The notes under the pieces: model-generated
What the model was told of the DNA's origin: nothing
Seen by the model: only the letters and a program-made list of their open reading frames with translations
Databases searched by the model: none
Translations under genes and position numbers: made by a program
Source of the DNA: Malacoraja senta
Taxonomy: Eukaryota
Direction of reading: 5' to 3'
Assembly (NCBI GenBank): GCA_038087875.1
Contig: CM075994.1
Span: forward strand, 9,984,001 to 10,048,000
Length of the DNA stretch: 64,000 bases
Shown here: in pieces, positions 1-64,000 of the stretch
Layout: each line of letters begins with the position of its first letter
How positions within the stretch are numbered: the first letter of the stretch is position 1

Positions 1-2214
1 TGCTGATTCAGCTTTTATCTGCATTGCTTCATCCAATACATCTGCTGGGATATTATAATGATCTTTTGTATATTTTTTTAAATAGTCACATATTTGAAAA
101 TATTTAAAATATTGATTATTTCCCAGTTTATATTTTATTTGTAATTGTTGGAATGATATTAATTTTACAGTTTCATACAAGTCACCGAACGTTTTAATTT
201 AATCCCATTGTGTAAAAGATTTGTCTGTAATAGAGGGATTAAACGAAGGGTTATTAACTATTGGAGATAAAAGCGATTGATTTCTTAATTTTACATTTTG
301 TTTTATTTGTTTCCAAGTTCTAATTGTACTATATATAATTGGGTTTTTGATATAATTTATGTTATTCAGTTTCATTGGTGAGAGGAAGATCGCTCCAATA
401 TTACCAGAGGAGCAGTCCTCTCTTTCCATTACAATCCAGTCCACTTGCTGGGCAGAGTTGTCCATCAGTTGGATCATATTTTTTAATATTTACTGACCAA
501 TAATAATACATGAAGTTAGGGAATGCTAAGCCCCCTAATACTTTAGCTTTGTTCAAGTGTGTTCTTTGTATTCTATGGAATCCCATATAAAATTAATAAT
601 GTCTGAGTCCAATTTTTTTTTAAACTTCTTTGGTAGGTATATAGGAATCGATTGAAATAGGTATAAAATTTGTGGTAAGAAGATCATTTTTATTGCATTT
701 ATTCGGCCTATTAAAGGCATCGGAAGCGTTTTCCAAAATTTAATTAATGTATTTAATATATTAAGTAGAGGGTCATAATTTGCTTTGAACATGCCTTGAT
801 ATGTTCTGGTGATTTCAACACCCAAGTATTTACATTTTTCTGTAGCTATTTTAAAAGGGAATTTTAAAAGATGTGTTGAGTCTTTCGGTTTTATTGACAT
901 AATTTCACTTTTATTCCAATTTATTCTGTATCCAGAAAAGGATCCAAAGTCCTCAATTAGATTTAGTATGTTTGGTATAGTAATTTGAGGTTTTGTAATG
1001 TACAATAATATGTCATCCGCGTATAAAGATATTTTATTATTTGAGTATTTAGTATTATACCCATGGATATCTGGATGTGTTCTAATTTTTTCTGCTAAAG
1101 GTTCAATTATGAGAGCAAATAACTGGTGATAATGAGCATCCTTGTCTGTTTCCCCTTGATAGTTGAAATTTCAAGGATAATATGTTATTAGTTAGTATTC
1201 TAGCTGTAGGTTTATTATATAATAATTTAATCCATAAAATAAAATTCTCTCCCAGTTGGAATTTTTGTAATACTTTATCCATTTAATTCCATTCTACTTG
1301 GTCAAATGCTTTTTCAGCGTCCAGCGAAATAATTGATAATTCTTGTTCTTCAATTTTGTGTGAGTGCATTATATTGAGTAGACGTCTCATATTATTAGAT
1401 GAATATCTCTTAGGGATAAACCCCATCTGATCTGGGTTTATTAATTTACTAATATATTTACTTAATCTTCTAGCTAATGTTTTCACTAATATTTTTTGAT
1501 CTGTATTTAACAATGCTATAGCTCTATATGAACCCGGTTCTTCTATATCTTTGTCTTTTTAAGTATTAGTGTGATCGTTGATTCAGCTAATGTATCAGGT
1601 AATATTTGTTTTTTAAAAGCATATTGATACATTTTTTGTAACCGTGGTATAATTTTGTCATAAAAGCTTTTATAAAATTCATTAGTAAATCCATCAGGAC
1701 CTGGAGTTTTTCCATTCTTTAATGAATTTATTGTGTCTTCTAATTCCTTGATTGAAATTTGTGCACCCAATTCATCTTGTTCCTTCAACTCTAACTTTGG
1801 AAGATTACAATTATCCAAGAACTCTGTAATTTTATTGGAGTCCGTTGTCGTTTTAGATGTGCACAAATTCTCATAAAATTGCACAAATCTTTTATTAATA
1901 TCCTTCGGTATGGTTAGTAATTCCCCTCTATCTGATTTAATCTTTTGGATCGTATGTTCTTTTTCTCGGTTTTTTAGCTGACGAGCCAAAAGTTTATGCG
2001 GTTTATCCCCAAATTCAAAGTGTTCCTGTTTTGTAATTTGGAAAAGTCTTATAAGTTTGGCTGATAATAGTTTATTTAATTTAAATTTCAAAATTATTAT
2101 TTTATTATGTTTATCTATTGATGGATATTTAGCATTATCTATATCGATTTGTCTAATAAGTTCTTCTAACCGTCTTTGTTCATTCTTATTCTTTTTATTT
2201 TGAAAAGCTTGGTA

Positions 2215-5200
2215 TAACCATATAACCATATATCCATAACAGCACGGAAACAGGCCATCTCGGCCGTTCAAGTCCGTGCCGAACACTTTTTAAAAAATAA
2301 TTTACTTCCCCCTATTCCCATCCACTCAGACCATAACCCTCCAATCCTTTCCCGTCCATATACCCATCCAATCTATTTTTAAAGGATAACATCGAACCTG
2401 CCTCCACCACTTCCACTGGAAGCTCATTCCACACAGCTACCACTCTCTGAGTAAAGAAGTTCCCCCTAATGTTACCCCTAAACTTCTGTCCCATAATTCT
2501 CAAGTCATGTCCCCTTGTTTGAATCTTCCCTACTCTCAATGGGAAAAGCTTATCCACGTCCACTCTGTCTGACCCGCTCATAATTTTAATGACCTCTATC
2601 AAGTCCCCTCTTAACCTTTTGCGCTCCAAAGAATAAAGACCTAACTTGTTCAACCTTTCTCTGTAACTTAGTTGCTGAAACCCAGGCAACATTCTAGTAA
2701 ATCTCCTCTGTACTCTCTCTATTTTGTTGACATCCTTCCTATAATTAGGCGACCAAAATTGTACTCCATACTCCAGAATTGGCCTCACCAATGCCTTGTA
2801 CAATTTTAGCATTACATCCCAACTTCTACATTCAATGCTCTGATTTATAAAGGCCAGCACACCAAAAGCTTTCTTTACCACCCTATCTACATGAGATTCC
2901 ACCTTCAGGGAACTATGCACAGTTATTCCTAGATCCCTCTGTTCAACCGCATTCCTCAATTCGCTACCATTTACCATGTACTTCCTATTTTGATTTGTCC
3001 TGCCGAGATGTAGCACCTCACATTTGTCAGCATTAAACTCCATCTGCCATCTTTCAGCCCACTCTTCCAAATGGCCTAAATCTCTCTGTAGACTTTGAAA
3101 ATCTACTTCATTATCCACAACACAACCTATCTTAGTATCATCTGCATACTTACTAATCCAATTTTCCACACCATCATCCAGATCATTGATGTACATGACA
3201 AACAACAGTGGACCCAACACAGACCCCTGAGGCACCCCACTAGTCACCGGCCTCCAACCTGACAAACAGCCATCCACCATTACTCTCTGGCATCTCCCAT
3301 TCAGCCACTGTTGAATCCATCTTGCTACTCCACCATTAATACCCAACAATTCCCCCCACACTCTGGGACAGGTGAGGTGGTGTGTCACGCACTATCCCTT
3401 CCCCCAATTTGAGGTTTACTCTTAGAACCCTTTTTAAACAACGGAACAACATGCGCAGTACGCCAATCCTCCGGCACTATTTATTAGAAGTACATTACAT
3501 TACAACCAATTACATTCGTACTCGTCACGTATCTCTTATTACAATTAATGTACTCCGTCATTTTTTACACTAATAAAGGGAAAGGATGAGATTGAGAGAA
3601 AGGAGAAAGTGAAGGGAAATAGTGAAAGTGTAAAAAACGTGACAACAAAAAAGAACAAAGACCCTATAAGAAAGAAATTTAAAAAAAAAGAATTAAGAAA
3701 TAGACCCTAAAAAAGAAGAAAAAAGAGAAAGAGGGAAAAGAGAAAAACAAATACTTTGTTGAAAGCATCACGCAAATGGGATATACCAACTCTCCAGCTT
3801 TCATCCCCCCCTTACCTGACCTCAGTTTTATTTTTTTAAAGTACTTTTGCACCCTATACTTGTAATAATTCTATAAATGCAGACCACGTCAGGTGGAAGT
3901 GATCTGGTTTACCTGCCAGGAGGAGTCTTATCTCTTCTAGGTGTAATGTTTCGAACATATTTGAAATCCACATGTTTATAGTTGGTATTGGAGCGTTTTT
4001 CCAGAATTTTAGGATTAACTTTTTTCCAGTTATTAACCCATAGTCTATTAATTTCTTTTGGAACACATTTAGTTCTGGACTATCTTCCGTTGTTCCGAAG
4101 ATAATCCATTCTGCTTTGGGTATCAGTTTTATTTTTAATAATTTTGAAAAGATTTCAAAAATTTCAATCCAAAATTTTTGAATTTTTGTACAGAGAACAA
4201 ATGAGTGCGGTATAGTAGCTTCTTGAGATTGACATTTATCACAAATGGCTATTCCCGTCTCTAATGACATTTGAACTATTTCTGTCATAGCCCCTGCTAT
4301 TTCTACACTAACTTCCCTCAATGTCCTAGGGAATATCCTGTCAGGACCTGGAGACTTGTCCGTTTTCATATTTTTCAATATCTCCCTAATCTCTTTTGGC
4401 TCTGCAGATAGCTGTCCACTCTGACTCTCTAATGGACCAATTTTATTCCTTGTTATCCTTTTGCTATTAATATAGCTGTAGAAACCCTTTGGATTTACTT
4501 TCACCTTACTTGCCAAAGCAACCTCATATCTTCTTTTTGCTTTTCTAATTTCTTTCTTAATATTATTTTTACATTCTTTATACTCCTCAAGCACCTCATT
4601 TACTCCATGCTGCCTATAATTATTGTAGATCTCTCTCTTTTTCCGAACCGTGTCCAATTTCCCTTGAAAACCATGGTTCTTTCCAATTTTTACTATTTCC
4701 TTTCAACCGAACAGGGACATAAAGATTCTGTACTCTTAAAATTTCACCCTTAAATGTCCTCCATTTCTCTTCTACATCCTTCCCATAAAACAACATGTCC
4801 CAATTCCCTCCTTTTAAATCCTTTCGCATCTCCTCAAAGTTAGCCTTTCTCCAATCAAAAATCTCAACCCTGGGTCCAGTTCTGACCCTCTCCATAATTA
4901 TATTGAAACTAATGGTATTGTGATCACTGGACCCGAAGTGCTCCCCGACGCTTATCTCCGCCACCTGCCCTGTCTCATTTCATAACAGGAGGTCCAGCAC
5001 TGCCCCTTCTCTAGTAGGTACCTCTATGTATTGCTGCAAAAAACTATCCTGCACACATTTTACAAACTCCAAACCACCCAGCCCTTTTACAGAATGTGTT
5101 TCCCAGTCTATGTGTGGAAAATTGAAATCTCCCACAATCACTACCTTGTGCTTACCACTAATATCTGCTATCTCCTTGCATATTTGCTCTTCCAATTCTC

Positions 5201-5321
5201 GCTCCCCATTTGGCGGTCAATAATACACCCCTATAAGTGTTGCTACACGTTTCCCATTTCTCAGTTCCACCCAAATAGCCTCCCTAGACGAGCCCTCTAA
5301 TCTATCCTGCCAAAGCACTGC
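2215..5321 (-). mobile_element. CR1-clade LINE with internal deletions, inserted into L1 ORF2
   Basis: Endonuclease motifs VVIVGDFNFP and GSSDHN, KSPGPDRI, RT motifs [13 protein letters not shown] and YADDTK, C-terminal FFTQRVV..WNELP; 3' tandem tail (TATATGGT)n at ~2215-2240. Confidence 0.9.
3482..4246 (-). mobile_element. 5'-truncated L1 3' fragment (Cys-containing C-terminus plus 3' UTR) inserted in the CR1
   Basis: CDKCQSQEATIPHSFVLCTKIQKFW ... KKLILKFWK; the CR1 sequence ggcactatt resumes as ctattcccgtctc at ~4247. Confidence 0.8.
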
Positions 5322-6583
5322 TGAGATTATAACACCTCTAATAAATGCTTTAAAAGATTCCCATAGTAAAGTACGCGATATATCTGGAGTGTCATTTATT
5401 TCAAAAAAGACGTCCATTTGTTCTTTTAAATATATACTCGCTTGCGGATCTTTTAGGATCTGAGAATTGAATCTCCAAAACGATTTGTTCTTAGACATTC
5501 CTTCCAGTTTTAAAAAGAAAGTTAGTGGTGAATGGTCTGAAATCGAATTTGTATGGTATGCTGGGTTCACAGTGTGAGGGATTAATTTTGTATCCACCAG
5601 GAAATAATCTATACGTGAGTATGTTTTGTGTACCATTGAATAAAACGAGTATTCCCTGCCAGTCGGATTAGCAATTCTCCAAACATCTGTTATATTGATA
5701 TTATTTATATAAGTATTTAAAAGTTCACTAGTTTTAGATTTCGTATTCCCTCTCTGTTTTTGGCTTGATTTGTCTAAATACGGATCTAAAACACAGTTAA
5801 AGTCTATTATAACATTCTGGTAATTAGATTCTGCGATTATGTTCAGGATTTTATTGAAAAAATGAGGATTATCAAAGTTAGGCGCGTATATATTTACCAA
5901 GGTAATTGGGGTAGCGTGAATCTCTCCGGTAACTATCAAATATCCCCCTTCCTTATCTGTTATGGTATTCTTTGCTTTGAATGGTATGCCTTTTCGAATA
6001 ATGATTGATGTACCTCTAGATTTTGAAGTATATGAAGAATGATATATTTGACCTATCCAATTCGCCCTCAATCTAGCCTGATCCTGGGATTTGAGATGGG
6101 TTTCTTGTAGAAAGATGATGTCAGTATTGTACAATTTCAGCTGAGCTAATATCTTACCCCTTTTAATAGGTTCATTAACACCTCTTATATTCCAACTGCA
6201 GAATGTCTCCTCCTTGGTTCTTTTGTTTAACGTCTTGCATTTTGAATAGTTATAATACCTTTAAATTTTACGGTGCATCCATACCTCACGTCTTTAGGTA
6301 TTGGGGGAACCTTTGCATTACTAAGTTCTGTTGGCATATCCCTTTTACGCTTATCACTAAACAAAAAACACGAACATGTGACTTGATGTCAAAAAAAAAA
6401 GGGATAAAAAGGGGAAAAAATGTGATAGTAAAAAAAAAATTGAAAAAGTAAAAATACAGTGTCTAAAATTGTCGACACTGTAACAAGTGGCCCACCTGTA
6501 GGTGGGAGCAAACCTTGTATCGACTTCCATTGTCGATGTTAAACAATTAGCTCCGCTCCCTTGATTACTCATAACATAATGGG

Positions 6584-7228
6584 TGAAACCGAATGCAGAA
6601 CTGATCATTTTTGGAACAATCGAAGCCAGTTTGGAGCTGACTTCGTTTCAAAGGAGCTTTCTTAATTATGGCTTAATAACGGCAAAAAAACGTATACTGA
6701 AATTCTGGAAAAACGCTCCCACGCCAATGACAAAAATGTGGATTTCTAATATGGCGGAACTGTTACACCTAGAAGATATGAGATTCCTCTTAGCAGGTAA
6801 ACCAGACCAATTCCAAAAGATTTGGTCTCCATTTATCGACTTATTACAAATATAGGGTGCAACAAAATGTTGATAATAAATGGTTTCAGGACCTGGCGAG
6901 GGGTGAGTAAAGATATGAAGTAGGTACATCCCTTTTATATTGTCCTATCTTATCTTACTTTTTCTTTTTTCTTTTTCCTGCTTTTGGTTTCTCCCTTTTT
7001 TTAAAACTATTTCTTGTGGTTTAGTTCCATATGGGTGTTCCTGGACCACTTTCAATCACTCACTTTCTATCTTTACTAACTCTTTCTATCCTTTTTCTTA
7101 TTAAAGTTTAAAATAAGATGTGGTACAAGAAAAGTATAACCTTATGTTTATTGGAGATCACTGTACTGTACAATACTTCTAATAAAAAAAGAATTTAAAA
7201 AAATTAAAAAAATAAAAAATAAAATAAA
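6584..7228 (+). mobile_element. 5'-truncated L1 3' fragment with A-rich tail and 13-bp TSD
   Basis: ORF 6583-6855 is homologous to the L1 C-terminus at 3855-4246; AATAAA and A-rich tail at ~7180-7228; TSD ATAACATAATGGG at 6571-6583 and 7229-7241. Confidence 0.85.
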
Positions 7229-7784
7229 ATAACATAATGGGACGGGACCTCGCAATCAGATATATAATACAAATTTACCCTATATATTTCGTTATAACAT
7301 ATCATATATATAACAATTTTATCTACTAATTGTTAAACGGATGATTTTACCTTCAATAATAATCAACTGTTGGTTGAAGGGGTTAACGTGAAACGTGCTC
7401 CTGGATCTAAGCCAGGTGCTCGTTTCTCCTCCCCTCCCCCCAGTTATAGATAAGGCTTAGATTTAGTGAATTTTTGTGTTAGTTCATAAATTTGTTTTTT
7501 CTTGTTAGCGTCCGTTACTATTTCTATATTAATATTGTTAGATTGTTAAATTATTAATAGGATTAGTTCTTTATAATTTAAATTAGTATTTTAATCTCTT
7601 AAACAATTAATGCTTCTGGTATAATCCACTCTCTTCGGCATTCTTTGATCGTGTTACTACTGTATTTTTGTTTGTTCAGAATAAAAGCATTTCGTATTTT
7701 TTTTAAAACTAAGGGACAAAAAGGTCAAAAATACAGGACAAATTCCCCGACGGCAATTCGTAGCCCGACTCGGCCGTGGCTGAG

Positions 7785-8190
7785 TGAGGCCATGATGGCC
7801 AGAGTGAGTCCCAGAGCAAATTCGAGGCTCAGCACTTCAACTCCCCCTCCCATTCCGAATCCGACCTTCCTGTCCTGGGCCTCCTCCATTGCCAGAGTGA
7901 GACCCACCGCAAATTGGAGGAGCAGCACCTCATATTTCGCTTGGGTAGTTTACACCCCAGCGGTATGAACATTGACTTCTCTAACTTCAGATAGCCCATG
8001 TTTTCTCCCTCATTCTTCTCCCCCTTATCAGTTCTCCTACAAGTCCTACTGTCTCCGCCCACTTTCTATCTTTTTCCCGCCCCCCCCCCCGACATCAGTC
8101 TGAAGAAAGGTCTCGATCCGAAACGTCACCCATTCCATCTCTCCATAAATGCTGCCTGTCCCGCTGAGTTGCTCCAGCATTTTGTGTCCA
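7785..8190 (+). mobile_element. Penelope-like element 3' fragment (end of GIY-YIG domain plus terminal repeat with hammerhead-like motif)
   Basis: AQHFNS...HRKLEEQHLIFRLG..HPSGMNIDFS, then CTGAAGA...GAAACGTC at 8100-8127. Confidence 0.8.
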
Positions 8191-8419
8191 CCTTGGTATC
8201 TCAAGATGTTCTGGGTCAGTACCTTCGGACGTCAGGCGCCCTGGGCCATGGGTTCGTGTGCTGATGAGTTCTGGGCAAAGACCACCAACGTTCAGAAGGG
8301 GCTGGACCTGGGCCTTGGCTGTTCAGAAGGGTTTGGTGTCAGGACCTAGGAAGTTCTAGAAGTTCAGGAGGTCTTGGGTCAGGACCTTGGGACTTCAGGA
8401 GAATCTGGGTTGGGGCTGT

Positions 8420-10022
8420 GGCAGGCAGTGAAAAAAGCGAATGGCATGTTGGCCTTCATAACAAGAGGAGTTGAGTATAGGAGCAAAGAGGTCCTTCTGC
8501 AGTTGTACAGGGCCCTAGTGAGACCACACCTGGAGAATTGTGTGCAGTTTTGGTCCTCAAATTTGAGGAAGGACAATGTTGCTATTGAGGGAGTGCAACG
8601 TAGGTTCACAAGGTTAATTCCCGGGATGGCGGGACTGTCATATGCTGAGAGAATGGAGCAGCTGGGTTTGTATACTCCGGAGTTTAGAAGGATGAGAGGG
8701 CATCTTATTGAAGCATATAAAATTATTAAGTGTTTGGACACGCTAGGGGCAGGAAACATGTTCCCGACGTTGGGGAAGTCCAGAACCAGGGGCCACACAG
8801 TTTAAGAATAAGGGGTAAGCCATTTAGTATGGAGACGAGGAAACACTTTTTCTCATAGAGAGTTGTGAGTCTGTGGAATTTTCTGCCTCAGAGGGCGGTG
8901 GAGGCCGGTTCTCTGGATGATTTCAAGAGAGAGCTAGATAGGGCTCTTAAGAGGATTTGTGAATTTGTGGAATCCCTGCCTCAGAGGGCAGTAGAGGCCA
9001 AATCACTGGATGGATTTAAGAGAGAGTTAGATAGAGCTCTAGGGGCTAGTGGAATCAAGGGTATGTGGGGAGAAGGCAGGAACGGGTTACTGATTGGGGA
9101 TGATCAGCCATGATCACATTGAATGGCGGTGCTGGCTTGAAGGGCCGAATGGCCTCCTCCTGCACCTATTGTCTATTGTCTATTGTCTAAGTTCAGAAGG
9201 TCAGGTCTTTGGAAGTTCAGGAGGTCTTGGGTCAGGAAATTGGGACTTCAGGAGAATCTGGGTCGGGGCCGTAGGCATTCAAGATGTTCCTGGTCAAGAC
9301 CCTTGGTACTGTAGGTGTGCTTGGCAGGATCTTGTGAGTTGATGAGGTTCTGGGCAAGGACCACTAGGGTTCAGGAGATCCTAGAACAGGATCTTGGAAT
9401 TTCAGAAGGTTTCGGGAGGTTGGGCAGTTCGAGGTACTCGGCACTTCTGCAGGTTCTGGGACATTCCCAGGAACTCTTGAACCTCCAAGATCCCGGGTGG
9501 GAGAAACATGGAAACATAGGTGCAGGAGGAGGCCATTCGGCCCTTCGAGCCAGCACCGCCATTCATTGCGATCAAGGCTGATCGTCCCCAATCAATAACC
9601 CGTGCCTACCTTCTTCCCATATCCCTTGATTCCACTAGCACCTAGAGTTCTATTTAACTCTCTCTTAAATCCATCCAGTGATTTGGCCTCCACTGCCATC
9701 TGTGGCATGGAATTCCACAAATTCACAACTCTCTGGGTGAAAAAGTTTTTTCTCACCTCAGTCTTAAATGGCCTCCCCTTTATTCTAAGACTGTGTGCGG
9801 CCCCTGGTTCTGGGCTCGCCCAACATTGGGAACATTTTTCCTGCATCTAGCTTGTCCAGTCCTTTTATAATTATATATGTCTCTATCAGATCCCCCCTCA
9901 TCCTTCTAAACTCCAGTGAATACAAGCCTAGTCTTTTCGATCTTTCCTCATATGACAGTCCCGCCATCCCAGGGATCAATCTCGTGAACCTACGCTGCAC
10001 TGTCTCAATCACAGGGATGTCC
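8420..10022. mobile_element. Cluster of CR1 3' fragments (8420-9188 +, 9505-10022 -)
   Basis: [43 protein letters not shown]; (TCTATTG)n tail. Confidence 0.9.
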
Positions 10023-10024
10023 TT

Positions 10025-10640
10025 GGTTCTTGGTTCTTGGTATCTTGGTCCTCCAAAATATTCCAAATGGAATTTAAACTGGAGGTGGTGGAGGGAGGAC
10101 TTAAGCCAGAAAGGGTTTTTGGGAAGAAAGAGCTACCTTAAATTTAGTTGCATCTGGTTGGGTAACTATGGTAGGGTGAAGATTATTCCATGCTTTAATT
10201 GTGCGGGGGAAGAATGAATTTCTGTACACTTCTGTCTTGGTAGCTGGAATCTCAAATTGGATCGAATGTCCTCGTCTGCTCCTAATTGGTTTGGGTTTGG
10301 TGTAGGTCTTGTAATCTATGTTGAGCTGACCATTTAACATTTTGTAAAAACAGGTCAAACGGTGTCTTGGAGGGTTCCACCCCAGAGAATTCAGAAGTTT
10401 GGTAACACTCGCTTCTCTCTCATAGGTGTTAGTAACAAATTGAGCTGCCTATCTTTGGACACGTTCGATGGAAGAAATGTTTTTATTTGTGTATGGGTCC
10501 CATGCTGCAACTGCGTAGTCCAAATGAGGTCTAACGAGGGTGAAGTATAGCTTCTCCTTGACAGAAGTTGAACAATGATGAAAGTTGCGCCTCAGAAAAT
10601 TTAGGACACCTGTTGCTTTCACCGTTGCATGATGAGTCCT
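10025..10640 (-). mobile_element. CR1/L2-group LINE 3' fragment of a distinct family (second copy at 62475-63070 +)
   Basis: FYKMLNGQL..RSRRGHS..YRNSFFPRTIKAWNNL; a closely similar sequence lies at 62475-63070. Confidence 0.75.
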
Positions 10641-11559
10641 TCCTCAAATTAGGAGAGCAAAACTGTACACAATAATTTTATATGTTTCTATAAGATCCCC
10701 CCTGATTCTTCTAAACTCCAGTGAATACAAGCCTAGTCTTACCAGAGACCTATACAACTGCAGAAGAACCTCTCTACTCCTATACTGAAATCCTCTTGTT
10801 ATCAATCTGGGAGTTGGTGGGGACATATCCCGCTGGAAGCTCAACCAGGACAAGGAGCCTTGTGTCGAACAATAAACAATAGACAACAGGTGCAGGAGCA
10901 GGCCATTCAATGTGATCATGGCTGATCATCCCCAATCAGTACCCCGTTCCTGCCTTCTCCCCATATCCCCTGACTCCGCTATCTTTAAGAGCCCTATCTA
11001 GCTCTCTCTTGATAGCATCCAGAGAACCGGCCTCCACTGCCCTCTGAGGCAGAGAACTGCACAGACAGTGTTGGAGATGCCTCAGGCATTTCCTCCCAGC
11101 GGAGATTAGATCATTGAACCTATCCAAGTAGACAACTGCAGAATCACGGAACTGCAGGTGCTGGTCCCCCGAGGAAAGACACAAAATGCTGGAGTGATTT
11201 TTCCGACGGGAAAAATGGGAAAAAGCCAGACGACAGCTGCGTAAACGATCAGAGTCACCGCTGGAGTAGGATGGGGGGGTGTTATTGTGATCCGCCCTTA
11301 ACCACTCCCCCCGGGGTTGTCACTGCATGCTCCCGCTAATCCTTCCTTCCCCCCCCCGAACTCACGGTGTCTCCGAAGCCCCTCTTGGCCTGGTCTTGTC
11401 TCCCCTTCACCCAGTGGATCTGCTGCAGGTACCAGACTCGCGTCCGATCCACCATTTCCAGGCCGTGCAAGAGGGCGTCCCTCTCCCTCTCCAGCTCCTT
11501 CATCTGTTTCAGCTGCGGGGGGGAAACGGGGCCACCATTACTGACGAAGGCTCTCGAAC

Positions 11560-12275
11560 CACAAGCTGATCAAAACAGCCTCTCTCCGCAGAGACCGCTC
11601 CCTCCTTAACTCCCTGGTCAACTCGTCCCTTCCCAACCCAGCCACCCCCTCCCCGGGCACTTTCCCCTTGCAACCGCAGGAAATGCTACACTTGTCGCTT
11701 TACCTCCCCCCCTCGACTCCATCCAAGGACCCAAGCTGTCTTTCCAGGTGCAGCAGAGGTTCACCTGCACCTCCTCCAACCTCATCTATTGCATCCGCTG
11801 CTCTAGGTGTCAGCTGCTCTACATCGGTGAGACCAAGCGTAGGCTTGGCGATCGCTTCGCCTAACACCTCCGCTCAGTTCGCATTAACCAACCTGACCTC
11901 CCGGTGGCTCAGCACTTCAACTCCCCCTCCCGTTCCGAATCCGACCTTTCTGTCCTGGGCATCCTCCATGGCCAGAGTGAGACCCACTGTAAATTGGAGG
12001 AGCAGCACCTCATATTTCGCTTGGGCAGTTTACACCCCAGCGGTATGAATATTGACTTCTCCAATTTCAGGTAGTCCCTGCTTGCTCCCTCCTTCCCCTC
12101 CCCTTCCCAGCTCTCCCACAGCCCACTGTCTCCGCCTCTTCCTTTCTTCTTCCGGCACCCCCCCCCCCACCCCCACATCAGTCTGAAGAAGAGTCTCGAC
12201 CTGAAACGTCACCTGTTCCTTCGCTCCATAGATGCTGCCTCACCCACTGAGTTTCTCCAGCATTTTTGTCTACCT
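11560..12275 (+). mobile_element. Penelope-like element 3' part (GIY-YIG endonuclease plus terminal repeat)
   Basis: TFPCNRRKCYTC, FTCTSSNLIYCIRCSRCQLLYIGETKRRLGDRF; hammerhead-like motif at 12183-12210. Confidence 0.9.
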
Positions 12276-12704
12276 GTTTTTCCACGAGTAGTAGCTCGAC
12301 TCAATAACCAAAAACCTGTAGCCTCCTTCTGATCTGGTATTTCATTTAATTCACATGTTTAATCGATAATGTTTTATTAGTAATGTTTAATGTGTCATTC
12401 CTAAATGTCCCTTTATGTCATGTTGTCTCTTGCGGGTGGAGCACCAAGGCAAATTCCTTGTATGTGAATACTTGGCCAATAAACATATTCATTCATTCAT
12501 TCATTCATTCGTTCCTTCTCTCCAGAGATGCTGCCTGTCCCCGCTGAGTTACTCTGGCTTTTTGTGTCCATCTCCCATTATTCATCGACTGATACTTTAT
12601 TATGGATAGACAATAGACAATAGGTGCAGGAGGAGGCCATTCGGCCCTTCGAGCCAGCACCACCATTCAATATGATCATGGCTGATCATCCCCAATCAGT
12701 ACCC

Positions 12705-13020
12705 CCTTCCCTCTGTTCCCCTTCCCCTTCTCTTCCCCCTCCCTCCCCAATCCACCTCCTCCATCCCATCTCCTCTCCCCCAACCCCCTCTCTACCCCTC
12801 CCCTTCCCCTTTCTCTTACCTTCCACCGCCCCAACCACCCCGCCTCCAATCCACCCCCTCCATCTCCTCTCCCCCACCCCTCCCTTCTCCCCCTCCCCTT
12901 TTCTTCCCCCTCCCTCCCCCCCCATTCCTCCCCGTCCCTCTTCCCCTCTCCATCTCCTCTCCCCCACCCCCTCTCTCTCACTCTCTCCCCCTTCTCCCCC
13001 CCCCCCCCGTCCCCGCTCCC
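12705..13020. repeat. Polypyrimidine low-complexity tract
   Basis: Almost pure C/T on the + strand. Confidence 0.9.
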
Positions 13021-13034
13021 AACTCACCACATCA

Positions 13035-13790
13035 TAATCCACGCGGCCGGTGATGGTGTGGCGCCTGGGTTCACGGCGGCATGTGTCGCTGGGCCGCCCG
13101 AGTCACGGAGCCGGCGATGCTGTGCGAGCGGCTCACGACCGGCCCCTCGCCGCGCTCTGGGGGGGCAGAGAGAAAAAGGCCTGTCTCACGAGTCTGCGGT
13201 CTATGGCGGCGAAACGGGAGGAATCTGCCGCCATAGACCGCGCACTCGTGAGAAAGTATAATTCCCGAGCCTTGCGGCGGTGTTCCCAACACCGCGCGGT
13301 GCTAAAATAAAATTGACAATGTCCAAAACACTATACTCACCGCACAACCTCCACCAGTGATGCACAAGTGCGGCACGGCCGCTCGCACGGGCCGCCACCA
13401 GTGTGGGTCGAGCGCCGTGCGTCAAACCTCCTCTTCCACAGCCTCCGCCAGTGACGCACGTGCCGCCGCCAGTGAGGCACGTGTGCTGCGCGGCCGCAGG
13501 CACAGCCACCGCTACAGCGCCGCGATCAGGATGGCCGCCGCCACAGCCGCCGCTGGTGAGTCACGTGCGGCGGGCCGACGTCATCGCAGTCGGCCCGCCC
13601 TTTTTTTACTTACCGCAAGCACGTGGGACCCGCCGTGTTTGAATTAACTCGGCCCCCGCGCAGCATTCGTGAGGCGCTCCGGTGGATAGGCTCGACGCAC
13701 TCGCCGTTGCCGCGCGGTCCTCGCTACCGGCAACGCCGCGCTTCACCGCCGATGACCGCAAACAGGTAAGACAGAGCCTCGCTTAAACCG
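13035..13790. promoter_or_regulatory. CpG island with candidate first exon(s), possibly a bidirectional promoter
   Basis: Very high CpG density and no match to other repeats in the window. + strand GCCGATGACCGCAAACAG|GTAAG (ATG 13752, donor after 13765). Minus-strand donor-like GTAAGT (~13607-13612) and GTGAGT (13335-13340). RFX-like GTTGCC/GGCAAC motifs at ~13706-13733. Confidence 0.45.
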
Positions 13791-13794
13791 GGGG

Positions 13795-14100
13795 GATGGC
13801 GGATCCTCCACGCCCTGGCGTTCCGCGCCACCACCTACCGGCTCGGGCGGTCCCCATCGGAGGCCTCTCTACCGGGGATTCCTCCCCCTGGGGTGGGGAG
13901 TGTTGCACAAGGCTGCGGCCTGTAGGCGGTTCACGGGCTCGCCAGCCGCCCGGCGCTTCCGCGGCGAGCAAGAGACCATGTTCCACCTGTACGTGCAGCG
14001 TGAGAGGTTGCACCCCCTATCTGAAGGGGGCTGCTCCTCAAGCCTTGGCTACATTGCAGCCCTGATATCTGGGCACCCGGTAGAGAGCAGGGAGGGGTCT
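13795..14100 (+). mobile_element. Tx1-like (L1 group) ORF2 C-terminal remnant
   Basis: SLYRG..P, GWGVLHKAAAC, RFTGSPAA..F.GEQETMFHLYVQ.ERLHPL resembles the degenerate Cys/His region of Tx1-type ORF2. Confidence 0.6.
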
Positions 14101-14102
14101 CA

Positions 14103-15810
14103 ACAGACAATAGACAACAGGTGCAGGAGTAGGCCATTCGGCCCTTCCAGCCAGCACCACCATTCAATGTGATCATGGCTGATCATCCCCAATCAGTACC
14201 CCGTTCCTGCCTTCTCCCCATATCCCCTGACTCCGCTATCTTTAAGAGCCCTATCTAGCTCTCTCTGGAAAGCATCCAGAGAACCTGCCTCCACCGCCCT
14301 CTGAGGCAGAGAATTCCACAGACTCACAACACTCTGTGAGAAAAAGTGTTTCCTCGTCTCCGTTCTAAATGGCTTACCCCTTATTCTTAAACTGTGGCCC
14401 CTGGTTCTGGACTCCCCCAACATCGGGAACACGTTTCCTGCCTCTAACGTGTCCAAACCCTTAATAATCTTATATGTTTCAATAAGTTCCCTTCTCATCC
14501 TTCTAAACTCCAGAGTGTAAAAACCCTGACCTCCCGTCTACCTCATTGGACACCTTTGAACAATCTTTAATTGGACTTTATTGGACGACTATGTTCTCTT
14601 GAAGTAAATGTTGTGCCACTATGCTTTGAGTGGGGCAGTGTGTCACACATTATCCATTCCCCCTTTGGCGGACCATGGGGCAGTGTGTCACACACTATCC
14701 GTTCCCCCTTTGGCGGATGATGGGGCAGTGTGTCACACGCTATCCTTTCCCCCTTTGGCGGACGATGGGGCAGTGTGTCACACATTATCCGTTCCCCCAA
14801 GAGAACACAGCCGCGACTTTGATAAGACACAAAAGTAAAGCGAGAGAGATATAATCTTGGAAATACTGGAAAAACAATCTCTTCCCATTAAACCTACGAT
14901 TTCATTCAATGGATCTTCAGACGGAGACTCTGGCCTAATTTCGGAATTAAGACATCGTTATTCAATAGACAATAGACAACAGGTGCAGGAGGAGGCCATT
15001 TGGCCCTTCGAGCCAGCACCGCCATTCAATGTGATCATGGCTGATCATCCCCAATCAGTACCCCGTTCCTGCCTTCTCCCCATATCCCCTGACTCAGCTA
15101 TCTTGAAGTGCCCTATAGAAATATAGAAACATAGAAAATAGGTGCAGGAGTAGGCCATTCGGCCCTTCGAGCCTGCACCGCCATTCAATATGATCATGGC
15201 TGATCATCCAACTCAGTATCCTGTACCTGCCTTCTCTCCATACCCGCTGATCCCTTTAGCCACAAGGGCCACATCTAACTCCCTCTTAAATATAGCCAAT
15301 GAACTGGCCTCAACTACCTTCTGTAGCAGAGAATTCCACAGATTCACCACTCTCTGTGTGAAAAAGTGTTTCCTCATCTCCGTTGTAAATGGCCTACCCC
15401 TTATTCTTAAACCATGGCCCCTGGTTCTGGACTCCCCCAACATCGGGAAGATGTTTCCTGCCTCTAGCATGGCCAAACCCTTAATAATCCTATAGGTTTC
15501 AATAAGATCCCCTCTCATCCTTCTAAACTCCAGAGTATACAAGCCCAGCCACTCCATTCTCTCAGTATATGACAGTCCCGCCATCCCGGGAATTAACCTT
15601 GTAAACCTACGCTGCACTCCCTCTATAGCAAGAATGTCCTTCCTCAAATTTGTTACCAAAACTGCGCACAATACTCCAGGTGTGGTCTCACTAGGACTCT
15701 GTACAACTGCAGAAGGACCTCTTTGCTCCTATATTCGACTCCTCTTGTTATGAAGGCCAACATGCCATTCGCTTTCTTCACTGCCTGCTGTACCTGCATG
15801 CTTACTTTCA
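14103..15810 (-). mobile_element. CR1 3' fragments (14103-14520, 14963-15810)
   Basis: ORFs 14193-14498 and 15213-15671 encode the CR1 RT C-terminus; CR1 3' UTR with (AATAGAC)n/(ATAGAAAC)n tails. Confidence 0.9.
14630..14798. repeat. 45-bp minisatellite, ~3.7 copies
   Basis: GGGGCAGTGTGTCACAC... recurs at 14632, 14677, 14722 and 14767. Confidence 0.9.
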
Positions 15811-16029
15811 TTGTCTGATGAAGAAGGACCCCCAGATCCCATTGTACTTCCTACCTTTCTTCAGACTCGACCCCGAAACATCACCCGTTCCTTCTCCCCA
15901 GAGATGCTGCCTGTCCTGCTGAGTTACTCCAGCATTTTGTGTCTTATCTTCGATTTAAACGAGCATCTGCAGTTCCTCCCTAAACATGATGGCGGGGGAA
16001 AAAAGACTTCCTCTTCTGCCCCTGTGTTT

Positions 16030-16850
16030 GGATAGAGTCCATAGCGTCGTAGGAAACAGGCCCTTCGGCCCAACTCGCCCACACCGGCCAACTATGTCCC
16101 AGCTACACTAGTCCCACCTGCCTGCGCTTGGTCCATATCCCTCCAAACCTGTCCTATCCATGTACCTGTCGAACCGCTTCTTAAAGTTTGGGATAGTCCC
16201 AGCCTCAACTACCTCCTCTGGCAGCTTGTTCCATACACCCACCACCCTCTGTGTGAAAATGTTACTCCTCGGATTCCTATTAAATCTTTTCCCCTTCATC
16301 TTGAACCCATGTCCTCTGGTCCTCGATTCCTCTACTCTTGGTAAAAGACTCTGTGCGTCTACCCGATCTATTCCTCTCATGATTTTGTACACCTCTATAA
16401 GATCTCCCCTCATCCTCCTGCCCTCCATGGAATAGAGACCCACCCAGACGTGCTGTCTGTACGGAGTTTGCAGGTTCTCCCCGTGACCCGCGTGGGTTTT
16501 ACTCCGAGATCTTCGGTTTCCTCCCACACTCTAAAGACGTGCAGGTTTGTAGGTTAATTGGCTTGGACAATTTGGTATAAATTGTCTTTAGTGTGTGTAG
16601 GGCAGTGTTAATGTGCGGGGATCGCTGGTCGGCACGGACCCGGTGGGCCGAAGGACCTGCTTCCGAGCCCTATCTCTAAAGTAAATTAAACTACGCAAGA
16701 GAGAGTTAGATTTAGCTCTTGGTGCTAAAACACACTGGTCCTCGATTCCCCTAAGATCCCCCTCATCCTCCTGCGCTCCATGGAATAGAGACCCAGCCAA
16801 CTCAACCTCTCCCTATAGCTCACACCCTCTAGTCCCGGCAACATCCTCGT
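16030..16850. mobile_element. CR1 3' fragment (-) interrupted by a V-SINE-like fragment (16445-16690 +)
   Basis: MRGDLIEVYKIMRGIDRVD; the SINE core tgctgtctgtacggagtttgca...ccacactctaaagacgtgcaggtt matches 61560-61660. Confidence 0.75.
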
Positions 16851-17141
16851 GAAAGCTGTTGGCATTAATGTCTCAATTTAACCCCGTAAATCGTCAGATT
16901 ACAGCCACAGATCCGTGCTGGGCCACTCTTCCGAGCACAATCCCTTCAGACAGATCCCTGCTAATCCCACACCGCATATCCACAGTGCGAGACCTGGGAA
17001 ACATTCGGACGCCCAATCTCAGAAGCGGGGATAAGAAGACTGTGTCTTCAATCCAACACGCACCTTATGCTATCCCCGCTGCAGCTCACATCAGATTACT
17101 TCTGACGTGGCCCCGGCTTAACGAGACAAATCCTTCCACCG

Positions 17142-17885
17142 CCCCCTAATTTGAGGAAGGACATTCTTGCCATTGAGGGAGTGCAGCGTAGGTTTACAAG
17201 GTTAATTCCCGGGATGGCGGGACTGTCATATGCTGAGAGAATGGAGCGGCTGGGCTTGTATACTCTGGAGTTTAGAAGGATGAGAGGATATCGTATTGAA
17301 ACATATAACATTGTTAAGGGTTTGGACACGCTAGAGGCAGGAAACATCTTCCCAATGTTGGGGGGAGTCCAGAACCAGGGGCCACACACAGTTTAAGAAT
17401 AAGAGGTAAGCCATTTAGAACGGAGATGAGGAAACACGTTTTCTCACAGAGAGTTGTGAGTGTGGAATTCTTTGCCTCAGAGGGCGGTGGAGGCCGGTTC
17501 TCTGGATACTTTTCAAGAGCTGGATAGGGCTCTTCAAGATAGCGGAGTCAGGGGATATGGGGAGAAGGCAGGAACTGATTCAGGATGATCAGCCATGATC
17601 ACATTGAATGGCGGTGCTGGCTCGAAGGGCCGAATGGCCTACTCCTGCACCTATTGTCTATTGTCTATTGTTTCTTAAAAGTTGGGATAGTCCCAGCCTC
17701 AACTACCTCCTCTGGCAGCTTGTTCCATACACCCACCACCCCTCTGTGTGAAAAAGTTACCCCTCAGATTCCTATTAAATCTTTTCCCCTTCACCTTGAA
17801 CCTGTGTCCTCTGGTCCTCGATTCCCTACTCTGGGCAAGAGACTCTGTGCATCTACCCGATCTATTCCTCTCGTGATTTTGTACA
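17142..17885. mobile_element. CR1 3' fragments (17142-17670 +, 17670-17885 -)
   Basis: RKDILAIEGVQRRFTRLIPGMAGLSY and CR1 3' UTR. Confidence 0.85.
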
Positions 17886-18949
17886 GTGTACGATGTACTA
17901 ATTGATTGTAATGCGCTAATTGGGAGCTGAACGAGCTTATGAGGCAGGCAGTGGCTGTCGACAAGGCCTATCCACCCCATCAATAATAACATCCCCGAGG
18001 GTCTTGGTTCAATAGTGGATGGGGGGGGGGGGAGTGAGCATCACATTATCACCTCCAACTTTCTCACTTCCAAATAAGGGACACAAGGTCAAAATGCGGG
18101 ACAAATTCCCCACGGCAATTCGTTGACCCACTCGTCTTCTAAAATGACGGCAGAGTCCCAGCCCCGACTACCTCCTCTGGCAGGTCGTTCCATACACCCC
18201 ACCACCCTCTGTGTGAAATCGACTGGTTTAGAGTAATAACATGGTTCAGTGCTGCAGGGATGTCGTTAGTTTGTGCCAAGGCCACTCTGCTCAAGAAGGA
18301 ACTGCAGATGCTGGAAAATCCCAGGTAGACAAAAATGCTGGAGAAACTCAGCCGGTGCAGCAGCATCTATGGAGCGCAGGAAATAGGCAACGTTTCAAGC
18401 CGAAACCCTTCGCTCCATAGATGCTGCTTCACCTGCTGAGTTTCTCCAGCATTTCTGTGTACCATGGTCACTCTGATGGAGATGAACACATCTCCACAAT
18501 CAGCAGCCTGCTTTTATTATGATCAAAAAATATTTTATTGCAATAACAAAAACAGTCTGAAGAAGGGTTTCGACCCGAAACGTCGCCCGTTCCTTCTGTC
18601 CAGAGATGCTGCCTCACCCGCTGAATTACTGATATGGGATGATCAGCCATGATCACATTGAATGGTGGTGCTGGCTCGAAGGGCCGAATGGCCTACTCCT
18701 GTACCTATTGTCTATTGTCTGTTACTCCAGTATTTTGTGCCTACCTTCGATTTAAATTAGCACCAGTTCATTCTTACACATAATATAATATAATACAACA
18801 TAATATCACTACACAATAATATATACAAATATATTACTATCTATTTTCTATTATAATATATAAATATAGATATATATCTATAAATAAATTCCTCGCATGT
18901 TGCAAAACATACTTGGCGAATAAAGTGTGATTCTGATTGTAATTATATT

Positions 18950-20618
18950 ACAATAGACAATAGGTGCAGGAGGAGGTCATTCAGCCCTTCGAGCCAGCAC
19001 CGCCATTCAATGTGATCATGGCTGATCATCCCCAATCAGTACCCCGTTCCTGCCTTCTCCCCATATCACCTGACTCCACTATCTAGCTCTCTCTTGAAAG
19101 TATCCAGAGAACCTGCCTCTGAGGCAGAGAAATCCACAGACTGAAAGTGAAAAAGTGTTTCCTCGTCTCCGTTCTAAATGGCCGACCCCTTATTCTTGAA
19201 CTGTGTGTGGCCCCTGATTCTGGACTCCCCCAACATCGGGAACATGTTTCCTGCCTCTAGCGTGTCCAAACCCTTAATAATCTTATATTTTTCAATAAAA
19301 TCCTCTCTCGTTCTTCTAAACTCCAGAGTATACAAGCCCAGCCGCCCCATTCTCTCAGCCTTTGACAGTCCCGCCATCCCGGGAATTAACCTGGTGAACC
19401 TACGCTGCACTCCCTCAATAGCATGAATGTCCTTCCTCAAATGAATGGGAGATGCCAGAGAGTAATGGTGGATGGCTGTTTGTCAGGTTGGAGGCCGGTG
19501 ACTAGTGGGGTGCCTCAGGGGTCTGTGTTGGGTCCACTGTTGTTTGGCATGTACATCAATGATCTGGTTGATGGTGTAAAAAATTGGATTAGTAAGTATG
19601 CAGATGATACTAAGATAGGTGGTGTTGTGGATAATGAAGTAGATTTTCAAAGTCTACAGAGAGATTTAGGCCATTTGGAAGAGTGGGCTGAAAGATGGCA
19701 GATGGAGTTTAATGCTGATAAATGTGAGGTGCTACATCTCGGCAGGACAAATGAAAATAGGACGTACATGGTAAATGGTAGCGAATTGAGGAATGCAGTT
19801 GAACAGAGGGATCTAGGAATAACTGTGCATAGTTCCCTGAAGGTGCAATCTCATGTAGATAGGGTGGTAAAGAAAGCTTTTGGTGTGCTGGCCTTTATAA
19901 ATCAGAGCATTGAATATAGAAGTTGGGATGTAATGTTAAAATTGTACAAGGCATTGGTGAGGCCAATTCTGGAGTATGGAGTACAATTTTGGTCGCCTAA
20001 TTATAGGAAGGATGTCAACAAAATGGAGAGAGTACAGAGGAGATTTACTAGAATGTTGCCTGGGTTTCAGCAACTAAGTTACAGAGAAAGGTTGAACAAG
20101 TTAGGTCTTTATTCTTTGGAGCGCAGAAGGTTAAGAGGGGACTTGATAGAGGTCTTTAAAATTATGAGCGGGTTAGACAGAGTGGACGTGGATAAGCTTT
20201 TCCCATTGAGAGTAGGGAAGATTCAAACAAGGGGACATGACTTGAGAATTAAGGGACTGAAGTTTAGGGGGAACATTAGGGGGAACTTCTTTACTCAGAG
20301 AGTGGTAGCTGTGTGGAATGAGCTTCCAGTGGAAATGATGGAGGCAGGTTTGATTTTATCCTTTAAAAATAGATTGGATGGGTATATGGACGGGAAAGGA
20401 ATGGATGGTTATGGTGTGAGTGCAGGTAGATGGGACTAGGGGGAGTTAATTTAAAAAAAAACTGTTCAGCACGGACTTGAAGGGCCGAGATGGCCTGTTT
20501 CCGTGCTGTTATGGTTATATGGTTATATGGTTAAATTAGGGGACCAAAACTGCACACAATACTCCAGGTGTGGTCTCACTAGGGCCCTGTACAACTGCAG
20601 AAGGCCCTCTTTGCTCCT
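18950..20618 (-). mobile_element. CR1 3' fragment split by a younger CR1 insertion
   Basis: Host sequence ccttcctcaaat (to 19442) resumes as aattaggggaccaaaac at ~20534. Confidence 0.8.
19443..20533 (+). mobile_element. Young 5'-truncated CR1 with uninterrupted RT C-terminal ORF
   Basis: ORF 19423-20439 ([16 protein letters not shown]) is nearly identical to 2312-3300; (TATATGGT)n tail. Confidence 0.92.
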
Positions 20619-20814
20619 AAGTAACAGCCCCGGGCTACTGGAGGGTGGGGGAGGGGGCGTTACAGCCGGCATTCTGCTGAGTTAACAACAATTCAGCCCT
20701 TTCCCACCTCCCATCCCCGGTCAGGATCTGTGGCGCGGCTAAACACACAACACGTGTTTAGACCTGCCCCAGTGCACACTGCCGTTCATGTAAACACCCA
20801 TCCCCCAGCCGCAA

Positions 20815-21595
20815 TCTCCCTCTCTCCCCCGCCCCCACCCCCTCTCCATTCTTCCCCCTCTCTCCCACAGCCCCTCCCCCCTCTCCATTCGACCCTTCTC
20901 CTCTCCCCCCTTCTCTCTCGCCTCCCTCTCCTTCTCTCTTCCCACCTCCTCTCTCTCCATGCCCTCTCTCTCTCTCACCCCCTCTCCCCTTCTCTCACCC
21001 CCACTCCTCCTCTCTCCCCTCCTTCTCCTCTCTCCTCTTCCCTCTCCCCCCATCACCCCTCTCCCCCCTCCATTCGACCCCTCTCCTTTCCCCCCTTCTC
21101 TCTCTCTCCCCTCTCTCCCTCCCCTCACCTCTCTCCCCCCTCTCCATTCTACTTCTCCTCTCTCCCTCCCCCGTCACTCCCTGTTCCTCTCTTCCATCAT
21201 CCCTCCCCTCTCTCTCCCTCCCCTTTTCCCTCCCTCTTTCTTACTCTCTCCCCCCCTCATCCCCTCTCTCTCCCGCCCCCCCTCCCCCCTCCCCCAGCTG
21301 CTGGTGTGGACTTGGGCTGCTGCCGGTGCTGTGTGTGTGAGCAGCATGAACATGGACAAAGGCTGTCAACATTAGTGTTCCGGGTCATTCACTCCCAACA
21401 GCGGATAACATTTGATTGAGTCGGTAACAGGGGACTGTGTCCGGGGGCTTTATTAATTCAGTGACCATCAGCAAAGAGGCTTCCGACACACACACACACA
21501 GAGAGAGGCAGACAGAGACAGAGATAGAGAGATAGAGAGACAGAGAGAGAGACAGACAAGAGAGAGAGACAGACAGAGAGAGAGAGACAGACAGA

Positions 21596-21626
<31 letters not shown>

Positions 21627-22680
21627 GACAGAGACAGAGAGTGAGAGACAGAGTGAGAGAGGCAGAGAGACAGAGAGGCAGAGAGACAGAGGGGGCAGAG
21701 AGAGGGACAGAGAGAGGGACAGAGAGAGGGACAGAGAGAGGGACAGAGAGGGACAGAGAGAGGGACAGAGAGAGGGACAGACAGAGGGACAGACAGAGGG
21801 ACAGACAGAGGGACAGAGAGAGGGACAGAGAGAGGGACAGAGAGAGGGACAGAGAGACATATACACCGATGGAGAGATAAAGACAGATAGCAACAGAGAG
21901 AGAGAAATGGCTACAACATAATAATAATAATAATAATGGTTGGGATTTATATAGCGCCTTTCTAATACTCAAGGCGCAAGAACAGCCCCGCACTAGAACA
22001 GGCGCCCCCTGCCCATGATGCTTCAACCTCTCTCTCTCTCTCTCTCTCTCTCCCACTGCGTCTCTCTCTGTGTCTCTCTCCCTGCCCACGATGCTTATGC
22101 TGAGCACGATGTCAAGACCCTCTCTTATCTAGAAACAAGGAAGTGCAGACGCTAGTTTACACAAAAGGACACAGAGTGCTGGAGTAACCCAGCGGGTCAG
22201 GCAGCATCTCTGGGGATCATGGAACAGAGAACATTTCGGCAAAGCCGCCCTTCTCGAGACGAAACGTCACCCATCCACGTTCTCCAGAGATGCTGCCTGA
22301 GTTACTCCAGCATTTTGTTGTGTTTGTCTTCGGTTTAAACCAGCACCTGCAGTTCCTTCTCACATATTAGAAAATAAAAAGATGACAAGCAGATTTTGTG
22401 TAAAGTTGAATCAATTATTTTGAGAATAACAATCGACCTGTTATGTACCATAACAAAAGTGACCTGCTGATAATAACCTTGGGGAAGGATGGGACAGAGA
22501 GAGACAGAGAGAAAAAAGAGAGAAAGAGAGAGAAGGAGGGAAAGGGGGAGAGGAAAGGGAGGGAGAAAGGGAGAGAGAGAGAGGAGAGAGAGAGAAAGAG
22601 AGAGAGAGAGGAGAGAGAGAGAAGGAAGGGAGAAGAGAGAGAGAGGGAGAGAGAGACAGCGAGAGAGAGGAGAGATCAAG
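20815..22680. repeat. CT-rich and GA/GACA-rich simple-repeat tracts (20815-21295, 21485-21905, 22480-22680)
   Basis: Direct inspection; includes (AGAGAGGGACAG)n. Confidence 0.9.
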
Positions 22681-22807
22681 GGGAAGAATCCACTGTGCCA
22701 CAGAGTACTGCTGTTGTTACTAACACTTCTCATGTGATAAAACGTGCCGTAACAGCGTGTGTGTGCAGTCACAGCTGTCAATAGGATTCATGATTAAGAA
22801 CATGGCG

Positions 22808-23007
22808 NNNNNNNNNNNNNNNNNNNNNNNNNNNNNNNNNNNNNNNNNNNNNNNNNNNNNNNNNNNNNNNNNNNNNNNNNNNNNNNNNNNNNNNNNNNNN
22901 NNNNNNNNNNNNNNNNNNNNNNNNNNNNNNNNNNNNNNNNNNNNNNNNNNNNNNNNNNNNNNNNNNNNNNNNNNNNNNNNNNNNNNNNNNNNNNNNNNNN
23001 NNNNNNN
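22808..23007. other. Assembly gap (200 N)
   Basis: Run of N. Confidence 1.
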
Positions 23008-25320
23008 AGAAAAAAGTTTTTCACCCAGAGAGTTGTGAATTTATGGAATTCCCTGCCACAGAGGGCAGTGGAGGCCAAATCACTGGATGGATTTAAGAGA
23101 GAGTTAGATAGAGCTTTAGGGGTTAGTGGAATCAAGGGATATGGGGAGAAGGCAGGCACGGGTTATTGATAGGGGACGATCAGCCATGATCACAATGAAT
23201 GGCGGTGCTGGCTCGAAGGGCCGAACGGCCTCCTCCTGCACCTATTTTCTATGTTTCTAAACTGCCCCCCCCCCCCCCCCCCCGAGATACAAGAAGACAA
23301 ACAGCTGCAGGAATCCTGAATAAGAAACATAAGTGTTGGAGGAGTAGACACAAAATACTGGAGTGACTCGGCGGGACAGGCAGCGTATCTGGGGAGAAGG
23401 AATGGGTGACGTTTCGGGTCGAGACCCATCATCAGTCTGAGGAAGGGTGACAAAAATGCTGGAGAAACTCAGCGGGTGAGGCAGCGTCCATGGAGCGAAA
23501 GGAAGAGGTGACGTTTCGGGTAGAGACTCTTCTTCAGACTCCCAGTCTGAAGAAGGGTCTCGACCCGAAACGTCACCCACTCATTCCTTCTCCCCAGAGA
23601 TGCCACCTGTTTGAGGAAGAACGTTCTTGCTATTGAGGGAGTGCAGCGTAGGTTCACAAGGTTAATTCCCGGGATGGCGGGACTGTCATATGCTGAGAGA
23701 ATGGAGCGGCTGGGCTTGTATACTCTGGAGTTTAGAAGGATGAGAGGGATTCTTATTGAAACATATAAGATTATTAAGGGTTTGGACACGGTAGAGGCAG
23801 GGAACATGTTCCCGATGTTGGGGGAGTCCAGAACCAGGGGCCACACAGTTTAAGAATAATGGGTAAGCCATTTAGAACAGGGACGAGGAAAAACTTTTTC
23901 TCACATAGAGTTGTGAGTCTGTGGAATTCTCTGCCTCGGAGGGCGGTGGAGGCAGGTTCTCTGGATACTTTCAAGAGAGAGCAAGATAACGGAGTCAGGG
24001 GAGATGGGGAGAAGGCAGGAACGGGGTACTGATTGGGGATGATCAGCCATGATCACATTGAATGGCGGTGCTGGCTCGAAGGGCCGAATAGCCTACTCCT
24101 GCGCCTATTGTCTATTGTCCCGACGAGTTACTCCAGCATTTTGTGTCTATCTTGGATTTAAACCAGCATCTGCAGTTCTCTCCTACAGTGTCGGAGGGGC
24201 TCAGCGGGCCAGGCAGAATCTGCGTGGGGAAATGCTTCAAGACGGAATAGCTCTGAAACTATCAAAATATCAATACAGTATTGGCATCTTCGCCCTCTAA
24301 TAATTTTAAGAGCGGCGGCGGGGGGGGGGGGGGGGGGGGGGGTGGGGGGGGGGGTGGGAGGAGGGGGGGGAGGAAATGTGGGCAACAGTGATATTCAGAA
24401 GAAAAATAGAAAATAGGTGCAGGATTTGGCCATTCGGCCCTACCAGCCAGCATCTAAAATCAGTACCCCGTTCCTGCTTTGTCCCCATATCTCTTGATAC
24501 CTTTAGCCCTAAGAGCTAAATCTAACTCTCTTGAAAACATCCAGTGAATCGGCCTCCACTGCCTTCTGCGGCAGAGAATTCCAAAAATTCACAACTCTCT
24601 GGGTGAAAACGTTTTTCCTCATCACATTCCTAAATGGCCTACCCTCATTCTTAAACTGTGAACCCCCCCCCCCCCCCCACCTCCTGGTTCTGGACTCCCC
24701 CAACATCGGGAACATTTTCCCTGCATCTAGCCTGTCCAATCCTTTAAGAATTTTATAAGCTTCTGTGACATACCCTCTCATCCTTCTAAATTCCAGTAAA
24801 TACAAACCCAGTCAATCCATTCTTTATTTTCTTTAGCACTCCTATAAGTAGCTGCGTTCCAGTGAAGAGTCTATTCAGACGATTCACTGTAACATAACAT
24901 GAGAATGGACCGGGATGAGGAAGCTTATCTTCTCATTAGCCAATTTCATCCGTGAAGGTTTGCGGTTAGATCATAAGGCATAGGGGTAGAATTAGGCCAT
25001 TCGTTCCATCGAGTCTCCTGCTATTCGATCATGCTCGTCTATATTTCCTTCCTAATCGCATTCTCCTGTCTTCTCCCCGTAACCCTTGGCACCGTCCCTA
25101 ATCAAGAATCTGCCAATCTCCGCTTTAAAAATACCCAATGACTTGGCCCCCACCGCCGTCTGTGGCAATGGATTCCACAGATTCACCATCCTCTGACGAG
25201 AGAAATTCCTCCTCATCTCCACTCGAAAGGTGGGTCATTTTATCCTGAGGCTGTGCCCTCTGGTCCTAGATTCTCCCTCTAATGGAAACATCCTCTTCCA
25301 CGCTTTCTAGACGATAGGTT
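23008..25320. mobile_element. Further CR1 3' fragments (23008-23258 +, 23610-24118 +, 24405-24825 -, 24970-25320 -)
   Basis: CR1 RT C-terminal peptides and 3' UTR sequence. Confidence 0.8.
23340..23610. mobile_element. Penelope-derived short elements with three hammerhead-like motifs, including an inverted pair
   Basis: Minus strand CTGATGATGGGTCTCGACCCGAAACGTC (23408-23435); inverted pair GACGTTTCGGG...CTTCAG / CTGAAGAAGGGTCTCGACCCGAAACGTC (23510-23574). Confidence 0.75.
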
Positions 25321-25534
25321 TCAATGTTATCTCACCCCCCACCTAACCGCACAAAATAGTGAAACCAAAGTCAATCTTTTTTTAAATTTCATATCAACAA
25401 ATTAGTTCAAACTCTCAAACTCCTGGTAAATTAAAAAAATATATCCAACAGCTAAATGTACAACGGAACTGATAGAATTGTTAGTAGACAAAAGTGCTGG
25501 AGAAACTCAGCGGGTGAGGCAGCATCTATGGAGC

Positions 25535-27863
25535 ATAGAAACATAGAAACATAGAAAATAGGTGCAGGAGTAGGCCATTCGGCCCTTCTAGCCTGCATTC
25601 AATATGACCATGGATGATCATCCAACGCAGTATCCTGTACCTGCCTTCTCTCCATACCCCCTGATCCCTTTAGCCACAAGGGCCACATCTAACTCCCTCT
25701 TAAATATAGCCAATGAACTGGCCTCAACTACCTTCTGTGCCAGAGAATTCCACAGATTCACCACTCTCTGTGTGAAAAATGATTTTCTCATATCGGTCCT
25801 AAAAGACATCCCCCTTATCCTTAAACTGTGACCCCTTGTTCTGGACTTCCCCAACATCGGGAACAATCTTCCTGCATCTAGCCTGTCCAACCTCTTAAGA
25901 AACTTGTAAGTTTCTATAAGATCCCCCCTCAATCTTTTAAATTCTAGCGAGTACAGGCCGAGTCTATCCAGTCTTTCTTCATATGAAAGTCCTGCCATCC
26001 CAGGAATCAGTCTGGTGAACATTCTCTGTACTCCCTCTATGGCAAGAATGTCTTTCCTCAGATTTGCTGACCAAAATTGTACGCAATACTCCAGGTGTGG
26101 TCTCACCAAGGCCCTGTACAACTGCAGTAGAACCTCCCTGCTCTTATACTCAAATCCTTTTGCTATGAATGCTAATATACCATTCGCTTTCTTCACTGCC
26201 TGCTGCACCTGCATGCCTAATTTCAATGACTGGTGTACCATGACACCCAGATCACGTTGCATCTCCCCCTTTTCCTAATCGGCCACCATTCAGATAATAG
26301 TCTACTTTCCTGTTTTTGCCACCAAAGTGGATAACCTCACATTTATCCACATTATACTGCATCTGCCATGCATTTTCCCACTCACCCAGCCTATCCAAGT
26401 CACCTTGCAGCATCCTAGCATCCTCCTCACAGCTAACACTGCTAACAGCTTTGTGTCATCCGCAAACTTGGAGATGCTGCATTCAATTCCCTCATCCAGT
26501 TCATTAATATATATTGTAAATAGCTGGGGTCCCAGCACTGAGCCTTGCGGTACCCCACTAGTCACTGCCTGCCATTCTGAAAGGACCCATTTACTCATAC
26601 TCTTTGCTTCCTGTCTGCCAGCCAGGTCTCTATCCACATCAATACTGAACCCCCAATACCGTGTGCTTTAAGTTTGCATACTAATCTCTGATGTGGGACC
26701 TTGTCAAAAGCCTTCTGAAAGTCCAGATATAACACATCCACTGGTTCTCCCTTATCCACTCTACTAGTTACATCCTCAAAAAATTCTATAAGATTCGTCA
26801 GACATGATTTACCTTTCATAAATCCATGCTGACTTTATCCAATGATTTCACCACTTTCCAACTGTGCTGCTATCCCATCTTTAATAACTGACTCTAGCAT
26901 TTTCCCCACTACCGATGTTAGACTAACTGGTCTGTAATTCCCCGTTTTCTCTCTCCCTCCCTTTTTAAAAAGTGGGGTTACATTAGCTACCCTCTAATCC
27001 TCAGGAACTACTCCAGAATCTAAAGAGTTCTGAAAAATTATCACTAATGCATCCACTATTTCTGGGGCTACTTCCTTAAGTACTCTGGGATGCAGCCTGT
27101 CTGGCCCTGGGGATTTATCGGCCTTTAATCCATTCAATTTACCTAACACCACTTCCCGGCTAACCGGGATTTCACTCTGTTCCTCCATCTCATTTGACCC
27201 CCGGTCCCCTGCTATTTCCGGCAGATTATTTATGTCTTCCTTAGTGAAGACAGAACCAAAGTAGTTATTAAATTGGTCTGCCATATCCTTGTTCCCCATG
27301 ATCAATTCACCAGTTTCTGACTGCAAGGGACCTACATTTGTTTTTACTAATCTTTTTCTCTTCACATATCTATAAAAACTTTTGCAGTCAGTTTTTATGT
27401 TCCCTGCCAGTAGGCTGCTTTTTCTGGCTAATTTGTATGCTTCATCATTTGCTTTGATACTATCCCTGATTTCCCTTGTTATCCACGGATGCCCTACCTT
27501 CCCCGATTTATTCTTTTGCCAAACTGGGATGAACAATTGTTGTCGTTCATCCATGCAGTCTTTAGATGCCTTCCATTGCATATCCACTGTCAACCCTTTA
27601 AGAATCACTTGCCAGTCTATCTTGGCCAATTCACGTCTCATACCCTCAAAGTTACCTTTGTTTAAGTTTGGAACACTTGTTTCTGAATTAACAATGTCAC
27701 TCTCCATCCTAATGAAGAACCCAACCATATTATGGTCACTCTTGCCCAAGGGGCCACGCACAACAAGACTGCTAACCAACCCTTCCTCATTACTCAATAC
27801 CCAGTCTAGAATAGCCTGTTCTCTCATTGGTTCCTCTACATGTTGGTTTAGAAAACTATCCCG
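25535..27863 (-). mobile_element. CR1 LINE, ~2.3 kb (end of endonuclease, RT, 3' UTR), frameshifted
   Basis: [55 protein letters not shown]; (CTATGTTT)n tail. Confidence 0.93.
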
Positions 27864-28204
27864 CAGGAGTGAAGGAAATAGGCGATGTTTCTTGTCGAGA
27901 CCCTTCTTCAGACTGATAGAATTGTTTTGTCTTTTGAGTAGCAGTGGTTTATGTTTAACTGAATGGTTGCCCTGGGGACTGTTTGCCCGATTTCTGAAAA
28001 GGTGCAAACGACTTTTGTTTAAATAGCTGTTTTCACGAAAAACAATAAATAAAATGAACTCGTTCTCCAAACTGGTGACTTTCTTAATTGAACTTCGAAT
28101 ATCCGTTAAAGTTACAATCAGCATGGAGTGGGAGATCGCGATGAAGAACAAAGAAGTAAACGGGGCCGGCGAGCGGAAAGCAGAAGTTATTTAAAGATTG
28201 TTGA

Positions 28205-28922
28205 TGGTAGACAAAAATGCTGGAGAAACTCAGCGTGTGAGGCAGCATCTATGGAGAGAAGGAATAGGTGACGTTTCGGGTCGAGACCCTTCTTCAGGCT
28301 GATGTGGAGGTGGGGAGGGCGGGAAGAAGAAAGGAAGAGGCGGAGACAGTGGGCTGTGGGAGAGCTGGGAAGGGGAGGTGGGGAGGGAGTAAGCAAGGAC
28401 TATCTGAAATTGGAGAGGTCAATGTTCATACCGCTGGGGTGTAAACTTCCCAAGCGAAATATGAGGTGCTGCTCCTCCAATTTGCGGTGGGACTCACTCT
28501 GGCCATGGAGGAGGCCCAGGACAGAAAGATCGGTTTGGAATGGGAGGAGTTGAAGTGCTGAGCCACTGGGAGATCAGGTTTGTTATTGCGAACTGAGCGG
28601 AGGTGTTGGGCGAAGCGATCGCCAAGCCTGCACTTGGTCTCACCGATGTAGAGCAGCCGACACCCGGAGCAGCGGATGCAACAGATGAGGTTGGAGGAAG
28701 TGCAGGTGAACCCCTGCCTCACCTGGAAAGACTGCTTGGGTCCTTAGATGGAGTCAAGGGGGGAGGTAAAGTGACAAGTGTAGCATTTCCTGCGGTTGCA
28801 AGGGAAAGTACCCGGGGAGGGCGTGGTTTGGGTGGGAAGGGACGAATTGACCAGGGAATTACTGTGGGAGCGGTCTCTGCGGAAAGCAGAAAGGTGAGGA
28901 GATGGGAAGATGTGGCCAGTGT
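28205..28922 (-). mobile_element. Penelope-like element 3' part (GIY-YIG)
   Basis: GTFPCNRRKCYTC; FTCTSSNLICCIRCSGCRLLYIGETKCRLGDRFAQH; terminal repeat with hammerhead-like motif at ~28270-28297. Confidence 0.9.
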
Positions 28923-29559
28923 TTAAAGAATATTGATGTTCTAATCTATATGTGTGTGCCTCAGCGTCCATGAAGATCTACTGATGTTATTCAACAGCTG
29001 TTATTCAACAGCTGAGTAACTGATACTTTTTCATGTGAATCTCTGCCTAATTTAAGAAACAGTTAGACAGGTGCAAGGATAGGACAGGTTTGCAGGTATA
29101 TGGACCAAACGCGGGCAGGTGGGACTAGTGTAGCTGGGACATGTTGGCCGGTGTGGGCAAGTTGGGCCGAAGGGTCTGTTTCCACATTCTATCACACTAT
29201 AACTCTGACTATAATGTGTAAAATCACATATAATGTCTCATATTTCTCATATTCTGTATTGGGAAGGAGGTGGTAAGAACTTTGCCCATCAAAAGTCATA
29301 TTTAGGCCGACGCTTTCCGAAATCTACAGCTAACAATTATATCTTGCACTTTCGGATTCACTGTGAACGGCGGAGGTTTGGGGAATGCTGTGAAGCAGAG
29401 GTATCTATATAGGCAGATATATAGTTCCCTGCAATGTAGCATCACAAGAACATAGGTTTAAGAAGGAACTGCAGATGCTGGAATAATCTACGGTAGACAA
29501 AAGTGCTGGAGTAACACAGCGGGTGAGGCAGCATCTATGGAGCGAAGGAATACAAACAA

Positions 29560-31540
29560 AGAAACATAGAAAATAGGTGCAGGAGGAGGCCATTCAGCCC
29601 TTCGAGCCAGCACCGCCATTCATTGTGATCATGGCTGATCGTCCCCTATCAATAACCCGTGCCTGCCTTCTCCCCTTATCCCTTGCCTCCACTAGCCCCT
29701 AGAGCTCTATCTAACTCTCTCTTAAATCCATCCAGTGACTTGGCCTCCCCTGCCCTCTGTGGCAGGGAATTCCATAAATTCACAACTCTCTGGGTGAAAA
29801 CGTTTTTTCTCACCTCAGTCTTAAATGACCACCCCTTTATTCTAAGACAGTGGCCGCTGGTTCTGGATTCTGCCAACATTGGGAACATTTGTCCTGCATC
29901 TAGCTTGTCCAGTCCTTTTATAATTTTATATGTTTCTATAAGATATCCCTTCATCCTTCTAAACTCCAGTGAATGGGTGATGATTCGGGTTGAGACCCTT
30001 CTTCAGACGGTAGAAGATAGGGTGGTCAAGAAAGTGTACGGCACATTGGCCTTCATCAGTCAAGGAATTGAATATAGAAGTTGTGATTTATGTTACATTT
30101 GTGGAAGACCTTGGCGAGGCTGCATTTGGAGATGTGTTCACTTCTGGACATCCTGCCACAGAGAGGACGTTGCTAAACTGGATGGAGCGCAGTGAAGATG
30201 TACGAGGATGTGCGTTATCTCACCGTCACCCAATTTGCTCAAGTCAGAGTCACACAACGCAGAAACAGGACCTTCGACTCAACTTGCCCACATCACCGAC
30301 CTGGTCGTTTTTTTCGAGCCAAGGCCTCAGTAGTTACCCTCCGCAAAGCACTTGCCTCGCCCAACATGTTCGCTTCCAACAGGCCGCTTTGCTAGTGTCT
30401 GCCTTCCTTTCCATACACCCGGTAGGAACAGTCACTCCGGGATGTTAAACTGCTTTCTGCTGCTCCAAATCCAACTGAAACTGGTTACCTGGGTGGCATT
30501 TTAAAACGTTCACGTCCCCTTTTCAGCTTCTCTGACTGAAAATGAACTGGAATAAGAATAAGTGGTAAGCCATTTACAACGGAGACGAGGAAACACTTTT
30601 TCTCACAGAGAGTTGTGAGTCTGTGGAATTCTTTGCCTCAGAGGGCGGGGGAGGCCGATTCTCTGGATACTTTCAAGAGAGAGCTAGATAGGGCTCTTGA
30701 AGATGGAGTCAGGGGAGATGGGGAGAAGGCAGGAACGGGGTACTGATTGTGGATGATCAGCCATGATCACATTGAATGGCGGTGCTGGCTCGAAGGGCCG
30801 AATGGCCTATTCCGGCACCTATTGTATATTGCCTATTGAGGTTAGATCTGAGTTGCAGAGGCCACAAGCAGTGAAAGGCTAAATCTATTTTTGTTAAAAT
30901 ATCTTTAACCTATAATTAATCTCCAGAATGATTTTTCTGTCTTTTTTGTAAACCATGATCAGCTTTACATAATATTGGCTGATACACAATCGGTTTATTC
31001 AGTGGCTGTACTAAGACGTCTATTGCAAATTAGTCAATAGACAATAGACAGTAGGTGTAGGAGTAGGCTATTCGGCCCTTCGAGCCAGCACCGCCATTCA
31101 ATGTAAACGTGGCTGATCATCCCCAATCAGTTCCTGCCTTCTCCCCATATCCCCTGACCGTTATCTTTAAGAGCCCTATCTAGCTCTCTCTTGAAAGTAT
31201 CCAGAGAACCGGCCTCCACCGCCCGCTGAGGCAGAGAATTCCACAGAATCACAACTCTCTGTGAGAAAAAGTGTTTCCTCGTGTCCGTTCTAAATGCCTT
31301 ACCTCTTATTCTTAAACTGTGGCCCCTGGTTCTGGACTCCCCCAACATCGGGAACATGTTTCCTGCCCCTAGTGTGTCCAAACCCTTAACAATCTTATGT
31401 GTTTCACTAATATGCCCTCTCATCCTTCTAAACTCCAGAGTGTACAAGCCCAGCCGCTCCATTCTCTCAGCATATGACAGTCCCGCCATCCCGGGAATTA
31501 ACCTGGTAAACCTACGCTGCACTCCCTCAATAGCAAGAAT
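29560..31540. mobile_element. CR1 3' fragments (29560-29972 -, 30552-30838 +, 31035-31540 -)
   Basis: CR1 RT C-terminal peptides and 3' UTR. Confidence 0.85.
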
Positions 31541-31654
31541 GAGGGCCAAGTCATGTTGGGCTAATGTGATAAAACCAAACTAAATCTTAATGCCATAGTG
31601 TAATACAGCACGAAAACAGGCCATTGAACCCAACTTTGTCCATGGTGACCAAGA

Positions 31655-32005
31655 TTCCCGTCTCCCCGCCGGCCTGCGGCCTACAACATCCCGAATCCGC
31701 GGTCTCCGGTAAGAAAGCGCCGATTCGGGACCTCCAAGCCGCGGAGTGTGTTCGACCGTCCCGACGAGAGGGCTTGTACATCGGGCCATCCGTAGCGGTG
31801 ACTGCGGAGGTTTATGGCCCCGGCCACGGGTGAACAAGGAGGAGGACTGGCTGAACGTTGTGCCTTCCACCACAGTGAAGAATGCTGTGGTGGATGTTTG
31901 TGTTAAACCTTATTGAGTATTGTGTGTTCTTTTTTAATTGTACCGCTGCTGGCAAATTGATTTCACTGCACTTATATGTGTATGTGATGAATAAAATGGA
32001 CTATT
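31655..32005 (+). mobile_element. Unclassified non-autonomous retroelement (second copy 41447-41825 -, partial copy 43135-43255 -)
   Basis: Shared GC-rich head gccggcctgcggcc..aacatc..ggtctccggta and 3' end gaatgctgtggtggatgtttgtgttaaa...aataaaat; the 41447 copy ends in a (TGACTT)n tail. Confidence 0.65.
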
Positions 32006-32649
32006 GTCCCATCTAGTCCCACCTGCCTGCATTTGGTCCATTTCTCTCTAAACCTTTCCTATCCATGCACCCGTCCAAATGTCTTAAATGTTGGTCCAGT
32101 ATCTCCCTTAAATACCTCCTCTGGCAGCTCGTTCCACATATCCACCACCATCTGCGTGAAAATATTGCCATTAAATCTTTCCCCTCTCACCTTAAAACTA
32201 TATTGTCTGGTTCCTGATTCCTCTGAGTAAAAAAAGACTGTGTATCCACTTTAGTTATTCCGCTCATTATCTTATACACCTCTTCCTGTAGTTCAGGCCC
32301 TCAAGGAACGTCGCCTATTCCTTCTCTCCATAGATGCTGCCGCACACGCTGAGTTACTCGAGCATTTTTGTCTACCTTCTAGCTACAGCTCATTGCGTTA
32401 GGGAACCAGCGCAACAGCTGTGGCTGCCAAGGGATATGGGGAGAAAGCAGGAACAGCGTACTGATTATGGATGATCGGCCATGATCATATTGAATGGCGG
32501 TGCTGGCTCGAAGGGCCAAATGGCCAACCGTGCACCTATTGTCTATGAGAACGGTTCCGACCTGAAACGTCCACCTATTTCCCCCCCGAGATGTCGCCTG
32601 ACTCGCTGAGCTACTCCAGCATTTAGTGGCGATCTGAGCATGTCATGGA

Positions 32650-33625
32650 CAGTAGACGAAAATGCTGGAGAAACTCAGCGGGTGAGGCAGCATCTATGGA
32701 GTGAAGGAAATAGGCGACGTCTCGGGTCGAGACCCTTCTTCAGACTGACGTGTGTGCGTGAGGGAGGGAGAGAAGAAAGGAAGAGGGAGACAGTGGGTTG
32801 TGGGAGAGCTGGGAAGGGGAAGGGAAGGAGGGAGAAAGCAAGGACTACCTGAAATTGGAGACCCAGGACAGAAAGGTCGGATTCGGAATGGGAGGGGGAA
32901 TTGAAGTGCTGAGCCACCGGGAGATCAGGCTGTCCTACATCGGTGAGACCAAGCGCAGGCTTGGCGATCGCTTCGCCCAACACCTCCGCTCGGTTCGCAA
33001 TAACCAACCCGATCTCCCGGTGGCTCAGCACTTCAACTCCCCCTCCCATTCCCAATCCGACCTTTCTGTCCTGGGCCTCCTCCATGGCCAGAGTGAGTCC
33101 CACCGCAAATTGGAGGAGCAGCACCTCATATTTCGCTTGGGTAGTTTACACCCCAGCGGTATGAACATTGACGTCTCCAATTGCAGGTAGTCCTTGCTTT
33201 CTCCCTCCTCCCCCTCCCCTCCCCAGCTCTCCCACAGCCCACTGTCTCCGCCTCTTCCTTTCTCCCCCCGCCACCACCAATCTGAAGAAGGGTCTCGACT
33301 CGAAACGTCACCTATTTTTTTCGCTCCATAGATGCTGTCTCGCCCGCTGAGTTTCTCCAGCTCTTTGTCTACCCTCAAAAAGCTGGAGTAACTCAGCGGG
33401 ACAGGCAGCATTCTCTGGAGCGAAGGTATGGGTGGGTGACTTTTCAGGTCGTGACCAAAGAGATCTCCGCTCTATAATTTTTGATCGTGACCCTCCAGTC
33501 CGAAGAAGGGTCTCGACCCGAAACATCACCCATTCCTTCTTTCCATAGATGCTGCCTCACCCGCTGAGTTTCTCCACCAATTTTGACCACCTTTTATTTT
33601 TCCAGCATGTGCAGTTTTCTTAAAC
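32650..33625. mobile_element. Penelope-like element with inverted terminal copy (32650-32930 -, 32935-33370 +) plus further short derivatives
   Basis: YIGETKRRLGDRFAQHLRSV...; the 3' terminal sequence is present in both orientations; hammerhead-like motifs at ~32717-32744 (-) and 33282-33309 (+). Confidence 0.85.
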
Positions 33626-33920
33626 ATGTCAGACAGTAGTCTCAGTGAGGTGGTTACTCCTTGGTCTCAAGTGAGGTAGTTACTTCCTTGGTCTCAAGTG
33701 AGGTGGTTTACTCCTTGGGCAAGGCGGGTGTGCAGCACTAGGAAAGGGGCAGGGGCAGAGATGCAAGAATCCCGTTTGCAAGGGAAAAATCTTTTTTCAA
33801 ACACAAGTATACACAATGATGCACGATTTTATTTTTCCTTTATTAGATCCACACAAAAAAAAATCATTTAGCACACATATGTCTGTTACACATTTTCAAG
33901 TTAACTTAAGTCTAAACCGT

Positions 33921-34706
33921 TCAGCACTTGTTCGGTTCAGTGTTTTGCGAAAAAGTCGCTTTCTCATCCACCAAGTCCGTCGGCTTGACGCTGTCCCGAT
34001 CCATCTTCGCAGCCACCTTCTTGGCCCTTCGCCTGAAGTTGCGGCCCTTGACCAGCGCCCTCCTCGCCCGGACCGTTTTCCAGCGGGCGGTCGAGCGGGC
34101 GGTCACCTTCTTCAAGGCGCCGCCGCCCGCCTTCTTGTGGTGCCGGCCCGCCTTCTTCAACTGACTGTGCCGCCGCCTGTTGCAGCAGCCGCCGCCGCCC
34201 CTCGCCATCTTGGACTTCTTGGCCGCCGGCCTCTTGGCCAACACCGTCCGGCGGGCGGCCGCCCCCAGCGGCAACTTGAACGCCGCCGCCCCCCCCGCCT
34301 CCTGCGGGCACCTGCCGAGCCGGACCGAGCCCGAGGCGCCGCTGCCCGTCGTCTGCACCAGCGAGCCTTTGCTCACCAGGGTGCGCACGGCGCGGTTGAC
34401 CCGCATGTTGTGGCGGGGCAGGTCGTAGCCGCTGGCCGACAGCAGCTTCTTGACGGCGGCCACCGACAGCCCCCGCCGCTCCTTGGTCGCCGCCACCGCC
34501 CTCATGATCTGCTCGGCCACGGTGCAGCCGAACTTCCTGTGGCGGTACGGCCGGCGCTTCTTCTTCACGGCCACCGCGATGTCCAGCGAGTCCACCTCCT
34601 CGGGCAGCAGCAACGGCGGCACCGCCAGCGGCGGCGGCGATTGCTGCAGCAGCAGCGAGGTGGCCGCGGTGGAAAAGTCCACGCCCGGCGATTCCATGTC
34701 GGTCAT
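33921..34706 (-). CDS. Linker histone H1-family variant (261 aa, intronless), possibly a germ-cell H1 or protamine-like protein
   Basis: Intact ORF from ATG at 34706 in a CpG island. H1 winged-helix domain TVAEQIMRAVAATKERRGLSVAAVKKLLSASGYD...VNRAVRTLVSKGSLVQTTGSGASGSVRL; K/R/A-rich tail; two AATAAA (33839-33844 and 33828-33833, -) downstream. Confidence 0.92.
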   Translation of the reverse strand: MTDMESPGVDFSTAATSLLLQQSPPPLAVPPLLLPEEVDSLDIAVAVKKKRRPYRHRKFGCTVAEQIMRAVAATKERRGLSVAAVKKLLSASGYDLPRHNMRVNRAVRTLVSKGSLVQTTGSGASGSVRLGRCPQEAGGAAAFKLPLGAAARRTVLAKRPAAKKSKMARGGGGCCNRRRHSQLKKAGRHHKKAGGGALKKVTARSTARWKTVRARRALVKGRNFRRRAKKVAAKMDRDSVKPTDLVDEKATFSQNTEPNKC

Positions 34707-37023
34707 AGCCAAGTGTGCCCGCGTCGCGTCGCCTCACCTCACCTCCCCTCACCTCAGCTCCGCTCCGCAGCCGCGGCTGCATTGACGGCGCCGCGCCGAC
34801 GCCCCGCCTGTTAAAGCGGCGGCGCGGACGCGGTAGACTCAACCGCCCTCCGCCGCCGGCACAACTTGTGCTTTCTCCCCGCCCAAATATCACCCTCGCC
34901 GCCCCGAAATCGAGCGCCCGCAACCAAACCCCCGCGCCATCCGACCCCCAACCCCGTGCATTTCACACCCCGAGCGATGTCCCGGTTCGGAAACGCCCCT
35001 GCGTTCTTCCTAACGCCTCGCCACCGGGTTGCCTCGCCCGCCTGGAAAGAAATTTCCCCACTTTCCGGCTTAGAACATCGCATCGATTCGACACCTCGGC
35101 AAATGTCAAGTTTCCGACATGCGGAGGAATAGTTGGGGCTCATATTCCCGAGGGACTCTTTGCTCGCACGTCTAACGCAACCGGGAAAGACCTTTCTAAG
35201 CCCCGTCTCATTAACACACCAAGTTTGCTGATTACCAGGACCGGTCCAAATTGGAGGAACTTGCAGCAACCAGACATTTGGCAATTTTATTGCGGGACCC
35301 AGCAACTACCACATGCACGCCCAAGCTGGCCTGAGAATTGGGTACTTTCTCAATTGGTGTTATTGTGTTTATTTTCATTGGGATAGTTCTGCACCGCAGG
35401 CTACAAACGCCAATTCCGATTTTAACCGAAGCAACTTAAAGTGTTGAATTCAAGATTCACTGAGGTTGAAACTCGCTTGTATACTACCATTGCAAGACAC
35501 TACCGCTACCACACACACATCATGACAAAAAACTCCACAAATTTTGTAGTAATCAAAGACACTGTGCTAACCAAGTACGTCCCCCCTCTTTTAATACCGC
35601 TCTTGCGGACCTGGTTGAAGTATGCGAGAGAGGTAGAGTCAATGGATACTTTGAGATGGATGAAAGAACATCTGCGGTTCAACAAACCATAACAAGTTGC
35701 TTTGCCGTTATATTTCATTGAACTCCCAGAATAACCCGAGAATTAAACGGACAGATTTATTCTTTATTCCGGTTCGATATCAGCGACACACACTTACATT
35801 TTTAAAGTGAATCCAGCGCCTCAATCGGTTAGGAATGATCTTTAGAATTTCAAGGAAGAAACAATACATTGTGGTTCATTTTCATCCAAGTTTATCTTCT
35901 CTCCAACAATTAGTATTACAATTTGGGGTAGTTTCCTCATTTAAAAAAACTACCCCCAAATGTCCTTTACGTTTTTTCGAACACTCTTAAGAGAATAAAT
36001 GCACTTAACACTAAACTTATCATTGGAAGGGGAACATAGGTCTCTCCGTAACAAGGTTAATGGCAATTTCCTGGCCTCAGAACCAGGTTCTGGAAGGTTA
36101 ATTTTTATAACTGGTTCCATCTTCTCAATGGTTTTCATGAAAATAAGCTTTAAAACGAAAGCAGGGTTGCCACTTTTGAGAACTTGGGTAGTTTCATTAA
36201 ATAACCCTTCAACCGCATTAGAACCAATTATATCTGAGATGTGAACATCTCTGGGAAGGTCTTCAGTAAATGTTATCAGAATTGTAAAGAATTTAAAGGT
36301 AAAACATAAAAATAGAATATTTAAATACTGGTCCCTACATCTTCAACTTATATCATCATAACTTTCATTATGCAACGAGTGGACGAGGTCTATGATTTTT
36401 TTAGCTTCATTTCAATTCTTATATTACAGGTCCACCACCGATTAATTCTGGTACGCTTGGTTCCAGAGCCTTGCCGTGTTATCCAATTTTCCGGACCTAC
36501 AGGGGTCACAGCCATGGGGACTGAGATACTGGAAGTCGGCTATGGGATGGGATCTACCGGGCCGGAGTTCAAGAGCTTCGGCTTCAGGAGCCAAACCTGA
36601 CCCGCCGATCTATCAACATTGGGAACATGGTTCCTGCCTCTAGCGTGTCCTTGGTCTCGATGGATCAAGATTGGCCACCTCACCCGGCCTAGGCACCTCA
36701 GTTACGGGGGAACCTCCGGGAGGGGATTCATGTCCGGATTAAAGGAAGGGCCAGACCACCAGTTGCTGGAAAATCAGTGGTGGGCCCTGTACATACTTGG
36801 TCCTCTGATAGTTAACCTCCTGGAGACACCAAGGGACTGCGGATGCTGGGATCTTGAGTGAAGCACAAAGAGCTGAAGAGTTCTCATGCAGACAGTTGTA
36901 GACAGAGCCTAGACCATCACAGAAACTAATCTCCCTTCCATTGACTCCATCTACACCTCACGCTGCCTCAGTAAGGTCAGCAGCATAATCAAGGACCACT
37001 CTCATCCCCGTCACTCCCTCTTA

Positions 37024-39372
37024 CATAGATACATAGATACATAGAAAATAGGTGCAGGAGTAGGCCATTCGGCCCTTCGAGCCTGCACCGCCATTCAATA
37101 TGATCATGGCTGATCATCCAACTCAGTATCCCGTACCTGCCTTCTCTCCATATCCCCTGATCCCTTTAGCCACAAGGGCCACATCTAACTCCCCCTTAAA
37201 TATAGCCAATGAACTGGCGTCAACTACCCTCTGTGGCAGAGAGTTCCAGAGATTCACCACTCTCTGTGTGAAAAAGTTTTTCATCATCTCGGTCTTAAAG
37301 GATTTCCCCCTTATCCTTAAGCTTATCCCATCGGGCAAGAAGTACAGAAGTTTTAAAGTGCACACCCCCAGGTTCAGTGTTTAAGAAAGAACTGCAGATG
37401 CTGGGAAAATCGAAGGTAGACAAAAATGCTGGAGGTGAAGTTTCGGGTCTCGACCCGAAACGTCACTTATTCCTTTGTTCCATAGATGCTGCCTCACCCG
37501 CTGAGTTTCTCCAGCATTTTTGTCCTCCTCCAGATTCAGGTACAGTTTTTACCCAGCTGTTATCAGGCAACAGAACGGTGATCTCATCAACTAGAGTGTG
37601 GTGCTGACCTCCCATCTACCTCGTTGGAGAACTTTGTACCATCTTCAATCAAACTTTATCGGAGTTCAATGTTATATCTTGCACAAAATGTTGTACCTTT
37701 ATCCTTTATTTATGCACTGTGAACCACTTGATTGTGTTTAGGTATAGACACAAAAAGCTGGAGTAACTCAGGCAGCATCTCTGGAGGGAAGGAATGGGTG
37801 ACGCTTCGGGTCAAGACCCTTCTTCAGACCAGTGCTGCTGGTCCCGCTGAGTTAGTCCAGCTTTTTGTGTCTATCTTCAGTTTAAACCAGCATCTGCAGT
37901 TCCTTCCAACATATTGCCTTTATGTACAGTCTTTTCTTTGACAGGATAGTACCCAAGAAAACGTTTTTCCCTGTACCTCGGTACACATAACAATAATAAA
38001 CTAAACTGAACCAAACAGATTCGGTAGCATCTAGGGAGGGAATGGACAGACAAAGTTTCGGGGCTTGTCCATTCCGCCTCCCCAGATGCTGCCTGCCCCG
38101 CTGGGTACCTCCAGCATTTCGTTTTTAGACAGTTAATCTCAATTTCCCTTCAACACCAAATCAAACCAACACATCTTTCTGCATCCACAGTGCTCAATAG
38201 ACAATAGACAATAGGTGTAGGAGTAGACCATTCGGCCCTTCGGCCATTCAATGTGATCATGGCTGATCATCCCCAACCAGTGTCCCGTTCCTGCCTTCTC
38301 CCCATATCCCCTGACTCCGCTATCTTTAAGAGCCCTATCTAGCTCTCTCTTGAAAGTATCCAGAGAACCGGCCTCCAGAGGCAGATAATTCCACAGACTC
38401 ACAACTCTCTGTGTGAAAAAATGTTTCCTCATCTCCGTTCTAAATGGCTTACCCATTATTCTTAAACTGTGTAGCCCCTGGTTGTGGACTCCCGCAACTT
38501 CAAGAACATGTTTCCTGCCTCTAGCGTGTCCAAACCCTTAAAAATGTTATATGTTTCAATGAGATCACCTCTCATCCTTCTAAACTCCAGAGTGTACAAG
38601 CCCAGCCGCTCCATTCTCTCAGCATATGACAGTCCCGCCATCCCGGGAATTAACTTTGTAAACCTACGCTGCACTCACTCAATAGCAAGCATGTCCTTCC
38701 TCAAATTAGGGGACCAACCCAAGATTAGTTCCACTATCTTCTGATCTCCATAATTCTTATTTCGGCTTCCGAGTCTTTTCTTTACAGTTGCAATTCTTAA
38801 AAGTTAATGTCATCTTTTCACATTTCAACACTCCCAGTATGCCATTTCCAGCCTTGCCCCAAGGCTCAAATTACATCTAAAATAGCCACTGGACATATGA
38901 CATGGAAACATCGAAGATTTACCTATAAACATGAAATTGTTTACCTAAATGTTTAAAATGTTCAATGCGACTTAAATGGGTTAGACAATAGACATTAGAC
39001 AATAGACAATAGGTGCAGGAGTAGGCCATTCGGCCCTTCGAGCCAGCACCGCCATTCAATGTGATCATGGATGATCATCCCCAATCAGTATTCCGTTCCT
39101 GCCTTCTCCCCATATCCCCTGACGCCGCTATCTTTAAGAGCCCTATCCAGCTCTCCCTTGAAAGCATCCAGAGAACCGGCCTCCAACGCCCTCTGAGGCA
39201 GACAATTCCACAGACTCACAACTCTCTGTGAGAAAAAGTTTCCTCGTCTCCGTTCTAAATGGCTTACTCCTTATTCTCAAACTGTGGTCCCTGGTTCTGG
39301 ACTCCCCCAACGTCGGGAACATGTTTCCTGCCGCTAGCGTGCTCAAGCCCTTAACAATCTTATATGTTTCAA
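37024..39372 (-). mobile_element. CR1 3' fragments (37024-37320, 38195-38716, 38981-39372) interleaved with Rex1-like and Penelope-derived pieces
   Basis: CR1 peptides and 3' UTR tails. Confidence 0.8.
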
Positions 39373-40167
39373 TGGGTTCTATCTCTGCAGCAAGGATTCT
39401 TTATTTCGATGTGCAATCTCCCATCTTTAAATTCACAAAGCTCAATTTGATAGAGAGCTCCATAGTTCCTCATAGCAGTAGCATCCACGTCGCGGGACTG
39501 GAAACTGCAAGCAACCCGAGCTAATTCTGCTACCACCATCACCTATTGCAACAAGTGAGACGGCTCCCACTGATTGCCACCGGAAAAGCTCACGTCCTTT
39601 TCAGGACGGACGATAACAGCGACGTCAACATTTGAAACATGGAAGATGGACACGAGAGAAGAAGTTCCCCAAAAGTGGCAATACGAGTAGATGGAGTGGT
39701 AATAAAGGCATATGGTTTGTTTGCCTTTGTCGGTCAGGGCATTGAGCACAAGAGTCTGGAAGCTGTGATGCAGCTTTATAGGACTAAGAATAGGCCATTT
39801 TGGGAATATTGTTTGGAGTTCTGGTTGCCCACATTTAGTTTAGTTTAAGAATGAACTGCAAATGCTGGAAAAATCGAAGGTAGACAAAAATGCTGGAGAA
39901 ACTCAGCGGGTGAGGCAGCATCTATGGAGCGAAGGAATACGTGACGTTTTTGGTCAAGAAGTAGGGTCTCGACCCGAAACGTCACCTATTCTTTCGCTCC
40001 GTAGATGTTGCCTCACCCGCTGAGTTTCTCCAGCATTTTTGTCTACCTTTAGTTTAGTTTAGTGTAGTTCATTGTCATATGTAACGAGGTACAGTGAAAA
40101 GCTTTTTTGTTCCGTGCTATCCAGTCAGTGGACAGACTATACATGATTACAATCAAGCCGTCCACAG

Positions 40168-40540
40168 CAAAGATCTTATAGCAAGCAAGAGAGATTACTC
40201 GACGAAAAAGACGTAGTACGGTCATGGCAGATTCATGGGTAATTTTCGGCCCCATTTCCGTAACCGGCTTCCGTCTCCACACCAAAGATCCCATAGCGGA
40301 GACGGAAGCCGGTTACGGAAACATCCTCGTAAAAATCAAAGCAATTATAATTTATTAACACAAACTGTTCCCCCACAACGTTGATTACACTGCGAGGCGG
40401 GTCGGGTTGGGTCGGGTTTGGTCGGGACGGGTCACTGAAATGGATGAAAAAAAGGCCCACGTTCCGCTCCGTTGCATACTACACGTCAGCCCATTGCATT
40501 TAGCAGGAGTGGTCTATCTTGCTCTGCTATAGGATCTTTG
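40168..40540. mobile_element. Non-autonomous TIR DNA transposon (MITE) with 8-bp TSD, P-like
   Basis: Termini CAAAGATCTTATAGC / GCTATAGGATCTTTG; TSD GTCCACAG at 40160-40167 and 40541-40548. Confidence 0.85.
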
Positions 40541-42234
40541 GTCCACAGCGTGCAGATGCGGGATAATGGGAATAACGTTTAGTGCAAGATAAAGTTTTTA
40601 AAAATCGGATTAAAAATAATTTGGGTTCTTGATGGTAGCTCAGTACTGCTTTCAACTAATGGTGGCCCTGGAGAGGAGGGGTTTAGCAGAATGGCGCGTG
40701 GATGAGATGCTATAATAAGCTACAAGGAAAGCTTGCAAAAACTGTGGTTGCTTTCTCGGATGCTGAGGAAAGTATATAAATTTATAAGAGACATAGATAG
40801 GGTAGACAGTCAGAACCTTTTTCCCGGGGTGAAAATGTGAAAAATTAGAGGGCATACCTTTTCAGGTGAGAATGGCAAAGATTAAAGGTGATGTGCGGGC
40901 CAAGGTTTTTACACAGAGTGCGGTGGATGCCTGGAAGGCGTTGCCAGGGGCGGTGACGGATACAATAGCAGCATTTCAGTGACTTTTGGATAGGCACGCA
41001 GATATGTAGGGTAAGGAGGGATATGGATCATGTGCATTCATCATCGTTGAAAACGTTAGCGACGCAATGGTGCTGGTTTCCGATGGGAACGGTGACGGAC
41101 GCACCACACATCTCTGTCCTCCAGTTCCTGCGGACTTCCGCCTCTGGAAGTATAGGATTTTGGTGTGTGTGTGTACTTTATCATCTTTCCTTACAATGCT
41201 GCGTGCGACAGCGATCGCAACTTCTACTGAAGTGTGGATGGCCGTTGGCTCGCTAGAAGCTCATCCACCCTTGGGCAGGTCTTGTTTTTGGTCCTGCTGG
41301 GGGTCCACAGCCCCCTCCTCACCTGGCAAACCAGGTGGGGGAGACGGTTTAGTCGCCGACTATCCGACCATGGAGCAGGTAGCACAGGATTACTTGGTAC
41401 CCGTGGCGGGGGGAACTCCCCCTGACCTTACCTGATCATGTGCAAAAGTCAAAGTCAAAGTCAATTTTATTCGTCACATGCACCCGAAGGTGCAGTGATA
41501 TGAATTTGCCAGCAGCGAAGCACCTAAAAAGAACACACAATACACAATAGAATTTAACACAAACATCCACCACAGCATTCTCCACTGTGATGGAAGGCAA
41601 CAAAGTGCAGTCAGTCCTCCTCCTTTGATCATCCGTGGTCGGGGCCATGAACCCTCCGTAGTCGCCGCTACGGACGGCCAGATTTACAGGACCTCTCGTT
41701 GAGATGATCAAACCTCTGACGTCGGGACGGTCAATCACACTCTGCGGCTTGGAGTGCCCGAATCGGCCACTTTCCTACCGGAGACCGCGGCTTCAGGATG
41801 TTATGGGCCGCAGGCCGGCAGGCAGAGAGAACTTGGCATCATGTTTGTCATGGATATTGAGGGCCAAAGGGACTGAACTAAACTAAACTAACCTACTGTT
41901 CTATGTTCAATATAGCTATGAGATTAAACAGCACTCACGCACCAAATGGAGATGTAATGTTGTTGGTCCTTCAAAGTGCTATTTATATAATGCCATTTGG
42001 GAATGACATTATTGTGAAATTAGAGTAGGTAAATTTAAGAGATGGGGTGAAAATATGAAAGCTGAGGTGTTGGAGTCAGAAGTTAGGAGAAATTAAATGG
42101 ACGATTTGGGATTGTGGTTAAATTTGATTTTGATGGTTAAAAACAGTATTTAAAAAATTTATAAGTTGAGAGTGTCACTAGAGTCACAAGATGCCTCCAA
42201 TGAATAGATGATCAAGCACTCGTATTATAAGGCA

Positions 42235-44575
42235 TAGACATTAGCAATAGACAATAGACAATAGGTGCAGGAGTAGGCCATTCGGCCCTTCGAGCCATTC
42301 AATGTGATCATGGCTGATCATCCCCACTCAGTATCCCGTTGAAAGCATCCAGAGAACCTACCTCCACCGCCCTCTGAGGCAGAGAATGCCACAGAATCAC
42401 AAATCTCTGTGCGAAAAATTGTTTCCTCATCTCCGTTCTAAATGGCTTACCACTTATTCTTAAACTGTGGCCCCTGGTTCTGGACTCCCCCAACATCGGG
42501 AACATGTTTCCTGCCTCTAGGGTGTCCAAACCCTTGATGATCTTATATGTTTCAACAAGATCCCCTCTCATCCTTCTAAATTCCAAAGTGTACAAGCCCA
42601 GCCGCTCCATTCTCTCAGTATATGACAGTCCCGCCATCCCGGGAATTAACCTTGTAAACCTACGCTGCACTCCGTCAATAGCAATAATGTCCTTCCTCTA
42701 CCCAAGCAAAATATGAGATGCTTATGTTGATGTTTACAGAGTACTATGTTTACTTGTCTGTTGTGCTGCTGCAAGTAAGATCTCCATTAGAAGAAAAAAG
42801 TAGAAACAAGGAACTGAAGAGGCTGGTTTATACCAAAGACAGACACAAAGTGCTGGAGTAACTCAGCGGATCAGGCATCATCTCTCGAGGAAAATTATGG
42901 GTAACATTTCGGGTCGGGACCCCTTCCTCAGACTTATTGTTCCATTTTGGGACATATGACAATAAAACACTCTTGACACTTCACTATGGTGGTCATAGCC
43001 TGAGAATGAAAAGACGTTCTTTTAGGAAGGAGATGAGAAAAAATTTCTTTTGTCAGCGGGTGGTGAATCTGTGGAATTCTTTGCCACAGAAGGCTGCGGA
43101 GGCCAAGTGGATCATAATAATCATAATCATAATCAGTTTTATTCGTCACTTGCACATAAAGTGCAAGTGAAATGAATTTGTCAGCAGCGGTACAATGAAA
43201 AAGAACACACAAAAACACAATAAAAATGTAACATAAACATCCACCACAGCATTCATCATATTTTGCAGTTAGAGATTAATAGATTCTTGATTAGTGCAGG
43301 CATTAGAGGTTATGGGGAGAAGGAGGGGGAATGGGGTTAGGAGGGAGAGATAGATGAGCCATGATTGAATGGCGGAGTAGACGTGATGGGCCAAATGGCC
43401 TAATTCTACTCTTATTCCTTATTGTGTCTTGTCTCTGACCCATCATGTTTCAATACAGTCCAAATATAATCTGTAGATAGACACAAAAAGCTGGAGTAAC
43501 TCAGCGGGACAGGCAAGCATCATCAATGGAGAGAAGGAATGGGTGACATTTCGGGGCGAGACCCTACTTCAGACAGTTGCCTTGATGAGATTTCGCAGTG
43601 GTGCAGACAAAATGTGTGTGTAGGAAGGCACTGCAGATGCTGGCTTCCACCGAAGAAAGAGACTTTAAATGCTGGAGTAACTCAGCGGGACAGGCAAGCA
43701 TCTCTGGAGAGAAGGAATGGGGGTTTGTTTTGGGTCGGAACCCTTGGACCCAAAACCTCACCTATCTATTCCTTTTCTCCAGAGATGCTGCCTGACCCGC
43801 TGAGTTTACTCCAGCATTTTGTGTCCATCTTCTGATCATCTGTCGGTAGAGGCAACATAAACGGACGTCATCGACATCCTCTAAGCTCATTGGTTGAAAG
43901 CCGGCACGGAATACTGCTTTCTGATTGGTTGTTTTGGGGGTTACATTTCTAATCCCTCTATGCAAATGAGATGCCCGGTTACGTTACAAACGGTTCAATG
44001 TTGGCCGTTGGCTGCTGTAAACTTTCAAATACAGCCCACGCGGCCAAATTAAACCGTCAAAGGCTTTTAAACATTTGAATGACCTTAAATGGCCTTAAAA
44101 TATCCTAAGCACACCTCACACCTCAAGTCATTTGTTTGACTTTAGGATTTATTTTTTCTGCCCACCCTCCAGAGCTAAATATAAAATTGTATCTTTGTAC
44201 AACTGTGAATAATACCATTGCTCGCTTTAAGGTTTTCACTTAATTCATTTCTGCTTTCCTTTCTCTCACAAAATCTTGAAAATTCAACATCCAAACATCA
44301 AGAAACACTTTTTCTCACAGAGAGTTGTGAGTCTGTGGAATTCTCTGCCCCAGAGGGCGGTGGAGGCCGGTTCTCTGGATACTTTCAAGCAAAGATACTA
44401 GAGGAGATACTCTAGTATCTTTGCTTTCAAGAGAGAGCTAGATAGGGCTCTTAAAGATAGCGGAGTCAGGGGATATGGGGAGAAGACAGGAACTTGGTAC
44501 TGATTGGGGATGATCAGCCATTGAAGGGCTGAATGGTCTACTCCTGCACCCATTGTCTATTGTCTATTGTCTATT
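42235..44575. mobile_element. CR1 3' fragments (42235-42697 -, 42990-43420 +, 44300-44575 +) and Penelope-derived short elements (43475-43830)
   Basis: CR1 peptides and UTR; gctggagtaactcagcgggacagg repeats. Confidence 0.75.
44390..44423. mobile_element. 34-bp TIR-only remnant of the CAAAGAT family
   Basis: CAAAGATACTAGAG-GAGATA-CTCTAGTATCTTTG flanked by TSD CTTTCAAG (44382-44389, 44424-44431) inside a CR1. Confidence 0.85.
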
Positions 44576-45164
44576 ATCACTGCACAATAGTTGAGTTTAC
44601 TTTAGTTTAGTTTAGATTAGTTGTAGTTGCAGTTTGCATTTGGAATTCTAGTTTTTTTGTTTTAGTCTTAGCTCTAGTTTGAGTCTCAGTTTTAATTTTA
44701 TTTATTGATTCGTGTACCGAGGTACAGTGAGAAGCTTTTTGGTTAAAATCATCCAGAGTCTGTCCGGTCCTGACCTCCCATCTAATTCATCGGAGACCGT
44801 TGAGTCAAAAGACTGCACGGCCTTTCCTTTAACTGGATAGCATGCAAACAAAAGCTTTTCACTGTATCTCAGTGCACGTGACAATAATAAACTAAACTAA
44901 AAGATTTTAAATGGATTCACAACGAAGCATTGTGGTTACTCTGGAGAGGAAGTCACCAACATTACCCCAAGTAACAGCACAGATAAGGTGCAGTGAAATG
45001 TGAGAGATCCACAACTCTCTGGGTGAAAACGTTTTTCCTCATCTCAGTCCTAAATGGCCTACCCATTATTCTTAAACAGTTACCCCTGGTGCTGGACTCC
45101 TTTATTATTATTGTGATTATTGTTGTTGTTGTTGTTGATATTATTGTTATTATTATTGTTATTG

Positions 45165-45783
45165 TATCTTTCCTGGTCCGAGAACACTGATGCAATCATA
45201 AAGCAAGCACATCAGCGCCTCTACTTCCTGAGAAGATTACGGAGAGTCGGTATGTCAAGGAGGACTCTCTCTAACTTCTACAGGTGCACAGTAGAGAGCA
45301 TGTTGACTGGTTGCATCGTGGCTTGGTTCGGAAACTTGAACACCCTGGAGCGGAAAAGACTACAAAAAGTAGTAAACACTGCCCAGTCCATCATCGGCTC
45401 TGACCTCCCGTCCATCGAGGGGATCTATCACAGTCGCTGCCTCAAAAAGGCTGGCAACATCATCAAGGTCCCACACCATCCGGGCCATACACTCATCTCC
45501 CCACTACCTTCAGGTAGAAGATACAGGAGCCTGAAGACTGCAACGACCAGGTTCAGGAATAGCTGCTTCCCCACAGCCATCAGGCTATTAAACTCGTCTC
45601 GGACAAAACTCTGAACATTAATAGCCCAAAATCTGTTTATTTGCATTTTATCAGTTTATTTATATATTTATACAATGGTATATGGACACACTGATCTGTT
45701 CTGTATTCGTGCCTACTATGTTCTGGTGTGCTAAAGCAAAGCAAGAATTTTATTGTCTAAACTCTCTTGAACTCTTGAACTCT
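45165..45783 (+). mobile_element. Rex1/Babar-like LINE 3' fragment (related copies 60625-61165 -, 62130-62470 +, 55420-55860 -)
   Basis: KQAHQRLYFLRRLRRVGMS..LSNFYRCTVESMLTGCIVAWFG...RFRNSCFPTAIRLLN; short tandem-repeat tail. Confidence 0.85.
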
Positions 45784-46275
45784 TGATTATTGTTATTACT
45801 GTTGTTATTATTGTTGTTGATGCTATTATGATGATTATTATTCTCATTATTATTGTTGCTATTATTATTATTGGCATTATTATTATTATTATTGTTGTTA
45901 TTAATATTGCTATTATTATTGTTGTTATTATTGTTGCTAATATTATTATTATTAATATTATTATTATTGTCGTTATTATTATTAATGTTTCTATTATTAT
46001 GATCGTGGTTATTCTCATTACTAGTGTTTCTATTATTATTGTCGTTATTCTCATTATTAGTGTTTCTATTATAATTATTGTTATTATTGTTGCTATTATT
46101 ATTGTTGCTGATTATTGTTATTATTTTCCTATTATTATTGTTGTTATTATTGTTGCTATTGTTATTGTTATTATTGTTACTATTACCCTGATTTGGATTG
46201 TTATTATTATTATTGCTATTATTATTGTTTTTGTTGTAGTTATTGTTGCTATTATTATTATGATTATTATATTTA
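45783..46275. repeat. Degenerate (ATT/GTT)n microsatellite; similar tracts at 45100-45165, 48055-48135, 50705-51122, 55860-56085
   Basis: Direct inspection. Confidence 0.95.
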
Positions 46276-46430
46276 ATGTAATGGCAATTTCAAACATTTT
46301 CATTGTCATTACTACACTGACAGGGAGCTGTGGATCGAATTTACGCAGTACGATAACAAAAACTAATCTTCCAGTCATTATTTCCAGTTTAATTTATTCT
46401 TTATTGATATAAATACAAAGAAGTATCTCA

Positions 46431-47777
46431 TCTATATTACTAAAAGTCTGATCTTGACCACTTCCTGTTGTTCTATATATTGATTTTAGAAAAAAACGCT
46501 GCCACTTACGGCTGTAATTTTTGGCCATCTTACTCAGAGTCCCCCTCCGCTGCGCAGGACAAGAGGATTTTTCCCATTGATTAAAAAGACAAGAGTTATT
46601 AGTGTTTAAAAAATGTTGAGATGCTCTCTCCTGAAGGCTGCGCCCCTTCCGGAGGGCCTATAAAACCCAGAAGTGTTGAGTGCCTCAGTCAGTCTCTGCA
46701 AGATGGGGGAGCGAGAGGGTCACGTCTCTCAGTCTGAGCTGTGAATAACACTAAACACATGTCTACTAAACTGTAAGTGGTTTCACTGACCTGTCAGTGC
46801 CCTTCATGTGGTTTAAAAATGCTAAAGCTGTGTTGCCTTTTGTTTGGAAATGCTAAAGCTGTGTTGCCTTTGGTTTGGAAATGCTCAAGCTGTGTTGCCT
46901 TTGGTTTGGAAATGCTAAAGCTGTGTTGCCTAATTAGAGTTGCCTAATTAAAGTTGCCTTGCCTAATTAAAGTTGCCATGCCTAATTAAAGTTGCCTTGC
47001 CTAATTAAAGTTGCCTTGCCTTCTATATAATTAAAAGTCTAATCTTGACCACTTCCTGTTTACGCTTTATATTGATTTTAGAAAAAACGCTACCATGTAC
47101 GGCTGTGATTTTTGGCCATCTTAGAGTCCACCTCCGCTCATCAGGAGGATTTTTCCCATCGATGAAAAATAAAAGAGTTATTAGTGTTTTAAAAATGTTG
47201 AGATTCTCTCTCCTGTCAATCACGCCATGAAGGCCAAGCCCCTTCTGATGGGAGGGGGGAAGGGACTATAAAACCCAGAAGTGTGGGCAAGTCTCTGCAA
47301 GAAGGGGGAGGGAGAGGTCACGACTCGCTGTTTTTAATGGCCTTGCACGCTGCTTGAAATGGTATGAAACTGCACTTAAATTTGGTGGCCTTGCACCCTG
47401 CTTGAAGTGGTATGAAACTGCACTTGAATTTGATGGCCTTGCACCTTGCTTGAAGTGGTATGAAACTGCACTTGAATTTGGTGGCCTTGCACCATGCTTG
47501 AAATGGAATTTCAAGGAATAGCCGTGAGTCAACTGCCAGCCTAGCAGCCGTGAGTGAGTGACCTGCCAGCATAACAGGCTTGAGTGACTGAGCCGCCAGC
47601 CCAAGAATCCATTCGGCCCACAATGTCCATACTAGCACTCTGGAAACCAGTCCCTTCAGCCCACAACACCCATACCACTGGCCACCAATATTGGAATTGG
47701 TGGAGAGTTGGAATATTGCGTTGGGGGACCAGCCCTCCCATGTGATGCTGGGACCCAACGGGTTCCACTTAGTCTAA
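46431..47777 (+). mobile_element. Non-autonomous Helitron with two 5' termini and internal minisatellites
   Basis: 5' A|TCTATATTACTAAAAG at 46431, second TCTATATAATTAAAAG at ~47022; 3' hairpin GGGACCC-AAC-GGGTTCC followed by CTAA|T (variant of CTRR); A/T target with no TSD; internal ~33-, ~21- and ~51-bp tandem repeats. Confidence 0.8.
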
Positions 47778-48159
47778 TGCAGATTGTAGCTTTCCGTTCT
47801 TACTATCCGAACTGTCCGTTCTTACTATCTCAATTGGTCGTTCTTACTATCCGAACTGGTAAAAACTGTGTCTTCTCTTCGCGAGCCAGCTCTCGTCTGA
47901 TCTGACCACACGCTGTCGTATAGCTTAGTTCAATGTAAGTCACGCCCATCTACGTAAATCCCACCCCAAAGCGTGCAAACTGATAGAGCAAGAAATATCC
48001 AGCCAAAATAATATAATATACTAACAGTACCTAACATAAGCATAGATGGCTTCTACAATTATTATTATTATTACTATTACTATAATAATAATAATAATAA
48101 TAATTATTATTATTATTATTACTATTATTAATAATAGCGTCCGCAGGTGTGTGTGTGAG

Positions 48160-49250
48160 GTGCTCCTGTTGGGAGCGGCTCACGACCAGGATGTCATCGA
48201 GGTAAATGTAGACAAAGTTCAATCCCCGACCGACCATGTCCATTAGGCACTGGAACTGCGTTCTTCAAACCGAAGGGCATGCGAAGCCACTCAAACAGCC
48301 CGAACGGGGTGATGGTGGCAGTGTTGGGCACGTCTTCCGGGCGCACAAGGATCTGGTGATAATCACGGACCAGGTCCACCTTGGAGAAAAAGGTGGCGCC
48401 CTCCAGATGGGCCGAAAAGTCCTGTATATGTGGGACCGGGTAGCATTCCTCGGTTGTAATGGCGTTCAGGCGTCTGTAATCCCCGCAAGATCTCCGCCCC
48501 CCAGATGACTTATGTGCAATGGGGACGCCCATGAGCTATTGGAGCGGCGCATGATCCCCCATGTCCTCCATCTGCTGGAATTCCTCCCTGGCGACGCGCA
48601 GCTTGTCAGGTGGAAGCCAGCGCGCCCGGGCTTGTAATGGCGGTCCCATGGTAGGAAAATGGTGCGTCACCTCATGCTTGGGGGCCGCCGTGTTGAAACG
48701 GGGGGTGAAGGGCTCCGGGAACTCTGCGAGGAGGGAGGCATATGGGCCCTCTACTTCAGCCACTGCGTTGAGCTGCGGGCAGGGTGCCATCGCGGGTCGC
48801 GGGGCCGAGGTCAGCCGGTGGAATAAGGCGCCCGCCCCGTACGTCCACCATGACGGAAAAGGCCGGAAGGAAGTCAGCTCCCAGGTAGACAAAAGTGCTG
48901 GAGAAACTCAGCAGATGCAGCGGCATCTATGGAGCGAAGGAAATAGGCTACGTTTCGGGCTGAAACCCTTCTTCAGACTGAAGAAGGGTTTCAGCCCTAA
49001 ACGTTGCCTATTTCCTGCGCTCCATAGATGCCGCTGCACCCGCTGAGTTTCTCCAGCATTTTTGTCTACCTTCGATTTTCCAGCCTCTGCAGTTCCTTCT
49101 TAAACAGTCAGCGCCCAGGAGAGGCTGGGCCACCATTGCGACGACAAATGTCCAAACGTACGGGCGGGAGTCGAAAGAGAGGGATAGGGTCCTCGTGCCT
49201 TAGGTGCGGATAGTACTGCGGTTGACAACCGTGAGGACTGGGCCCCGCTT
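48160..49250 (-). mobile_element. Ty3/Gypsy pol remnant B (protease to RT), decayed
   Basis: Protease-like TFVV...QPLLGADF; CGDYRRLNAIT..YPVPHIQDF..FSKVDLVR.YHQI..TPFGLFEWLRMPFGLKNA; YLDDILV at ~48190-48210. Confidence 0.85.
48886..49105. mobile_element. 220-bp fold-back Penelope-derived element with 14-bp TSD
   Basis: Inverted repeat centred on cttcagactgaag (~48972-48984); TSD AGTCAGC(T/G)CCCAGG at 48872-48885 and 49106-49119. Confidence 0.8.
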
Positions 49251-50705
49251 ACCGAGGCACGGGTGTCACGGTTTTACCAAAGATGAAGTCCTTGAATTTA
49301 ATGCAGGCGAAAACCACTGCGAGCATTTCCTTTTCGATCTGGGTATAGCGCTGTTCAGTGTCAGTGAGTGTATGGGATGCATATGACACGGGCTTGAAAT
49401 CGGCATCAGTAGTGGCCTGCAGGCACGCTGCGCCTAGCCTATACTGGGACGCATCGCAAGTGAGTGTTACCGGAAACTCCAAATCGAAATAGGAGAGTGT
49501 AGGTGAGCTAGCCAGCTGCAGTTTGAGAGTGTCGAAAGCCCTTTGGTGCCGCGGGTACCAGGACCATGCCGCGTCCTTGTGTGTCAGTTCTCACAGGAGG
49601 GCCGATATGTCGCTGAGGTTGGGAATAGATTTTCCCAGGTGGTTAACCATACCGAGGAATCGTTGTAAACTCACGACATCTGTAGGAACCGGCAGTTCGT
49701 TGATAGCTGAAGTTTTCAGCGGATCTGGTCTGAGACCGTCGCTGGTAAAAACATGTGATCTCAGGAACTCGAAACCTGCACTTTACTCCTTTAGTGGATT
49801 GAGTTTAAGCTGAATGTCTTTGGCACGGTCAAGTACTCTCTTCAGATTGGCGTCATGTTCAGCCAAGTCGCGACCGTAGACGAGAATATCATCAACAATA
49901 ATGGCACACAGGTACTCTGAAAACAATTATTCCATAGTGCGGTGGAAGACTTCATTGGCGAAGTTGATGCCGAAAGGCATTCTTAGAAATTTGAAGTGGC
50001 CAAAGGGTGTGCCGAACGTAGTGAGGTTGGATGAGTCTGGGTCTATGTGGAATCTGCCAAAAGGAGCTTTTGGCATCCAGGACCGAGAATACTGCTGCAT
50101 TGCCAATCTGTGCAGCGACATCTTCCGTGGTTCGCGTTGGGTAACGTGGGCGCTTGATGGCAGTGTTAATATCTCTGGGGTTGATGCAGATACGGATCTC
50201 CTCATGGTTTTTCTTAGTTGCAACGACCATGGTGGAAACCCAGTCGGACGGGTCAGTTACCTCAGCAATAACACCCATTTAGACCATGCGTTTGAGTTCA
50301 GCGTGTATTCTGTCGCGCATGGCATGTGGGACACGATGTGGTGCTCGGACCACGGGTGTAACTTTAGGATCAACAGTAATGCGATATTTGACAGGCAACT
50401 TACCAAGTTCATCATTAAACAGGTCTTTGTATTGAGAGAGTAGTTGCTGTTCTGGTCTTCAATTGGAGGCATGGGTTCGAATCCCACTTCTGACACCATG
50501 TAATGATGTGACCCGAACAAACATTAAGATACAACACATATTTATTAAATCACTTACAGCATAGGATCTGCAGTATGTTACAGCTCCGAGCTGCTACATC
50601 TACTTGCTGGCATAGGCGAGCTCTTGATATTATAAAGCACATACTAGGCGGAGCTACTACTAACAAATACTATGATTGGCTAGCATGCAGTAGCCAATCT
50701 ACAAA
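49250..50705 (-). mobile_element. Ty3/Gypsy remnant A: partial 5' LTR (50499-~50705), tRNA-Leu PBS, RT-RNase H; gag and protease missing
   Basis: LTR ends ...CATTACA directly before TGGTGTCAGAAGTGGGAT and contains CCAAT, TATAA and AATAAA. Pol motifs WVSTMVV, IRICINPRDIN, FSVLDAKSSFWQI, FLRMPFG, IIVDDIL, LTCDASQY.LGA, RYTQIEKEMLAVVFAC. Confidence 0.88.
50449..50498 (+). other. Copy of the 3' half of tRNA-Leu including CCA (extended primer-binding site); not a functional tRNA gene
   Basis: GTTCTGG-TCTTCAATTGGAGGC-ATGGGTTCGAATCCCAC-TTCTGACA-CCA: 3' anticodon stem, long variable arm, T arm, acceptor strand and encoded CCA; the 5' half is absent. Confidence 0.85.
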
Positions 50706-51079
50706 TATTATTATTAGTAGTACTGTTGTTGTTGTTATATTATCATTATTGTTGGTATTATTATAATAATATTATTATTATTGTTGTTATTATTATAATA
50801 TTATTATTGTTGTTGTTATTATTATATTATTATTATTATTGTTGTTGTTATTATTATTATTATATTATTATTGTTGTTATTATTATTATTATTATATTAT
50901 TATTATTGTTGTTATTATTATATTATCATTATTGTTGTTGTTATTATTATTATATTATTATTATTATTATTGTTATTATATTATTATTGTTGTTATTATT
51001 ATATTATCATTATTGTTGTTGTTATTATAATAATATTATTATTATATTTGTTATTATTATTGTATTATTATTATTGTTG

Positions 51080-51110
<31 letters not shown>

Positions 51111-51299
51111 ATTATTATTGTTGGTGAGTGAGCGAGTGAGCAAGTGAGCAAGTGAGCAAGTGAGTAAGTGAGTAAGTAAGTAGTACACAGGACAAGATGC
51201 TAAGAAGTCCCTTGTGCCAATAGGTGGGGAGCATTTCACGACATTCGTTGATTGTTGAGAGTGGTAGACGCTCAACATCGGGGGGGGGGGGGGGTAAGC

Positions 51300-54200
51300 T
51301 TCAGGACAGTTGGGCACAGGACACATCATCAGTAGTGTACCCTTGCATCACTGGGTGTTTCGGCCTTTTAACACTATACACCCTCCACAAGGGCGGCCCG
51401 CTGCAGGATGATGAACCCTCAGCGCGTGTCCCATGTCAAACCATCCCAAAGATTCATCCCAACATACTTGGGGCCCAGCATGGGTCTTTCCGCTTGAGCC
51501 AAATCCACCGGCTGCTTCCTTCAGCCGCCTCTGAAAGTGATCTTATGGTCTTCCGCAGAGCCTGACCGTGGATTCCAAGCTCCTTCAGCAGTCTGATGGT
51601 AGATGACGCAACAAATCCTCTGCATCCCACTTCAACTGGATAGACTTTGGTGTTCCAGCCATGCTGCGTTGCCTCTGCTGCAAGCTCTGCGTAGCGCAGC
51701 TTCTTACGCTCATAGGCCTCCTCAACAGAGTTCTCCCATGGAACTGTGAGCTCTATGATGTAAGCAGTCTTCTGTGAAGGGGACCAGAACACCAAGTCTG
51801 GCCTGAGGTTGGTGGAAGCAATTTCAGGTGGAAACATTAGTTGTCGGCCGATGTCCGCCAGCATCCTCCAGTCACGGGCCCTGCATAGGTTTCCTTCTTC
51901 TGATCTGGTGGAAGGAAATTTAGATGTTTTCTGTCCTTCTCGGACAAAGGTTGTTACCCTTAGGGGGGGGGGGGGGTTGCTTGCTCTCGGAGGCAAGGAG
52001 TTGGTCGCACACCGCCTGTTATCAAGGGCTGATGCCAGGCTTTTTAGTACCTGATTATGCCGCCACGTGTATCTCCCTTGCGTGAGGCTGGTCTTGCAGC
52101 CTACCATGATGTGTTTGAGGGTCGCTGGAGTTGGGCAGATAGCACAGGTTGGATCCGCGCCGTACCACTGATGGAGGTTCTTTGGTGATGGAAGCACGTC
52201 ATATGTCGCTCTGATGATGAAGCTGATCTTGCTTGCTTCCATTTCCCATAGTTCTTTCCAGCTGATCTTCCTTCGCTCCACACCTTCCCACTGCATCCAT
52301 TGCCCCTGTTTGGCCAGAGAGACCGCCTTTGCACTTCTTGCGGCCTCCTCCTGTCGCCGCACCTCCTCGACCACCATCGTCCTCCGCTCTGATGTTGTGG
52401 CCTTTCGCCAAGTTGGTTTACTTGTCGTAAGGCCAAAGCCTCCTCTTCCCAGCTGGACTTGCCCCACTATGTCTTTGTGCCTCAGGGCTGATGAAGCTTG
52501 CTGTACTGCCTCAGATGGTGTCCACTTCCGGCCAGTTGCTAGGGGTGGCGCAACAGCACTGATGGTCTTGTCTCTAGAGTCCCTCAGTGTCATCTGGAGT
52601 CTTACTTTAGAACACTTATATTCCTCTGTTAGACTAGTGAGAGGTAGTTCCAGGACCCCTTTGCCATAGAGGCCGATGTTAGTTAGACATCGTGGGACAC
52701 CGAGCCATTTCTTCGCGTATGAAGTTATGGTTCGCTCCATCTTCTCCACAGTTGTTATTGGGGCTTCATAAACGGTCAGTGGCCACATTGTCCGAGGAAG
52801 GAGTCAAAACTGTAGGCACCAGAGCTTCAGTTTCCCAGGCAGTAGGGTCTGATTGATGTTCTCCAGGCCGTTGACAATTTCTTGCCTTAGTTGTTGCACC
52901 TGCTCTTTGTCCTTGAGACTTGCGTTGTACCATTTGCCCAGGCTTTTAACTGGCTGCTCAGACACTGTTGGTATTGGGTCGTCACCGATACAGAACCTTG
53001 TGTCTCTAAGCACCCCCTTGACTATGGAGATGCTTCGAGATTTACTTGGTTTGATTTTCATTCGGGCCCACTTGATGTTCTCCTGCAGCTTTCCAAGTAG
53101 CCGCTTGGTGCATGCTGCAGTAGTGGTTAGTGTTGTCATGTCGTCCATGTATGCCCTGATGGGTGGCAGATGGAGCCCAGCCCTGATTCGTTCACCGCCC
53201 ACCACCCATTTTGAGGCCCTGATGATGACTTCCATGGCCATTGTAAAGGCCAAGGGTGAGACTGTGCAGCCTGCCATGATGCCTACTTCCAAGCGCTGCC
53301 ATGTTGTACTGAAGTCAGCTGTTGTGAAGCACAGCTGCAGGTCTTGGTAATATTTCTTGACCAGTGTGGTGATGAGCTCTGGTACATGGAAAAAGGCAAA
53401 AGATTCCCAAAGGAGTTCATGGGGAACTGAACCAAATGCAGTGGCCAGATCAAGGAAGATCACATGTAGGTCTCTCTTGTCCTTCTTAGCTGCTTGGATC
53501 TGGTGCCAGATCATGCTTGTATGCTCCAAGCAGCCCGAAAATCTTGGAATTCCTGCTTTCTGTACAGATGTATCAATGTATTTGTTTGTTACCAGATAGG
53601 TGGACAGCCTTTGTGATACAATGTTGAAAAAGATTTTTCCCTCGACGTTGAGGAGACATATTGGCCGGAATTGGCTGATGTCTGACGCATCCTTTTCTTT
53701 AGGTATTAGCATGCCGCCGGCCCTTCGCCATGCCTTAGGTATTGTTTGCTTCTTCCACACCACCCTCATGAGCTTCCATAGAAAGCGTAACACATCCGGT
53801 GCGTTCTTGTAGAGTTTGTATGGTACTCCGTTTGGCCCCGGAGCTGATGCTGCTCTTGCTCGCCGGACCGTGTTCTCCACCTCTTTCCATCTCGGAGGGC
53901 TGGTGTCCAGGTTGAATTCAGGTGGTTGAATAGGCGGGATGTCATGTGGGATGACTAACTGCTCATGCCTTTTCGTGTCTTTGTGGGCCTTTTCCAGGTG
54001 TTCCTCCAATTCCTGTTTTGATATTTTCAAAGTTCCACTTTTTTCCTTTGCGAAGAGGTCTTTGATGAACTTGAAAGGGTCTTTATAGAACCGTGTTCTT
54101 TCTTCTTGCGAAGTTTCCTCAAGTTCTCTGCTTTTCGCAAGGTTGCCAATCGGTTCTTGATGTCCTCTTGGAGTAGCATGAGACCTTCTCTCTCTGCGTC

Positions 54201-54916
54201 AGTTACTTTTTTCCATTGCTTTTTCAACCGTCTCCTCTCTCTGATTAGCCTCTCGATCTCCTGCTGCCTCCTGGACTTGATTGGTGTTGGTAATTTCTTT
54301 CCACCTCTCCCTTTACTCACCCCAAACCGTTCTTCTCCATAGCTGTAGATTGTGTTGCCCATCCTTTCAAGCTTTTCCACTGCTGTGCCCGTTTGTTGCT
54401 CCAAGATATGTATAAGGTCACTGTTGACCATCTCCCACTCTTTCTTTTCAACAGGTTTGGACCATTTCACTCCAGGTTTGTGCCCTTTGATCTTTCCCTC
54501 CAATGGAGGTCTTTGTAGTTGTTGCGTGGGCTCCTCCATCAGCATTTCTGTGCTTGTATCACCCTCTTCAGTGACATGGGTGCTGATGCTCTGCGAACTT
54601 TGGTTTGTGTCCCGTCGCTGTGCTTCACTCGACTGATTTGACTGGTTGCTTCGTAAGAAGTACTGGTCAATGCGAGGCCCATGTTTCTGCTCTCTCAAGC
54701 ACTTTTTCTTCCCTTGGTGGATCTTCAAGCCCTTCACTGATGTTATTTTCTCCCAACCACAGATGCACACCTGAAGTTTGTGTCCCGCAGCTGTTGTGGA
54801 TGTCTCATGTGCCATGCTCTCCTTGTCCGTAGTCGTTTCCGTTCCTGGGTCTGTAACCATGTTATCAATCGGTGAGCCATCTTCCGCCCCCGCTCTCGCA
54901 GGCTCTAGGGGTATTC
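51300..54916 (-). mobile_element. Near-full-length HERO-like non-LTR retrotransposon (R2 superfamily; RT plus restriction-like endonuclease), two frameshifts
   Basis: N-terminal Zn finger CICGWEK...GLKIHQGKKKC; RT APGPNG, FRPICLLNVEGK, FLDLATAFGSVPH, GIMAGCTVSP, YMDD; CCHC knuckle CAIC..ATLKHIMVGC; RYTWRHN; RLE motif LRPDLV...IIELTVPWE; stop at 51454. Frameshifts near 54030-54090 and 52790-52805. Confidence 0.88.
51318..51383 (-). ncRNA. Candidate non-circularly permuted hammerhead ribozyme in the HERO 3' UTR
   Basis: RNA GGGUG-UA|UAGUGU-UAAAAGGCC-GAAA-CACCC-(14 nt)-ACACUA-CUGAUGA-UGUGUCCU: perfect 6-bp stem III and stem I, intact CUGAUGA/GAAA/UH core, imperfect stem II. Confidence 0.65.
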
Positions 54917-55320
54917 TGTGATCTCTTGTCCTCGACTCTCCCACTAGTGGAAACATCCTCTCCACATCCACTCTGTCCAGGCCCTTCACTATTCGGTAAG
55001 TTTCAATTAAATCTCCCCTCATCCTTCTAAACTCCAGCAAGTTCAGGCCCAGTGCCGTCAAATGCTCATCATATGTTAACCCAATCATTCCTGGGATCAT
55101 TCTTGTAAACCACCTCTGGACCCTCTCCAGGGCCAGCACATCCTTCCTCAGATATGGGGCCAAAAAATGCTCACAATACTCCAAATGTGTTCTGACCAGT
55201 GCCTTATAGAGTCTCAGCAAAGCATGCCTGTTTTTGTAAGGTAGCCCTCTTGAAACAAATGCTAGCATTGCGTTTGACTTCCTTACTACCGATTCTACTT
55301 GCAAAGTAACTTTTTGGGAG
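54917..55320 (-). mobile_element. CR1 fragment abutting the HERO 5' end, giving an in-frame chimeric ORF
   Basis: LYKALVRTHLEYC...RMFPLVGESRTRDH joined to RIPLEPARAG. Confidence 0.8.
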
Positions 55321-56404
55321 TTGGGAGTTGGAGAGAGTGGGAATAAAGTTGGAAGAAAAGTGGGAGAGAGTTGGAAGTAAGACAGGAGAAAATTAGATGA
55401 AGTAAGTTTAGTAAATAAGTAAGTAAGTAAGTTTATTGGCCAAGTATTCACATACAAGGAATTTGCCTTGGTGCTCTGCCCACAAGTAACAACATAACAT
55501 ACAGTGACAGTTACGAATGACTCAGAAAACACTAAACATTAATAATAATAAAACATTAATGATAAAACACCGTTGATCAAGCATGTGAACCAACAAAATA
55601 CCAGATCAAAGGGAGGCTACACATTTTTGGCTGTTGAGTAGAGCAACTACTCGTGGATAAAAACTGTTTTTATGTCTGGCTGTGGCAGCTTTGACAGTCC
55701 GGAGTCGCCTTCCAGAGGGAAATGATTCAAAGAGTTTGTGGCCAGGGTGAGAGGGGTCAGAGATGATCTTGCCCGCTCGCTTCCTGGCCCTTGCAGTGTA
55801 CAGTTCATCAATGGAGGGAAGGTTGCAGCCAATAATCTCCTCTGCTGATCGGACGATTTGATGTTATTATTATAATATTATTATTATTATTATTATTATT
55901 TTTATTTTTATTATTATCATATTATTATTATTATTGTTGTTGTTGTTATATTATTATTATTGTTGTTATTATTATTATTATTATTGTTATCATCATTATG
56001 ATTATAATCAAAGATGATAGAGCGGTTTGATTATAATCAGAGATCATAGCTCCGCTCTATAATAATAATAATAATAATAATGGATGGGATTTATATAGCG
56101 CCTTTCTAATACTCAAGGCGCTTTACATCGCATTATTCATTCACTCCTCAGTCACACTCGGTGGTGGTAAGATTCACACAGATTCACACAGATTCACACA
56201 CATTCACACACATTCACACGCAGGCAAATGTGGGTGAAGTGTCTTGCCCAAGGACACAACGACTGTATGCACTCCAAGCGGGATTGCTATGGTCTTTGAT
56301 TATAAGTATGATGATTATTATTAGATATCCGAGGGGGATTTGTCCCTGATCCTGGACCGCGTCACCGCCAGCCCCCCTGTGACGGGTTGTGGGAGGGTCG
56401 TTCT

Positions 56405-56460
56405 GTGATTGGTGGGATTGTTGCGGGGCGGGGCGGGGCGGGGCGCGGCTATAAAGGGGG
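56405..56460 (+). promoter_or_regulatory. Core promoter of the second H1-related gene: inverted CCAAT, four tandem GC boxes, TATA box
   Basis: ATTGG 56408-56412; (GGGGC)x4 56425-56444; TATAAA 56450-56455, ~90 nt upstream of the ATG. Confidence 0.75.
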
Positions 56461-56543
56461 GTGAGGGCGGCGCTGAGCGTCAGCTGCGGGCTGGAGGGAG
56501 AGGAGGCGGTGGCTTGTGTCCGAGCTACTACGCGCAACTTCAG

Positions 56544-57041
56544 ATGGTTGCCAGACCCAGACCTAAAACCGTGCCCGGCGCCGCGCCCGCCCCACGACGC
56601 CGAGGGCGGCCTTACCGGCGGAGCCGGCGGACGCAGCAGCTGATCGTGCAGCTGATGAGGCAGGCGGTGTCGGCGCACCGGCGACTCAGCCGCCGCTCGC
56701 TGCTGGCGCTGCGGGAGTTCGTGCGCTCCAACGGCTACGACGAGGAGGAGAACCGCAAGAACATGCGCAAGGCCGTGTCGGGGCTGACGCCGGACAGCTC
56801 GCAGGAGGAGGAGCAGCCCCCGCCTGCACCCCGCGGCCGCAGGAAGGTGGCGACGGCCACCACCGCCTGCCTCCGCCTCGACCGCGAGCAGAAGGCCGAG
56901 AAGAAGCTGCAGCAGGAGCAGGAGCAAGAACCGGAACAACGCCGGGCTCCGTCCGAGAAGCGAGCGCCGCCGAAAAAAGAGCTCATCCGCAGGAAAAAGG
57001 AGGCGAAATGTTGCAATCCGGTGGGGGCCAAGTGCTGTTAA
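56544..57041 (+). CDS. Divergent H1-related basic protein (165 aa, intronless) with partial winged-helix domain and C-terminal Cys pairs
   Basis: Intact ORF in a CpG island with GC-rich third positions, TATA promoter and AATAAA at 57272 and 57344. RPYRR...QAVSA...SLLALREFVRSNGYD...MRKAVSGL aligns by eye with RPYRH...RAVAA...SVAAVKKLLSASGYD...VNRAVRTL of the H1 at 34 kb. Confidence 0.75.
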   Translation: MVARPRPKTVPGAAPAPRRRGRPYRRSRRTQQLIVQLMRQAVSAHRRLSRRSLLALREFVRSNGYDEEENRKNMRKAVSGLTPDSSQEEEQPPPAPRGRRKVATATTACLRLDREQKAEKKLQQEQEQEPEQRRAPSEKRAPPKKELIRRKKEAKCCNPVGAKCC

Positions 57042-57625
57042 AGGACATTTCTGTGCTGCTGCGTGGCCCTGCGCCGTCGCAGCCAGATTCACCACAATTT
57101 AAACGAAATAGTCAATAATTCTTTATTTCTCTTTTATTTTAAACTTCGACGGCTCCACCACGTTGCAGGGAATCCTCCCCTTTCCGAAAACTGCCCGCGT
57201 TTTGGAAACTGGGAAGGAGCGAAAACGCAACGAGGCCGAGCGGGTTTCTAATGCGCTTCGACGGCCAGTGCAATAAATGGCGGGTCATCCTCACGGGACG
57301 GGTTTGGGAAGGCGCGGCGGGCAGGATTAATGGGAATAGAGTCAATAAAACGGAGAAAATCAGAATTAGTAGCAGCAATTAGGCGTGGGAAGGGAAGAAC
57401 GGATTGGCTCTTCCTCGTCTGCCCCTACTTGCCAAAAGTGGCTACTAGCCCTCATAGTTCCTCGAATTTCGGACACTGGTGGATACCTATTCTCTTTCTG
57501 CAGAGATGCTGCCTGGCCCCTTATTTTAGAATAAGCCATTTACAACGGAGATGAAACACGTTTTCACACAGATTTGTGTGGCGGTGGAGGCCGGTTCTCT
57601 GGATGCTTTCAAGAGAGCTAGATAG

Positions 57626-57938
57626 CAAAGATACTAGAGATCATAGAATTCATATGGCCCAGAGACCTTTCATTGCGCATTGTTGCTCATTTTATACGCA
57701 CCCTTAAAAAAACTTTTTTTAAAGGAGCACCTTATTTATTATCAAAGATAATAATGGTCTAACATGGAAGGCTAAGACACCAAGATAAACTGCAAAATTC
57801 AATGGACTGACGTGGATTAAACTGCGAGAGGCATGACGGAGATCGGGGTCTTATTCCTAAAGTGGCGTTGCGATCCGTACTACACGTCAGTTGGATTGGA
57901 TTTCGTAGGAGTGGTCTATCTTGGCTCTAGTATCTTTG
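57626..57938. mobile_element. Non-autonomous TIR DNA transposon (CAAAGAT family) with 8-bp TSD
   Basis: TIR CAAAGATACTAGAG / CTCTAGTATCTTTG; TSD CTAGATAG at 57618-57625 and 57939-57946; shares subterminal tactacacgtcag and aggagtggtctatcttg with 40168-40540. Confidence 0.88.
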
Positions 57939-59296
57939 CTAGATAGGGCTGTTAAAGATAGCGGAGTCGGGGGATATGGAGAGAAGGCAGGAACGGGGTA
58001 CTAATTGGGGATGATCACATTGAACCATGGCTGATTCCCAAGAACCCTCTGTGGCTTAAGTCCTCCCACCACCACCTCCAGTTGAAATTCCATTTGGAAT
58101 ATTTTGGAGGACCAGGAAACTAAGAATGGCGGTGCTGGCTCGAAGGGCTGAATGGCCCACTCCTGCACCTATTGTCTATTGAGTTGCGCCAACAATTTGT
58201 GTCTTATCCTCAAAGACGTACATATACGATGTCTGTTTCTACTATAGTAGATTCCAATCGGCTTTTATTAGGCACATGAATATGGATCTTTTTTAGGCAG
58301 ATGAGATTAGGTTATTATGTTCGGCACATAAATTTATGAGCAGAAGGAACTGTTCATGTGCTGTAATTTTCTTTGCTGTATGTTAAGGGACGAATTTCCC
58401 CAGCTAATGAGATTGCGACGTGCACAAACTAAAAATACACTCCTATACATGCTTTTGTCCATATCCCTTCATAACAACATTCAGCAAAACCTGGCGCCGT
58501 GTGAGTTTTTAAATAAACATTGCCTCATTGGGGAAGTATCCATTTTTCATTGCCCTCTGGAAATTACAATGAAATAAGCAGCATTTTCCCTGCCTTTCAC
58601 TGGGCTACTCTCCAGGTAACGCGTGAAACAATGACATTCGCGCCCTTTTGGGGCTGGGTCCCTTTGATCCCTGGCGATTTTTGATGAAGGACGTCTTGAC
58701 GTACTTTTGAAAGCGTTCCATTGTTATGGACAGGATTATCCTTTCTGTTTTCAGTGGGAGGGTATAGCAACGTTATCAGTTGATGAATTTGGTATTTCAG
58801 GGAACAGGGATACAATCTCTGGGTTTTGGCACACATTGGGCAGAAACCGGACTGCAAGCGGGAGATATGGTCAAAGACTTCTGAAATGGAGGATGAAGCA
58901 CAAATGGAGGATGGGTGCATCGGCTCTGAGTCATTTGATCAGATGAACACCGGGTGTCTGTCAAGCTGCCTGACAATGCAAGGTCGAAGGAAGGAACTGT
59001 CGATGCTGGTTTAAACCGAAGATAGACACAAAATGCTGAAGTAACTCAGCGGTACAGGCAGCATCTCTGTTAATGCAAGGTGCCTGCTGCCTTACCTTGT
59101 CTTTAGTTATTAAATATTTTGATAACCCAAACAGAAATATCTGCAGCAAATGGATATTGATCTAATTGAACCTCTGAATTTGCACATTAGCAGCTGGTGA
59201 CGAAGGGGTGGGGGTGAAATTCCCTTGAAATGTCATATCCTACTTGTTCATTGATAATATACCATTTGGGGACACCGGCGTTATGAATTGAGAAAA

Positions 59297-59875
59297 TGCA
59301 GTTGTACAGAGCCATAGTGAGACCACATCTGGAATATTGTGTGCAATTTTGGTCCCCTAATTTGAGGAAGGGCATTCTTGCTATTGAGGGAATGCAGCGT
59401 AGGTTTACAAGGTTAATACCCGGGATGGCGGGACTGTCATATGCTGAGAGAATGGAGCGGCTGGGCTTGTACACTCTGGAGTTTAGAAGGATGAGAGGGT
59501 ATCTCATTGAAACATATAAGGTTGTTAAGGGGTTGGACACGCTAGAGGCACGAAACGTGTTCCCGATGTTGGGGGAGTCCAGAACCAGGGGCCACACAGT
59601 TTAAGAATAATGGATAAGCCATTTAGAACGGAGACGAGGAAACACTTTTTCTCACAGAGAGTTGTGAGTCTGTGGAATTCTCTGCCTCAGAGGGCGGTGG
59701 AGGCCGGTTCCCTGGATGCTTTCAAGAGAGAGCTACATAGAGCTCTTAAAGATGGAGGGGTCAGGGGATATGGGGAGAAGGCAGGAACGGGGTACTGATT
59801 GGGGATGATCAGCCATGGTCACATTGAATGGGGGTGCTGGCTCGAATGGCCTACTCCTGCACCTATTGTCTATTT
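59297..59875 (+). mobile_element. CR1 3' fragment
   Basis: [20 protein letters not shown]...; CR1 3' UTR. Confidence 0.9.
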
Positions 59876-61484
59876 TGGAGATAATATTTTGTGATCCCAT
59901 ACATTCCCTTCTTTTAATTTCAATTTATTTTCATAACAAACATCCTTTGTTAGCCTATTAGAAATAAACTATGAGACGTGGAAAATATGTTCATTCGAAG
60001 GTGAATAGAATTTAAACGGCTCTAAGCACAAAAGGGAAACGGAACATCGCAACTGAATGCCTCTAGGCGTGGCTAGTATCTCAAGGTATTCACAGTGCAA
60101 TTACATATTTGTAGTTACAAGAGACAAGGCTCGTTTTCTGTAGAATGTATGGTGATAAGCTAAACTGACAATCTGAGGAACTGTTTCTTCCCGGGCGCTG
60201 CCTGGCCTGACTTCCAGCACTCCGAGATTTTCAATGTTTTAATTTTCGTTACTGTATATCTAATATATCACCAATTCGATGCCTAGCATTCTATTGTAGT
60301 GTGAAAGACAGACCCGATCCGAAACGTCACCTATCCATGTTCTCCTGAGATGCTGCCTGACCCTCTGAATTAGACCCGCACTTTGTGTCTTTTTGTAAAC
60401 CAGCATCTGCAGTTCCTTGTATCCATATCTACCATTCAGGGGTATGGAGAGAAGGCAGGTACAGGATACTGAGTTGGAAGATCAGCCATGATCATATTGA
60501 ATGGCGGTGCAGGCTCGAAGGGCCGAATGGCCTACTGCACCTATTTTCTATGTTTCTATTCTATTGACCAATTGCAGTCTCATTTTAACTGTTTGAGTGG
60601 CTTGTTTGTCGATGCTGTCTCTAGAGAGTTTATTGTCATGTGTCCCAGATAGGACAATGAAATTCTTGCTTTGCTTCAGCACAACAGAATATTGTAGGCA
60701 TAAATAAATACAGAACAGATCAATGTGTCCATATAACATTGAATATATATATACACACATAAATAAGCGTATAAATTGCAATAGGCTATTAAAGTTCAGA
60801 TTTTTGTTTGAGTTGAGTTTAATAGCCTGATGGCTGTGGGGAAGCAGCTGTTCCTGAACCTGGATGTTGCAGAATTCAGGCTCCTGTAACTTCTACCTGA
60901 AGGCAGCGGATAGATGAGCGAGTGGCCAGGATGGTGTGGGTCCTTGATGATGCTGGTAGCCTTTTTGAGGCAGCGACTGCGATAGATCCCCTCGATGGTG
61001 GGGAGGTCAGAGCCGATGATGGACTGGGCAGTGTTTACAACTTTCTGCAGTCTTTTCCGCTCCTGGGCGCACAAGTTGCCGAACCAAGCCACCATGCAAC
61101 CGGTCAGTATGCTCTCTCCTGTGCACCTGTAGAAGTTGGTGAGAGTCCTCCTCGACATGCCGACTTATAGTTGATCTCTTCCGTAACTGTAAATGTTGAA
61201 AATGGCGCCAAAACCTGGCGCCTATTGCATACGGTCTCAGTGAGTTATTTCTGTACATTTTGATAATCGGGGGATGTGCTTAGGCAATACTTTACTGAAC
61301 TATGCAACAAAAAAAAAGAATCTCACTGTGCGTTTGCACCCGTGTCAATAAAGCACCATTGACCGCGGTCCACAAAAGTGCTGGAGAAACTCAGCGGGTG
61401 CAGCAGCATCTATGGAGCGAAGGAAATAGACAACGTTTCGGGCCGAAACCCTTCTTCAGACTGTGCCGCATTGACCACGGTCAA

Positions 61485-61795
61485 TGCGGCACAGTGGTCT
61501 TGCGGTACAGCTGCTGCCTTAAAGCGGAGACCCGGGTTCGATCCCGACTGCGGGCGGGCGCTGTCTGCGTGGAATTTGTACGCAATCCCTGTCACCATGT
61601 GGGTTTTCTGCGGGAGCTCCGGTTTCCACCCACACTCCAAAGACGTGCAGGTTTGTAGGTCAATGCGCTTCGGTAGGATTGTCCCTAGTGTGTGGGATAG
61701 TGTATGTGTACGGGGTGATCACTGGTCGGCGCCAAAGATAGTCGGCGCCGACTGGTGGGCCGAAGGGCATGCCTCCACACTATCTCCAAAATACT
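61485..61795 (+). mobile_element. tRNA-derived SINE (V-SINE/HE1-like)
   Basis: A-box-like cagtggtcttgcgg, B box GGTTCGATCCC (~61535-61545), conserved core gtgggtttt...ctccggtttcc..ccacactccaaagacgtgcagg, CR1-like 3' end gggccgaagggc. Confidence 0.75.
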
Positions 61796-61974
61796 GAAGT
61801 CCAGTAAAGACACGAAATGCTGAAGTAACTCAGCAGGTCAGGGTCTGCAGTGTGAAGGCATGGATAATCTCTCTCTGAATTGTGTATTGTTGCTGTATAT
61901 GTTGTTTTTGTTTCATGCTTGTTTTAATTGTAAGGTGTCTTTGAGAGTCCTGAAAGGCGCCCGATAAATAAAAT

Positions 61975-62006
<32 letters not shown>

Positions 62007-62314
62007 AGCAACGTTTAGGGTCAGGACCCTTCTTCAGATTAAGATAACAACCCAAAACGAGCTCTATGCATGTTCTCCACGGATGCTGCCAGACCCGCTG
62101 AGTTACTCCAGCACTCCACACAGTCTTAGGATGTTCGGCATGTCCCCAACAATTCCCACCAACTACGAATGTGCCGGAGGAAATATTTTATCGGAATGCA
62201 TCACAGCATGGTTTGGGATCAGCTCCATCCAAGACATTGCAGAGAATTATGGATACAGCCCAGTCCCCCGCACAAACCAACCTCCCTTCCATTGACAGCA
62301 TCTACGCTTCACAC

Positions 62315-62345
62315 CAAAGATTATAGAGCTCCTCTAGTATCTTTG
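62315..62345. mobile_element. 31-bp TIR-only remnant of the CAAAGAT family
   Basis: CAAAGATTATAGAGCTCCTCTAGTATCTTTG flanked by TSD CTTCACAC (62307-62314, 62346-62353). Confidence 0.8.
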
Positions 62346-63751
62346 CTTCACACTGCCTTGGCAAGGCCAGCGGCATAATCAAGGATGAGTTGCCTATTTT
62401 CCCGTCGGGCAAGAGGCATGGAAGTGTGAAAACGCACATCTCCAGATTCGGGGACAGTTTCTTCCCATCTGTTTGGACTACGCAGTTGCATGGGACCCGT
62501 ACACAAATTTAAAAAAAATCTTCCATTGAACGTGTCCAAAGACAGGCAGCTCGATTTGTTACTAATGCCGTTAAGAGAGAAGCGAGTGTACAAACTTCTG
62601 AATTCAATGGTCGAGGTGGAACCCTCTCCAAGACAGACGTAAAGCTCACCGTTTGACCTGTTTTTTACAAAATGTTAAATGGTCAGCTCGACATAGATTA
62701 ATTCTGAAGAAGGGTTTCAGCCCGAAACGTTGCCTATTTCCTTCGCTCCATAGATGCTGCCGCACCCGCTGAGTTTCTCCAGCACTTTTGTCTATCTATA
62801 GATTATAAAACCTATTAGGAGCAGATGAGGGCATTCGATCCAATTTGAGATACCAGCTACCAAGACAGATGTGTACAGCAAATAATTCTTCCCCCGCACA
62901 ATTAAAGCATGGAATAGTCTTCACCCTACCATAGTTACTCAACCAGACACAACTAAATTTAAGGTAGCTCTTTTTTCCCAAGAACCCTTTTTTGCTTAAG
63001 TCCACCCTCCACCATCTTCAGTTTAAATTCCATTTGGAATATTTTTGGAGGACCAGGAAACCAAGAATCAGGCAACTGAACCATCCTACCAACAACCAGA
63101 GAGCAGTTCTGACTTACTACCCACCTCATTGGAGACCTGCAGACTATTTTTGATCAGACTTTACAGGATTTTATCTTGCACTTAACGTTATCCATGTTTA
63201 TTTTTATATGAATGTGTGTGTGTATATATATATTATTCATATTTATATATATAAACACACACTGGACTTTTTTCCTTGGTTATTATATTGTTTGCAGGGT
63301 ACAATGTTTACATACTCTGTTGTGCTGCTGCAAGTAAGCATTTCATTGGGACATATGACAATAAAACACTTTTAGCTATCATTTATCTGTACACACAAAA
63401 TGCTGGAGTAACTCGGCTGGTCAGGCAGCATCTCTGGAGAGAAGGAAGGGATAACGTTTCGGGTCGAGACCCTTTTTGAAGTTAAGGTTAGGGTGAGAGA
63501 ATGGTTTCGACCCATTCCTTCTCTCCAGAGATGCTGCCTGATCCGCTGAGTTACTCCAGCATTCTGTGTCTACGTTCGATCTAAACCAGCATCTGCAGTG
63601 TTTTGCTACACATGTACCTGTACACTGTGGATTGCAGTCAAGTCAAAAGAGTTTTATTGTCATCTGTCCCAGATAGGACAATGAAATTCTTGCTTGCTGC
63701 AGCACCACAGAATATTGTAAGCATGATACAGAACAGTTCAGCGTGTCTATA

Positions 63752-64000
63752 TAGATACATAGAAAATAGGTGCAGGAGTAGGCCATTCGGCCCTTCGAGC
63801 CTGATCATTCAACTCAGTATCCCGTACCTGCCTTCTCTCCATACCCCCTGATCCCTTTAGCCACAAGGGCCACATCTAACTCCCTCTTAAATATAGCCAA
63901 TGAACTGGCCTCAACTACCCTCTGCGGCAGAGAGTTCCAGAGATTCACCACTCTCTGTGTGAAAAATGTTTTTCTCATCTAGGTCTTAAAGGATTTCCCC
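63752..64000 (-). mobile_element. CR1 3' fragment running off the window end
   Basis: Same subfamily 3' UTR as 37024-37320. Confidence 0.85.

What the first reader, a model, noticed from the sequence alone, without database searches (positions are those of the whole stretch)
51318..51383. Non-circularly permuted (pseudoknotted) hammerhead ribozyme in the 3' UTR of a HERO-like retrotransposon
Seen: ~70 nt after the element's stop codon, the sense (-) strand reads GGGUG-UA|UAGUGU-UAAAAGGCC-GAAA-CACCC-AGUGAUGCAAGGGU-ACACUA-CUGAUGA-UGUGUCCU. GGGUGU pairs with ACACCC (stem III, including the A15.1-U16.1 pair) and GUA is a valid NUH cleavage triplet (predicted cut between 51377 and 51376). UAGUGU pairs perfectly with the ACACUA directly before CUGAUGA (stem I). 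GUCCU/AGGCC can form an imperfect stem II. Established: type I/II/III hammerheads are circular permutations of the order UH, CUGAnGA, GAAA. Here the order is UH, GAAA, CUGAUGA, which is not a circular permutation, so standard hammerhead searches would miss it. R2-superfamily elements are known mainly for 5' HDV-like ribozymes. Non-circularly permuted hammerheads have been reported in the literature; I cannot tell whether this family is among them. Inference: self-cleavage could define the RNA 3' end or regulate the template. Because the motif survives intact in the insertion, cleavage would have to be slow, conditional or re-ligated.
Basis: partly seen in the sequence, partly recalled or inferred. 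Interest (0 to 1): 0.85.

Follow-up and report, generated by a model that had tools for sequence, protein, structure and literature searches.

The report
Split-core hammerhead in tandem HERO LINEs
A family of jumping genes carries in its tail a conserved, knotted RNA fold with every hallmark base of a self-cutting hammerhead ribozyme but wired in an order I found no report of, and its genomic copies run head-to-tail past one full length, which suggests that the fold likely cuts the RNA into units that are closed into circles and copied back into the genome.

Summary
It lies 70 nt after the stop codon of a young HERO-clade LINE. 53 of 66 testable relatives (34-79% protein identity) carry it, with compensatory changes in stems I and III. 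The A9-G10.1 link is thus opened and two helices inserted, a permutation that Eckert et al. 2023 assumed impossible; their type-SGC ribozymes came from metatranscriptomes only. Position 17 is never G (0 of 36) and one lineage swaps C3-G8 for U3-A8, as expected of an active core. The cut does not set the RNA 3' end: insertions end 205 nt further on, 0 of 452 copies start at the cut, and 28 of 72 insertions run seamlessly past one 3,954-nt unit. Best reading: the ribozyme cuts out unit-length RNA, which is circularised and reverse-transcribed by rolling. Fold about 0.95, cleavage about 0.8, circle about 0.55. No cleavage or circle was shown here.

The parts
51184..54917 (-). 5'-truncated copy of a young HERO-clade non-LTR retrotransposon (unit positions 410-3954, then 1-197, counting from the cut site); one ribozyme only
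   Evidence: 97.6% identical to a natural 3,954-nt unit from L263; RT domain PF00078; in-frame stop at 52804-52806 and a frame change near 54030-54198
51454..52803 (-). C-terminal part of the ORF: CCHC knuckle and restriction-like endonuclease, ending at the stop codon
   Evidence: motifs read from alignment A1; domain names from established knowledge, no Pfam hit
51425..51435 (-). P0 5' strand, pairs with the strand after CUGAUGA
   Evidence: -16.0 kcal/mol duplex; own 7.69 bp versus swapped 4.02, 0 of 10,000 permutations
51399..51424 (-). Pa hairpin, flush between the P0 5' strand and G10.1
   Evidence: -11.3 kcal/mol; flush by an automated rule in 22 of 36 sequences
51395..51398 (-). stem II 5' strand (G10.1 at 51398), displaced upstream of the cleavage site
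   Evidence: positions 1-4 paired in 36, 36, 35 and 35 of 36
51387..51394 (-). P4 5' strand (helix joining the distal ends of stems I and II)
   Evidence: -11.8 kcal/mol with 51346-51339; 5 of 6 pairs with double changes
51371..51383 (-). Block S: stem III 5' strand, U16.1 (51378), A17 (51377), predicted cut, stem I 5' strand
51353..51365 (-). Block G: stem II 3' strand, GAAA (G12 at 51361), stem III 3' strand
   Evidence: GAAA invariant in alignment A2, by construction of the set
51326..51346 (-). P4 3' strand, stem I 3' strand and CUGAUGA (C3 at 51332, A9 at 51326)
51315..51325 (-). P0 3' strand, starting directly after A9
51184..51222 (-). terminal hairpin just before the fixed 3' end of insertions; its 5' arm could also pair with the P0 3' strand
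   Evidence: -9.4 kcal/mol hairpin, -15.6 alternative duplex; role inferred, conservation not tested

Best explanation
The HERO element's tail folds into a hammerhead-type core whose A9-G10.1 link is replaced by two stacked helices, and this core is predicted to self-cleave and so to cut unit-length RNA out of tandem transcripts, which is likely closed into a circle that the element's reverse transcriptase would copy by rolling from a fixed internal start. Steps: (1) shown: strand order is stem II strand, S, G, stem I strand plus CUGAnGA, with P4 tying stems I and II and P0/Pa closing the gap after A9; (2) inferred: cleavage after position 17; (3) shown: 23 of 77 insertions hold two complete ribozymes one unit apart; inferred: their transcripts yield a 3,954-nt monomer with 5'-OH and 2',3'-cyclic phosphate; (4) inferred: ligation by a host ligase or the ribozyme; (5) shown: insertions begin 203-210 nt downstream of the cut, always cross it, have scattered 5' ends and reach up to 2.2 units; inferred: target-primed reverse transcription on a circle, with more drop-off once the enzyme meets its own first-round product. 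Part confidences: fold 0.95, cleavage 0.8, circular template 0.55.
For: Fold: 53 of 66 testable related loci carry it. On 36 non-redundant sequences mean paired run own versus swapped: stem I 5.31/1.33, III 4.50/2.98, II upstream 4.89/2.48, P4 6.28/4.35, P0 7.69/4.02, each 0 of 10,000 permutations. On an unguided MAFFT alignment 89.0% of cells pair, 155 cells change on both sides, 0 of 500 shuffles reach this, slid controls 34-44%. Different stem versions fall in separate starred clades of the protein tree. Catalysis: position 17 is U, C or A in 36 of 36 although the parser allowed G; position 7 varies; 3-8 pair is C-G 34, U-G 1, U-A 1, the last being the swap reported in natural hammerheads (PMC3088659). 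Circle: 452 exact matches have A before the cut, 0 have another base; no 5' end within 10 nt of the cut; 28 of 72 independent insertions exceed one unit, 22 pass a second cut site, 3 exceed two units; drop-off 0.23 per kb in the first turn versus 0.78 later, p=4e-6, and 0.22 versus 0.76 over the same sequence, p=0.001; 3 ends within 8 nt of exactly one turn versus 0.2 expected. Successive passes share variants: 45 shared minor alleles versus 11 expected, 22 discordant versus 127. In 12 of 47 related contigs the tail runs straight into the conserved 5' UTR motif.
Against: No cleavage, ligation or circular RNA was observed; the RNA look-up gave only contigs of runs guessed to be RNA. I found no precedent for activity with helices between A9 and G10.1. 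Covariation proves the fold, not catalysis. The drop-off jump can also come from later recombination between repeats or from transcript starts in the upstream copy; the sample needs an exact 27-mer, which favours young and two-motif insertions; the one-turn window was chosen after seeing the data. Shared variants between passes fit read-through of one parent array equally well. Only 11 double-change-rich families' worth of independence can be assumed loosely: related sequences inflate shuffle tests, and one of five tool measures was reached by 25 of 500 shuffles. A Penelope-like element uses uncleaved RNA in vitro (PMC11167929).
Confidence: 0.55

Rival explanations
1. The ribozyme is active, but reverse transcription uses uncleaved multi-unit transcripts with internal initiation, as proposed for Penelope-like elements. 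Cleavage serves mainly to free an mRNA whose 5' end lies about 335 nt before the start codon and to allow cap-independent translation.
For: Same fold and catalytic signatures. Always crossing the cut and sharing variants between passes fit equally. Penelope-like elements form partial tandems, start internally and use unprocessed RNA in vitro (PMC11167929; PMC6765202). Ribozyme-linked translation is reported for viruses and LINE HDV-like ribozymes (PMC13725137).
Against: Read-through with 5' truncation can only shorten arrays; it needs another process to keep producing 1.1-2.2-unit insertions with scattered 5' ends. No sharp pile-up marks a transcript start beyond the three one-turn ends.
Confidence: 0.25
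2. The fold is a non-catalytic docking structure for the element's protein that only resembles, or descends from, a hammerhead (the reading of earlier finding e1-7941993).
For: P0 does occupy the strand that would form stem II in type-SGC. The motif is intact in every insertion sampled. 3' UTR structures bind R2-type proteins (established knowledge).
Against: The conflict disappears because an upstream strand supplies stem II with the canonical G10.1-Y11.1 pair in 35 of 36. A docking site gives no reason to avoid G at position 17, free position 7, or swap C3-G8 to U3-A8. Insertions start 205 nt away from it in this family.
Confidence: 0.12
3. The ribozyme makes linear monomers and the reverse transcriptase jumps from the 5' end of one to the 3' end of the same or another molecule.
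For: R2 reverse transcriptase can jump between templates (reference listed; details recalled).
Against: Every insertion would have to jump after 205 nt without ever stopping or adding a base: 0 of 452 copies show another base before the cut. Jumps between RNAs of different loci are excluded by shared variants.
Confidence: 0.05
4. One reading: cleavage sets the 3' end of the template RNA.
For: The motif lies in the apparent 3' UTR.
Against: 74 of 77 insertions end 203-210 nt downstream of the cut, none at it.
Confidence: 0.03

Closest known systems
Type-SGC hammerhead ribozymes (HRIMA-1 and variants; Eckert et al. 2023, PMC10085705)
   Same: Order S, G, CUGAnGA; short linker from stem I to stem II; an extra helix joining stems I and II; all core nucleotides.
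   Different: There the stem II strand follows CUGAnGA directly and block C was assumed unbreakable; here it lies at the 5' end and P0 plus Pa are inserted between A9 and G10.1. Theirs were found only in metatranscriptomes, none in known organisms; these sit in eukaryotic LINE DNA. Theirs are shown to cleave; these are untested.
Penelope-like elements with pseudo-LTR hammerheads (PMC11167929, PMC6765202; PMC4209133 abstract only)
   Same: Autonomous retroelement, partial-tandem head-to-tail copies, hammerhead in the repeated part, apparent internal start of reverse transcription.
   Different: Unrelated RT clade and GIY-YIG endonuclease; minimal type I hammerheads; here an R2-group RT with restriction-like endonuclease and a full monomeric pseudoknotted core.
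Retrozymes (PMC4918200; bioRxiv 10.64898/2026.07.22.740005)
   Same: Two hammerheads one unit apart release a monomer that circularises; cDNA of varying, multimeric length is proposed from the circle.
   Different: Non-autonomous, 0.2-1 kb, type I or III hammerheads; here a 3.95-kb protein-coding LINE.
R2, L1Tc and RTE elements with 5' HDV-like ribozymes (PMC6765202)
   Same: RLE- or LINE-type element with a self-cleaving RNA upstream of the ORF when read in tandem.
   Different: Different ribozyme class; there the cut defines the 5' end of full-length insertions, here no insertion starts at the cut.

Membership tests
Hammerhead ribozyme (structural class) | Core C3 U4 G5 A6 N7 G8 A9, G12 A13 A14 A15.1, U16.1 H17 | tested here: met
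   Window copy matches fully; 33 of 36 have CUGAnGA, others U3-G8, U3-A8, A6U; H17 never G
Hammerhead ribozyme (structural class) | Stems I, II and III flanking the core, with covariation | tested here: met
Hammerhead ribozyme (structural class) | Stem I-II tertiary contact | tested here: met
   P4 helix joins the distal strands; own 6.28 versus swapped 4.35 bp; 78.9% of cells paired
Hammerhead ribozyme (structural class) | Site-specific self-cleavage after H17 | not testable with these tools
   needs in vitro transcription; contigs cannot show ends
Type I, II or III hammerheads (Rfam families) | Circular order S, C, G; Rfam match | tested here: not met
   order is S, G, C; no hammerhead family up to E=5 in window 48000-58000; no Rfam match at gathering score in 7 related loci
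Type-SGC hammerhead (Eckert 2023) | 5'-3' order S, G, CUGAnGA | tested here: met
Type-SGC hammerhead (Eckert 2023) | Uninterrupted block C: stem II strand within 0-2 nt after CUGAnGA | tested here: not met
   first base after A9 pairs with 11.1 in 2 of 36; own 1.03 versus swapped 1.12 bp, 7,074 of 10,000 permutations as high
HERO clade of non-LTR retrotransposons | RT closest to named HERO elements | tested here: met
   by eye, 54 of the first 75 RT residues of HERO-1_BF as printed in the supplement of PMC7650587 match the window frame without gaps; no tree with named references was built
HERO clade of non-LTR retrotransposons | Single ORF with RT, CCHC knuckle and restriction-like endonuclease; little target specificity | tested here: met
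   1,181-codon open frame in intact copies; PF00078; motifs in A1 (names from established knowledge); unrelated flanks in 77 insertions
Retrozyme-like circular replication | Unit-length circular RNA accumulates | not testable with these tools
   only indirect genomic signatures

The most novel reading that the evidence does not exclude
A whole clade of autonomous, protein-coding LINEs (HERO) replicates through a ribozyme-made circular RNA: a hammerhead of a seventh, split-core topology cuts out the unit, the circle is both message and template, and rolling target-primed reverse transcription regenerates the two-ribozyme arrays, so that the element has no 5' end at all.
Probability: 0.5. Interest if true: 0.95.

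Novelty: new variant of a known kind. Interest (0 to 1): 0.87.

Why it matters
It would add a natural hammerhead topology that breaks the block rule used to enumerate the six possible permutations, shows that the A9-G10.1 link can carry whole helices (a new site for engineering switches), and places non-circularly permuted hammerheads in eukaryotic genomes in hundreds of copies, where no standard search sees them. It also makes directly testable the long-proposed idea that autonomous retroelements use circular RNA templates: an R2-group enzyme that starts internally and rolls on a circle would differ from the textbook linear, 3'-end-primed LINE cycle and bears on RNA-templated gene insertion tools, for which circular RNA is a more stable template.

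Tried and rejected
Rfam: no hammerhead in the window stretch or in 7 related loci. Viral contigs: 120 loose pattern matches, none with stem I of 5 bp, used as a control; no related element. Prokaryote genomes: one distant locus, no motif. Search of the own genome with a distant protein returned only the same family among the 96 scored of 3,327 candidates. Idea that insertions start at the cut: rejected. Two apparent 5' ends at the cut (L311, L350) proved to be later insertions inside longer arrays; with L289 and L292 they were corrected, which supersedes the rates. Target-site duplications of 8 nt or more were seen in only 3 of 77 by a simple rule; not pursued. Sequencing runs: no RNA holder listed on record; four guessed-RNA runs held only contigs, which cross the cut site but cannot show ends or circles. 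Shared variants between passes do not separate circle from read-through. A downstream strand that could compete for the P0 3' strand was not tested for conservation. No passage on a helix inserted between A9 and G10.1 was found in PMC10162972, PMC3088659 or PMC3376415.

Full report
Observation. The letters and coordinates are as described. The motif lies 70 nt after the stop codon of an RT-bearing frame. As a control, 0 of 120 viral-contig matches to a loose S-G-C pattern have a stem I of 5 bp or more; the window has 6. Rfam finds no hammerhead here.

The element. The window copy spans 51184-54917 on the minus strand, is 5'-truncated and broken by a stop and a frame change. It belongs to a young family: 1,402 first-look candidates, the 40 scored 98-100% identical; intact copies have a 1,181-codon frame. 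Named protein relatives come from fishes, lancelets and bivalves. By eye, 54 of the first 75 RT residues of HERO-1_BF, printed in the supplement of PMC7650587, match without gaps, so I treat it as HERO clade.

Conservation. A protein-based search, blind to the motif, gave 77 metagenome loci (best 80 kept of 330) and 1 from a genome bin. 66 reach far enough past the stop codon. 47 pass an automated descriptor; 4 more carry it with a variant core or a mismatch (L161, L165, L183, L185); 2 carry it with G12 changed to A (L188, L202): 53 of 66. Two are partial (L175, L227), one shows unrelated sequence (L189), nine distant loci (33-38% identity) show none, and L221 holds a weak candidate for an unsplit type-SGC. 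Hosts of these contigs are not identified and several come from the same assemblies.

The real fold. I reduced window plus relatives to 36 sequences under 85% identity (52 before). Stem I positions 1-5 pair in 35, 36, 35, 35, 33 of 36 with up to five pair types; stem III positions 1-4 in 36, 36, 35, 34. The strand before GAAA pairs with a strand starting 19-23 nt upstream of U16.1: 36, 36, 35, 35, 29 of 36, first pair G-C 30, G-U 5. The base after A9 pairs with 11.1 in only 2 of 36. Registers there were chosen by best pairing, so I repeated the count on a plain MAFFT alignment: 89.0% of cells pair, 155 change on both sides, 0 of 500 shuffles match four of five measures (25 of 500 the fifth), and slid partners pair at 34-44%. 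Relatedness inflates such tests, but distinct stem versions lie in separate supported clades, on both sides of the midpoint root. The order is therefore P0, Pa, stem II strand, P4, S, G, P4, stem I strand, CUGAnGA, P0. A9 leads into P0; Pa sits flush between P0 and G10.1 in 22 of 36 by a strict rule.

Is it catalytic? Not shown. The signatures favour it: position 17 is U 17, C 11, A 8, G 0, though G was allowed; position 7 takes all four bases; the 3-8 tertiary pair is C-G 34, U-G 1, U-A 1. The U3-A8 swap is reported in natural hammerheads (PMC3088659, passages). That a viroid hammerhead tolerates one extra base between A9 and G10.1 is recalled; I saw only the title of that paper.

What the insertions say. 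I took the first 100 of 452 exact motif matches, all on contig C1, which form 77 insertions. 74 of 77 end at unit position 203-210 counted from the cut, so the cut does not set the 3' end. No copy starts at the cut: 452 matches have A before it, 0 another base. After dropping 5 rows (3 duplicates of one event, 2 without an intact 3' end) and correcting 4 split by later insertions, 28 of 72 exceed one 3,954-nt unit, 22 pass a second cut site and 3 exceed two units; 4 are cut off by my fetch. Drop-off is 41 events in 177 kb in the first turn and 27 in 35 kb afterwards (0.23 versus 0.78 per kb, p=4e-6); over the same sequence 0.22 versus 0.76 (p=0.001); three 5' ends lie within 8 nt of one full turn against 0.2 expected, a window chosen afterwards. 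In 39 arrays with overlap (from 84 insertions, including the earlier hand-picked ones) both passes share minor alleles 45 times against 11 expected and differ 22 times against 127. In 12 of 47 related contigs the tail runs into the conserved 5' UTR motif, and L172 has the core at both ends.

Mechanism. A template that is always continuous across the cut, has no 5' end, is copied more than once from one source and is dropped faster after one turn is most simply a circle. 23 of 77 insertions hold two complete ribozymes and could release the monomer. Ligation, internal priming on a circle and strand displacement are inferred. The main rival keeps the ribozyme but uses uncleaved multimers as templates; later recombination between repeats and the exact-match filter could mimic the drop-off pattern. 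A non-catalytic docking role is less likely.

Comparison. Eckert et al. 2023 (PMC10085705; parts 1-6 of 8 read, i.e. main text and start of references; one term search of the supplement; figures and alignments not seen) describe type-SGC hammerheads that cleave, assume that CUGAnGA cannot be separated from its stem II strand, searched RefSeq, and report none in known organisms apart from one bacterial GCS candidate. This RNA works like a type-SGC but is not a member: the defining unbroken block C fails. Penelope-like elements and retrozymes are the closest life-cycle models (passages of PMC11167929, PMC6765202, PMC4918200 and bioRxiv 10.64898/2026.07.22.740005). Passages of PMC13580325, PMC7650587, PMC4640811, PMC5678591, PMC9004415, PMC13725137 and PMC10162972 mention no ribozyme in HERO. 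Nine library searches showed no report of a hammerhead or circular RNA in HERO elements or of a split core; subscription papers, Repbase Reports, preprint supplements and the Eckert alignments could still hold one.

Verdict. Real, conserved, a new topological variant of the hammerhead in a LINE clade, with a testable circular-template model. Interest 0.87.

Noticed in passing
L263 unit positions 206-345 (not in the truncated window copy); relatives such as L166, L167, L173: The 5' UTR holds a motif conserved across distant families, often twice about 60 nt apart, with short hairpins capped by purine-rich loops; a candidate translation or protein-binding element.
   Followed up: partly
L221:3960-4020: Possible unsplit type-SGC hammerhead in the tail of a distant relative (36% identity); 13 bp in all, stems I and II overlap by one base; single sequence.
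   Followed up: partly
L157, L162, L165, L183: Core variants U3-G8 and U3-A8 in related families, suggesting a stepwise change of the tertiary pair.
   Followed up: partly
L311 and L350: Later insertions of 3,282 and 412 bp sit at, or 8-11 nt before, the cut site of the upstream ribozyme; the first ends in a short-repeat tail. Probably chance.
   Followed up: partly
window 48883-49072: Long near-perfect inverted repeat (about 190 nt) that scores against miRNA hairpin models below their thresholds; likely a small non-autonomous DNA transposon.
   Followed up: no
window 56409-57118: GC-rich plus-strand frames with a stretch resembling a linker-histone globular domain and a basic tail (recalled resemblance).
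   Followed up: no
window 48194-50443, 54918-55300, 59287-59604: Broken RT remnants of other retroelements; the HERO copy's 5' end abuts one of them, and its 3' end abuts a long AAT-rich repeat at about 50700-51120.
   Followed up: no
L228: A HERO-like frame on a 2.4-kb contig filed in an archaeal genome bin; likely eukaryotic contamination.
   Followed up: no
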